Shown here piece after piece: positions 1 to 64,000 of a DNA stretch of 64,000 nucleotides. Within the stretch, counting starts at the first letter, position 1; the number at the start of each line of letters is the position of its first letter. The position numbers and the translations under genes are program-made. Source of the DNA: Eledone cirrhosa (Eukaryota). Location: the NCBI GenBank assembly GCA_964016885.1, contig OZ024762.1, forward strand, positions 15,376,001 through 15,440,000. Direction: 5' to 3'. The notes under the pieces were generated by a model. That model saw only the letters and a list, made by a program, of their open reading frames with translations. It was not told the origin of the DNA and ran no database searches.

Positions 1-6
1 TCAGCG

Positions 7-540
7 CCTATGGTAGTGAGTAGGGAGGTAGCCCTAGGGCCGAGGACACCAGAAGTCTGCACTGCTACAGGTAACCAGCTCTGCACCTATGGTAGTGAGT
101 AGGGAGGTAGCCCTAGGGCCGAGGACACCAGAAGTCTGCACTGCTACAGGTAACCAGCTCTGCACCTATGGTGGTGAGAAGGGAGGTAGCCCTAGGGCCG
201 AGGACACCAGAAGTCTGCACTGCTTCAGGTAGCCAGCTGTGCACCTATGGTGGTGAGTAAGGAGGTAGCCCTAGGGCCAAGGACACCAGAAGTCTCCACT
301 GCTACAGGTAGCCAGCTCTGCACCTATGGTGGTGATAAGGGAGGTAGCCCTAGGGCCGAGGACACCAGAAGTCTCCACTGCTACAGGTAGCCAGCTCTGC
401 ACCTATGGTGGTGAGAAGGGAGGTAGCCTTAGGGCCAAGCACAGAAGTCTGCACTGCTACAGGTAGCCTGCTTTGCACCTATGGTGGTGAGCAGGGAGAT
501 AGCCCTAGGGCCGAGGACACCAGAAGTCTCCACTGCCAAG
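7..540. repeat. 79-bp minisatellite, about 7 copies
   Basis: Unit cctatggt.gtgag.agggaggtagccctagggccgaggacaccagaagtctgcactgctacaggta.ccagctctgca recurs at 7, 86, 165, 244, 323, 402 and about 478. Confidence 0.95.
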
Positions 541-610
541 GGTACGACCGCAAACCTGTCGGGGAGCGACCGGTATTTGGAGAGTTTGGCCTCCTCAACG
601 AACGGGGCCG
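429..610 (-). mobile_element. Non-LTR retrotransposon fragment, C-terminal part of a restriction-like endonuclease (CRE/R2-group like)
   Basis: EEAKLSKYRSLPDRFAVVPLAVETSGVLGPRAISLLTTIG fits the E..K..KY..L...F.P.AVET.G.LG..A..LL pattern of REL-bearing LINEs (recognised by eye). Confidence 0.6.
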
Positions 611-834
611 ACAAAATAAAAGAAGAAGTCAAATTCTAAACATAACCAACTCATATGTGCAACTACTGGTCCGTTGTCCGGCATGAAGGCCGGTCTGGGG
701 TATAAAAAAGGTTGGAGACCACTGGTTTAAGGGATTGATAGATAGCAAGGGGATAACAGCATTGAAGGCTAAATGTCAGGACATTGAACCGGTTCTGGGT
801 TTATATGTGGGATAGGGTGGGGGTTGAGGACTGT

Positions 835-1030
835 AGATCATCATCTTAATCATAACCATCACCATCACAATCACCACCACCACCACCATCACCATCGTCA
901 ACATCATCACCATCACTATCACTATCATCATCATCATCACCATCACCACCATCATCACCATCACATTGATCACCACCACCACCACCACCACCATCATCAT
1001 CATCACTATCACAATCACAATCACAATCAA
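835..1030. repeat. (CAT/CAC)n trinucleotide low-complexity tract
   Basis: Direct reading; source of the poly-His/Val/Asp pseudo-ORFs. Confidence 0.9.
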
Positions 1031-1220
1031 AACACTGGGTGTATATATGTGTATGTGTGTGTGTGTGTGGGTGGGTTGTGGTCGTTTGTGGTGGCCGTGG
1101 GTGGAATGAGAATGTGTAGCGGGGAGGGGGGGGGGAGGTTTCACTGGCGACGGTGATGAGCGGAGTTTTACGATGATTGGCGGAGATTGGCGAAGAGTGA
1201 TGTGACACTTAATGATACTT

Positions 1221-1330
1221 AATTGTTTCTACTTTAGGCACAAGGCCAGCAATTAACCCAGTACATTACTGGTACTTTATTTTATCGACCCCGTAAGGAT
1301 GAAAGGAAAAGTTAACCTCGGCGGGATTTA
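1221..1330 (-). mobile_element. tRNA-derived SINE family 1, 3' part
   Basis: Matches the full copies at 17172 and 40184 (aattgtttctactttaggcacaaggccagc...cctcggcgggattt). Confidence 0.85.
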
Positions 1331-1354
1331 GCTGGCTAGATGACATGTTAAGTA

Positions 1355-1806
1355 GGGAGATAGATAGAGGGGGAGGGGGGAGATAGATAGATAGAGAGAG
1401 AGAAGGGGAGGCGGGAGATAGATAGAGTGAGAGAAGGGGAGGCGGGAGATAGATAGATAGAGTGAGAGGGGGGAGAGAGTGGTGTGTGTGACAGAGAGAG
1501 AGAGAGAGAGGGGGAGAGAGTGGTGTGTGTGAGAGAGAGAGATGGTGAGAGAGAGAGAGACAGTGGTGTGTGTGAGGGAGAGTGAGAGAGAGAGAGTGGT
1601 GTGTGAGAGAGAGAGAGAGAGAGTGGTGTGTGAGAGAGAGAGAGAGAGAGAGTGGTGTGTGCGTGTGACAGAGAAAGAGAGAGAGTGTGTGTGTGTGAGA
1701 GAGAGAGAGTGGTGTGTGTGAGAGAGAGAGTGTGTATGTGTGTGAGAGAGAGAGAGAGTGTTTGGCGTGGGTGAGAGAGAGAGAGGGAGAGTGGTTTGTG
1801 TGTGAC

Positions 1807-1844
<38 letters not shown>

Positions 1845-2225
1845 TGGCGTGGGTGAGAGAGAGAGAGAGAGGGAGAGTGTGTGTGTATGAGAGAGAGAGA
1901 GAGTGGCGTGTGTGTGTGTGTGACAGAGAAAAAGAGAGAGTGTGTGTGTGAGAGAGAGAGTGGTTTGTGTGTGTGAGAGAGAGTGGTGTGTGTGTGTGAC
2001 AGAGAAAGAGAGAGAGTGTGTGTGTGTGTGAGAGAGAGAGAAGTGTGTGAGAGAGAGAGAGTGGTGTGTGAGAGAGGGGGAGAGAGAGTGGCGTGTGTAT
2101 GTGAGAGAGACAGAGGGAGAGTGGTTTGTGTGTGTGACAGAGAGAGAGTGGTGTGTGAGAGAGGGGGAGAGAGAGTGGTGTGTGTGTGTGACAGAGAGAG
2201 AGTGGTGTGTGAGAGAGAGAGAGAA
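1355..2225. repeat. Compound (GA)n/(GT)n microsatellite with gagtggtgtg motifs
   Basis: Direct reading. Confidence 0.9.
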
Positions 2226-2435
2226 GAGCTTCTGTTTAGTCAGGACCCATAAATCTCGCCGGCAGATACCGGTTGACACGAGAACTCGTCTCAACCACAA
2301 AATAAACAAATAAGTAAATAAATAAAGATAATAAATATTATTAGTATAAATAAATATATAAAGAAAACAATTATATATACTATATATATAGTATATATTA
2401 TATATATATAGAATATATACTATATATTGTATATA

Positions 2436-2477
<42 letters not shown>

Positions 2478-2505
2478 ATATTACAATTATATATGTAGAG
2501 GCCTT

Positions 2506-2551
<46 letters not shown>

Positions 2552-2581
2552 ATATATATATATACATGTATATATATATAT

Positions 2582-2631
<50 letters not shown>

Positions 2632-2738
2632 TATATATATATAATATATATATATATATACATGTATATATATATAATATATATATACATGTATATATAT
2701 ATATATAATATATATATATACATGTATATATATATATA

Positions 2739-2775
<37 letters not shown>

Positions 2776-2939
2776 CACACATACACATACACGTATATAT
2801 ATATATATATATAAATATGTAAAAATAAATGATAAAATAAAACTGACACTGGTTACTCCTGTGGGTGGTGAAGGAGTTGGGTGGGGTGGGGGTGAGAGGG
2901 GTGAGTGAGAGGAAGAGGGAATATGAGATTGGTAGAAAG

Positions 2940-4292
2940 GGGGTGGTGGTGTTGATGACAGTGTAGGTGGTGGTGGTGGTGGTGGTGTTGATGACAGTGT
3001 AGGTGGTGGTGGTGGTGTTGATGACAGTGTTGGTGGTGGTGGTGGTGTTGATGACAGTGTTGGTGGTGGTGGTAGTGGTGGTGGTGTTGATGACAGTGTT
3101 GGTGGTGGTGGTAGTGGTGGTGTTGATGACAGTGTAGGTGGTGGTGGTGGTGTTGATGACAGTGTTGGTGGTGGTGGTGGTGTTGATGACAGTGTTGGTG
3201 GTGGTGGTAGTGGTGGTGTTGATGACAGTGTTGGTGGTGGTGTTGATGACAGTGTTGGTGGTGGTGGTAGTGGTGGTGGTGGTGGTAGTGGTGGTGGTGT
3301 TGATGACAGTGTTGGTGGTGGTGGTAGTGGTGGTGTTGATGACAGTGTTGGTGGTGGTGTTGATGACAGTGTTGGTGGTGGCGGTGGTGTTGATGGTGTT
3401 GATGACAGTGTTGGTGGTGGCGGTGGTGTTGATGAGTGTTGGTGGTGGTGCTGGTGGTATTGATGACAGTGTTGGTGGTGGTGGTAGTGGTGGTGTTGAT
3501 GACAGTGTTGGTGGCGGCGGTGGTGTTGATGAGTGTTGGTGGTGGTGCTGGTGGTATTGATGACAGTGTTGGTGGGGGTGGTAGTGGTGGTATTGATGAC
3601 AGTGTTGGTGGTGGTGGTAGTGGTGGTGTTGATGACAGTGTTGGTGGTGGCGGTGGTGTTGATGAGTGTTGGTGGTGGTGCTGGTGGTGTTGATGACAGT
3701 GTTAGTGGTGGTGGTGGCGTTGATGACAGTGTTGGTGGTGGTGGTGGTGGTGTTGATGACAGTGTTGGTGGTGATGGTGGTGTTGATGACAGTGTTGGTG
3801 GTGGTGTTGATGACACTGTTGGTGGTGGTGGTGGTGTTGGTGACAGTGTTGGTAGTGGTGATGGTGGTGGTGGTGGTGTTGATGACAGTGTTGGTGGTGG
3901 TGGTGGTGGTGGAAGTGGTAGTAGTAATGTTGGTGGTGGTAGTGGTAGTAGTAGTGGTGATGGTAGTGGTAGTCGTGGTGGTGGTGGTGGTAGTAGTAGT
4001 AGTACTAGTGGTGGTAGTGGTAGTGGTAGTAGTAGTAGTAGTAGTAGTGTTAGAGGTGGTAGTGGTAGTAGTAGTGGTGGTGGTAGTGGTAGTAGTAGTG
4101 GTAGTGGTAATCGTGGTGGTGGTGGTGGTAGTGGTAGTAGTAGTAGTAATAGTGGTAGAGGTGGTAGTGGTAGTCGTCGTGGTGGCGGTAGTAGTGGTAG
4201 TAGTAGCAGTGGTGGTAGTGGTAGCAGTGGTGGTAGTGTTAGAGGTGGTGGCGGTAGTGGTAGTAGTAGTGGTGGTGGTGGTGGTGGTGGTG
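2940..4292. repeat. (GGT)n array punctuated by gttgatgacagtgtt, grading into (GGT/AGT)n
   Basis: Direct reading; source of the poly-Val/Gly and STPPP pseudo-ORFs. Confidence 0.9.
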
Positions 4293-4609
4293 GTTGTACC
4301 CTAGGTGTGAACTAGTAAGGAAAAGATAATCGGACGAAATAACTATTGAGACGGGGGGGGGGCGGGGGGATGGGCATACAACCCCTTCCCTCCACCCTGC
4401 TCCCCTCCCCCACAATCCCACCCTAACCACTATCCCCCACCCCAACACCAACCAACCCCCCACGTCATCCATTTCAGCAGGAAACACTAAAATGTAAACA
4501 AAAAAAAAATAATAATTACCTCTCCTTTCTCCCCCAACCAAAATGGAGAAAAACGTGTCTCCCCCACCCCGTCGCCACCTTTTTCAAGTACCTCTTACAG
4601 TCTCATCTC

Positions 4610-5452
4610 CACCACACCACCACCACCACCACCACCACCACCACCACTACCTGGTATTAATTACACCACCAGCACCAGCAGCAACACTACCACCACCACC
4701 ACTGCCGCAACTACACGACCACTATCACCAACACCACCACCAACGCCACAACTTACACCACTGCCACCACCACCACTAACACCACCACCACCACTAACAC
4801 CACCACCACGAACACCACCAACACCACCACCACCACCACCACCATCACCAACACCACCAACACCACCACTAACACCACCACCACTACCACCACCACCACT
4901 AACACCTCCACCACCACCGCTATCAGCACCACCACCATCACCAACACCAACCCCACCACCAACACCACCACCATCATCACTACCACCACTACCACCACCA
5001 CCACCACCACCAATTTATAGGGAGGAGGGTATTGATACCTAGGGGGTAGGTATGTAGGTGGTGTGTGTGGGGGGGATGGAGTGGGGAGAATGACACTTAC
5101 CGATATGTAGGGTACCAAAGTACCAGAAAATTATGGAAATAAAAGAAAATTGTATATATATTCCCCTCCCTGCCCCCACCCCCCACGACCGCCACCACCA
5201 CCACCAACACCACAACTATCACTACCGCTACCACCAACACAAACACCACAACTACCACTACCACCAACACAAACACCACAACTACCACTACCACCAACAC
5301 AAACAGCACCCTCCACAACCACCCATCCAAACACCACCAACACCACAACTACCACCAACACTACCACCACCTGCCACCACCACAACCACCGCCAACACCA
5401 CAACTAGAACTACCGCTACCACTACTACTACCACCACCACCACCACCACCAA
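4610..5452. repeat. (CAC/CAA)n low-complexity tracts
   Basis: Direct reading. Confidence 0.85.
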
Positions 5453-5584
5453 CACTCGCAGATCCCGATCTCCCACACAGAATGCAATGACTGGAAGAAT
5501 TGACCAAAATACTTTACCCCGCTCTCACTGCGTCTCTCGCTCTCCCTCCCCCTCTCTGTCTCTCTCTCTCTATATATATATATA

Positions 5585-6585
5585 CTAGCAGCAGTACCCA
5601 GCGTTGCCTGGGTAGGTAAAATATCTGCTTTGATGAAAAGGTGTTGATCTTAGCGACTGCTTCTCGATGACTCATCTATGGCCACACACAGGCCATGCGG
5701 GGGAGGGTGGTGGTGACCTCTATCACTGAGAAATGAGGGTGACTGACGAAGGGGCATGCTGGGGGAGGGGGAGGTAATGACCTCTAACACTAAGCCAAAT
5801 TTCCTCACGCTACTTGATTGGAAACCGATGAATTCTCAAATACACAACTAAACGCTCAGATGACGCCAGTGGCCATCGTTTTGCCTTTGACCATCTGTAA
5901 GATGTGCAATGATAGGTTCTATCGTAGTATAAAAGTTGAACCAAATAAATTGATTTATGTGTGAGGTGGAGCCGAAGTTTCGAATTTGAACGAAATCGGT
6001 ACAAAAATGTGGGAGCTAGAGCCGAAAAGGCGGAAATTTGAGCGAAAAGGTGGTATTTTCGAATATTTAAGCGGCTGCCACGCCGTTCCTGAACAAAAAA
6101 TCCAAAATGTAAAGCCACTTTAAGACATGAAATAATCAGATCTAGCGTAGTGTAAAATTTAAACAAAGTACGTTGATTAATGTGGGAGCTAGAGCCGAAA
6201 AAGTGGAAATTTGAGTCTAAAAGTGGTTTTTTTTTAATATTTAAGCGGTAGCCACGCCATCCCTGAACAACAAATGCAAAATATAAAGCCATTACAGGAT
6301 GTGCAATGATAAATTCTATTTTGCTTTAAAATTTGAACGAAATCGGTGGCAAAATGTGGGAGTTAGAGCCAAAAATCTTATTTTTCGATACCTAAAAAAA
6401 GGTGACCTCCCCTATCGATTTTTATCTACAGAATGACCCCGGAATAAAACAAACGATGCGCTGATATATAGAAAACACTCCACGATGACTAATCTATGAA
6501 CCTGTAAAGTTTCATGAAAATCGGTCGTAAGATGTAGGCCCCTATAGGTAATACACAGACACACACACACACACACACTTAATTT

Positions 6586-6590
<5 letters not shown>
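5585..6590 (-). mobile_element. Non-autonomous Helitron-like element
   Basis: The minus-strand 3' end has a hairpin (acccaggcaacgctgggt) about 7 nt before CTAG|T at 5585. It has about 3 internal ~175-bp repeats (atgtgggagctagagccgaaaa at about 6008, 6180, 6354). The other end merges into CA/TA tracts. Confidence 0.6.
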
Positions 6591-6616
<26 letters not shown>

Positions 6617-6677
6617 TAGAAAGTGAGGTTTTTTTTACAAAATGAAAAATAACCGAGGTGTCCTACACGAGTGAAAG

Positions 6678-6817
6678 TATAAAGAAAAAAAGATGAAATC
6701 GAAAATGCAACTGGAGTCTTATTTAAAAAAAAAAATATATATTTATTTGGAACCAAATAAATATATATATTTTTTTTAAATAAGACTCCAGTTGCATTTT
6801 CTATTTCATCTTTTTTT

Positions 6818-6824
<7 letters not shown>
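6678..6824. repeat. Foldback inverted repeat between (TA)n tracts
   Basis: tataaagaaaaaaagatgaaat...gcaactggagtcttattt is mirrored by aaataagactccagttgc...atttcatctttttttctttata. Confidence 0.85.
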
Positions 6825-6901
<77 letters not shown>

Positions 6902-7046
6902 ATATAAAAGCAGAAGAGATATTCAATTTGTTGGTAATTCAACAAATATAAATGTTTATAACTGATTCAGAGCACTCGACAAGTTTTCTGGAGTATAATA
7001 TTCAATGATATTAAATAAATGGAAACTATATTTATAAAACCATATT

Positions 7047-7107
7047 TATTCTATTATATATATTTCAAGGGTACCAAAATTTTGGTACGCTTTCATCAGA
7101 TAAAATA
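7047..7107 (-). ncRNA. Minimal type-I hammerhead ribozyme, family A
   Basis: Reverse complement reads tattttat-CTGATGA-aagcgtacca aaattt tggtaccctt-GAAA-tatata-TA-atagaata; stems I and II pair. Confidence 0.8.
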
Positions 7108-7252
7108 CGAAGTATGTTTTATAAATTTTGACTTAACCAAGGAAAATACCTTAACGGTTCACGTTTTCCTTGGATAGTCCAATCTTATATATATATATAC
7201 AAGGGCGGTGCCCCAGCATGGCCTCAGCCGGATGGCTGAAACAGGCAAAAGA

Positions 7253-7331
<79 letters not shown>

Positions 7332-7705
7332 ATTCCATTTTAAATCCAGTCTTCTTCTCAACAAGAAAGATGAACAAATCTGCCACAACACTTAATTTTA
7401 AATCTTTAATTTTTAGTTTTTAATCCTTATTAATTCTTTTTAATTGTAATACTCAACATTTGATAAGATTGATTTTACTAATACATCCAAACCGGTTATA
7501 CTTTATAATAAATTTTATATATTTTATATACTTTGTATACATTATAAAACTTTTTTTTTATTGTTCTTCTCATTTTTTCAATAATGTTACTTTGACGAAT
7601 CAAAGAAAGGAAAAAAAGAAAAACAGACCGTTAAATATATTTTCCGTGTTATTTCCAATTCCACTTTTTCTCTATAACCATTGTTTTGTATAGAACCTTA
7701 CTCCC

Positions 7706-7738
<33 letters not shown>

Positions 7739-7837
7739 AGGATTAAAATACTGGAGCGTGTTGGAGTTAAACACCCTCTTCGTATTATAGAAATGACAGT
7801 AAAAGGTATAGCTCAATGTAATTAAACAGAGCTGAAG

Positions 7838-7963
7838 AATTATGAAAGTAAAACAAAGAAGCCTTCAATACATCAAAAGTCTTTATTAGCCGACAGGACG
7901 AAACATTGTTGGCTAATAAAGACTTTTGATGTATTGAAGGCTTCTTTATTTTACTTTCATAAT
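7838..7963. repeat. Foldback inverted repeat (Penelope-like end fragment)
   Basis: Arms of about 55 bp surround acaggacgaaacattgt; flanked by (TA)n. Confidence 0.8.
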
Positions 7964-8368
7964 ATATATATATATATATTATACTTTGGGAGGGTCATGT
8001 TGCCAATAAGAAACACACGCAACATGACCCTCCCAAAGTATAACAATATCGGTTTCAACACACGTTTTCAGATAAAGAATCTTGCTAAACAAATTCAGAA
8101 ACGAAATATATATATATAGTATTAGTTATATCTCGGCTGAAAAGGAGGTCATATAACTGTCCATGCATTAATAAATTGCTCCGAAGAATCCAAACCTCGG
8201 TTTGGAGGAAACAGCTGTAAACACAATAATGTTTTGAACAGTTCTTTGATTCTTATATTTCATATATATATATATATAACGAAGGAAATGTGGTAAGGAA
8301 CCAGGTGGACCATAACAGCTGTCGGGGTCTTACTGGTTCCTATATATATATATATATATATATATATA

Positions 8369-8619
8369 CGTTTCCACGAACCAAAGTATCGTCTTCCTGT
8401 CTTCCTCCGGTTGCAACGTTTTTTGAAATATTCACTTCTGCGTTCACAGATTGACTTTGTTAGTTTCAGAAGATCCCGTTAAGGGTGAAAGCAGCGATTC
8501 TTTGCTTAAACTTTAATCTGTTATTTTAATAAATATTTGCTCTACGGTTCTTATATATTTGATATATATTTATCCTTATCGAGCCCTCTTTGGATTTTAG
8601 TCTTCAATTTTATTATTAT

Positions 8620-8622
<3 letters not shown>
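8369..8622 (+). mobile_element. Dispersed (TA)n-flanked element, family B
   Basis: cagaagatcccgttaagggtgaaagcagcgattctttgcttaaactttaatctg recurs in whole or part at about 17690, 31221, 46677, 47810, 50001, 55482 and 58823, often as a foldback. Confidence 0.75.
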
Positions 8623-8698
<76 letters not shown>

Positions 8699-8702
8699 CT
8701 TT

Positions 8703-8777
<75 letters not shown>

Positions 8778-8784
8778 GCATATA

Positions 8785-8882
<98 letters not shown>

Positions 8883-8955
8883 TATGTATATATATATATA
8901 TATAAATGTGTGTATATATATATAAATGTATATATATATATAAAAATGTATATAT

Positions 8956-9098
<143 letters not shown>

Positions 9099-9391
9099 CC
9101 AATTTAGAATCCTCCCGTGACAGTAAGTTGGTCGGAAGAGTTCCCAGTGTAATTCAGAGTCTGTGTTAGCAGACATGTATTGTCTGAGAGAGAAGAATAG
9201 GTTGGTAATGAGAGCATGTCGTAAATACCTTATATGGAAGAAACCTTTGGCCTTTTACCATTCCACGTGTCTTGAGAAAGATTCCAACATTGCATGAGAG
9301 ATATTCATGGAATTCCTTCCATTGTCCAACTGGAATTTCTTTGTAACAAATATATATATTGCACTCTGTCACCTATATATATATATATATG

Positions 9392-9506
<115 letters not shown>

Positions 9507-10154
9507 ATATATATGTGTACCGTAGATTTGTCACCCCATATCTCCTTCCCTCTAACTCGTCCTTACCTCCCCTTAGACATGAGAGAAGACAGTGGGTGAT
9601 GGTGGTGTTGATGGTGGTAGTGGTGGTGGGGTGGGATGGGGATGGTGAGGGTGTTGATGGTGGTGGTGATGGCGGTGGGGGTGGGATAGGGGTGGTGATG
9701 GTGGGGGTGTTGATGGTGGTGGTGGTGTTGATGGTGGTGGTGGTGTTGATGGTGGTAGTGGTGGTGGTAGTGGTGGTAGTGGTGGGTGGGATAGGGGTGG
9801 TGGTGGTGTTGATGGTGGTGGTGGTGTTGATGGTGGTGGTGGTGGTGGTGTTGATGGTGGTGGTGGTGGTGGTGTTGATGGTGGTGTTGATGGTGCTGTT
9901 GGGATAGAGGTGGCGGTGGTGTTGATGGTGGTGGTAGTGGGATAGGGGTGGTGGTGGTGTTGATGGTGATGGTGGTGGGGGTGGGGGTGGAGCTAGCAGT
10001 AGTTTTGTTGTTGTTACATGTTCGGTGAGGCTACCTATTCAGGTGTGTCTATATGTGTGTGTGTGTATCTATCTACTCATCTATCTATCTACCTATCTCT
10101 CTCTCTCTCTCTCACTCTCTCCCCCTCTCTCTCTCTCTCTCTCCCTCTCTCTCT

Positions 10155-10201
<47 letters not shown>

Positions 10202-10274
10202 CTTAGACACACATATCTATATATACACACACACTCACAAAATATATAATGAAATAAAGAGAATTAAAGATTGA

Positions 10275-10277
10275 TAA

Positions 10278-10315
<38 letters not shown>

Positions 10316-10403
10316 TGATAGACAGACAGATAGAGAGATAGAGAGATAGACAGGCAGATAGACAGACAGACAGACAGACAGATAAACAGATAGACAGACA
10401 GAT

Positions 10404-10438
<35 letters not shown>

Positions 10439-10611
10439 TAGAGAGACAGACAGACAGACAGATAGATAGAGAGACAGACAGACAGACAGATAGATAGACA
10501 GATAGAGAGACAGACAGACAGACAGATAGATAGAGAGACAGACAGACAGACAGACTGACAGACAGACAGATAGACAGGCAGATAAACAGACAGATAGAGA
10601 GACAGACAGAC

Positions 10612-10642
<31 letters not shown>

Positions 10643-10800
10643 TAGACAGACAGATAGAGAGACAGACAGACAGACAGATAGATAGAGAGACAGACAGACA
10701 GACAGACTGACAGACAGACAGATAGACAGGCAGATAGACAGACAGACAGACAGACAGATAGATAGAGAGACAGACAGACAGACAGACTGACAGGTAGGTA
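10275..10800. repeat. (CAGA/GATA)n tetranucleotide satellite
   Basis: Direct reading. Confidence 0.95.
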
Positions 10801-11182
10801 GATATATATGTAAACACAAACACAGACTAATGTCATCACACTTAACAAAGCTATCGTCTGCTGCTAATTATTGGAAAGAACAATAAATAAATAAATAAAT
10901 AAATAAATAAACAAATAAACAAATAAATAAACAAACAAATAAACAAATAAATAAACAAATAAATAAATAAATAAACAAATAAATATACAAATAAATAAAT
11001 CAATAAACAAATAATAAATACATAACTAAATATATACACAAGTACAAGAACAACAAACATATATAAACACACACTAGTGAACAAAGATAGAATACAAAAA
11101 CAAAAACACATACACTCAAATGCGAACACAAACACCAAACTATACACACACGCAAACGCATGCGCAGAGACAGAGACAAGAA

Positions 11183-11225
<43 letters not shown>

Positions 11226-11278
11226 AATTAAAATGTCGTAGACATTACAATACAATACAATAGGAGGGAACATAATAG

Positions 11279-11322
11279 TACCACTGATGATGTTGCAGAT
11301 GTGCGACGAAAGAACTTTGATA
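11279..11322 (+). ncRNA. Hammerhead motif, family E2 (weak stem I)
   Basis: tacca-CTGATGA-t gttgca gatg tgcgac-GAAA-gaac-TT-tgata; related copies at 30842 (-) and about 47455 (core mutated). Confidence 0.55.
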
Positions 11323-11426
11323 GACTATATATATATTTATATCTGTATTTTTAACCGCTGGTCAATCAATGATAAACATTGATTGCCAAATAAATTAACT
11401 ATGGAGATATAAAAGATACAGAAGCG

Positions 11427-11999
11427 GTCTGCATCACCAGTCTGGAACCCCTATCTTGCTCAGAACATTGACCGCCTGGAAACTGTTCAGAGACGTGCAA
11501 CCAAGCGAATACCCTCCATCAGGCATCTACCATACTCTGAGCGCCTTGCTTCCCTGGGCATGGATACATTGAAGCTCCGACGCCTGGCAACTGACTTGGT
11601 AAACACCCACAAAATTGTTAACCATCTTGCCAACAACAACCCTGAGTACCTTTTTGATTTCCATGTGTCTAACACACGTGGGCATGCCCACAAAGTCAGA
11701 AAACAGCACAGTTCCCATGACTTTCGGAAACATTTTTTCACGCTCAGAGTTGCTGAAGCATGGAACAAACTACCTGCATCGGTTGTTAGCTGTCGAGACA
11801 CTGCATCCTTTAAGGCCTCCATGCTTCCCGAGATCCGCCAACACTACAGCTAATGTTCCCCCTCCATACACATATGTATACCATGACTCATACACTATTC
11901 ACTTCCCTGACATTTGTGTATTATTCTATGTACTATACATACACCTTTGACGAATTGTAGTGCACCTGAGCACTTTACACACAATAATTTCATTATTAT
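11427..11999 (+). mobile_element. 5'-truncated CR1/L2-group LINE (RT C-terminus and 3' UTR) nested in a family-E2 element
   Basis: Encodes SPVWNPYLAQNIDRLETVQRRATKRIP..LPYSERLASLG..LRRLATDL..FFTLRVAEAWNKLP and has an (att)n tail. The flanks rejoin as gaagcg|aaaaccaacc, as in the uninterrupted copy at about 47597. Confidence 0.9.
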
Positions 12000-12312
12000 G
12001 AAAACCAACCAAACAGTGAGTGTGTTCTGTTATTATTTCTGGCAATATTATTACACAAATATGACCCTCTCCAAGTATAACGATATCTCCAACCTACCAA
12101 CAGTTTTGCAAGAGATGTCAACATATATATTTTTATCTAAAGACATTTTTTCCAATTCCGCCCGTCCCTCAATCTATCTTATTTCTCATTCTTTATTCTC
12201 ATGAAGGACTAGCGTCTGAAACGTTAAGACCCTCTTCCTCCTATATCAAGCGTTAAACTAATATATATCCCTTCCATATACTGTACCGATTGTGTTGTTA
12301 TTTCTGTTTACC

Positions 12313-12571
<259 letters not shown>

Positions 12572-12572
12572 C

Positions 12573-12652
<80 letters not shown>

Positions 12653-12734
12653 CTAAATATATATATATAACTAAAAATATATAACTAAATATATATATAT
12701 AACTAAAAATATATAACTAAATATATATATATAT

Positions 12735-12772
<38 letters not shown>

Positions 12773-13071
12773 AAGAGCTAGGTAGATAGAACAAAGTCAT
12801 CTTAATTTAATGAAAATATTTGCTGATTGAGGAAAATATGAAAATAATGATTTAAATGAATGTAAAAAGAAATGGATTTAACATTTATTTCTGAGTCAAA
12901 ACATTACGTCGCACTTACTGCGACCTGGTCACTGATATAATTCTAGGGTGCTTCTTTGAATAGCTAAAATGACTGTTTTACCACAACCACCACCAATACT
13001 ACCACCACCATCACCACCACCAATACCACCACCACCACAACCACCACCAAACCTACCACCACCACTACACC

Positions 13072-13102
<31 letters not shown>

Positions 13103-13311
13103 CTACCACAACCACCACCACCACTACCACCACCACCACCACAACAACAACAGTTTAATCTTCCAGACTCCCCATTGTTTAGTACTGAACAATAATGATA
13201 AAGACAGATGTTGTGGTGGTGGTGGTGGTGTGTGTGGTGTAGTGTAGTGGTGGTGGTGGTATTTGCGTGTGTGTGTATATATATATATATATATGTATAT
13301 GTATATATATA

Positions 13312-13386
<75 letters not shown>

Positions 13387-13387
13387 A

Positions 13388-13549
<162 letters not shown>

Positions 13550-13588
13550 GATATTAACAAATGGAAACTATATTTATAAAACCATATT

Positions 13589-13653
13589 TATTTCATTATA
13601 CATATTTCAAGGACACCAAGTTAAATTATGGTGTGCTTTCATCAGATAAAATA
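13589..13653 (-). ncRNA. Hammerhead ribozyme, family A (left arm of foldback 13547-13835)
   Basis: Reverse complement of the + copy at 13729. Confidence 0.75.
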
Positions 13654-13728
13654 TAGGGAGCTTCCAACAGTAATGGTTACATTCTTTAAGGGTATGTCAA
13701 TATTTATTTATAAAACTGCTCTATATTA

Positions 13729-13793
13729 TATTTTATCTGATGAAAGCACACCATAATTTAACTTGGTGTCCTTGAAATATGTATAATGAAATA
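13729..13793 (+). ncRNA. Hammerhead ribozyme, family A (right arm)
   Basis: tattttat-CTGATGA-aagcacacca taatttaact tggtgtcctt-GAAA-tatgta-TA-atgaaata. Confidence 0.75.
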
Positions 13794-13920
13794 AATATGG
13801 TTTTATAAATATAGTTTCCATTTGTTAATATCGTATTTTTACTCCAACTATTTGTTGAGTGCTTTATATCAGTTATAAAAATATTTGCTTGTTGTATCCC
13901 AACAATTTAAATTGAACTTT

Positions 13921-13957
<37 letters not shown>

Positions 13958-13961
13958 ATGC

Positions 13962-14013
<52 letters not shown>

Positions 14014-14017
14014 ATGC

Positions 14018-14097
<80 letters not shown>

Positions 14098-14413
14098 AAG
14101 ATGGTGTAGGACAGAACAAAGGAGAGCTAAAAAATAAGAAATCAGTCACTGATGTCACATAATGTGTGACGAAAGAGCTTTGATAATATAAAAACAACCA
14201 TCCGGTTATTGAACCAATCAATCAACCAACAGGAAATTTATAATCAATTGAAGTAAAAACTAGCAGGTGCGTATGTTTTTATTGGCGGCATGACTCTCCC
14301 AAAGTATAACAATATCTGTTTCAACACACGTTTTCAGACAAGAAATCTTGCAAAACAAATTCAAAATCGAATTGTATATATATAAATATATTTATATATA
14401 ATTTCTCATTCTT

Positions 14414-14449
14414 TCTTCTGATGAAGGACTAGCGTCCGAAACGTCAAGA
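14414..14449 (+). ncRNA. Ultra-minimal hammerhead ribozyme (GAAACGUC type)
   Basis: tctt-CTGATGA-a ggac tagc gtcc-GAAA-c-GTC-aaga, with an acgt palindrome; decayed copy at about 12195. Confidence 0.75.
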
Positions 14450-14550
14450 CCCTCTTCCTGCTATATCAAGCGTTAACCCAATATATCTCTTCCATATACT
14501 GTACCGATTGTGTTGTTATTTTTGTTTAGCTTTTACATTATATATATATG

Positions 14551-14587
<37 letters not shown>

Positions 14588-14647
14588 ATGTATATATATA
14601 TATGTATATATATATTATATACATACATACATGTATATTATATACAT

Positions 14648-14707
<60 letters not shown>

Positions 14708-15142
14708 AATACATACATACATACACACACATATATATAACTATATATATATATAACTATATATATATAACAATATATATATATATATATATAGATATAT
14801 ATAGTTATGTAATAAACAACATAAGATAATTATTTCATTCACGAGTGGTTTCTTGAACAAATTTGTTTTCAGTTGTCAGAATGGAAAAAATCCTGGTGTT
14901 TTTATTGAATGTGGATTTGAAAAACCTATATATATAAAATATGTATATATAAATATATGTATATATAAATATATGTATATATAAAATATGTATATATAAA
15001 TATATGTATATATTATACATATATATATAGTTAAAGAATGAAGAGTAACATGGTTGGCTGTACAATAAGGGCTTTATTGAAAGTACTGACAATTGTTTCG
15101 TTGATCAGGTGAGTCTAGAATTCGCTAATGGCCTGAGGTAAA

Positions 15143-15215
<73 letters not shown>

Positions 15216-15225
15216 GAAAGGTATA

Positions 15226-15271
<46 letters not shown>

Positions 15272-15409
15272 TCTGTGCCATTTTTTAGCTGACTTTTGGG
15301 ATGCTCCCATACAGCTCTGAGTTTTTCAGCCTCAGTGTATACTTATTAATGTTCAGAGCCATCCTCAGCATTCTCGTGTAGCACCCATCCACCATCTGAG
15401 TGAGTTAGC

Positions 15410-15629
15410 TGGACATGCTCACCGACATCCAGAGTTGACATTGCACTCAGTGCTCCTTTGGGAGCCTCTACATGGACACACTAGAAGAGGAAGACCAAGG
15501 TTAACGTATGTTGATGCCCTAAGGACAGACACTGGTCTGTTGGAGATGCAGGACATGGCAGCGATAATGAGGGACAGAGATCGCTGGAGAGAACTCGTCC
15601 ATGGATCTCGGGAATTTTACCCGCCTTAG
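15410..15629 (+). mobile_element. RTE-group LINE 3' end
   Basis: LLWEPLHGHTRRGRPRLTYVDALRTDTGL..MRDRDRWR has the RGRP..W/Y motif of RTE ORF ends; second copy at 24965. Confidence 0.8.
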
Positions 15630-15689
15630 ATATATATATATATATATATATATAATATAAGATCAAAAGATGGTTAAAGGAGTTCCATG

Positions 15690-15760
15690 TATTTTATTAT
15701 GCGCATTTCAAAAACAAACATCATCATGCAATAATATTTGTGTTTTCATCAGATAAAACA
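15690..15760 (-). ncRNA. Hammerhead ribozyme, family A2 (left arm of hairpin 15653-15995)
   Basis: Reverse complement of the + copy at 15886. Confidence 0.75.
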
Positions 15761-15885
15761 GGAGAACATGATATGAAGGCTAAAAAACACTTGTGGATAG
15801 TGCAGTTTTAAATCAACATATCTGATATGTTGATTTAAAACTGCACTATCCACAAGTATTTTTTAGCCTTCATATCATGTTCTCC

Positions 15886-15956
15886 TGTTTTATCTGATGA
15901 AAACACAAATATTATTGCATGATGATGTTTGTTTTTGAAATGCGCATAATAAAATA
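15886..15956 (+). ncRNA. Hammerhead ribozyme, family A2 (right arm)
   Basis: tgttttat-CTGATGA-aaacacaaatattattgcatgatgatgtttgttttt-GAAA-tgcgca-TA-ataaaata, with palindromic tgcgca. Confidence 0.8.
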
Positions 15957-16077
15957 CATGGAACTCCTTTAACTATCTTTTGATCTTATATTATGTATAC
16001 TCCAGTCCTACAAACTGTAGAGTGCTTCTTATCCGATATCTGCATTGCTTTATTGTACTACAATAAAACTCACCTCC

Positions 16078-16136
<59 letters not shown>

Positions 16137-16656
16137 AAGTTTTAGAGATATAACTATATAACTTTTATAACTTTGATAGGTTTCGGCCACTATTGGTCGA
16201 GACCATGTCTAAATTAATAGCACCATCTGACGAAGTCTTTCAATTCATGATATGGAGTCCATGGCCCACTCTAGTAGAGTCATTGTTCTTGGATAACGTT
16301 TATTTCATACAAAGGGGTATTGGGTTGCTATTTCTAGCAGGTCACGGGTACAGACAGAGGTAGAGGCTACTTCCTGGTCTTAACAAACTGCTAGTATTTT
16401 GGGGGGAACGTAAGAGGGTCACACTTGTTTTGAGGGGGGTGGGGTGGAAAGAGGAGGAGAAGGTGAAAGGTAAAAGAAGAAAAGTAAAAACGAAACAAAA
16501 AAGTCAATGTAAAGGTAGCTAACTCCAGACGCTAACCCTAACCCTAACACCAGACCCTAACTCCCTAATATATTTGATATAGAAAGGCTTCTACAGGACT
16601 ACTATGTATTGAGTACCTTACTTACGGTGGTTACCCCCGATTGAACCCGGGATAAA

Positions 16657-16686
<30 letters not shown>

Positions 16687-16690
<4 letters not shown>

Positions 16691-17665
16691 TTTGCGGATA
16701 ATGGTTTAACCATCGTCTCAGTGTGTTTGGCCTTTTAACGTATGTTTATTGCTCTAGTTCACTAGTTTCTATGGAGAGCTTGCCACACATCTCGGAAGTT
16801 GTTTTTCGCTAATTTCCAATAGCCGAAATGCGATTCTCGCTAATTTATATTTGTATTAATCTCCAGAGTCTGGCTATTAACCAGTTAATTTTTTTGATTT
16901 TTTTAGTTAATTCTTGACTGATTAATAGCTTAGGTTAATTTTTTTTAAATATTCTGTTGAGAGCTTAATTCGTTTTGTGATATTTTGCAATTTTGCAATA
17001 ACCACACATACTGAATTCATCCGCCAAGACTAGGGGTTGTCTCCCTTCTAAACCCCCACGTGGTTTAGATAACGGTCAGTCCTTAGCTTAGCATAGAACT
17101 AAATGCCTGTTGAAAAAGTGACTTCCTTGTTCGATCATCATACCAAAAGCTTAACATTATATGTTTAAGAGGGCGGTGGATTGGCAGTATCGGTAGAGGG
17201 TTGGACGCCATGCTTTGACGCATAGAGTTACGGCCCTTGCCATTCTGAGTTCAAATCCCGCCGAGGTAAACTTTGCCTTTCATCCTTACGGGGTCGATAA
17301 AATAAAGTACCAGTAATGTACTGGGTAATTGTGGTCTTGTGCCAAAAGTAGAAACAATTATTTGTTTAAGCAGACAGTACCTGATTTAGGAGTTGCAGAA
17401 ACCCCATATTGGATTTTACCACCGTTTCCAGGGGTCCGGGTATATGTTTCAATCATATTTTATTACTTGTTTGACCCGAATAGCTTGGTCGTTTATACGG
17501 CTTTGCGGATAATGGTTTAACCATCGTCTCAGTGTGTTGGCCTTTTAACGTATGTTTATTGCTCTAGTTCACTAGTTTCTATGGAGCACTTGCCACACAT
17601 CTCGGAAGTTGTTTTTCGCTAATTTCCAATAGCTGAAATGCAATTCTCGCTAATTTATATTTGTT
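16687..17665. mobile_element. Element with ~165-bp terminal direct repeats (16687-16852, 17499-17664), hosting a SINE
   Basis: ggctttgcggataatggtttaacc...gctaatttatatttg occurs at both ends; a partial second copy lies at 53697-54220. Confidence 0.7.
17172..17358 (+). mobile_element. SINE family 1, full length
   Basis: Box A-like tggcagtatcggta, box B gagttcaaatccc, body ctttgcctttcatccttacggggtcgataaaataaagtacc, and TSD attat(a/t)tgtttaag. Confidence 0.9.
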
Positions 17666-17824
17666 TTATATATATAAATATATATTTATTAAAATAACAG
17701 ATTAAAGTTTAAGCAAAGAATCGCTGCTTTCACCCTTAACGAGATCTTATATATTTGATATATATTTATCCTTATCGAGCCCTCTTTGGATTTTAGTCTT
17801 CAAATTTATTATTTTTACTATTAT

Positions 17825-17899
<75 letters not shown>

Positions 17900-17902
<3 letters not shown>

Positions 17903-18086
17903 CGAAGGAAATGTGGTACGGAAGTACTCAATACTTAGGGTAGTAGAGTGGGTAATAGGAACGAGTAGGACCCCGACGGCTGAGCTCAAGCCGTTTCGAC
18001 GGCTAATTCTGGACTAAAGTAGAGTAGTCCAGAATTACCCGTCGAAACGGCTTGTGCTCAGCCGTCGGGGTCCTACTCGTTCCTAT
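17900..18086. mobile_element. Family F foldback element (inverted repeat 17955-18086)
   Basis: aggaccccgacggctgagctcaagccgtttcgac is mirrored; other copies at about 21808, 22012, 29505, 30178, 31030, 42630 and 46530. Confidence 0.8.
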
Positions 18087-18139
18087 ATATATATATATAT
18101 ATATATATTACAGATAGATACATAGACAAACAAAGAGAC

Positions 18140-18190
<51 letters not shown>

Positions 18191-18571
18191 CAGACTAACA
18201 GAGTCAGGTAGACTAAGTAAAATAATAGGTAGAAGAGGGGGGTAGGTGGCGTGGGGTATGCGGAAGAGAGACAGGGCGAGAATAGAAACAATAGTAATGT
18301 GTATAGAGGGAGGGAGTAGAGAGTAGTAAGGTGGTTAGGGAGGATGAGTGAGAGAGAGGGAGAGTAGAGAGTGAGAAAGAGAAATAGGTAAAGAGAGAGA
18401 GGGGGAGGGAAAGAGAGAGAGAGAGGGGAGGAAGAGTGACAGAGAGAGAGAGAGAGAAGAGTAGACGGGAGAGAAAGAGGTTTCTGTATATAAGTGTGTG
18501 TGTGTGTGTGGTGTGTGTGTGTGTGTGTGTGTGTGTGTGCATATATATATATATATACATATGTGCATTTA

Positions 18572-18611
<40 letters not shown>

Positions 18612-18755
18612 TATGTGTGTGTGTGTCTGTGTATGTCTTTATGTATGTTTGTATGTATATATGAATGTACAATGTACATGTATATACATGCAGGCATATA
18701 TGTACTAGTGTATATATATGTGTGTGTGTGTGTGATTGTGTGTGACTGTGTGTGT

Positions 18756-18835
<80 letters not shown>

Positions 18836-18999
18836 ATGTGTGTGTGTGTGTGTATCTGTGAGTGTGTAGAAAGTTTGAGTAAGGGAAGAGTTGAGAGTGA
18901 AAGAGAAATGCGAATATATCACACACATATATATACACACACACACACACATATATATACACACACACTCACACATATATATATATATATATATATGTG

Positions 19000-19401
19000 A
19001 GTGTGTATGTGTATGTGTGCCTGTATATATATATATATATGTCTGTGTGTGTCTGTATATATGTGTATGTGTGTATGCCTGTGTGTATATATGTGTGTAT
19101 GTGTATGTATGTATATATGTATGTATGTATGTGTGTATGTATGTATGTATGTATGTGTGTATGTATGTATGTATGTATGTATGTGTGTGTGTGTGTATGT
19201 ATGTGTATGTTTGTACGTATGTATGTATGTATGTATGTATGTGTGTGTATGTATGTATGTATGTATGTGTGTATGTATGTATGTATATATGTATATATGT
19301 AAGTATTCGTGTATGTATGTATGTATATATATGTATGTGTATGTATGTATATATGTATGTGTATGTATGTTTGTACGTATGTATGTATGTATGTATGTAC
19401 G

Positions 19402-19435
<34 letters not shown>

Positions 19436-19944
19436 TGTATGTATGTATGTATGTATGTATGTGTGTATGTATATATGTATGTGTATGTTTGTACGTATGT
19501 ATGTATGTATGTATGTATGTATGTATGTATGTATGTATGTGTATGTATGTATGTATGTATGTATGTATGTATGTATGTGTGTATGTATGTATGTATGTAT
19601 GTATGTATGTATGTATGTACTTATATATGTTTGTATGTATGTATGTATGTATGTATGTATGTATGTATGTATGTATATATGTATGTGTGTATGTATGTAT
19701 GTTTGTATGTATGTATGTGTGTATGTATGTGTGTGTGTATGTGTGTGTGTATGTATGTGTGTATGTATGTGTGTTTGTATGTATGTGTGTGTGTATGTAT
19801 GTGTGTATGTATGTGTGTATGTATGTGTGTGTGTATGTATGTATGTGTGTATGTATGTGTGTATGTATGTGTGTATGTATGTATGTATGTATGTATGTAT
19901 GTATGTATGTATGTATGTATGTGTGTATGTATGTGTGTGTGTGT

Positions 19945-19975
<31 letters not shown>
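19000..19975. repeat. (TATG)n/(TG)n microsatellite
   Basis: Direct reading. Confidence 0.95.
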
Positions 19976-19976
<1 letters not shown>

Positions 19977-20680
19977 TGTGTTCTTGTCTGTGGAGTCGAC
20001 ACTGAAACAAGTGAGATTTGAGAGTGAATGAAAAGACGTCCAGCTGTTTTTGTCAGGAGAAAAACTATTTTAACTGTAAAACAACAACAACGACAACAAC
20101 AACAATAACAGTTGGTGGTGGTGGTGGTGGTGGTGAGATTGTTTTTAATCATCGGAGAGAGAGAGTGGTGAGAGGGGGAGAAAGAGGGAGTGTGGCAGGG
20201 GAGAGAGAGAGATGGAGAGAGAGGAAGTGAGTGAATGAGAGAGGGGGAGTGGGAGGAGAGAGAGAGGGAGGCGAGAGTGAGGAAGGGAGAGAGAGAGAGA
20301 GAGAAGAGGGAAGTGAGAGAGAAAGAAGAAGAGGGGAGAGAGAAAGAGAGAGAGAGAGAGAAAGGGGGAGAGGGAGACCCGAGGGAAGAGAGTGAAGAGA
20401 GAGAGAGAGAGAGAAGCTAGAGAGAGAGAGAAGCTAGAGAGAGAGAGTGAGGAGAGAGAGAAAAAAGAAGAGGGAAGGGAGAGAGAGTGAGAAACGGAAA
20501 GAAGAAAGAGAAAAGGGAAGAAACAGAGAGTGAGACGAGTGAGACCAGAGAGACGAGAGAGAGAGAGGGGGGAAGAGAGAGATAGAGAGATGAAGAGAGA
20601 AGAGGGAGGAGGCGTAGAAGTAGAAGAAGAAAAAGGAAAGAGGTAGAAGTGTGATGTGTTTTTTTGTCTCAGTTAGTAGA

Positions 20681-21212
20681 ATGACAGCTTTACGGAGCGG
20701 CGTCTGCACGGCTCTGCTGTTTTCGGTGTTTTTTCTCACCGGGGTTGTCGTCTGTTCAGGCCTCGGCCTGGTTGGCGACAACGATGAGGTCTACAACAAC
20801 GGGATGACTCTGGTCGGAGAGAACCGCTGGGACGGTATGGGAATGGAGAAAACCCATTGCATCGACACACCAGATTCACTGGAAGTGTGTAAGGACATCG
20901 GATACAGTCAAATGAGGCTTCCCAACTTGTTGGACCACAGCAGTTTACCCGAGGTAGTGCAACAGTTCAGTTCTTGGAGACATCTAATCGGTCGTAAATG
21001 TAGTCCTCACACCAGACTTTTCCTCTGTTCGCTTTTTACGCCGGTTTGTTTAGACAGGAAGATATTTCCGTGTCGTTCGCTCTGTAACTTAGTGAAGGAC
21101 AGCTGTGAAGATATTATGAAACAGTGGGGCTACCCTTGGCCAGATATGCTTAAATGTGATAAGTTCCCGTCACAAAACGACCTCTGTATCGATTCCCAGC
21201 ATATTGATGCAG
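20681..21212 (+). CDS. SFRP: Secreted frizzled-related protein (sFRP1/2/5-like), first coding exon: signal peptide and Frizzled CRD
   Basis: Hydrophobic leader MTALRSGVCTALLFSVFFLTGVVVCS, then a ten-Cys CRD: C..IGYSQMRLPNLLDH..EVVQQ..SW..FLCSLFTPVCLDR..PCRSLC..VKDSC..GYPWPDMLKCDKFP..NDLCI. Donor cag|GTAAGA at 21213, phase 1. An alternative in-frame ATG lies at 20654. Confidence 0.93.
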
Positions 21213-21337
21213 GTAAGATAAACAAACAAACAAGCAAAAAACAAAAAAAAAAATCAATATTTTAGTACTTTCTATCTTTTGTTGTTTTTTTTTCAGTATC
21301 GGTATTTACAATTATCTGTCTATCAGCCTGCCTATTT

Positions 21338-21400
<63 letters not shown>

Positions 21401-21465
21401 CCTCTCACTCTCTCTCTCTATACATATATGTATGTATATATATACACACACACGTGTATATATAT

Positions 21466-21496
<31 letters not shown>

Positions 21497-21509
21497 ATTA
21501 ATATAGAAA

Positions 21510-21560
21510 GGCTTCTACAGGACTAGAACTGTTTCATTCGGTAGAAATCATCAGGAAGCC
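21510..21560 (-). ncRNA. Hammerhead ribozyme, family C (inverted partner 21560-21604 lacks the 5' strand of stem I)
   Basis: Reverse complement reads ggcttc-CTGATGA-tttc tacc gaat-GAAA-cag ttctagtc ctg-TA-gaagcc (GUA site). Confidence 0.8.
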
Positions 21561-21709
21561 TGATGATTTCTCCGAAATGAAACAGTTCTAGTCCTGTAGA
21601 AGCCTTTCAATATTAAATATTTATACTCTGCTTTGTATTCAGTACCTTACTTACTGTGGTTACCCCCAATTGGACCCTGGATAAACTCATATATATGTAT
21701 ATATATATG

Positions 21710-21740
<31 letters not shown>

Positions 21741-21807
21741 GTATATATATATGTATATATATATATGTATATATATATATGTATATATATATACATACAT
21801 ATATATA

Positions 21808-22180
21808 GAAAAAGAGTCAGGACCCCGACGGCTGAGCTCCGGCCGTTTCGACAGCTATTGTCGAAACGGCCGGAGCTCAGCCGTCGGGGTCCTGACTCTT
21901 TTCTTATTACCCACTCTACTGCTCTAAGTATTGAGTACTCTGTTGAGTGATGGTCTAGTTGGTTCCTTACCATACTTCATTCGTTATATATATATATATA
22001 TAGATATATATGAAAAGATTCAGGACCCCGACGGCTGAGCTCCGACCGTTTAGCTGTCGAAACGGCCGGAGCTCAGCCGTCGGGGTCCTGAATCTTTTCA
22101 TATTACCCACTCTATTACCCCAAGTATCGAGTACTCTGGTGGGTTATGGTCTAGCTGGTTTTTACCACACCCTATCTGAT
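21808..22180. mobile_element. Two adjacent family F foldback elements
   Basis: Inverted repeats at 21808-21903 and 22012-22100, each followed by a tattacccactct...gagtactct tail. Confidence 0.8.
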
Positions 22181-22549
22181 ATATTTATATGTGTGTGTAT
22201 GTATATATATGTATATGTGTATTTATGTATATTCATTGATTTATTTATTCAATTTAAACGTCCGTATAGAGCTAGTAAGCCATGGGAGACTCGGGGAAGT
22301 ATCGAATACTCCTTACAGTTGGTAATCAAATAGAGTAAGTGAGACAAGTAATAAAAAAAAAATCCTTAAAAAAACCCCTAAAAATAGGGAAAAAAATTAT
22401 ATATATATATATATATATATTAATATAGAAGAGCTTCTACAGGACTAGAACTGTTTCATTCGTGAGAAATAATCAGAGAAAACATTTATACTCTGCTATG
22501 TATTGAGTATCTTACTTACTGTGGTTACCCCCGATTGATCCCGGAATAA

Positions 22550-22637
<88 letters not shown>

Positions 22638-22907
22638 TGTATGTATGTATATATATATATATAGATGTAGATATATATATATATATATGTATGTCTATAT
22701 ATATATATTTATATATATATGAGGCTTATGTGTATGTATGTTCGTAGTCATGTCATATTTGGGTTTGACCCTGTCTAGACTTATCACTACAGCACAGAGA
22801 GTGTATATAATGACAAATTTATTATATACACTCATAAAAATACATTCTTCAAGTAGGCATGCATATATTCAGCCGGGCATATCAAATATTCGTATAAACA
22901 TACATAC

Positions 22908-22977
<70 letters not shown>

Positions 22978-22991
22978 TCATATATATACAT

Positions 22992-23065
<74 letters not shown>

Positions 23066-23128
23066 TTATATATATATGTGTGTGTGTGTGTATACACATA
23101 ATACATATATATACATATACATCCATAC

Positions 23129-23160
<32 letters not shown>

Positions 23161-23380
23161 TATGAGATACATACACATATACATACAAACATACATACAT
23201 ATATATATACACACATACTTACTCAAGATCTTAGTGCACATGTCACACACACACACACACATACACACACATAACACACACACACATACACACACATAGC
23301 ACACACACATGGTACTATGGTGCTTATATTACTAGGTTTATGATCGTAAGTTCTATGATAGAAACTGTAAGGGATTTATA

Positions 23381-23417
<37 letters not shown>

Positions 23418-23436
23418 CTGACAGAAAAATGTGTGC

Positions 23437-23481
<45 letters not shown>

Positions 23482-23486
<5 letters not shown>

Positions 23487-23597
23487 GTTTCTACATTTGG
23501 CACAAGGCCAGCAAAAACCCAGTGCATTACTGGTACTTTATTTTATCGACCTCCCGCAAGTATGAAAGGCAAAGTTAACCTCGGCGGGATTTGAACT
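23482..23597 (-). mobile_element. SINE family 1, 3' part
   Basis: Identity to the 17172 copy. Confidence 0.85.
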
Positions 23598-23604
23598 GTA
23601 TATG

Positions 23605-23635
<31 letters not shown>

Positions 23636-23727
23636 TGTATATGTATATATGTATGAATATATGTATATATATATATATATATATATCTGTGTATATATAT
23701 ATGTGTGTGTGTATGTGTATGGTTGTA

Positions 23728-23770
<43 letters not shown>

Positions 23771-24214
23771 CTATATATGTATGAATATATGTATATATAT
23801 ATGTGTGTATATATATGTGTGTGTGTATGTGTACGGTTGTATGTATATGTGTGTGTGTGTATATATGTGTATATCTATATATGTATGAATATATGTATAT
23901 ATATATATATATGTGTGTGTATATATATATATGTGTGTGTGTATGTGTACGGTTGTATGTATATGTGTGTGTGTCCTCCATAAATCAAGACTGTTTGGCA
24001 ATGATTTCAGCCAAATTTGCCTTCAAATCCAATCCAGATTATCATGACTTTCTATATCGATACCTTTAATCGATACACAAGACGATAGAAGATGCAATAT
24101 AATTATACAGATATAATTTTAGTGTATATGAACTTCCTTCATAAACATATCAGAGCTTCCATTACAGATTGAGATACGAGGTGGGGTGCTTAACTATATA
24201 TACACTACGGTGCT

Positions 24215-24675
24215 TTACGGTCTGAGTTCAAATCCCGCCGAGGTTAACTTTGCCTTTCATCCTTACGGGAGGTCGATAAAATAAAGTACCAGTAATGCAC
24301 TGAGGTAATTGCTGGCCTTGTGCCAAAAGTAGAAAAAATTACTATTATTATTATTGGTGGTTTGGCAGAATCGGTAGAGGGTCGGACACCATGCTTTGCA
24401 GCATAGAGTTATGGCCTTTTACGTTCTTCGTTCATATCCCGCCGAGGTTAGCTTTGCCCGTCATCCTTACAAGGTCGATAAAATAAAGTACCAGTAATGC
24501 ACTGGGTAATTTGCTGGCCTTGTGCCTAAAGTAGAAACCATTATTAATAGCATACGCTTTTTTATCACCAATCTGAGACTGAGAAAGACATTTTGCCTGT
24601 CATCCTTACGATAAAATAAAGTACCAGTAATACACTGGGATAATTGCTGGCCTTGTGCCAAAACGTAGAAACAAT
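24215..24675 (+). mobile_element. Three tandem SINE family 1 copies or fragments
   Basis: gataaaataaagtaccagtaa..gctggccttgtgcc recurs at about 24275, 24477 and 24610. Confidence 0.85.
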
Positions 24676-24903
24676 GATACCAACATATTTAGGGTCAATA
24701 GAGAATCAATGTAGTAGAAACTAAGTACAAGTATATTGGAACCAATTATTGGAGGGGCTTAACACTTAAACGGCTCTTAGTGCCGGAAGGCTTCCATATA
24801 CACAAAAATGAAAGTGTTGTATATATATATGGTCCCGTAACTCCTAATAGAGACGTAGGGGCGCCTTCAACTCCCACCACCAGAAGTTATGAGTCCATTG
24901 ACA

Positions 24904-24963
<60 letters not shown>

Positions 24964-24964
24964 C

Positions 24965-25125
24965 AACTCTGGACACACTAGAAGAAGAAGACCAAGATTA
25001 ACGTATGTTGATGCCTTAAGGACAGACACTGGTCTGTTGGAGATACAGGACATGGCAGCGATAATGAGGGACAGAGACCGCTGGAGAGAACTCGTCCATG
25101 GATCTCTGGAATTTGACCCGCCTTA
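24965..25125 (+). mobile_element. RTE-group LINE 3' end, second copy
   Basis: Near-identical to 15470-15629. Confidence 0.8.
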
Positions 25126-25320
25126 GATAGATATATATATATAAAAAACATGAGAAGAAAGAAAAATACTGCGTGGTTGCACATGGGTTACATATGATAA
25201 AAATAGTCCTTCGTCAGTGATTTGCCAACCATCATTGATATTTCATCGCAATGGCTATCATCGAAATATATATAGCAGTAAATAAAGGATTATGAGTTCA
25301 TGCAATTGACTTATGTTTCG

Positions 25321-25359
<39 letters not shown>

Positions 25360-25361
<2 letters not shown>

Positions 25362-25415
25362 TGCTATATATATTTCGATGATAGCCATTGAATGGCTATG
25401 ACCTCATCAGGCAGT
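25360..25415 (-). ncRNA. Hammerhead ribozyme, family D variant
   Basis: Reverse complement reads actgc-CTGATGA-ggtc atagcca ttcaa tggctat catc-GAAA-tatata-TA-gcagt. Confidence 0.8.
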
Positions 25416-25531
25416 TAGTCAGTTCTTAGATATGCCAGCTCTGTGTTTATAGTGTTGATAGTATCAGAGCCTTGGGAGTGCTCCCTATCCGCATACTGAA
25501 GTACTGGATTTTACCAACACTTACTTTCTTG

Positions 25532-25599
<68 letters not shown>

Positions 25600-25932
25600 T
25601 GGAGGCTTAGTAAAATCGAATCTTTGGCTGTGGGCAAGCAAAGTCGACCTACAATATGAATGAGTTAGCAAAGCACTCAATAAGGGTAGGTCCTTAGAGT
25701 AATAACATACGTTTAAATAGCTTGACAAATTGAACATTGTGGTAGGCAAAACCTAACACGCAATACCAAAGTAACGAAAAAACTAACAGGTTGAAATATA
25801 TAAGCAAAGGGATATTTACTTTGTTGGTAACTCAACAAATATATTTATAACAGATTCGAAGCACTCGACAGATTTTCTGGAGTATAATATCAATGATTCC
25901 TGGGTATGTCACTATTGATAAAAAGAACTTTG

Positions 25933-25993
25933 TATTTTATCTGATGAGAGCGTACCAAAGTTTTGGTGCCCTTGAAATATATATAATAGAATA
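25933..25993 (+). ncRNA. Hammerhead ribozyme, family A
   Basis: tattttat-CTGATGA-gagcgtacca aagttt tggtgccctt-GAAA-tatata-TA-atagaata. Confidence 0.8.
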
Positions 25994-26034
25994 AATATGG
26001 CTTTATAAATATAGTTTCCATTTATTGATATCAT

Positions 26035-26096
<62 letters not shown>

Positions 26097-26099
<3 letters not shown>

Positions 26100-26403
26100 G
26101 CCTTGCAATCGAAAGGTTGTGAGTTCAATTCTCAGACCGGGTGATGTGTTGTTTCCTTGAGCAAGACACTTTATTTCACATTGCTCCAGTTTACTCAGCT
26201 GTAGAAATGAGATGATAGGGACTGGGGTCCCTATCATTCCACTGCAAAGTGGTCCTGGAGGTGCCACGGCAAAAAAAGCACCCAGCACTCACTGTAAATG
26301 AGGTTGGTGTTAGGAAGGGCATCCAGCTGTAGAAATCAAGCCAGAATCAGTTCCCGTCCCACCCTTGCAAGCAGGGAGAAGCGGACGTAAAATGATGATG
26401 ATG
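26097..26403 (+). mobile_element. tRNA-derived SINE family 2 (CORE-like), 5'-truncated
   Basis: Box B gagttcaattc, CORE-like ccttgagcaagacactt, and tail gacgtaaaatgatg; near-identical to 29092. Confidence 0.8.
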
Positions 26404-26510
26404 GTGTGTGTGTGTGTGTGTGTGTGTGTATGGTATAGTCCCGTAACCCCTGATAGAGTGGTAGGAACGCCATATTTACATACAGCGTTTCTTGGGCATT
26501 TTAAGGCTGA

Positions 26511-26657
26511 TGGAGCCCATCCCTCTCCAGGCCTGACCTGGTGGGGCCCATCCCTCTCCAGGCCTGACCTGGTGGAGCCCATCCCTCTCCAGGCCTGACC
26601 TGGTGGGGCCCATCCCTCTCCAGGCCTGACCTGGTGGGGCCCATCCCTCTCCAGGCC
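26511..26657. repeat. 31-bp minisatellite, about 4.7 copies
   Basis: Unit cccatccctctccaggcctgacctggtgggg. Confidence 0.95.
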
Positions 26658-27345
26658 CGAGTACTGCAGATTTATTCCAGAGAAAGGTAGAAAGAGATAG
26701 AGAGAGGAAATGATATAGAAAGAGATATAGAGGAAGAATCAACCCCAGTATTAGACTGGTACTTTTGTTATCGACCTTGAAAGGATGAAAAGCAAAGTTG
26801 ACCTCGGCGGGATTTGAACTCCGAGAGCTGAGAGTTGGATCGAACACCATAAAGTATTCTATCTGACAATTCGCCGCGAAAGTGTTATAACTGAGGCCAA
26901 TAATCAATCAAACATTAAAATATCGATTTCTTTATTTACGTGTACATGTAGTGGCTTAGTGCTTAGAGAAATGGATTCTCAATCGTGAGGTTGTGAGTTC
27001 AATTCCCGGGTTGGGTGATGCGCTGTATCCTTGAGCAAGACACTTTATTTCACGATGCTCCTTCTTCTGCCAGTAGTTGCAACAAGTAGATAGTATCAGC
27101 AATATGAAAGACTAATGGAAACATTGTTTCCTCGGTCCGATTTGAGGAGTTCCACCCCATTCTGTAAACGAATGAGTTCTGGGATATTATGATATTATTG
27201 ATCTATTACTTATCAGTAGTTAATAAGTGTAAAATTGATTGTGAAATATTATTGATTGTCAATTTTAACTTTTGTTTCATTCAGTGCTTCGTTTCCCTAT
27301 ATTTTACACAGTGGTTTCTACTTGATGTAATGAGATGTAATTAAT

Positions 27346-27375
27346 GACCCGTGCAACGCCGGGTAAAACACCTAG
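27346..27375 (+). mobile_element. Helitron 3' terminus
   Basis: Hairpin acccg-tgcaacgc-cgggt followed by CTAG|T; resembles the 5585 end. Confidence 0.55.
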
Positions 27376-27380
27376 TTGCA

Positions 27381-27417
<37 letters not shown>

Positions 27418-27444
27418 TGTGTGTATATATATATATATATATAT

Positions 27445-27511
<67 letters not shown>

Positions 27512-27554
27512 TACATATGTACATACAACTAACTAATACTCACACACACAAATG

Positions 27555-27646
<92 letters not shown>

Positions 27647-27785
27647 TATGTATGTGTGTATATATATATATACATGTGTGTGTGTGAGTATTAGCTAGCT
27701 GTGTACATATGTATGTATTTCTGTTTACCTTTTACATACATACACACATATATATATATATATATATATACACAAACACACAAAC

Positions 27786-27856
<71 letters not shown>

Positions 27857-28094
27857 ACGTTTGTCTGCATATTTATATATTTGCGCATGTCTGAATATTA
27901 TGACTTGCACTTGTGAAGAAATAAGATTATCTCGTTGCTATGGGTTACCCCCTCTCCTACCTCTCTCCCCCTCCCCCCTCTCCATCATTCCTTATCTCTA
28001 TACTACACAACCTACCCCACGGTTATCTATACATACATGCGGGTGTATACTCATTCATTTAAATATCGTTCTCTCAATGTCTAAGTACGAATAC

Positions 28095-28125
<31 letters not shown>

Positions 28126-28704
28126 TGTATGTATGTACGTATGTATGTATGTATATAGGTATGTATGTATGTATGTATGTATGTATGTATGTATGTATGT
28201 ATGTATGTATGTATGTATGTATGTAGGTATGTATATAGGTATGTATATATGTATGAATGTATGTATGTATGTATGTATGTATGTATGAATGTATGTATGT
28301 ATGTATGTACGTATGTATATAGGTATGTTTATAGGTATGTATATATGTATGAGTGTATGTAAGTATGTATGTATGTATATATGTATATAGGTATGTATGT
28401 ATATAGGTATGTATATATGTATGTATTTAAATATGTAAGTATGTGTGTTTGTATGTATGTGTTTATGCATATATGTATGTATATATAACTATATATATAT
28501 GTGTATATATATATATTTTTATATATATTATATATATATATGTGTATATATATATATTGGGGTATATTTTGGGAGAGTTGTGATGCCATTAGGTAGCGTG
28601 GCTCTCCCAGAGTAGAACAGTATCGGTTTCAACATAGGATTTCACATCAAACATCTTGCAAGACAAATACATAACCAAGTACACATGCACATGTATGTAT
28701 ACAT

Positions 28705-28747
<43 letters not shown>

Positions 28748-28754
28748 CACACAC

Positions 28755-28787
<33 letters not shown>

Positions 28788-28795
28788 TATATATA

Positions 28796-28839
<44 letters not shown>

Positions 28840-29058
28840 TATATATATACACTGTATATACATCAATACCGACACACTGGCATATTACTTAGTAATTATC
28901 TAATGTATCTAATGCGTGCACTATGTGTAATAATTTGCACTTTCTCAACTGCAAGCTAATCTCATTGAACGAGAAAGAGATGTGACCGGGATCACTGAGA
29001 TAAATTGGGTGACTTTCCTACAATGCACGTATATATATATATATATATATATATAAAG

Positions 29059-29090
<32 letters not shown>

Positions 29091-29091
29091 C

Positions 29092-29430
29092 AGGAGGCAC
29101 ATGGTTTAGTGGTTAGAACATTGGCCTTGCAATCGAAAGGTTGTGAGTTCAATTCTCAGACCGGGCGATGTGTTGTTTCCTTGAGCAAGACACTTTATTT
29201 CACATTGCTCCAGTTTACTCAGCTGTAGAAATGAGATGATAGGGACTGGGGTCCCTATCATTCCACTGCAAAGTGGTCGTGGAGGTGCCACGGCAAAAAG
29301 GCACCCAGCACTCACTGTAAATGAGGTTGGTGTTAGGTAGGGCATCCAGCTGTAGAAATCCAGCCAGAATCAGTTCCCGTCCCACCTTTGCAAGCAGGGA
29401 AAAAGCGGACGTAAAATGAGATGAAATGAA
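29092..29430 (+). mobile_element. SINE family 2 (CORE-like), full length
   Basis: Box A tggtttagtggttag, box B gagttcaattc, CORE-like segment and (atgaa)n tail. Confidence 0.85.
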
Positions 29431-29469
29431 ATGAATACACATTTATGTATATACACATTTATGTATATA

Positions 29470-29507
<38 letters not shown>

Positions 29508-29665
29508 AACCAGTAAGAACCCGACGGCTGAGCTCAAGCCGTTTCGACGGCTAATTCTGGACTTTGGTGCGTTCTGGTCCACCTGGTTCCTTACCACATT
29601 TCCTTCGTTATATATATATATATATATATATAAATTTTTATGATGTCTACCTGTTATTATTCATT

Positions 29666-29736
<71 letters not shown>

Positions 29737-29870
29737 CATGTAAAGTTATATTTAAAATTGTTGGGTTACAACTAGTAAATATTTATAACTGATATAAAAG
29801 CACTCGACAAATATTTGGAGTATATTTACAATATTAAATAAATGGAAAACTATATTTATAAAACCATATT

Positions 29871-29936
29871 TATTTCATTATATATATTTCGGGGATATCA
29901 TATTAACAATATGCTATGCCTTCATCAGACAAAATA
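29871..29936 (-). ncRNA. Hammerhead ribozyme, family A (left arm of foldback 29828-30140)
   Basis: Reverse complement of the + copy at 30031. Confidence 0.75.
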
Positions 29937-30030
29937 CAATATAAACAGTTTTATAGATAAATATATTCGACATACCGTAATAAACATCAACTTCATTCGA
30001 ATATATTTATCTATAAAACTGTTTATATTG

Positions 30031-30096
30031 TATTTTGTCTGATGAAGGCATAGCATATTGTTAATATGATATCCCCGAAATATATATAATGAAATA
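30031..30096 (+). ncRNA. Hammerhead ribozyme, family A (right arm)
   Basis: tattttgt-CTGATGA-aggcatagcatatt gtt aatatgatatcccc-GAAA-tatata-TA-atgaaata. Confidence 0.75.
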
Positions 30097-30134
30097 AATA
30101 TGGTTTTATAAATATAGTTTTCCATTTATTTAAT

Positions 30135-30182
<48 letters not shown>

Positions 30183-30404
30183 AACCAGTAAGACCCCGAC
30201 AGCTGAGCTCAAGCCGTTTCGACGGCTAATTCTGGACATGTTTCGACGGCTAATTCTGGACATTATTAGTCCAGAACTAGCCGTCGAAACGGCTTGAGCT
30301 CAGCTGTCGGAGTCTTACTGGTTCCTATTACCCACTCTACTACCGCAAGTATTGAGTACTTTGGTGCGTTATGGTCCACCTGGTTCCTTACCACATCTCA
30401 TTCG

Positions 30405-30497
<93 letters not shown>

Positions 30498-30579
30498 TAC
30501 ACTTTAAGATGATGAATTTACTATAGGATTATAAACAACATTATTCAACTGTTCATTTTGTCAGTCTTTCTGTGAGTCA

Positions 30580-30653
<74 letters not shown>

Positions 30654-30841
30654 TTATACTTGGGGAGAGTCATACTGTTGTTATAATATTGCCAGAAATA
30701 ATAACAGAACACATTCACTGTTTGATTGGTTTTCGCTTCTGTATCTTTTATATCTCCATAGTTAATTTATTTGGCAATCTACGTTTATTATTGATTGACC
30801 AACGGTTAAAAATACAGATATAAATATATATATATATAGTC

Positions 30842-30885
30842 TATCAAAGTTCTTTCGTTGCACATCTGCAACATCATCAGTGGTA
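30842..30885 (-). ncRNA. Hammerhead motif, family E2
   Basis: Reverse complement reads tacca-CTGATGA-t gttgca gatg tgcaac-GAAA-gaac-TT-tgata; stem II is perfect and stem I is weak. Confidence 0.55.
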
Positions 30886-30963
30886 CTATTATGTCCCCTC
30901 CTAATGTATTGTAATGTCTACGCCGTATATATATATATATATCCATATCCATATATATGTATA

Positions 30964-31030
<67 letters not shown>

Positions 31031-31166
31031 GTCCAGAATTAGCCGTCGAAACGGCTTGAGCTCAGCCGTCGGGATCTTACTCGTTCATATTACCCACTCT
31101 ACTACCCTAAGTATTGAGTACTTTGGTGGGTTATGGTCCATCTGGTTCCTTACCACATTTCTTTCG

Positions 31167-31226
<60 letters not shown>

Positions 31227-31450
31227 TTATTAAAATAACAGATTAAAGTTTAAGCAAAGAATCGCTGCTTTCACCCTTAACGCGATCTTCTGAAACTAAC
31301 CTTAGTTTCAGAAGATCCCGTTAAGGGTGAAAGCAGCGATTCTTTGCTTAAACTTTAATCTGTTATTTTAATAAATATTTGCTCTACGGTTCTCATATAT
31401 TTATCCTTATCGAGCCCTCTTTGGATTTTAGTCTTCAAATTTATTATTAT

Positions 31451-31560
<110 letters not shown>

Positions 31561-31652
31561 ATATATATATTTGTATGTATATATAACCGTAGAAGTCATG
31601 ACCAGAAGGGTTGGGATGTCAATCTCTGTAATGTTGGGGCTTCAAAATATGT

Positions 31653-32540
31653 GTTAAAGACACGACAACCTTTATAGTGTTGGTGAACTACACAATAAAT
31701 ACACCCAGTACACTCTGTAAAGTCTGGAGATGTCTTCAGTTGGGTTAAAGACACGACAACCTTTATAGTGTTGGTGAACTACACAATAAATACACCCAGT
31801 ACACTCTGTAAAGTCTAGAGATGTCTTCAGTTGTGTTAAAGACACGACAACCTTTATAGTGTTGGTGAACTACACAATAAATACACCCAGTACACTCTGT
31901 AAAGTCTGGAGATGTCTTCAGTTGGGTTAAAGACACGACAACCTTTATAGTGTTGGTGAACTACACAATAAATACACCCAGTACACTCTGTAAAGTCTAG
32001 AGATGTCTTCAGTTGTGTTAAAGACACGACAACCTTTATAATGTTGGTGAACTACCCAATAAATACACCCAGTACACTCTGTAAAGTCTGGAGGTGTCTT
32101 CAGTTGTGTTAAAGACACGACAACCTTTATAATGTTGGTGAACTACCCAATAAATACACCCAGTACACTCTGTAAAGTCTGGAGGTGTCTTCAGTTGTGT
32201 TAAAGACACGACAACCTTTATAATGTTGGTGAACTACACAATAAATACACCCAGTACACTCTGTAAAGTCTGGAGGTGTCTTCAGTTGTGTTAAAGACAC
32301 GACAACCTTTATAATGTTGGTGAACTACACAATAAATACACCCAGTACACTCTGTAAAGTCTGGAGATGTCTTCAGTTGGGTTAAAGACACGACAACCTT
32401 TATAATGTTGGTGATCTACACAATAAATACACCCAGTACACTCTGTAAAGTTTGGAGGTGTCTTCAGTTGTGCCAAGAGCACACGACAACCCCTCAATGT
32501 TGGTGATCTACACGATAATACACCCAGTACACTCTGTAGA
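31653..32540. repeat. 91-bp minisatellite, about 10 copies
   Basis: gttaaagacacgacaacctttata...cacccagtacactctgtaaagtctggagatgtcttca recurs at 31653, 31744, 31835 and onward. Confidence 0.95.
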
Positions 32541-32805
32541 GTGGCTGGGGATAGGAAGGGCACCCTGCCGTAGAAAACCTGCAAAAGGTTCCGGTGGACT
32601 CCTGGGCTGTTTCGTAAACATGACAGCCTCCCTAATGTCGGTGCCACGATAAAATGCCCTCGGTGGACCCTGTTGAGGGCAACAAGGTGTAAGGCAGAAC
32701 CCCCAGGCCCGTCCGAGAGACCCGTGGCTTTCATTAAATGCTGACCTGGCCTCTAACGACCCCTCCAACTATTGTTGGCAGGGGATAAGGACGTTAAATG
32801 ATGGT
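32520..32805 (+). mobile_element. SINE-like 3' region related to family 2
   Basis: aggaagggcaccctgccgtagaaa and terminal ggacgttaaatgatg parallel the family-2 tail. Confidence 0.6.
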
Positions 32806-33695
32806 GATGATGCTGATGATGGTTGTGGTGATGGTGGTGGTGGTGGTGGTGGTGATGGTGATGGTGGTGGTGGTGGTGATGGTGGTGGTGGTGATGGTGC
32901 TGATGATGGTTGTGGTGATGGTGGTGGTGGTGGTGGTGGTGGTGGTGATGGTGGTGGTGGTGGTGGTGGTGATGATGGTGATGGTGGTGGTGATGATGAT
33001 GATGATGACACACGCACATACCCCCCCCCACACACACCATACCACACACACCCAGTCCCCCCCCCACCGTACCACACACACACCATACCACACACAAACA
33101 GTTCCACACACACACACACACACTACCACACACACACACACACACACACTACCACACACAAACAATACCACACACAAACACTACCACACACACACACTAC
33201 CACACACAAACACTAACCCCTCCACCCCCACACACACACTACCACACACACAACCACACACACTACCACAGCGTCTCACTGAATCTCCCTGAGAACGATG
33301 TTAAAGGTACACGTCACTGTGCGGAATACTCAGCCACTTAACTAAACGTCGTTCCGTTGATCGAGCAAGTGGCGTGGAGTGGTATAAACTCTAAACCGAC
33401 GGAGATCCCTCATTATATCGTTACACAAATAAACACCCTTCCTTCACTGAATCACGAACAGACAGACCCCTTAAATGGGGCTCCGATCCCTAATTGATGC
33501 TAGGTCGGGGGTCGACAGGGATTAAGGTAGACATACAGGTAGGATTAACACCTGAATGAAAAGAAGGGAATGTTAGATTGAGGGGTAGGCAAGGAAGGGG
33601 GTCATCCTTAACAGCAGTCCCCTAGCCACTGACTTCTACTGGAGTGCTATAAAGGTATGTACTGTATGAGGGATGTGTGTGCCTGTGTGTGGGTT

Positions 33696-36270
33696 TCTGT
33701 GTGTTGTATGGTGGGTGTGTATGTGTGTTGTATGGTGGGTGTGTATGTGTGTTGTATGGTGTGTGTGTATGTGTGTTGTATGGTGGGTGTGTATGTGTGT
33801 TGTATGGTGGGTGTGTATGTGTGTTGTATGGTGGGTGTGTATATGTGTTGTATGGTGGGTGTGTATGTGTGTTGTATGGTGGGTGTGTATATGTGTTGTA
33901 TGGTGGGTGTGTATGTGTGTTGTATGGTGGGTGTGTATGTGTGTTGTATGGTGGGTGTGTATGTGTGTTGTATGGTGGGTGTGTATGTGTGTTGTATGGT
34001 GGGTGTGTATGTGTGTTGTATGGTGTATGTGTATGTGTGTTGTATGGTGGGTGTGTATGTGTGTTGTATGGTGGGTGTGTATGTGTGTTGTATGGTGGGT
34101 GTGTATGTGTGTTGTATGGTGGGTGTGTATATGTGTTGTATGGTGTGTGTGTATGTGTGTTGTATGGTGGGTGTGTATGTGTGTTGTATGGTGGGTGTGT
34201 ATGTGTGTTGTATGGTGGGTGTGTATATGTGTTGTATGGTGGGTGTGTATGTGTGTTGTATGGTGGGTGTGTATATGTGTTGTATGGTGGGTGTGTATGT
34301 GTGTTGTATGGTGGGTGTGTATGTGTGTTGTATGGTGGGTGTGTATATGTGTTGTATGGTGGGTGTGTATATGTGTTGTATGGTGGGTGTGTATGTGTGT
34401 TGTATGGTGGGTGTGTATGTGTGTTGTATGGTGGGTGTGTATGTGTGTTGTATGGTGGGTGTGTATGTGTGTTGTATGGTGGGTGTGTATATGTGTTGTA
34501 TGGTGTGTGTGTATGTGTGTTGTATGGTGGGTGTGTATGTGTGTTGTATGGTGGGTGTGTATGTGTGTTGTATGGTGGGTGTGTATATGTGTTGTATGGT
34601 GGGTGTGTATGTGTGTTGTATGGTGGGTGTGTATATGTGTTGTATGGTGGGTGTGTATGTGTGTTGTATGGTGGGTGTGTATGTGTGTTGTATGGTGGGT
34701 GTGTATGTGTGTTGTATGGTGGGTGTGTATGTGTGTTGTATGGTGGGTGTGTATGTGTGTTGTATGGTGTATGTGTATGTGTGTTGTATGGTGGGTGTGT
34801 ATGTGTGTTGTATGGTGGGTGTGTATGTGTGTTGTATGGTGGGTGTGTATGTGTGTTGTATGGTGGGTGTGTATATGTGTTGTATGGTGGGTGTGTATAT
34901 GTGTTGTATGGTGGGTGTGTATGTGTGTTGTATGGTGGGTGTGTATGTGTGTTGTATGGTGGGTGTGTATGTGTGTTGTATGGTGGGTGTGTATGTGTGT
35001 TGTATGGTGGGTGTGTATGTGTGTTGTATGGTGTGTGTGTATGTGTGTTGTATGGTGCGTGTGTATGTGTGTTGTATGGTGGGTGTGTATGTGTGTTGTA
35101 TGGTGGGTGTGTATGTGTGTTGTATGGTGGGTGTGTATGTGTGTTGTATGGTGGGTGTGTATGTGTGTTGTATGGTGGGTGTGTATGTGTGTTGTATGGT
35201 GGGTGTGTATGTGTGTTGTATGGTGGGTGTGTATGTGTGTTGTATGGTGGGTGTGTATGTGTGTTGTATGGTGGGTGTGTATGTGTGTTGTATGGTGGGT
35301 GTGTATGTGTGTTGTATGGTGGGTGTGTATGTGTGTTGTATGGTGGGTGTGTATGTGTGTTGTATGGTGGGTGTGTATGTGTGTTGTATGGTGGGTGTGT
35401 ATGTGTGTTGTATGGTGTGTGTGTATGTGTGTTGTATGGTGCGTGTGTATGTGTGTTGTATGGTGGGTGTGTATGTGTGTTGTATGGTGGGTGTGTATGT
35501 GTGTTGTATGGTGGGTGTGTATGTGTGTTGTATGGTGGGTGTGTATGTGTGTTGTATGGTGGGTGTGTATGTGTGTTGTATGGTGGGTGTGTATGTGTGT
35601 TGTATGGTGGGTGTGTATGTGTGTTGTATGGTGGGTGTGTATGTGTGTTGTATGGTGGGTGTGTATGTGTGTTGTATGGTGGGTGTGTATGTGTGTTGTA
35701 TGGTGGGTGTGTATGTGTGTTGTATGGTGGGTGTGTATGTGTGTTGTATGGTGGGTGTGTATGTGTGTTGTATGGTGGGTGTGTATGTGTGTTGTATGGT
35801 GGGTGTGTATGTGTGTTGTATGGTGGGTGTGTATGTGTGTTGTATGGTGGGTGTGTATGTGTGTTGTATGGTGGGTGTGTATGTGTGTTGTATGGTGGGT
35901 GTGTATGTGTGTTGTATGGTGGGTGTGTATGTGTGTTGTATGGTGGGTGTGTATGTGTGTTGTATGGTGGGTGTGTATGTGTGTTGTATGGTGGGTGTGT
36001 ATGTGTGTTGTATGGTGGGTGTGTATGTGTGTTGTATGGTGGGTGTGTATGTGTGTTGTATGGTGGGTGTGTATGTGTGTTGTATGGTGGGTGTGTATGT
36101 GTGTTGTATGGTGGGTGTGTATGTGTGTTGTATGGTGTATGTGTATGGTGGGTATGTATGTGTGTTGTATGGTGGGTGTGTATGTGTGTTGTATGGTGGG
36201 TGTGTATGTGTGTTGTATGGTGTATGTGTATGGTGGGTGTGTATGTGTGTTGTATGGTGGGTGTGTATGT
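33696..36270. repeat. 24-bp minisatellite (tatggtgggtgtgtatgtgtgttg)n, about 105 copies
   Basis: Direct reading; a stop-free unit gives the ~890-aa pseudo-ORFs in four frames. Confidence 0.97.
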
Positions 36271-36480
36271 GTGTATGTGTGTATGTGTATGTGTATGTGT
36301 GTATGTGTATGTGTAGATGTTTATATATAGACACGGAGATAGTTCTCTCCTAGATTTGTTCGCGTGTGTTTATATATATATGTATGTATGTATATATATA
36401 TGTATGTATATATATATATATGTATGTATATATATATATGTATGTATATATATATGTATGTATATATATATATATATGTG

Positions 36481-36513
<33 letters not shown>

Positions 36514-36538
36514 ATATATATGTATATATATATGTATG

Positions 36539-36579
<41 letters not shown>

Positions 36580-36606
36580 ATATATATATATGTATATATA
36601 TATATG

Positions 36607-36663
<57 letters not shown>

Positions 36664-36696
36664 ATGTATACATATATATATATGTATATATATATG

Positions 36697-36788
<92 letters not shown>

Positions 36789-36806
36789 AAGAGATGAGTG
36801 GAGAGG

Positions 36807-36872
<66 letters not shown>

Positions 36873-37135
36873 GTGTGTATACATATCTACTGTATGTATG
36901 TTTGTCTCTTAATTTTGAGTTTATATTGGCAAACTTGTAAAGATAAAGGAAACATTGGGCCCTACTTTGTGCCAGCGTTCATCCTTTGAATGCAACAAAT
37001 GTTTTAACAGATTTTCAAGGTCCAGGAACCGTGGCCCTATTTAGCTTATGAATTAAGGAGCTGAGTTTTTTCTCCACAAATCTTTTCTTCGGGCAGGTTG
37101 GGATATAACCTGTAGCTTTAATAATAATAATAATA

Positions 37136-37300
37136 ATTGTTTCTACTTTAGGCACAAGGCCAACAATTATCCCAGTGCATTACTGGTACTTTATTTTATC
37201 GACCCCGTAAGGATGAAAGGCAACGTCAACCTCGGCGGGATTTGAACTCAGACCGTAAAGGGCCGTAACTCCATGCCTCTAAGCATGGTGTCTGACACTC
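37136..37300 (-). mobile_element. SINE family 1 abutting (TAA)n
   Basis: Identity to the 17172 copy. Confidence 0.85.
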
Positions 37301-37679
37301 TGAGGTCGATTTAATCGACTTTCCCCTCCCCCAAAATTGCTGGCCTTGTGGCTATATAAGAAACCATTATTATTATTATGATGATTGTAATGATGCTGCT
37401 GCTGCTGATGATGGTTATGATGATGATGATGATGATGATGATGATTATGATTTTGATGATGATGATTGATAGTGATGATGATGACGATCGTGATGATGGT
37501 TATGATGATGTGTTGTAAAACTGTTTTGGAGACAGTGTTTCAGTAGTAAAGGCATGAATAGGTGTGTCACGTGTTAATAGGTGTGTCACGTGATAATAGG
37601 TGTGTCACGTGTAAACAAAAGAGAAAGAAAGAAAGAAATATGACATAAAGAGAGCTTTGTGTTGAATTACTGGTTATTA

Positions 37680-37716
<37 letters not shown>

Positions 37717-37733
37717 GGGTCCGTCAAATTCTT

Positions 37734-37829
<96 letters not shown>

Positions 37830-37916
37830 CATATACATATATATGACTTAATAATAGCAAAATATTTAATGAACTTTCAATATACATCGTCAAGAACACA
37901 TCAACAAAAACACTAT

Positions 37917-38740
37917 TAAATACATCATTATCATGTCTCTTAACATATTAATGAACCTTTCTCTCTAATACATCATTAGCCTGCCCCTTAACACATCAAC
38001 AAATCACTATTGAATACATCATTACCATGCCCCTTAACACATTCATAAATCCCTCTCTCCAATACATCATTACCATGCCCCTTAACACATTAATAAATCT
38101 CTGTCTCCAATACATTATTACCATGCTACTTAACACATTAATAAATCTATGTCTCCAATACATCATTACCATCCCCCTTAACACATTAATAAATCTATGT
38201 CTCCAATACACCATTACCATCCCCCTTAATACAGTAATAAATCCCTCTCTCCAAAACATTATTACCATGTCCCTTAACACATTAATAAATCCCTCTCCAA
38301 TACATTATTACCATGCTCCTTAACACATTAATAAATCCCTCTCTCCAATACATCATTACCATGCTCCTTAACACATTAATAAATCTATGTCTCCAATACA
38401 CCACTACCATCCCCCTTAATACAGTAATAAATCCCTCTCTCCAATACATTATTACCATGTCCCTTAACACATTAATAAATCCCTCTCTCCAATACATTAT
38501 TACCATGCTCCTTAACACATTAATAAATCCCTCTCTCCAATACATCATTACCATGCTCCTTAGCACATTAATAAATCCCTCTTTCCAATACATTATTACC
38601 ATGCCCCTTAACACATTCATAAATCCCTCTCTCCAATACATCATTACCATGCCCCCTTAACACATTCATAAATCCTTCTCTCCAATACATTATTACCATG
38701 CCCCTTAACACATTAATAAATCCCTCTCTCCAATACATTT
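37917..38740. repeat. 48-bp minisatellite, about 17 copies
   Basis: Unit aatacatcattaccatgccccttaacacattaataaatccctctctcc. Confidence 0.95.
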
Positions 38741-39089
38741 ATGTAGAATGCATTGCTAAAACATACCAAATGTATATATATGAATTTTGCTTGTTTCAAA
38801 TTAAAAGACAAAAATATATACATTTGTGTGTGTGAATAAATTTGTGTAAATATATGTGTATATATATTTGAGTAAATATATCTGTGTATATATGTTTGTG
38901 TAAATATATCTATGTATATATATTTGTGTAAATACATCTGTGTATATATATTTGTGTAAATATATTTGGGTTGTGTAAATATATTTGTCGTGTGTAAATG
39001 TGTTTGTGTATATATATTTGTGTAAATGTATCTGTGTAAATATATTTGTGTAAATATATGTGTATGTATATATATATATATACACACAC

Positions 39090-39126
<37 letters not shown>

Positions 39127-39543
39127 TATATATATATATATATACATATATATGTGTGCGTGTGTGTGTGTATATATATATCTGTGTATGTGTATGTATA
39201 TGTATATATATGTGTGTAGATATAGGTGTGAAAATATATTTCTGGAAATAGTTCGAGGGTATTTTTTTTTTTCATAGCAGAAGAAAAAGGAGGAGAAAAA
39301 AACCAGAGATGAATTTATCACCGAGAGTATGTTGTGATGATAGCAGACATTCCTGTCTTTCGGGGAACCAAAGTTTCTTGGGGTTTTTTGGTGAGGGTGG
39401 GGGGTGGGTAAGGGGGTGGATGGGGAGGTATTTGGTGGATGGAATATTTGTGATAAATGCATGACTTTTAAGCAACACATCAATCAGTTAATCACTCACT
39501 CATACATTGAAGGGAGAGAGCGAGAGAGGATGAAATAATAATA

Positions 39544-39620
<77 letters not shown>

Positions 39621-40123
39621 TTATCACATTCTGAGAAGTGGTATGAGCATAAGCCAGAGTCGGTGATAGAAAACGATCAGGTGAAGGTGCTGTGGGATTT
39701 TAGGATACAGACGGACAAGAAACTGGAACACAATAGACCTGACCTGGTGGTTTTGGACAAGGAAAAAAGATCGTGCCTGATTGTGGATGTGGCTTGCTCA
39801 TTCGACACGAGAGTGCAAGAAAAGGAGAGGGAGAAAATTAACCGATACCAGGATTTAAAGTGGGAGCTAAAAAGGATTTGGAACTGCCATGAAGTCAAAG
39901 TGATCCCGATTGTCATAGGCGCACTAGGTACTATCTCAAAGAGTTTCCAAGGATGGTTAAAGAAGATTGGTCCCGCCTCGCTTTTTGGAACACTTCAAAA
40001 GGCATGCTTGCTGGGAACAGCATTAACCCTCCGATACGTCCTGAATATCCGAGGCTGCAGGTAGCGGCTTGATATTCATTTCAACAAACTTTCCAGTTAA
40101 ATAACATCAATGACTGAGACTCA
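39621..40123 (+). mobile_element. 5'-truncated R4/Dong-clade LINE (REL endonuclease and 3' UTR) inside (TAA)n
   Basis: KWYEHKPESVIENDQVKVLWDFRIQTDKKLEHNRPDLVVLDK..LIVDVAC..EKINRYQDL..IPIVIGALG..LQKACLLGT has the PD..D catalytic motif. (TAA)n on both sides is the known Dong target. Confidence 0.9.
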
Positions 40124-40163
<40 letters not shown>

Positions 40164-40183
40164 GTAATAATAATAGTAATAAT

Positions 40184-40370
40184 AATTGTTTCTACTTTAG
40201 GCACAAGGCCAGCAATTACCCAGTACATTTCTGGTACTTTATTTTATCGACCCCGTAAGGATGAAAGGCAAAGTTAACCTCGGCGGGATTTGAACTCAGA
40301 ATGTAAAGGGACGTAACTATGCTAGAAAGCATGGCGTCCAGCCCTCCACCGATACTGCCAATCCACCGCC
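40184..40370 (-). mobile_element. SINE family 1, full length, inside (TAA)n
   Basis: Complete head-to-tail match to the 17172 copy. Confidence 0.9.
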
Positions 40371-40570
40371 TAGTAATAATAATGATAGTAATAATAATAA
40401 TAATGATTTTTTAATAATGACAACAACAATAACAACAGGAAAATCCCTCCACTTTTTTATCAGGCCACAACACTCTATCGTCAACTTATATCATCACATG
40501 TAAAATTGACTATTTATAAGTTCACAATTGTATATATATATATATATACTTATATATATATATATATATG

Positions 40571-40603
<33 letters not shown>

Positions 40604-40649
40604 GTATGTATGTGTTTGCATATATGTATGTATATGTATATATGTATAT

Positions 40650-40753
<104 letters not shown>

Positions 40754-40820
40754 CATATATATATATATATATATACACACATACATACATATACACACAC
40801 ACATATATATATATACACAA

Positions 40821-40851
<31 letters not shown>

Positions 40852-41257
40852 CACACACACATATATATATATATATACACATATTCATTTATTTTATTTA
40901 TCATATATTTTTTTCGATTTAGAATCTTTCGGAAGTAAAACAAAAATACAAAACAACATAGAACAACAAAAAACTTTTACGAAAACTCTTACAAAAAAAA
41001 AAAAAATGTTTAAATCAGAAAGAAAGAAAAAGCCCGAGACATTGGAAAACATCCCCAATTATTAATGCCAGACGTGCTACTAACATTCCTTTTTTTTGCA
41101 GCTACATGCCCCTAACGTCAGTCAGTATGCATTAGTTTACCAAGTAACAAAAAAACAAGAAAAAAAAAAAAAAAAACGCATTTATTTACCGCCCACCCAA
41201 CCCCACCATCAATTCCCAGATCTACAAAGTATCAACACTTTCCTTTTCACCAACACT

Positions 41258-41326
<69 letters not shown>

Positions 41327-41431
41327 CTCTCTCTCTCTCACTCTCTCTGGTTTCTTTTTTATTTTACATAACTGTTTTAATTATCTCACAGAAGTCGTTT
41401 TCAATCTTTTCCCAGCGAAAACAGCCCCAAA

Positions 41432-41478
<47 letters not shown>

Positions 41479-41480
<2 letters not shown>

Positions 41481-41900
41481 TGTTTCTACTTTTGGCACAA
41501 GGACAGCAATTAACCCAGTGCATTACTGGTACGTTATTTTATCGACCCCGTAAGGATGAAAGACAAAGTTAACATCGGGCGGGATTTGAAACCAGATCAT
41601 AAAGGAACGTAACTCTATGCTGCATAGCATGGTGTCCGACCCTCTACTGATACTGCCAATCCAAATAAAAATAATGGTTTCTCATATAGGGTCAAGGCCA
41701 GTAATTTGAGGGGTGGGGTCGATTAAATCGACCCCAGTACATTACAGGTACTTTATTGTATCGACCCTGTAAGGATGAAAGGCAAAGTTAACCTCGGCGG
41801 GATTTGAACCCAGAACGCAAAGGGCCATAACTCCTATGCTGCAAATCATGGTGTCTGACGCTCTACCAGTGCATTACTGGTACTTTTATCGACTCTGTAA
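41479..41900 (-). mobile_element. Tandem SINE family 1 copies
   Basis: Copies at 41479-41663 and about 41672-41870, plus a fragment. Confidence 0.85.
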
Positions 41901-42109
41901 GGATAAAAAAAAAAAAATAATGTCTTCTTTATTAACCACAACGGTTGACAAAGTATAACATTAAGGGCAATACAGGACGGTACAAATGGGCATTTCTGCG
42001 AATGTCACAAAAAAAATGAAGCAAAGAAAAATTCCCCAATAGGGGGAGGAGACCTCCGAGGGTCACTCGTGGAGAAATCCCATTAAAAAAGCCATGGTTG
42101 GTGACCCTG

Positions 42110-42400
42110 TTATCGAGAGGTACGAACCACTAGCACGGGGGATAAAACATTTGTGGGAAATGTAAACGGTTGAATTGGTCCCAGTTGTAGTCAGGGTGCT
42201 GGGTACTGTGAGCACCAGAACTGAAAACTATTTTAAAATAACTGGGGCCACCATCAGGGTGGGGCCCTTACAGAAAACATTCCTTGGAACTGTTAGGACA
42301 CTTAGAAAGATGCTTGAGAATTGAAGGTGCGACCTCAGTCATCTGGTTGTGGGCTGAGCTGGCACCTGTATTACATCACCAGCAACAAATGGTGTGTGAC
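42110..42400 (+). mobile_element. Decayed R4/Dong-like LINE 3' end
   Basis: RYEPLARGIKHLWEM*TVELVPVVVRVLGTVS..LQKTFLGTVRTLRKML aligns by eye with the C-terminus of the 39663 ORF. Confidence 0.65.
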
Positions 42401-42548
42401 AAGGTAATTTCTTTATTAACCTCAAGGGTTTAGGAAAAGATCACATTAAGGACGACACGGAACAAAACAATGTGTGTGTGTGTGTTTCTCAGTGTGCTCC
42501 TGTGTATGTGTGTGTGTTATTTGCGTGGGTAAGTGTTTGTGTGTGTGT

Positions 42549-42617
<69 letters not shown>

Positions 42618-42898
42618 CATAAATATATATATGAAAAGATTCAGGACCCCGACGACTGAGCTTCGGCCGTTTCGACAGCTAAACAGCCGGAGCTCAGCCG
42701 TCGAGGACCTGAATCTTTTAATATTACCCACTCTATTACCCCAAGTATCGAGCACTCTAGGGGGTTATGGTCTACCTGGTTTTTACCACACCCTATCTGA
42801 TATATTTATATATGTGTATATATATATATATGTATGACTACTACTACAGGTATTGAAGGTTCAAGACCTTAGGGGTATGTCGAACAGCCAATCTCTTA

Positions 42899-42960
42899 TG
42901 TTTTATCTGATGATGGAGTACTTAAAAACCACAGAACCCTTGAAAATGTATAATAAAATA
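42899..42960 (+). ncRNA. Hammerhead motif, family A, stem II degenerate
   Basis: tgttttat-CTGATGA-...ccctt-GAAA-atgta-TA-ataaaata. Confidence 0.45.
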
Positions 42961-43009
42961 TATATTTTGGTTATGAAAATTCTCATTTATTAATATTTTA
43001 AATATTATA

Positions 43010-43075
<66 letters not shown>

Positions 43076-43123
43076 CATATATATATATATATGTATATAT
43101 ATATACATATATATATACACATA

Positions 43124-43155
<32 letters not shown>

Positions 43156-43275
43156 CAGATGTATATATATATATATATAGATAGATATAGACATATATCA
43201 AGCGTTAACCTAATATATCCCTTCCATATACTGTACCGATTGTGTTGTTATTTCTGCTTACCTTTTACGTACATG

Positions 43276-43334
<59 letters not shown>

Positions 43335-43367
43335 GAAAATTGCAAACTTGACTGTCACCACACAATA

Positions 43368-43406
43368 TGAACCTGAAGATTGCGAAAGCATGAAAGTACT
43401 TGTTCA
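43368..43406 (+). ncRNA. Minimal hammerhead ribozyme, family G
   Basis: tgaac-CTGAAGA-t tgc gaaa gca t-GAAA-gtac-TT-gttca; GNRA-capped stem II and gtac palindrome. Confidence 0.8.
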
Positions 43407-43521
43407 ATTAACACTTAACATTTAATATTCTACCATACTATTTCATTCTAATACCATTATAAATTTTAAAGGATTTTAAATAAAACGAGTAAATCAGACA
43501 AAGTTGGAATTCCTTTTATTA

Positions 43522-43553
<32 letters not shown>

Positions 43554-43597
43554 AAGTTAAATAAAAGTCAAATGATTAAAATTTAGCTTCGTTTATT

Positions 43598-43652
43598 ACT
43601 GCTATATATATTTCAGTGACAGCCATCTTTGGCTGTGACCTCTTCAGGCAGT
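43598..43652 (-). ncRNA. Hammerhead ribozyme, family D
   Basis: Reverse complement reads actgc-CTGAAGA-ggtc acagcca aaga tggctgt cact-GAAA-tatata-TA-gcagt. Confidence 0.8.
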
Positions 43653-43765
43653 TTGAATTAGTATGGTATAGACAAGTACATATGTTGTTTAGGTGTATGA
43701 TATTGTCAATACTCTGATATGCCCAGTTCCTTGTTGGGTTGTTAAAATTCACTGGGGAACTGGAG

Positions 43766-43841
<76 letters not shown>

Positions 43842-43844
43842 TAT

Positions 43845-43893
43845 GATTCCTGATGATTTCTAAAGAATGAAACAGTTCTAGTCCTGTAGAATC
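43845..43893 (+). ncRNA. Hammerhead ribozyme, family C, tandem copy 1
   Basis: gattc-CTGATGA-tttc taaa gaat-GAAA-cag ttctagtc ctg-TA-gaatc. Confidence 0.8.
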
Positions 43894-43896
43894 TCA

Positions 43897-43930
<34 letters not shown>

Positions 43931-43942
43931 ATATATATATAT

Positions 43943-43991
43943 GATTCCTGATGATTTCTAAAGAATGAAACAGTTCTAGTCCTGTAGAATC
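43943..43991 (+). ncRNA. Hammerhead ribozyme, family C, tandem copy 2
   Basis: Identical to 43845-43893, 98 nt downstream. Confidence 0.8.
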
Positions 43992-43994
43992 TCA

Positions 43995-44785
<791 letters not shown>

Positions 44786-45163
44786 AATAGAATGAAACGA
44801 AATTTCATTTCTCACTCTTAGTACGGTACTTACTTAAGTGTACAAACAAACCGAGCATTATAATAAATGTTCGGTAAACCGATACGTGCATATATATATG
44901 TGTGCATGTATGTATATATATACATACTACTGTACGTCTGTATACATATATGTATGTACGTATACATACATACATACTTACATTTAAGTAAGTGCCGTAC
45001 TAAGAGTGAAAACATGAAATTTCGTTTCATTCTATCCCATTTATCGTTTTCGGTATGCCCAGCCGACTGAACTCACTCGATATGCAAATTAGGCTGCTCA
45101 GCCGTTAATATGCATAAGGAAAGTATATACTTTCAGACGTTCAACCACCTGGCAGGAAGGTAT

Positions 45164-45206
45164 ACGATGCTGACGATAGCTAATAAGCTTGAAACTAGTA
45201 CATCGT
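45164..45206 (+). ncRNA. Minimal hammerhead ribozyme, family H
   Basis: acgatg-CTGACGA-t agct aata agct t-GAAA-ctag-TA-catcgt; perfect 6-bp stem I, GUA site, ctag palindrome. Confidence 0.85.
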
Positions 45207-45520
45207 TCCTGTATCAGTGTTGAACAAAAAGGTGACGTGGTTGCCTAAACACTGTACGGCGTAATTCGGGCTGTTTGTTTGTTTACAAACAAACAAACCG
45301 AGCATTATAATAAATGTTCGGTAAACCGATACGTGCATATATATATGTGTGCATGTATGTATATATATACATACTACTGTACGTCTGTATACATATATGT
45401 ATGTATACATACATACATACTTATATATATATATATATATTAAAATAACCGATTAAAGTTTCTTGGATTTTAGTCTTCAAATTTATTATTATTACTATAT
45501 GTATATATACATATATATAC

Positions 45521-45564
<44 letters not shown>

Positions 45565-45609
45565 AACAGAACACACTCACTGTTTGGTTGGTTTTCGCTT
45601 CTCGCTGTC

Positions 45610-45700
<91 letters not shown>

Positions 45701-46284
45701 TACATATATATATATATAAATACACATATGTATATATATACATACACACACACACATATATATATATATATGTGTGAGTGTGTGTGTGTGTGTATGTATG
45801 TATATATACATTAACTAAGTCAACACCAGAGTGAGAGTCCCAGGTGGTGAACTGTAGCTACAACAGATCATCTCTTAGATCCTACACAACATTTGTCTTC
45901 TCTCGATCGTGTAACCACACAATTACACAACTCTTATCTGTGTAAATATATATATATATATATATGAAAAACAAGGGGAGAAGAATACTGCATGGTTGCA
46001 CATGGATTACATATTATAAAATTAGTCCCTCATCAGTGATTTGCCAACCATCATTGGTATTTCATCGCATTAAAAATCAGATACCTCAGGTTGGTGCGAG
46101 CAATAACTAAAATAAGCTATTGGGATAAGTGAAACGCGTAAAGCGAGTGAGACAAGTAAACAACAGAAGGAAAAGCAAACATATATATATATGTGTGTGT
46201 GCGTGTGTGTGTAAGAAGATGCGAGTGCCTGAATTGAATTGAATTGAATTGCATCAAAGTTTATTATACATCAATATACATTAA

Positions 46285-46341
<57 letters not shown>

Positions 46342-46676
46342 TAGATATAAATATATATCGTTATGTAATAAACCTAATAAGATAATTATTTCATTTACCA
46401 GTGGTTTCTTCATTCATCACAATAAATAATATATATATATATATATAACGAAGGAAGTGTGGTAAGGAACCAGGTGGACCGTAACGCACCAGAGTACTCA
46501 GTACTTTGGGTAGTAGAGTGGGTAATAGGAAAATGTTCAAGACCCCGACGGCAGAACTCAAGCCGTTTCGACGGCTATTTCTAGTCCAGAAATAGCCGTC
46601 GAAATGGTTTGAGCTCTGCCGTCGCGTCGGGGTCTTGAACATTTTCATATATATATATATATATATATATAAATTA

Positions 46677-46969
46677 ATTAAAATAACAGATTAAAGTTTA
46701 AGCAAAGAATCGCTGCTTTCACCCTTAACGGGATCTTCTGAAACTAACAAAGTCAATCTGTCAATAGAGTGCTCAACCGAGGGAGCACTCTATTGACAGA
46801 TTGGCTTTGTTAGTTTCAGAAGATCCCGTTAAGGGTGAAAGCAGCGATTCTTTGCTTAAACTTTAATCTGTTATTTTAATAAATATTTGCTCTAGGGTTC
46901 TTATATATTTGATATATATTTATCCTTATCGAGCCCTCTTTAGATTTTAATCTTCAAATTTATTATTAT

Positions 46970-46972
<3 letters not shown>
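46677..46972. mobile_element. Family B foldback element
   Basis: Arms of about 100 bp surround gagtgctc-aaccgagg-gagcactc. Confidence 0.8.
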
Positions 46973-47005
<33 letters not shown>

Positions 47006-47218
47006 GTTTACACATACATACATATATACATATACACCAAAAAAAAACAACCTGTTTACACCGATATTCCATCACCGACGAGAAAGTTGTCATTCAATCA
47101 TGCCGCCTACCGGAATGTAGAGACAACATGAACTCAGATATCCCAAATCGGTTGTCCCTTATTTTATTCTTTCATTCATTTATTGATATACATACACACA
47201 CACACACACACATACATA

Positions 47219-47332
<114 letters not shown>

Positions 47333-47355
47333 TATAAATATATACATTTATATAT

Positions 47356-47387
<32 letters not shown>

Positions 47388-47732
47388 GTGTGTGTGTATG
47401 TGTGTGTGTGTGTGTGTGTGTAGACATACAATACAACAGGAGGAAACATAATAGTACCACTGGTGATGTTGCAGATGTGCGACGAAAGAACTTTGATAGA
47501 CTATATATATATATTTATATCTGTATTTTAACCGCTGGTCAATCAATGATAAACATTGATTGCCAAATAAATTAACTATGGAGATATAAAAGATACAGAA
47601 GCGAAAACCAACCAAACAGTGAATGTGTTCTGTTATTATTTCTGGCAATATTATTACAACAATATGACCCTCCCCAAGTATAACAATATTTGTTTCGACA
47701 CACCACGATTTCATATCAAAAACCTCGCAAAA

Positions 47733-47794
<62 letters not shown>

Positions 47795-48020
47795 TATAAT
47801 TGTTCTCAACGATCCACATAACGACGTAATTGTGTTCGCTATTATCCGTTCATTGTCAGGGAACGACTTCACGAACCAAAGTATCGTCTTCCTGTTTTCC
47901 TTCGGTTGCAACGTTTTTCGAAATATTTACTTCTGCGTCCACAGATTGATTTTTTTTTAGTTTCAGAAGATCCCGTTAAGGCTGAAAGCAGCGATTCTTT
48001 GCTTAATCTTTAATCTGTTA

Positions 48021-48092
<72 letters not shown>

Positions 48093-48936
48093 TCTTAATT
48101 TGCATCCCATTCTTCTTCCTTTTTATTAAAATCTTCTCTCTCCCTCACCCGTGGCTCAACCTTACACCCCCACATTACACAAATATATAAACCTTATGTT
48201 TCCATGAGAAATATGTACAGACATACATGCATATGTGTGAGTGCTCATTTCTGTGTGTATATGACTGTATAGACACATAGATGTATAATTGTGTGTATGT
48301 AAATCTGTGCGTGTGTACACACATACACATATATGTCATCATCATCATTATCATCATCATCATCATCATGACAAATATATGTATAAATATTATAAATACA
48401 CCTATATAATACATCCTGGATACATACATATATACACACATTTATATAAATATACCTATATACATGCATACATACATACACTTATATAAATATACCTATA
48501 TATATACATACATGCATATATATACATGTATACATACATAGATACGTGCATATATACATACATATATACATACTTACATACATACAAACATACAGACATA
48601 TATACAAACATACATACACTTATATATACATGCAAGTACTTACATGTGCGGCCTATTCATGCATACACCACACACACAGATAGACACTCTCACACACATA
48701 TATACACTCACACACACACACATACACACCTACACACACACACAGATACATATATATATATATATATATAAACATATATATATACGTTATTCCGGGTTGA
48801 ATTGATTAAACATATATATATATATATGTATATAAACACACACAAACACAAAGATATATACACACACACACATATATATATATAAACACACATATACACA
48901 CACCATACAGATATACACACACACACAGATATATAT

Positions 48937-48967
<31 letters not shown>

Positions 48968-49943
48968 AATACACATATACACACACATACAGATATATAC
49001 TCACACACACACATAAATACACACACGAGAAAGATGGCGACGTGTATAACGAAACTCACTGGAAATATATTAGATTTACTGTAATATAAGGGATTTCATT
49101 CTTTTTCTTCTTCTTTCTCTCTCTCTTTCTTTTTTTCTCTCTTTCTCGCTTTCTTTCCTTTTTCTCTCCTTCGTTCTTTCTTTCTTTCTTTTTTTCTCTC
49201 TCTCTTTCTTTCTCTCTTTCCTTCTTTCTTCCTTTCTTTCTTTTTTTTCTCTCTCTCTCTTTCTTTCTTTCGCTCTTTCTATCTTTCTCTCACTCTCCTT
49301 TCTTTCTTTCGTTCTTTCCTTCTTTCTTTCTTTCTTTTTTCTCTCTAGCTTTCTTTCTTTCCTTTCTTCTTTCTCTCTTTCTTTCTTTCATTCTTTCACT
49401 CTCTCTTTCTTTCTTTCTTTCTTTCTTTCCTTCTTTCGTTCTTTTTTTCCTTTCTTTTATGTTATGTTTAGTGTTGTAGTTGTAGTTGTAGTTGTAGTTG
49501 TAGTTGTAGTTGTAAGCTATAAACTTGTTCACTCCAAAGCTGTCTGCTGGAAATGATTTGCAACGCGAATTATCCAATCAGCTTCCGCCATATAAGAAGC
49601 TGCCAAGGGTATGTTTAACCCCATAGCCTATACCACACCCCGCCACACACACCACCACCACCACCATCATTACCATCATCACCACCACCGTCACCACCAC
49701 CACCATCACCGTCGCCTCTACTATCACCACCATCACAGTCGCCACTACCATCACCACCTCCCCCGTCGCCACCACACAACCACCACCATCACCACCACCA
49801 CCACCACCACCTCCCTTGCCACAGCTCTATATACCCAGTCCGTCACCCACCTACCAACCCCGATCTCCCCCATTTCCCCACCCACCCTTACAGGCACACC
49901 ACACACTTCTAATATAGCACATTTCTTTATATATATATTTATA

Positions 49944-50006
<63 letters not shown>

Positions 50007-50273
50007 TTATTAAAATAACAGATTAAAGTTTAAGCAAAGAATCGCTGCTTTCCCCCCTTAACGGGATCTTCTGAAACTAACAAAGTCAATCTGTGAACGC
50101 AGAAGTGAATATTTCAAAAAACGTTGCAACCGCTTAAACTTTATCTGTTATTTTACGGTTCTTATATATTTGATATATATTTATCCTTATCGAACCCTCT
50201 TTGGATTTTAGTCTTCAAATTTATTATTATTATTATATATATATGTATATATATTATTACTACTGTATATATA

Positions 50274-50380
50274 ATCCCGCCGAGGTTAACTTTGCCTTTC
50301 ATCCTTACGGGGTCGATAAAATAAAGTACCAGTAATGCACTGGATAATTGCTGGCCTTGTGCCTAACGTAGAAACAATTA
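50274..50380 (+). mobile_element. SINE family 1, 3' part
   Basis: Identity to the 17172 copy. Confidence 0.85.
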
Positions 50381-50434
<54 letters not shown>

Positions 50435-50504
50435 GAAAAGTATAGAAATTATTGTAGCAAGAAGCCAACAGTATTCCATAATATATAAGTGACTATATAT
50501 ATAT

Positions 50505-50720
<216 letters not shown>

Positions 50721-50807
50721 ATACTTGGGGAGGGTCATATTTGTGTAATATTGCCAGAATTAATAACAGAACACACTCACTGTATATACATGCGTATGTG
50801 TCTATGC

Positions 50808-50871
<64 letters not shown>

Positions 50872-50915
50872 AATATATAAATATATATATATATATTATA
50901 TATATATATATATAA

Positions 50916-51247
<332 letters not shown>

Positions 51248-51499
51248 TACCGTATGTAAATTTTGTGGTTATCTCAACGTATTTATGTTTTACTGTTTAT
51301 ATTTGAGAGTGATAAAAAACCATTAAAACTGTATTTAAATGTTGGCTGTCTCAGTGGAAAAAGCTAAGAGTGGGAGGTTAGAAAACTAGGGGCTTGTTTC
51401 AACACGCTGACGTATATGTGTATATATATATGTGTATATATTTTTGTGTGTATGTCTGCGTGTATTTAGGTGTGTTTCTACATATACATACATTTATAT

Positions 51500-52030
51500 G
51501 TATGGTATGGTATGGTATGGTATGGTATAGTATAGTATGGTATGGTATAGTATGGTATAGTATGTTATAGCATGTTATAGTATGGTATGGTATAATACGG
51601 TATGGTATAGTATGGTATGGTATGGTATAGTATAGTATGGTATGGTATGGTATAGTATGGTATGGTATGGTATAGTATAGTATGATATGGTATAGTATAG
51701 TATGGTATGGTATGGTATAGTATGTTATAGGATGTTATAGTATGATATGGTATAATATGGTACAGTATGGTATAGAATAGTATGGTACTGTGTTGTTTTT
51801 TTGTATGGTATGGTATATGCATGGTATAGTATAGTGTGGTATAGTATGGTATGGTATAGTATAATATGGTATGGTATGGTATGGTATAGTATGGTATAGA
51901 ATAGTATGGTATTGTGTTGTTTTTTTGTATGGTATGGTATATGTATGGTATAGTATAGTGTGGTATAGTATGGTATGGTATAGTATAATATGGTATGGTA
52001 TGGTATAGTATGGTATAGTATAGTATGGTA
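51500..52030. repeat. (TATGG/TATAG)n pentanucleotide satellite
   Basis: Direct reading. Confidence 0.95.
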
Positions 52031-52151
52031 CTGTGTTGTTTTTTCAGTACGTCCTCATCAGACAAAATATATGATTTGATATATGACATTGACTGCCAAT
52101 ATTGGAATTGAATAATCAAGACCGTAGCGGTATGTCATATATCAAATCATA

Positions 52152-52215
52152 TATTTTATCTGATGAGGACGTACTGAAAAAACAACACAGTACCTTGAAA
52201 TATATATAATAAAGT
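52152..52215 (+). ncRNA. Hammerhead ribozyme, family A
   Basis: tattttat-CTGATGA-ggacgtactg aaaaaacaaca cagtacctt-GAAA-tatata-TA-ataaagt; partial inverted copy at 52028-52082. Confidence 0.75.
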
Positions 52216-52359
52216 CTATATTTTGATTATGAGAATATTTATCATTTATTAACATTTTGAATAATACTAAAAACTCCAGGAAAATTTCTTTGTTGAGTGC
52301 TTCTAATCTATTGTAAAATTGTATTCGTTGAGTAATCAACGAACCATGCTAATCTTTGG

Positions 52360-52398
<39 letters not shown>

Positions 52399-52435
52399 CA
52401 TACATAGATAGATACATACACACACACGCACATAT

Positions 52436-52470
<35 letters not shown>

Positions 52471-52502
52471 ATAAATGTAATCTGAGTTTTTCGAATATTA
52501 AT

Positions 52503-52686
52503 AATTGTTTCTACTTTAGGCACAAGGCCAGCAATTACCCAGTGCATTACTGGTACTTTATTTTATCGACCCCGTAAGGATGAAAGGCAAAGTTAACCTC
52601 GGCGGGATTTGAACTCAGAATGGCAAGGGCCGTAACTCTATGCGTCAAAGCATGGCGTCCGACCCTCTACCGATACTGCCAATCCA
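52503..52686 (-). mobile_element. SINE family 1 nested in the left arm of foldback 52470-52908
   Basis: Removing it largely restores the arm complementary to 52844-52908. Confidence 0.9.
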
Positions 52687-52776
52687 CATTCGATTCGTTT
52701 GCAGTTATGCAAAGCAAACAAGCCTCAATTTTATAGCCATGTCAGTAGAATGAACTCTTCATTCTTGCTCTTGTGT

Positions 52777-52821
52777 TGCGCAAGGATGACACGCAAATTC
52801 GTGAAGCGTTCCATAATTTTT
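52777..52821 (+). pseudogene. U6: U6 snRNA 3' fragment
   Basis: tgcgcaaggatgacacgcaaattcgtgaagcgttccataattttt matches the conserved metazoan U6 3' end; the 5' part (ACAGAGA box) is absent. Confidence 0.9.
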
Positions 52822-52959
52822 GCAGTTCTGTTCACATGCCTTGTTTGCATAATTGCAAACGAATCGAATGTTATTATTAATATTCGAAAATCTCAGATTA
52901 CATTTATTGTATTCAGCCATGTAGAGCGAAAAAAAATTTCTTTTATATATATATATATG

Positions 52960-53024
<65 letters not shown>

Positions 53025-53116
53025 TATATTAGTATATGTTGGTTTGGTTACTCCGGAGTAATGTAAAATAAACTAAAATAAATAAGTCAAATATTTAAAA
53101 TTTGCCTTCGTTTATT

Positions 53117-53171
53117 ACTGCTATATATATTTCGGTGACAGCCATCTTTGGCTGTGACCTCTTCAGGCAGT
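53117..53171 (-). ncRNA. Hammerhead ribozyme, family D (left arm of foldback 53111-53503)
   Basis: Reverse complement reads actgc-CTGAAGA-ggtc acagcca aaga tggctgt cacc-GAAA-tatata-TA-gcagt. Confidence 0.8.
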
Positions 53172-53442
53172 CCGAATTAGTGTGGTATAGACAAGTACAT
53201 ATGTTGTTGAGGTGTTTAACTTTGTCAATACTCTGATATGCCCAGTTCCTGGTTGGGTGTTGTTTCACTGAGGAACTGGAATCATAGGAATTTAAACAAA
53301 CGAATTTCAGCGTTCGTTTAAATTCATATGATTCCAGTTCCTCAGTGAAATAACAACCCAACCAGGAACTGGGCATATCAGAGTATTGATAAAGTTAAAT
53401 ACCTCAACAACATATGTACTTGTCTATACCACACTAATTCGG

Positions 53443-53497
53443 ACTGCCTGAAGAGGTCACAGCCAAAGATGGCTGTCACTGAAATATATATAGCAGT
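53443..53497 (+). ncRNA. Hammerhead ribozyme, family D (right arm)
   Basis: actgc-CTGAAGA-ggtcacagccaaagatggctgtcact-GAAA-tatata-TA-gcagt. Confidence 0.8.
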
Positions 53498-53534
53498 AAT
53501 AAATATATATATATATACAAATATATATATAATA

Positions 53535-53696
<162 letters not shown>

Positions 53697-53739
53697 CCTT
53701 CCTTGTTCAGTCATCATACCAAAAGCTTAACATTATTTG

Positions 53740-53917
53740 GTGTATTGGCAGTATCGTAGAGGGTCGGACGCCATGTTTCCAGCATAGTTACGTCCCTTTA
53801 CGATCTGAGTTCAAATCCCGCCGAGGTTGACTTTGCCTTTCATCCTTACGGGGTCGATAAAATAAAGTACCAGTAATGCACTGGGTAATTGCTGGCCTTG
53901 TGCCTAAAGTAGAAACA
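53740..53917 (+). mobile_element. SINE family 1 inside the second copy of the 16687 host element
   Basis: Same flanks (aaaagcttaacattat / attatttgtttaagcagacag) as the 17172 copy. Confidence 0.85.
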
Positions 53918-54235
53918 ATTATTTGTTTAAGCAGACAGTACCTGATTTAGGAGTTGCAGAAACCCCATATTGGATTTTACCACCGTTTCCAGGGGTCCGG
54001 GTATAATTTTCAGTCATATTTTATTATTTGTTTGACCCGAATAGCTTGGTCGTTTCTATGGCTTTGCGGATAATGGTTTAACCATCGTCTCAGTAGGTTT
54101 GGCCTTTTAACGTATGTTTATTGCTCTAGTTCACTAGTTTCTATTGAGCGGTTGCCACACATCTCGGAAGTTGTTTTTCTCTAATTTCCAATAGCCGAAA
54201 TGCGATTCTCGCTAATTTATATATATATATATATA

Positions 54236-54482
54236 CGGGGAAAAGGAGTTGAAAATACAATTGGAGTCTTTAAGAAGGTATAAGAGGAGGCTTTGTGGTT
54301 TTCAAAAGTTAAGTGCGATGGAGAGATATGTGGTTATGTGTCCTACAAGACTGCATAACCAGATATCTCTCAATCTCTCTTAACTTTTGAAAATCACGAG
54401 ACTTGTGAAACCGGTAAAGTTATAAATTATTGTAAATAAACCTTCTTGAAGACTCCAATTGCATATTGAACTTCCTTTTCCT
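54236..54482. repeat. Old imperfect foldback with a decayed hammerhead
   Basis: Arms ggaaaaggagtt..caattggagtctt / aagactccaattg..aacttccttttcc; contains aactt-ttgaaaa-tcacgagacttgt-GAAA-ccgg-TA-aagtt. Confidence 0.65.
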
Positions 54483-54526
54483 ATGTTTACCTATGTGGAA
54501 CATATCAAATAGACCTCACACATACG

Positions 54527-54572
<46 letters not shown>

Positions 54573-54726
54573 TGTGTGTGTGTGTGTGTGTGTGTATGTG
54601 TGTGTGTGTGTATGTGTGTGTGTGTCTCTCTCTCTCTCTATATATATATATAGAGAGAGAGAGAGAAAGAGGGAGGGGAGAGAGAGAGAGACACACACAC
54701 ATATATATATATATAGAGAGAGAGAG

Positions 54727-54775
<49 letters not shown>

Positions 54776-55233
54776 CATTACCAGACATTTAGACAGACAG
54801 TCAGAGAAATAGGGGGAGTGATATGGGGGGGGGAATAATTCTACGCCGCCATCAGACTCCTGCCATCTAGGAGGGGGTGGAGAGGGCGGGACTGAGGTTT
54901 AAATAACAAAATATAACAAGACATAAAACGAAAAATAAAATTAAAAAATGTAAAAAAGCCAAGAAAAAACAACAAATGAACAACTAGCGTGACATGACCG
55001 GATGTCCGGCTGTTTGGCACGTGTAAACGGAATTGCTGGCGACTTGGAACTGGGACTGGTGTCAGGCTAGTTGGTGGTGGTTGTGGTGGTGGTGGTAGTG
55101 GTAGTGAAGGCGTGGTGGTGGTGGTGATGGTGGTGGTGGTGTCGTAGAGGATGGGGTGAGGGTGAGGTGTATGAAAATACTACTACCCAGATTTTCTCTA
55201 GGTAGTAACAGATATCAGATACACACATATATA

Positions 55234-55285
<52 letters not shown>

Positions 55286-55288
55286 ATA

Positions 55289-55360
<72 letters not shown>

Positions 55361-55418
55361 TATAAATATAACCCCACCCCTCCTCCCCCTTCTCTCTCTA
55401 CTATATATATATATATAC

Positions 55419-55482
<64 letters not shown>

Positions 55483-55564
55483 AAATCCCGTTAAGGGTGA
55501 AAGCAGCGATTCTTTACTTAAACTTTAATCTGTTCTTATAATATATTTATATATTTATATATAT

Positions 55565-55624
<60 letters not shown>

Positions 55625-55637
55625 CATACATATATAA

Positions 55638-55678
<41 letters not shown>

Positions 55679-55744
55679 TATATGTATATAAATAAATAAA
55701 TGAATATATATATATATATATACACACACACTTATATATGTATG

Positions 55745-55792
<48 letters not shown>

Positions 55793-55829
55793 TAATAAAT
55801 AAATAAATATATGTATATAAATAAATAAA

Positions 55830-55920
<91 letters not shown>

Positions 55921-56685
55921 GGGGTATTTTAATTTTTACCGTTTCAATCATTAGGTTGCGGCCATGTTGGGGCACTGCACACATACAAACACATACTCTG
56001 AGACACTGACAAAAGTGACACATACACACATGCACACAGACACACACATACATACACACACAGACATACACACATATACATACACACACATACACACAGA
56101 CATACACACATGCACACAGACATACACTCAGACACACACATACATACACACAAATACACACACAGACATACACACACATACACACAGACATACACACATA
56201 CATACACACATACACACAGACATACACACACAGACATACACGCATACACACAGACATACACACACATACACACACACACAGACATACAAACAGACATACA
56301 CAGACATACACACACAGACATACACACACAGACATACACACACATACACACAGACATACAAACATACACACAGACATACACACATACACATACACACACA
56401 CATATACACACAGACATACATACACACATACACAGACATACACAGACATACACACATACACACATACACACAGACATACACACACACACATACATACTGG
56501 GAGACTAACTAAACAGACAGACACAACAATAATATAAAGAACAACAATAAAAACAACATGTAGGAGGGAGGAAGGGGGAGGAGAAAATTAACATGGAAGC
56601 AAATAAGACATGTCGTTGGTGGTGGGCATGTGGATTGTCTGTCAGGTCTCTTATTATCAAATTGATGTTGAAGCCGTCAATTTTA

Positions 56686-57186
56686 ATCTTCTTCTCTTTC
56701 CTCCTCTTCCTTCTTTTTCTTCTTCTTTTCCTCTTCTTCTTCTCCTCTCTTCTTCTTCTGCTACTTCTTCCTCGTCTTCTTTTTCTCCACCTTCTCTCTA
56801 CTTCTGCTTTATTTCTTCTTCTCTCTACTTCTTCTTCTCTTTCCTCCTCTTCCTTCTTTTTCTTCTTTTCCTCTTCTTCTTCTTTTTCTCTCTTCTTCTT
56901 TTTCTTCTTCTTCTGCTACTTCTTCCTCGTCTTCTTTTTCTCCACCTTCTCTCTACTTCTGCTTTATTTCTTCTTCTCTCTACTTCTTCTTCTTCTCTTT
57001 CCTCCTCTTCCTTCTTTTTCTTCCTTTTTTTGTCTTCTTCTTTTCCTCTTCTTCTTCTTTTTCTCTCTTCTTCTTTTTCTTCTTCTTCTGCTACTTCTTC
57101 CTCGTCTTCTTTTTCTCCACTTTCTCTCTACTTCTGCTTTTTTCTTCTTCTTCTCTCTACTTCTTCTTCTCCCTCTACTTCTTCCT
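56686..57186. repeat. (CTT)n-rich polypyrimidine tract
   Basis: Direct reading. Confidence 0.9.
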
Positions 57187-57386
57187 NNNNNNNNNNNNNN
57201 NNNNNNNNNNNNNNNNNNNNNNNNNNNNNNNNNNNNNNNNNNNNNNNNNNNNNNNNNNNNNNNNNNNNNNNNNNNNNNNNNNNNNNNNNNNNNNNNNNNN
57301 NNNNNNNNNNNNNNNNNNNNNNNNNNNNNNNNNNNNNNNNNNNNNNNNNNNNNNNNNNNNNNNNNNNNNNNNNNNNNNNNNNNNNN
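57187..57386. other. Assembly gap (200 N)
   Basis: Run of N. Confidence 0.99.
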
Positions 57387-58822
<1,436 letters not shown>

Positions 58823-59786
58823 TTTATTAAAATAACAGATTAAAGTTTAAGCAAAGAATCGCTGCTTTCACCCGTAACGGGATCTTCTGGGGTAGTAGAG
58901 TTTGATAATATAAGAGTCAGGGCCCCGATTGGTGGTGGTGGTGGGATGGCTGCGTGGGATCGCAACGATGGACCATCAGGGCTCAGTCCCACTGCGAGAC
59001 ACCTTGACCAAAGTGTTTCCTACTGTATCGTCTGTTGGCTGCTTGGTGAATGAGTTCGGTTCGCAACGCCGAGGGTTCGGGTTTCAGTCCCACTGCGCAA
59101 CAGTACATTTGGGGCCAGTGTCTTCTACGGTAACCTCGGGTTGACCAATGCCCAGTGGGTAAAATTTGATGAACGGACACAACAGAAGTCTGTTGATTCG
59201 GACGACGAGTGCTCCCGTTGCTTGACCAACGTAACAGCTTGCTCGTGACATTAACGTGCGAGTGTCTGAGCATTCCATAAACACGTGTACGTTTCACCTG
59301 TGTGACAAGGCTGGCTCGGAGAATTACTGGCACAGTTCATCTTGTATTATAGAGTGAATAGCTGAGTATCCCCACGCCCGGACACGCGAACCCATAGCTT
59401 AATTTCTCAGGGAGATTCAGCATAATAAATCTGGTCCTTTTTTTTTGTTTTAACTGGTGAGTGAACAGAAGCTAATATGCCCTACCCTTTCTAAGAAAGT
59501 TGGGTGCTAAAAAACACAACGTGATGCTGGGGATTCGAACTCATAGCCCCATGATCGTCAGTCAAACACCCAAATCACTGAGCGACCTTCTCTAAAACAA
59601 AACTATATATACCATGAAGAAAATAATTTTCTAAAACTAATCCTGAACAGTATCTAGTGACTATTTCATAAATTACTTATAAATTTTACATTAATCAAAT
59701 TATGGCTAACTAAAATAAAAAAAATATATTATTCGCTGTGTCTTCACGGGACGCTAGGTGTGTGTATGTGTATGTATATATATATT

Positions 59787-59847
<61 letters not shown>

Positions 59848-59900
59848 ATATACATAAATATATAATATATATATGTATATGTGCATATACATATATACAC

Positions 59901-59963
<63 letters not shown>

Positions 59964-60007
59964 AATATATAATATATATATTTATATGTGCATATACATA
60001 TATACAC

Positions 60008-60062
<55 letters not shown>

Positions 60063-60102
60063 TATAATATATATATTTATATGTGCATATACATATATAC
60101 AC

Positions 60103-60151
<49 letters not shown>

Positions 60152-60195
60152 AATATATAATATATATATTTATATGTGCATATACATATATACAC

Positions 60196-60249
<54 letters not shown>

Positions 60250-60664
60250 ACTAGAAATAGATTGACACACATATATATATATAAAATAAATACATGAAAC
60301 AATCTCAGGGAATAATTTGTAAAGTGTATATATATATGTATATATATATGTATATATATGTATATATATATATGTATATATATGTATATGTTTATATATG
60401 TATATATATATATGTATATGTATATATATGTATATATATGTACATTTATGTATATATATGTACATTTATGTAATTATATGTATATATATATGTATATGTA
60501 TATATATGTACATTTATGTACATTTATGTATATATATGTATATATATGTACATATATGTATATATATGTGTATATATATATGTATATATATATATGTATA
60601 CATATATATATATATATGTACATATATGTATATATATGTGTATATATATATGTATATGTATACA

Positions 60665-60698
<34 letters not shown>

Positions 60699-60838
60699 CA
60701 TATGTATATATATATATATATATATATACATACATATATATATATACATATATATATACATACATATATATATATACATATATATATATACATATATATA
60801 TATATACATATATATATACATATATATATACACACACA

Positions 60839-60875
<37 letters not shown>

Positions 60876-60947
60876 GTATATATATATACACACATATATA
60901 TATGTATATATATATATATATATATATACATATGTATATATACACAC

Positions 60948-60980
<33 letters not shown>

Positions 60981-61045
60981 ATATATGTGTGTGTGTATAC
61001 ATATACATATATATATACACATAAATATATATATATTTATATATA

Positions 61046-61085
<40 letters not shown>

Positions 61086-61136
61086 TACACATATATATAA
61101 GTATATATGTATATATATATATACATATGTATATAT

Positions 61137-61196
<60 letters not shown>

Positions 61197-61228
61197 TATA
61201 CACATATATATGTATATATACATATGTA

Positions 61229-61272
<44 letters not shown>

Positions 61273-61303
61273 CGTATATATACATATGTATATATATATA
61301 TAT

Positions 61304-61334
<31 letters not shown>

Positions 61335-61927
61335 CACATATATATGTATATACATACATACATACATACATACATACATACATACATACATACATACATA
61401 CATACATACATACATACATACATACATACCCCACTTTTCAAGCGTTCAACGAGAAACTCAATGTACTTCGTGGCTAAGTCGTGAAACGCTGATTTAAATT
61501 GATGGAAGAGTTATTTATTAGAAATGAATGTCGTAATCTCTGACGTCAGAAGCAGGGGCTTAAATATTGAGATTTAGGTAATTATTTCTTACTAAAATTG
61601 GGACAAAATATATACTTCGGGGGTTGCTTAATCAGTTGGACTACGTTTGGTGTACGGTTGCAACCTGAATCATGCGTTTTGGGTGGGGTTCATTGAGGGC
61701 GACATAACCCCTCTTGTATTTCAGCGGTATTATACAGTGAATTAGCAGAGTTTGTTAGAACATTGGTTGGATAGAATGGTTTCGGGGTATAAGTCTCAGT
61801 AGTCCTCTGCTGAGTTCAAATCACTCCCAGGGTTAACTCTGTCTGCGTGTGTGTGTGAAGTTCAGATACCATCCGAGGTCAACTTTGTGTGTATGTGTGT
61901 GTGTATGTGTATGTGTGTGTGTGTGTA

Positions 61928-61958
<31 letters not shown>

Positions 61959-61984
61959 GGTGTTCAAATACGACCCGATATCAA

Positions 61985-62015
<31 letters not shown>

Positions 62016-62038
62016 GTGTTCAAATACGACCCGAGATC

Positions 62039-62072
<34 letters not shown>

Positions 62073-62459
62073 CAAATATGGCTGCCAAGCCCACGGGTTA
62101 AATGTTGTAACAATAGGATTACTGGCCAAAAATTGAGTCGTTAGAACATATGGAAAGAATACTGAGCGGTAATTGATCCGGGTCTCTACTCTCTCCTCGT
62201 TCAAATCCCGCCGAGGTCGACTTTACCTTTCATCCATTCGGGATCGATTATAAAATGTACCAGACTAATATTGGGTTCGATTATTCCTCTCTCTCTCTCT
62301 CTCTCTCGGTCTCTCTTTTTCTGGGAGAAATCGACTGTGTTCAGACCTGAGGAAAGATGATGGACCCCCGCCAGGTTTTAAAATACTCAAGACACGCCGT
62401 ATTTCATTAGGGCGCCCTCTCCACTCCATCGGGAATTATGAATCAAGTAAAATAATAGA

Positions 62460-62620
62460 ATTGGCAGAGTCGTTAGAGCGTCAGGTGGAATGCTTTGTGG
62501 TATTTATTCTGGCTCTCTGCTATCTGAGTTCGAATCTCGCCGAGATCAAATTTGCCTTTCATCCATTTGAGGTCGATAAATAAACTACCAACACTAGAGC
62601 CCAGTACTAGGGTCAATATT
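62460..62620 (+). mobile_element. Older diverged SINE family 1 relative (another at about 62120-62280)
   Basis: ttggcagagtcgttagagcgtc..gagttcgaatctcgccgag..tttgcctttcatcc..gaggtcgataaa. Confidence 0.7.
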
Positions 62621-62662
62621 CTCTCTCTCTCAGTCTCTCTCTAGCTCTTTATCTCTCACTCA

Positions 62663-62705
<43 letters not shown>

Positions 62706-62785
62706 ACACTCTCCCTCACTCACTCTCTCTCTGTCTTTCTCCTCCACCCCTCTCTCTCTTTCTCTCTCACTCTCTCGCTCGCACA

Positions 62786-62816
<31 letters not shown>

Positions 62817-64000
62817 ACTCGTTCTTTCTCTCTCACTCTCTTTCTCTCTCTCACTCTTTATCTCTCTCTCCATCACTCTCTCTTTTTCACACTCTCTCAC
62901 TCACTCACTCTCTCTCACTCTTTCTCTCTCTCCATCACTCTCTCTCTCTCTCTCCATCACTCTCTCTCTCTCTCCATCACTCTCTAGAACAAATCAGTTG
63001 TATTCAGACCTGAAGAGAGTGGAGATGGTGAGATGAGGGTTTCGACAGTTCTGCCTTAGAACATCCCCTGGATGGCGCCCTAACATTCCATCAAATAGTT
63101 AAGCGCCTAAATATAAACCTAACTATATTACTTCATATTTTTTCACAGCTCTGTAGAAAGTAACTCTCTCTCTCTCTTTCTTTTCTTTTCGTTTCTTTCT
63201 CTCCCTCTCTCTCTCATTTTTTCTTTTCTTTTCCTTTCTCTCTCTCTCTCTCTCCCTCTTTATTTTTTCTTTTCTTTTCTCTCTCTCTCTACCGCCCTCT
63301 CCCTCTCTCCCTCCCATCCTCTCTCTTTCTCCCTCGCTCTCCCTCCCACACTCTCTCCCTCTTAATTTTTCTTTTCTTTTCCTTTCTCTCCCTCTCTCTC
63401 TCTCTCTCTCCCTCGCTCTCCCTCCCACACTCTCCCTCTCCCTCTTTATTTTTTCTTTTCTTTTCCTTTCTCTCCCTCCCTCTCTCCCTCGCTCTCTCTC
63501 TCTTTATTTTTTATTTTATTTTCCTTTCTCTCCCTCCCTCTCTCCCTCTCTCTCTCTCTTTATTTTTTCTTTTATTTTCCTTTCTCTCCCTCTCTCTCTC
63601 GCTCTCCCTCCCACACTCTCCCTCTCCCTCTTTATTTTTTATTTTATTTTCCTTTCTCTCCCTCCCTCCTTCTCTCTCTCACTCTTTATTTTTTATTTTA
63701 TTTTTTCGTTTCGTTATTCTTATTATTTAACAGAATGTAGGGCAACTTGGATACTAAAATTTCGGTTCGGTTCTCAGCTCAGCGATTAAATTCTGTCAGA
63801 CGATACTGTGAGAATAGAAGAAATTTTGTATCGGTTGGTTGTATTTCCATCCTTTAAGTAATTAAAGACACTTCCTACATCTCACTTTTCCTTAGGAAAG
63901 ATTAGCTATAGTAATCCGAACTAATTTAACATGCAAAGAAAACACAAGTCGCCATTAATGCGTCTTCATATCAATTGCAACGCGTGGCGATATATTTCAA

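Follow-up and report, generated by a model that had tools for sequence, protein, structure and literature searches.

Two type I hammerhead ribozymes that recur at a period of 98 nt in the 64,000-nt stretch of Eledone cirrhosa DNA analysed here (the window) are probably a dead-end local duplicate of the truncated end of a Penelope-type retroelement. One copy appears to have been made from the other at this site, together with its flank, since the two share loop 2, a rare 5′ junction and a rare AA interruption of the neighbouring TA tract. A simple local duplication had been named as an alternative in a preliminary description of this DNA, and it is the reading that fits these common features best.

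The pair consists of two exact copies of a 49-nt motif on the plus strand (43845-43893 and 43943-43991), and identity between the copies extends over 55 nt (43845-43899 and 43943-43997). TRF reports a period of 98 with 2.4 copies, in agreement with the earlier claim of two identical hammerheads of one family, referred to here as family C, repeated every 98 nt. The motif gave no match in 100 dinucleotide shuffles, which rules out a chance match as its source. The 49-nt spacer had been described as (CT)n(TA)n only; its microsatellite character stands, but it also holds a family tail and an AA interruption, the order being TCATCT (the 6-nt family tail), (CT)6, (AT)9, AA and 11 nt of TA. In total, 43 of the 98 nt of the unit (44%) are microsatellite. 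The flanks of the two copies differ: the AA is 9 nt upstream of copy 1 but 11 nt upstream of copy 2, and (CT)7 follows copy 1, whereas a single CT and then (AT)24, without a CT run, follow copy 2.

Table 1. Coordinates of the hammerhead pair, its surroundings and related features of the window.
Feature	Positions	Strand	Basis
Left flank (TA)n, AA interruption 9 nt ahead of copy 1; likely insertion target	43768-43844	.	sequence, TRF
Hammerhead copy 1, family C, 5′-truncated type I; predicted cut after 43888	43845-43893	+	descriptor; truncation from reads
Family tail TCATCT, 6 nt, short 3′ end; complementary to core GAUGA	43894-43899	+	reads, folding
Microsatellite linker, 43 nt: (CT)6 (AT)9 AA + 11 nt TA	43900-43942	.	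sequence
Hammerhead copy 2, same as copy 1; predicted cut after 43986	43943-43991	+	descriptor
6-nt family tail of copy 2, entering (AT)n via ATAT microhomology with the family's own next bases	43992-43997	+	
Right flank (AT)24	43998-44045	.	sequence
Hypothetical 98-nt unit-length RNA, 25.5% GC	43889-43986	+	computed
sFRP1/2/5-type first coding exon, Fz domain	20681-21212	+	Fz E 2.4e-28; donor GTAAGA at 21213
Family C inverted pair, head-to-head: short-end arm 21509-21561 on minus, long-tail arm from 21559 on plus, its tail reaching 88 nt beyond the cut	21509-21686	.	
Family C relative: inverted short-end arm, core mutated, joined to long tail	22427-22552	.	
Family C relative: both arms heavily truncated, short-end / long-tail layout	16589-16658	.	

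A descriptor scan reads each copy as a type I hammerhead with helix I open, and the core elements CUGANGA, GAAA and NUH are present at the three-helix junction of both. Helix I has 5 bp and is followed by the core CUGAUGA; helix II comprises a U.U mismatch, 3 bp and a 4-nt loop, after which comes GAAA; helix III has 4 bp and an 8-nt loop with the palindrome CUAG at its centre. Cleavage is predicted after GUA, at 43888 in copy 1 and at 43986 in copy 2. The usual G10.1-C11.1 pair is absent in both copies and replaced by U.U, a tolerated hammerhead variant (PMC3088659; PMC7229834) that would lower the expected activity rather than remove the copies from the hammerhead class. Dimers of an axolotl hammerhead with U.U at the helix II base cleave well (PMC7229834). 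Rfam gave no match of any kind over the window at its gathering threshold, and the 29 matches found up to E 10 in 43700-44100 were AT-repeat noise with no hammerhead among them.

An 81-nt query (43832-43912) was compared at 85% likeness with four of the 23 listed sequencing runs of the species (X1, X4, X21 and X22). Matches were found for 4591 of 17,142,217 contigs in X1 and 171 of 762,587 in X4, and for 3627 of 12,467,656 raw reads in X21 and 3868 of 12,785,554 in X22. Read shares given below count reads, not loci, and variation is taken from rows listed at 2% or more. A consensus ending in GATACCCA precedes the motif in 769 reads of X21 and 796 of X22 and is absent from the pair. By eye, this upstream context adds a sixth pair to helix I and, beyond an internal loop, another helix of GAU/AUC, and the extended form matches the canonical hammerhead with its 6-bp helix I and 4-pair helix II (PMC4209133). 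Both copies of the pair are therefore 5′-truncated, lacking the sixth helix I pair and the loop 1 strand that are normal for family C. They had been thought trimmed to the boundaries of stem I; this boundary is a 5′ truncation relative to the usual upstream strand, and we reject the idea of purposeful trimming.

The share of reads that vary at a given position is 19-51% in loop 2, 3% or less in loop 3, at most 6% in helices II and III and at most 7% in the core. In helix I, a compensatory change separates subfamilies (GATTC/GAATC and GGCTTC/GAAGCC, seen in window copies and in the loose ends of reads). The low variation of helices and core, together with this compensatory change, suggests that the hammerhead fold is under constraint in family C, and the fixed palindromic loop 3 fits work as a dimer. 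Strand inversions start at 43845-43853 in 11 of the 15 joints listed, and the 5′ strand of helix I is apparently a frequent stop point of copying. TA stands directly upstream of the motif in 0.6-0.8% of reads and a CT run downstream in 0.4-0.9%. Three minor joints also go back along the motif, one of them to T43844 (X21, 3 reads; X22, 2 reads), so that TA-joined hammerhead pairs may recur.

The strongest go-back joint in the reads is a different one, from 43899 to 43845 with 22-23 letters between, which gives a period of 77-78 nt. It is carried by three X1 contigs at depths of 153, 120 and 64, well above the 5.6-14.9 of the remaining X1 records listed, which roughly hints at collapsed copies; by 94 reads from 18 starts in X21 and 27 reads from 9 starts in X22; and by none in X4. 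This form has at least 10 distinct linkers; those listed all join the start of the tail to an upstream strand of the GATACCCA type, and the tandems probably descend from one junction. The 77-78-nt unit appears to keep the full ribozyme including the loop 1 strand, the extended helix I again being read by eye.

Judged by its insertion marks, family C seems to be a Penelope-type end and to work like one. Penelope-like elements (PLEs) are recognised by partial tandems, inverted 5′-truncated copies, a one-sided tail and a microsatellite bias (PMC8557442; PMC11167929), and the marks of their pLTRs present in family C are 5′-truncated copies with adjacent inversions, two 3′ ends, a one-sided tail and microsatellite bias. 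The hammerhead-bearing pLTR ends described for PLEs (PMC4209133, PMC8557442, PMC11167929) are, like family C, type I with a palindromic loop 3 suited to dimers, and likewise occur as thousands of dispersed 5′-truncated copies with head-to-head inversions, AT-rich microsatellite targets and partial tandems. In contrast to them, family C has U10.1.U11.1 instead of G-C, a helix II of 3 bp rather than 7-8 bp, and a tail of about 70-77 nt, its short ends lying 11-18 nt and its long end 88 nt beyond the cut, rather than 30-40 bp. Beside such ends the window pair is a stub of a stub, and no PLE open reading frame could be linked to family C in the window. Among the 115 open reading frames scanned against Pfam, out of 260 candidates in the window, there was no match to a reverse transcriptase or GIY-YIG domain, and eight weak sub-threshold matches were judged to be chance. 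A 176-aa open frame on the plus strand (39534-40064), with no Pfam match at E 0.001, presumably resembles the restriction-like endonuclease end of R2/R4-type LINEs. Scans of metagenomes gave no match with the 49-nt motif and none with a 21-nt tail motif. Our literature search found no description of family C or of cephalopod hammerheads; a repeat annotation of Octopus vulgaris lists Penelope-like families, and its main text does not mention the word ribozyme (PMC13282606).

The window contains 16 type I hammerheads of several families that pass the descriptor, spanning 7099-53448, compared with none in the reversed sequence and 0-1 in each of 20 shuffles (21 controls). Rfam detected none of the 16. 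Many are head-to-head inverted pairs with a one-sided tail (13645/13737, 15752/15894, 53166/53448). At the three family C loci other than the pair, the inverted arm ends 11-18 nt past the cut and the long tail of the other arm has a constant end, which in the single intact example (21509-21686) lies 88 nt beyond the cut. An inverted short arm with a fixed-end long tail is thus seen at three of the four family C loci, the pair itself being without the inverted arm, and at all four one or both ends lie in (TA)n. On the minus strand, the family C remnant at 16519-16600 has a short 3′ end that enters degenerate TTAGGG-like repeats instead of (TA)n. Another partial tandem lies at 44784-45400, where a hammerhead at 45170 and an inverted repeat are enclosed by the two arms of a perfect 112-nt direct repeat, 44842-44953 and 45289-45400, at a distance of 447. 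The window also holds a family of GC-rich, near-perfect hairpin elements flanked by (TA)n (17955-18083, 21810-21902, 22013-22103, 29506-29563, 30181-30325, 31029-31086, 42634-42719 and 46525-46650), in which the descriptor finds no hammerhead.

The preliminary description held that the geometry of the pair permits a double-hammerhead fold, and folding agrees. With the pairs enforced, the predicted ensemble energy is -22.8 kcal/mol for the double hammerhead and -16.4 kcal/mol for two monomers, favouring the double form by about 6 kcal/mol, and the helix III between copies has a pair probability of 0.6-0.94 in all four lengths folded; the free ensemble of the pair lies at -30.7 kcal/mol. The further claim, that such a fold would release a unit-length RNA of 98 nt, fares poorly in the same model. 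The outer junction (cut 43986) has a predicted probability of 0.03, the inner one (43888) of 8e-5, about 1e-4, and both together of 3e-6, and flanking sequence lowers these values further. The inner junction is predicted to be blocked by the tail UCAUC, which no longer has its upstream partner and binds the second core instead. For copy 1 plus tail the probability of the active fold is 4e-5, compared with 1.4e-2 for the 7-bp relative at 21561. The 98-nt unit is not self-paired (z -0.55) and its circular MFE is -9.8 kcal/mol; the monomer MFE of the pair is -6.0 to -7.2. Nearest-neighbour folding ignores Mg, tertiary contacts and proteins, and one Penelope hammerhead was protein-assisted (PMC11167929). 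On these predictions, little or no 98-nt RNA should form without the help of protein. Some cutting by the pair is nevertheless plausible, because of the two active folds the double hammerhead is the favoured one, and loop 3 hardly varies in the family.

The duplication may have proceeded as follows. A PLE reverse transcriptase would have primed at the short 3′ end, some 11 nt beyond the cut site, within a (TA)n or (CT)n(AT)n tract. Reverse transcription would then have stopped in the 5′ strand of helix I, the hot spot for stops and inversions, leaving a 55-nt stub without loop 1; here we infer from the marks of the family as a whole. In a second step the stub was copied at the site together with its AA-marked upstream TA flank. 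The copying may have come about by slippage of the DNA or by unequal exchange between the TA tracts on either side; alternatively, a second priming event next to the existing stub may have been joined to it via homology, and nicking within an element's own pLTR has been proposed for PLEs (PMC11167929). A single duplication alone does not account for the (CT)7 after copy 1 and the one CT after copy 2, and a further event must be assumed; the 9/11-nt and CT-run differences could stem from microsatellite slippage or from priming at a new point, and a second priming would explain the differing 3′ junctions. If transcribed, the copies are predicted to pair through the palindromic loops of helix III, a mode for which the family seems suited, with a weak outer junction (43986) and a blocked inner one (43888).

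Shared features of the two copies and their flanks speak for descent of one from the other. Two random reads share loop 2 with a probability of about 0.07 if positions are independent, and AA at 9-11 nt occurs at 7 of 375 TA-tract ends in all, two of which belong to the pair, leaving 5 of 373 others. At 2686/2719 an AA-marked TA unit recurs with the 9/11-nt variation of the pair's flanks but with no ribozyme. The surrounding stretch, 2660-2760, is a minisatellite of AA-interrupted TA tracts with a pattern as in the flanks of the pair.

Four other explanations have to be weighed against local duplication. The copies differ in microsatellite lengths only, as alleles would, and we considered that the assembly may have joined in tandem two alleles of a single chromosomal copy with unlike microsatellites around it. 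Assemblies are known to have trouble with PLE insertions in tandem or inverted arrangement (PMC8557442), and no read spans the pair, which the runs could hardly have shown. However, longer repeats are resolved gap-free in the window (a 24-mer repeated 107 times at 33698-36274, and TA tracts of 1.4-1.7 kb), and its single 200-N gap suggests long reads able to span 250 nt, so we regard an artefact as quite unlikely. Two independent insertions into one TA tract would draw on the great abundance of family C and its preference for TA, and both kinds of 3′ junction do occur at other loci (CT-joined ends in 0.4-0.9% of reads); yet chance would have to account at once for the shared loop 2 (about 0.07), the 5′ junction (below 1%) and the AA position (5 of 373 other tract ends), and of all the readings this one strikes us as the most improbable.

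The two remaining explanations involve a tandem or circular ancestor. The preliminary description likened the 98-nt unit to a micro-retrozyme or ribozyme satellite, in which a circular or multimeric 98-nt RNA would have served as template for reverse transcription from the short 3′ end more than once round the unit, writing two hammerheads and one linker, the unit being mobile or expressed. One such event would give both the AA-marked flank on each copy and a CT run at the inner junction alone. The predicted preference for the double hammerhead over monomers, the recurrence of a 77-78-nt tandem of the same ribozyme in the species and the computational listing of units this short in vertebrates (51-972 bp; 10.64898/2026.07.22.740005) are also in its favour. 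Against it, there are two copies only, loop 1 is lost, the inner junction is predicted to misfold, and the unit, 44% microsatellite and not self-paired, is unlike the retrozyme circles tested in PMC7229834; one of nine dimers tested in 10.64898/2026.07.22.740005 cleaved. The 98-nt joint (43912 back to about 43832) was seen in none of the four runs, in which contigs cannot span the linker and RAD reads cover few loci. We consider a micro-retrozyme very unlikely. Slightly less credible again is descent from the 77-78-nt tandem family, the pair being a decayed dimer in which expanding microsatellite replaced the AT-rich linker. The ribozyme of that family spans the same 55 nt (joint 43899 to 43845) and its linker is AT-rich and contains an AA, but the GATACCCA end of the linker is gone before both copies while the ribozymes remain identical, and such a selective loss is unlikely to have happened twice.

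Local duplication of a truncated Penelope-type end can also be set beside what is described for retrozymes. Non-LTR retrozymes consist, like the pair, of head-to-tail type I hammerheads (PMC7229834; 10.64898/2026.07.22.740005). Provided that the assembly is correct, the pair falls within the operational retrozyme definition of 2026, having two consecutive units, a complete motif and an MFE below the cut-off of -5 (10.64898/2026.07.22.740005). The features of retrozymes that it does not show are a canonical helix I with loop 1 and a highly self-paired unit. Tested retrozymes have units of 150-450 bp, are multi-copy and expressed as self-paired circles, and mostly make loop 1-loop 2 contacts (PMC7229834). 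The pair, in contrast, is 98 nt long, present in two copies, 44% microsatellite and without loop 1. The axolotl HHR_Amex2 (Rtz_353) is, like the pair, type I with U.U at the base of helix II, and is more active as a dimer; compared by description, it has a 350-bp unit, about 60,000 copies and a 2-bp helix III, whereas family C has a 4-bp helix III with an 8-nt loop (PMC7229834). Tandem hammerhead repeats derived from Penelope ends, of 51-972 bp, are already described, and the birth of retrozymes by local duplication of a PLE end has been proposed (10.64898/2026.07.22.740005). Local copying of a common jumping-gene end within a TA repeat is ordinary.

The 77-78-nt tandem form is a more interesting lead than the 98-nt pair. 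Family C may have spawned a self-amplifying mini-element of 77-78 nt that consists of little besides one full hammerhead (loop 1 strand, core and tail). It would be cut from multimers by double-hammerhead pairing via loop 3, close into a circle and serve a Penelope reverse transcriptase as template; the 98-nt pair would be a microsatellite-linked offshoot. We raise this scenario as a conjecture, and an unlikely one.

The pair lies downstream of a first coding exon of sFRP1/2/5 type, whose closest relatives are two full-length sequences at 68-70%, with named molluscs at about 60%. Neither tblastn with 11 of 120 homologues nor a motif scan revealed a later sFRP exon in the window, which leaves the 42.8 kb downstream of the exon 1 donor (21213-64000, with a 200-N gap at 57187-57386) without a second sFRP exon; the position of the pair in an sFRP intron is putative. 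Both ribozymes are on the sFRP sense strand, as had been stated, exon 1 and the pair both reading on the plus strand. Downstream of exon 1 there are six sense and four antisense hammerheads, and we reject a special meaning of the sense orientation. The lack of a strand bias argues against strong cutting.

Read as a local duplicate, the pair, one of 16 hammerhead remnants in 64 kb, carries little weight, and shows a Penelope-type end turning tandem, the first step proposed for the birth of retrozymes. If the sense-strand hammerheads in the putative sFRP intron cut, they would have a bearing on the splicing of a developmental gene. If the conjecture of a self-amplifying mini-element is true, the 77-78-nt element would be expressed as a ribozyme circle roughly half as large as any of the retrozymes tested in PMC7229834 and 10.64898/2026.07.22.740005. 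The 77-78-nt tandem offers a cheap test of the minimum size at which a ribozyme repeat still cleaves, forms circles and spreads, and the natural occurrence of forms that have loop 1 and forms that lack it provides a test of what Penelope hammerheads do.
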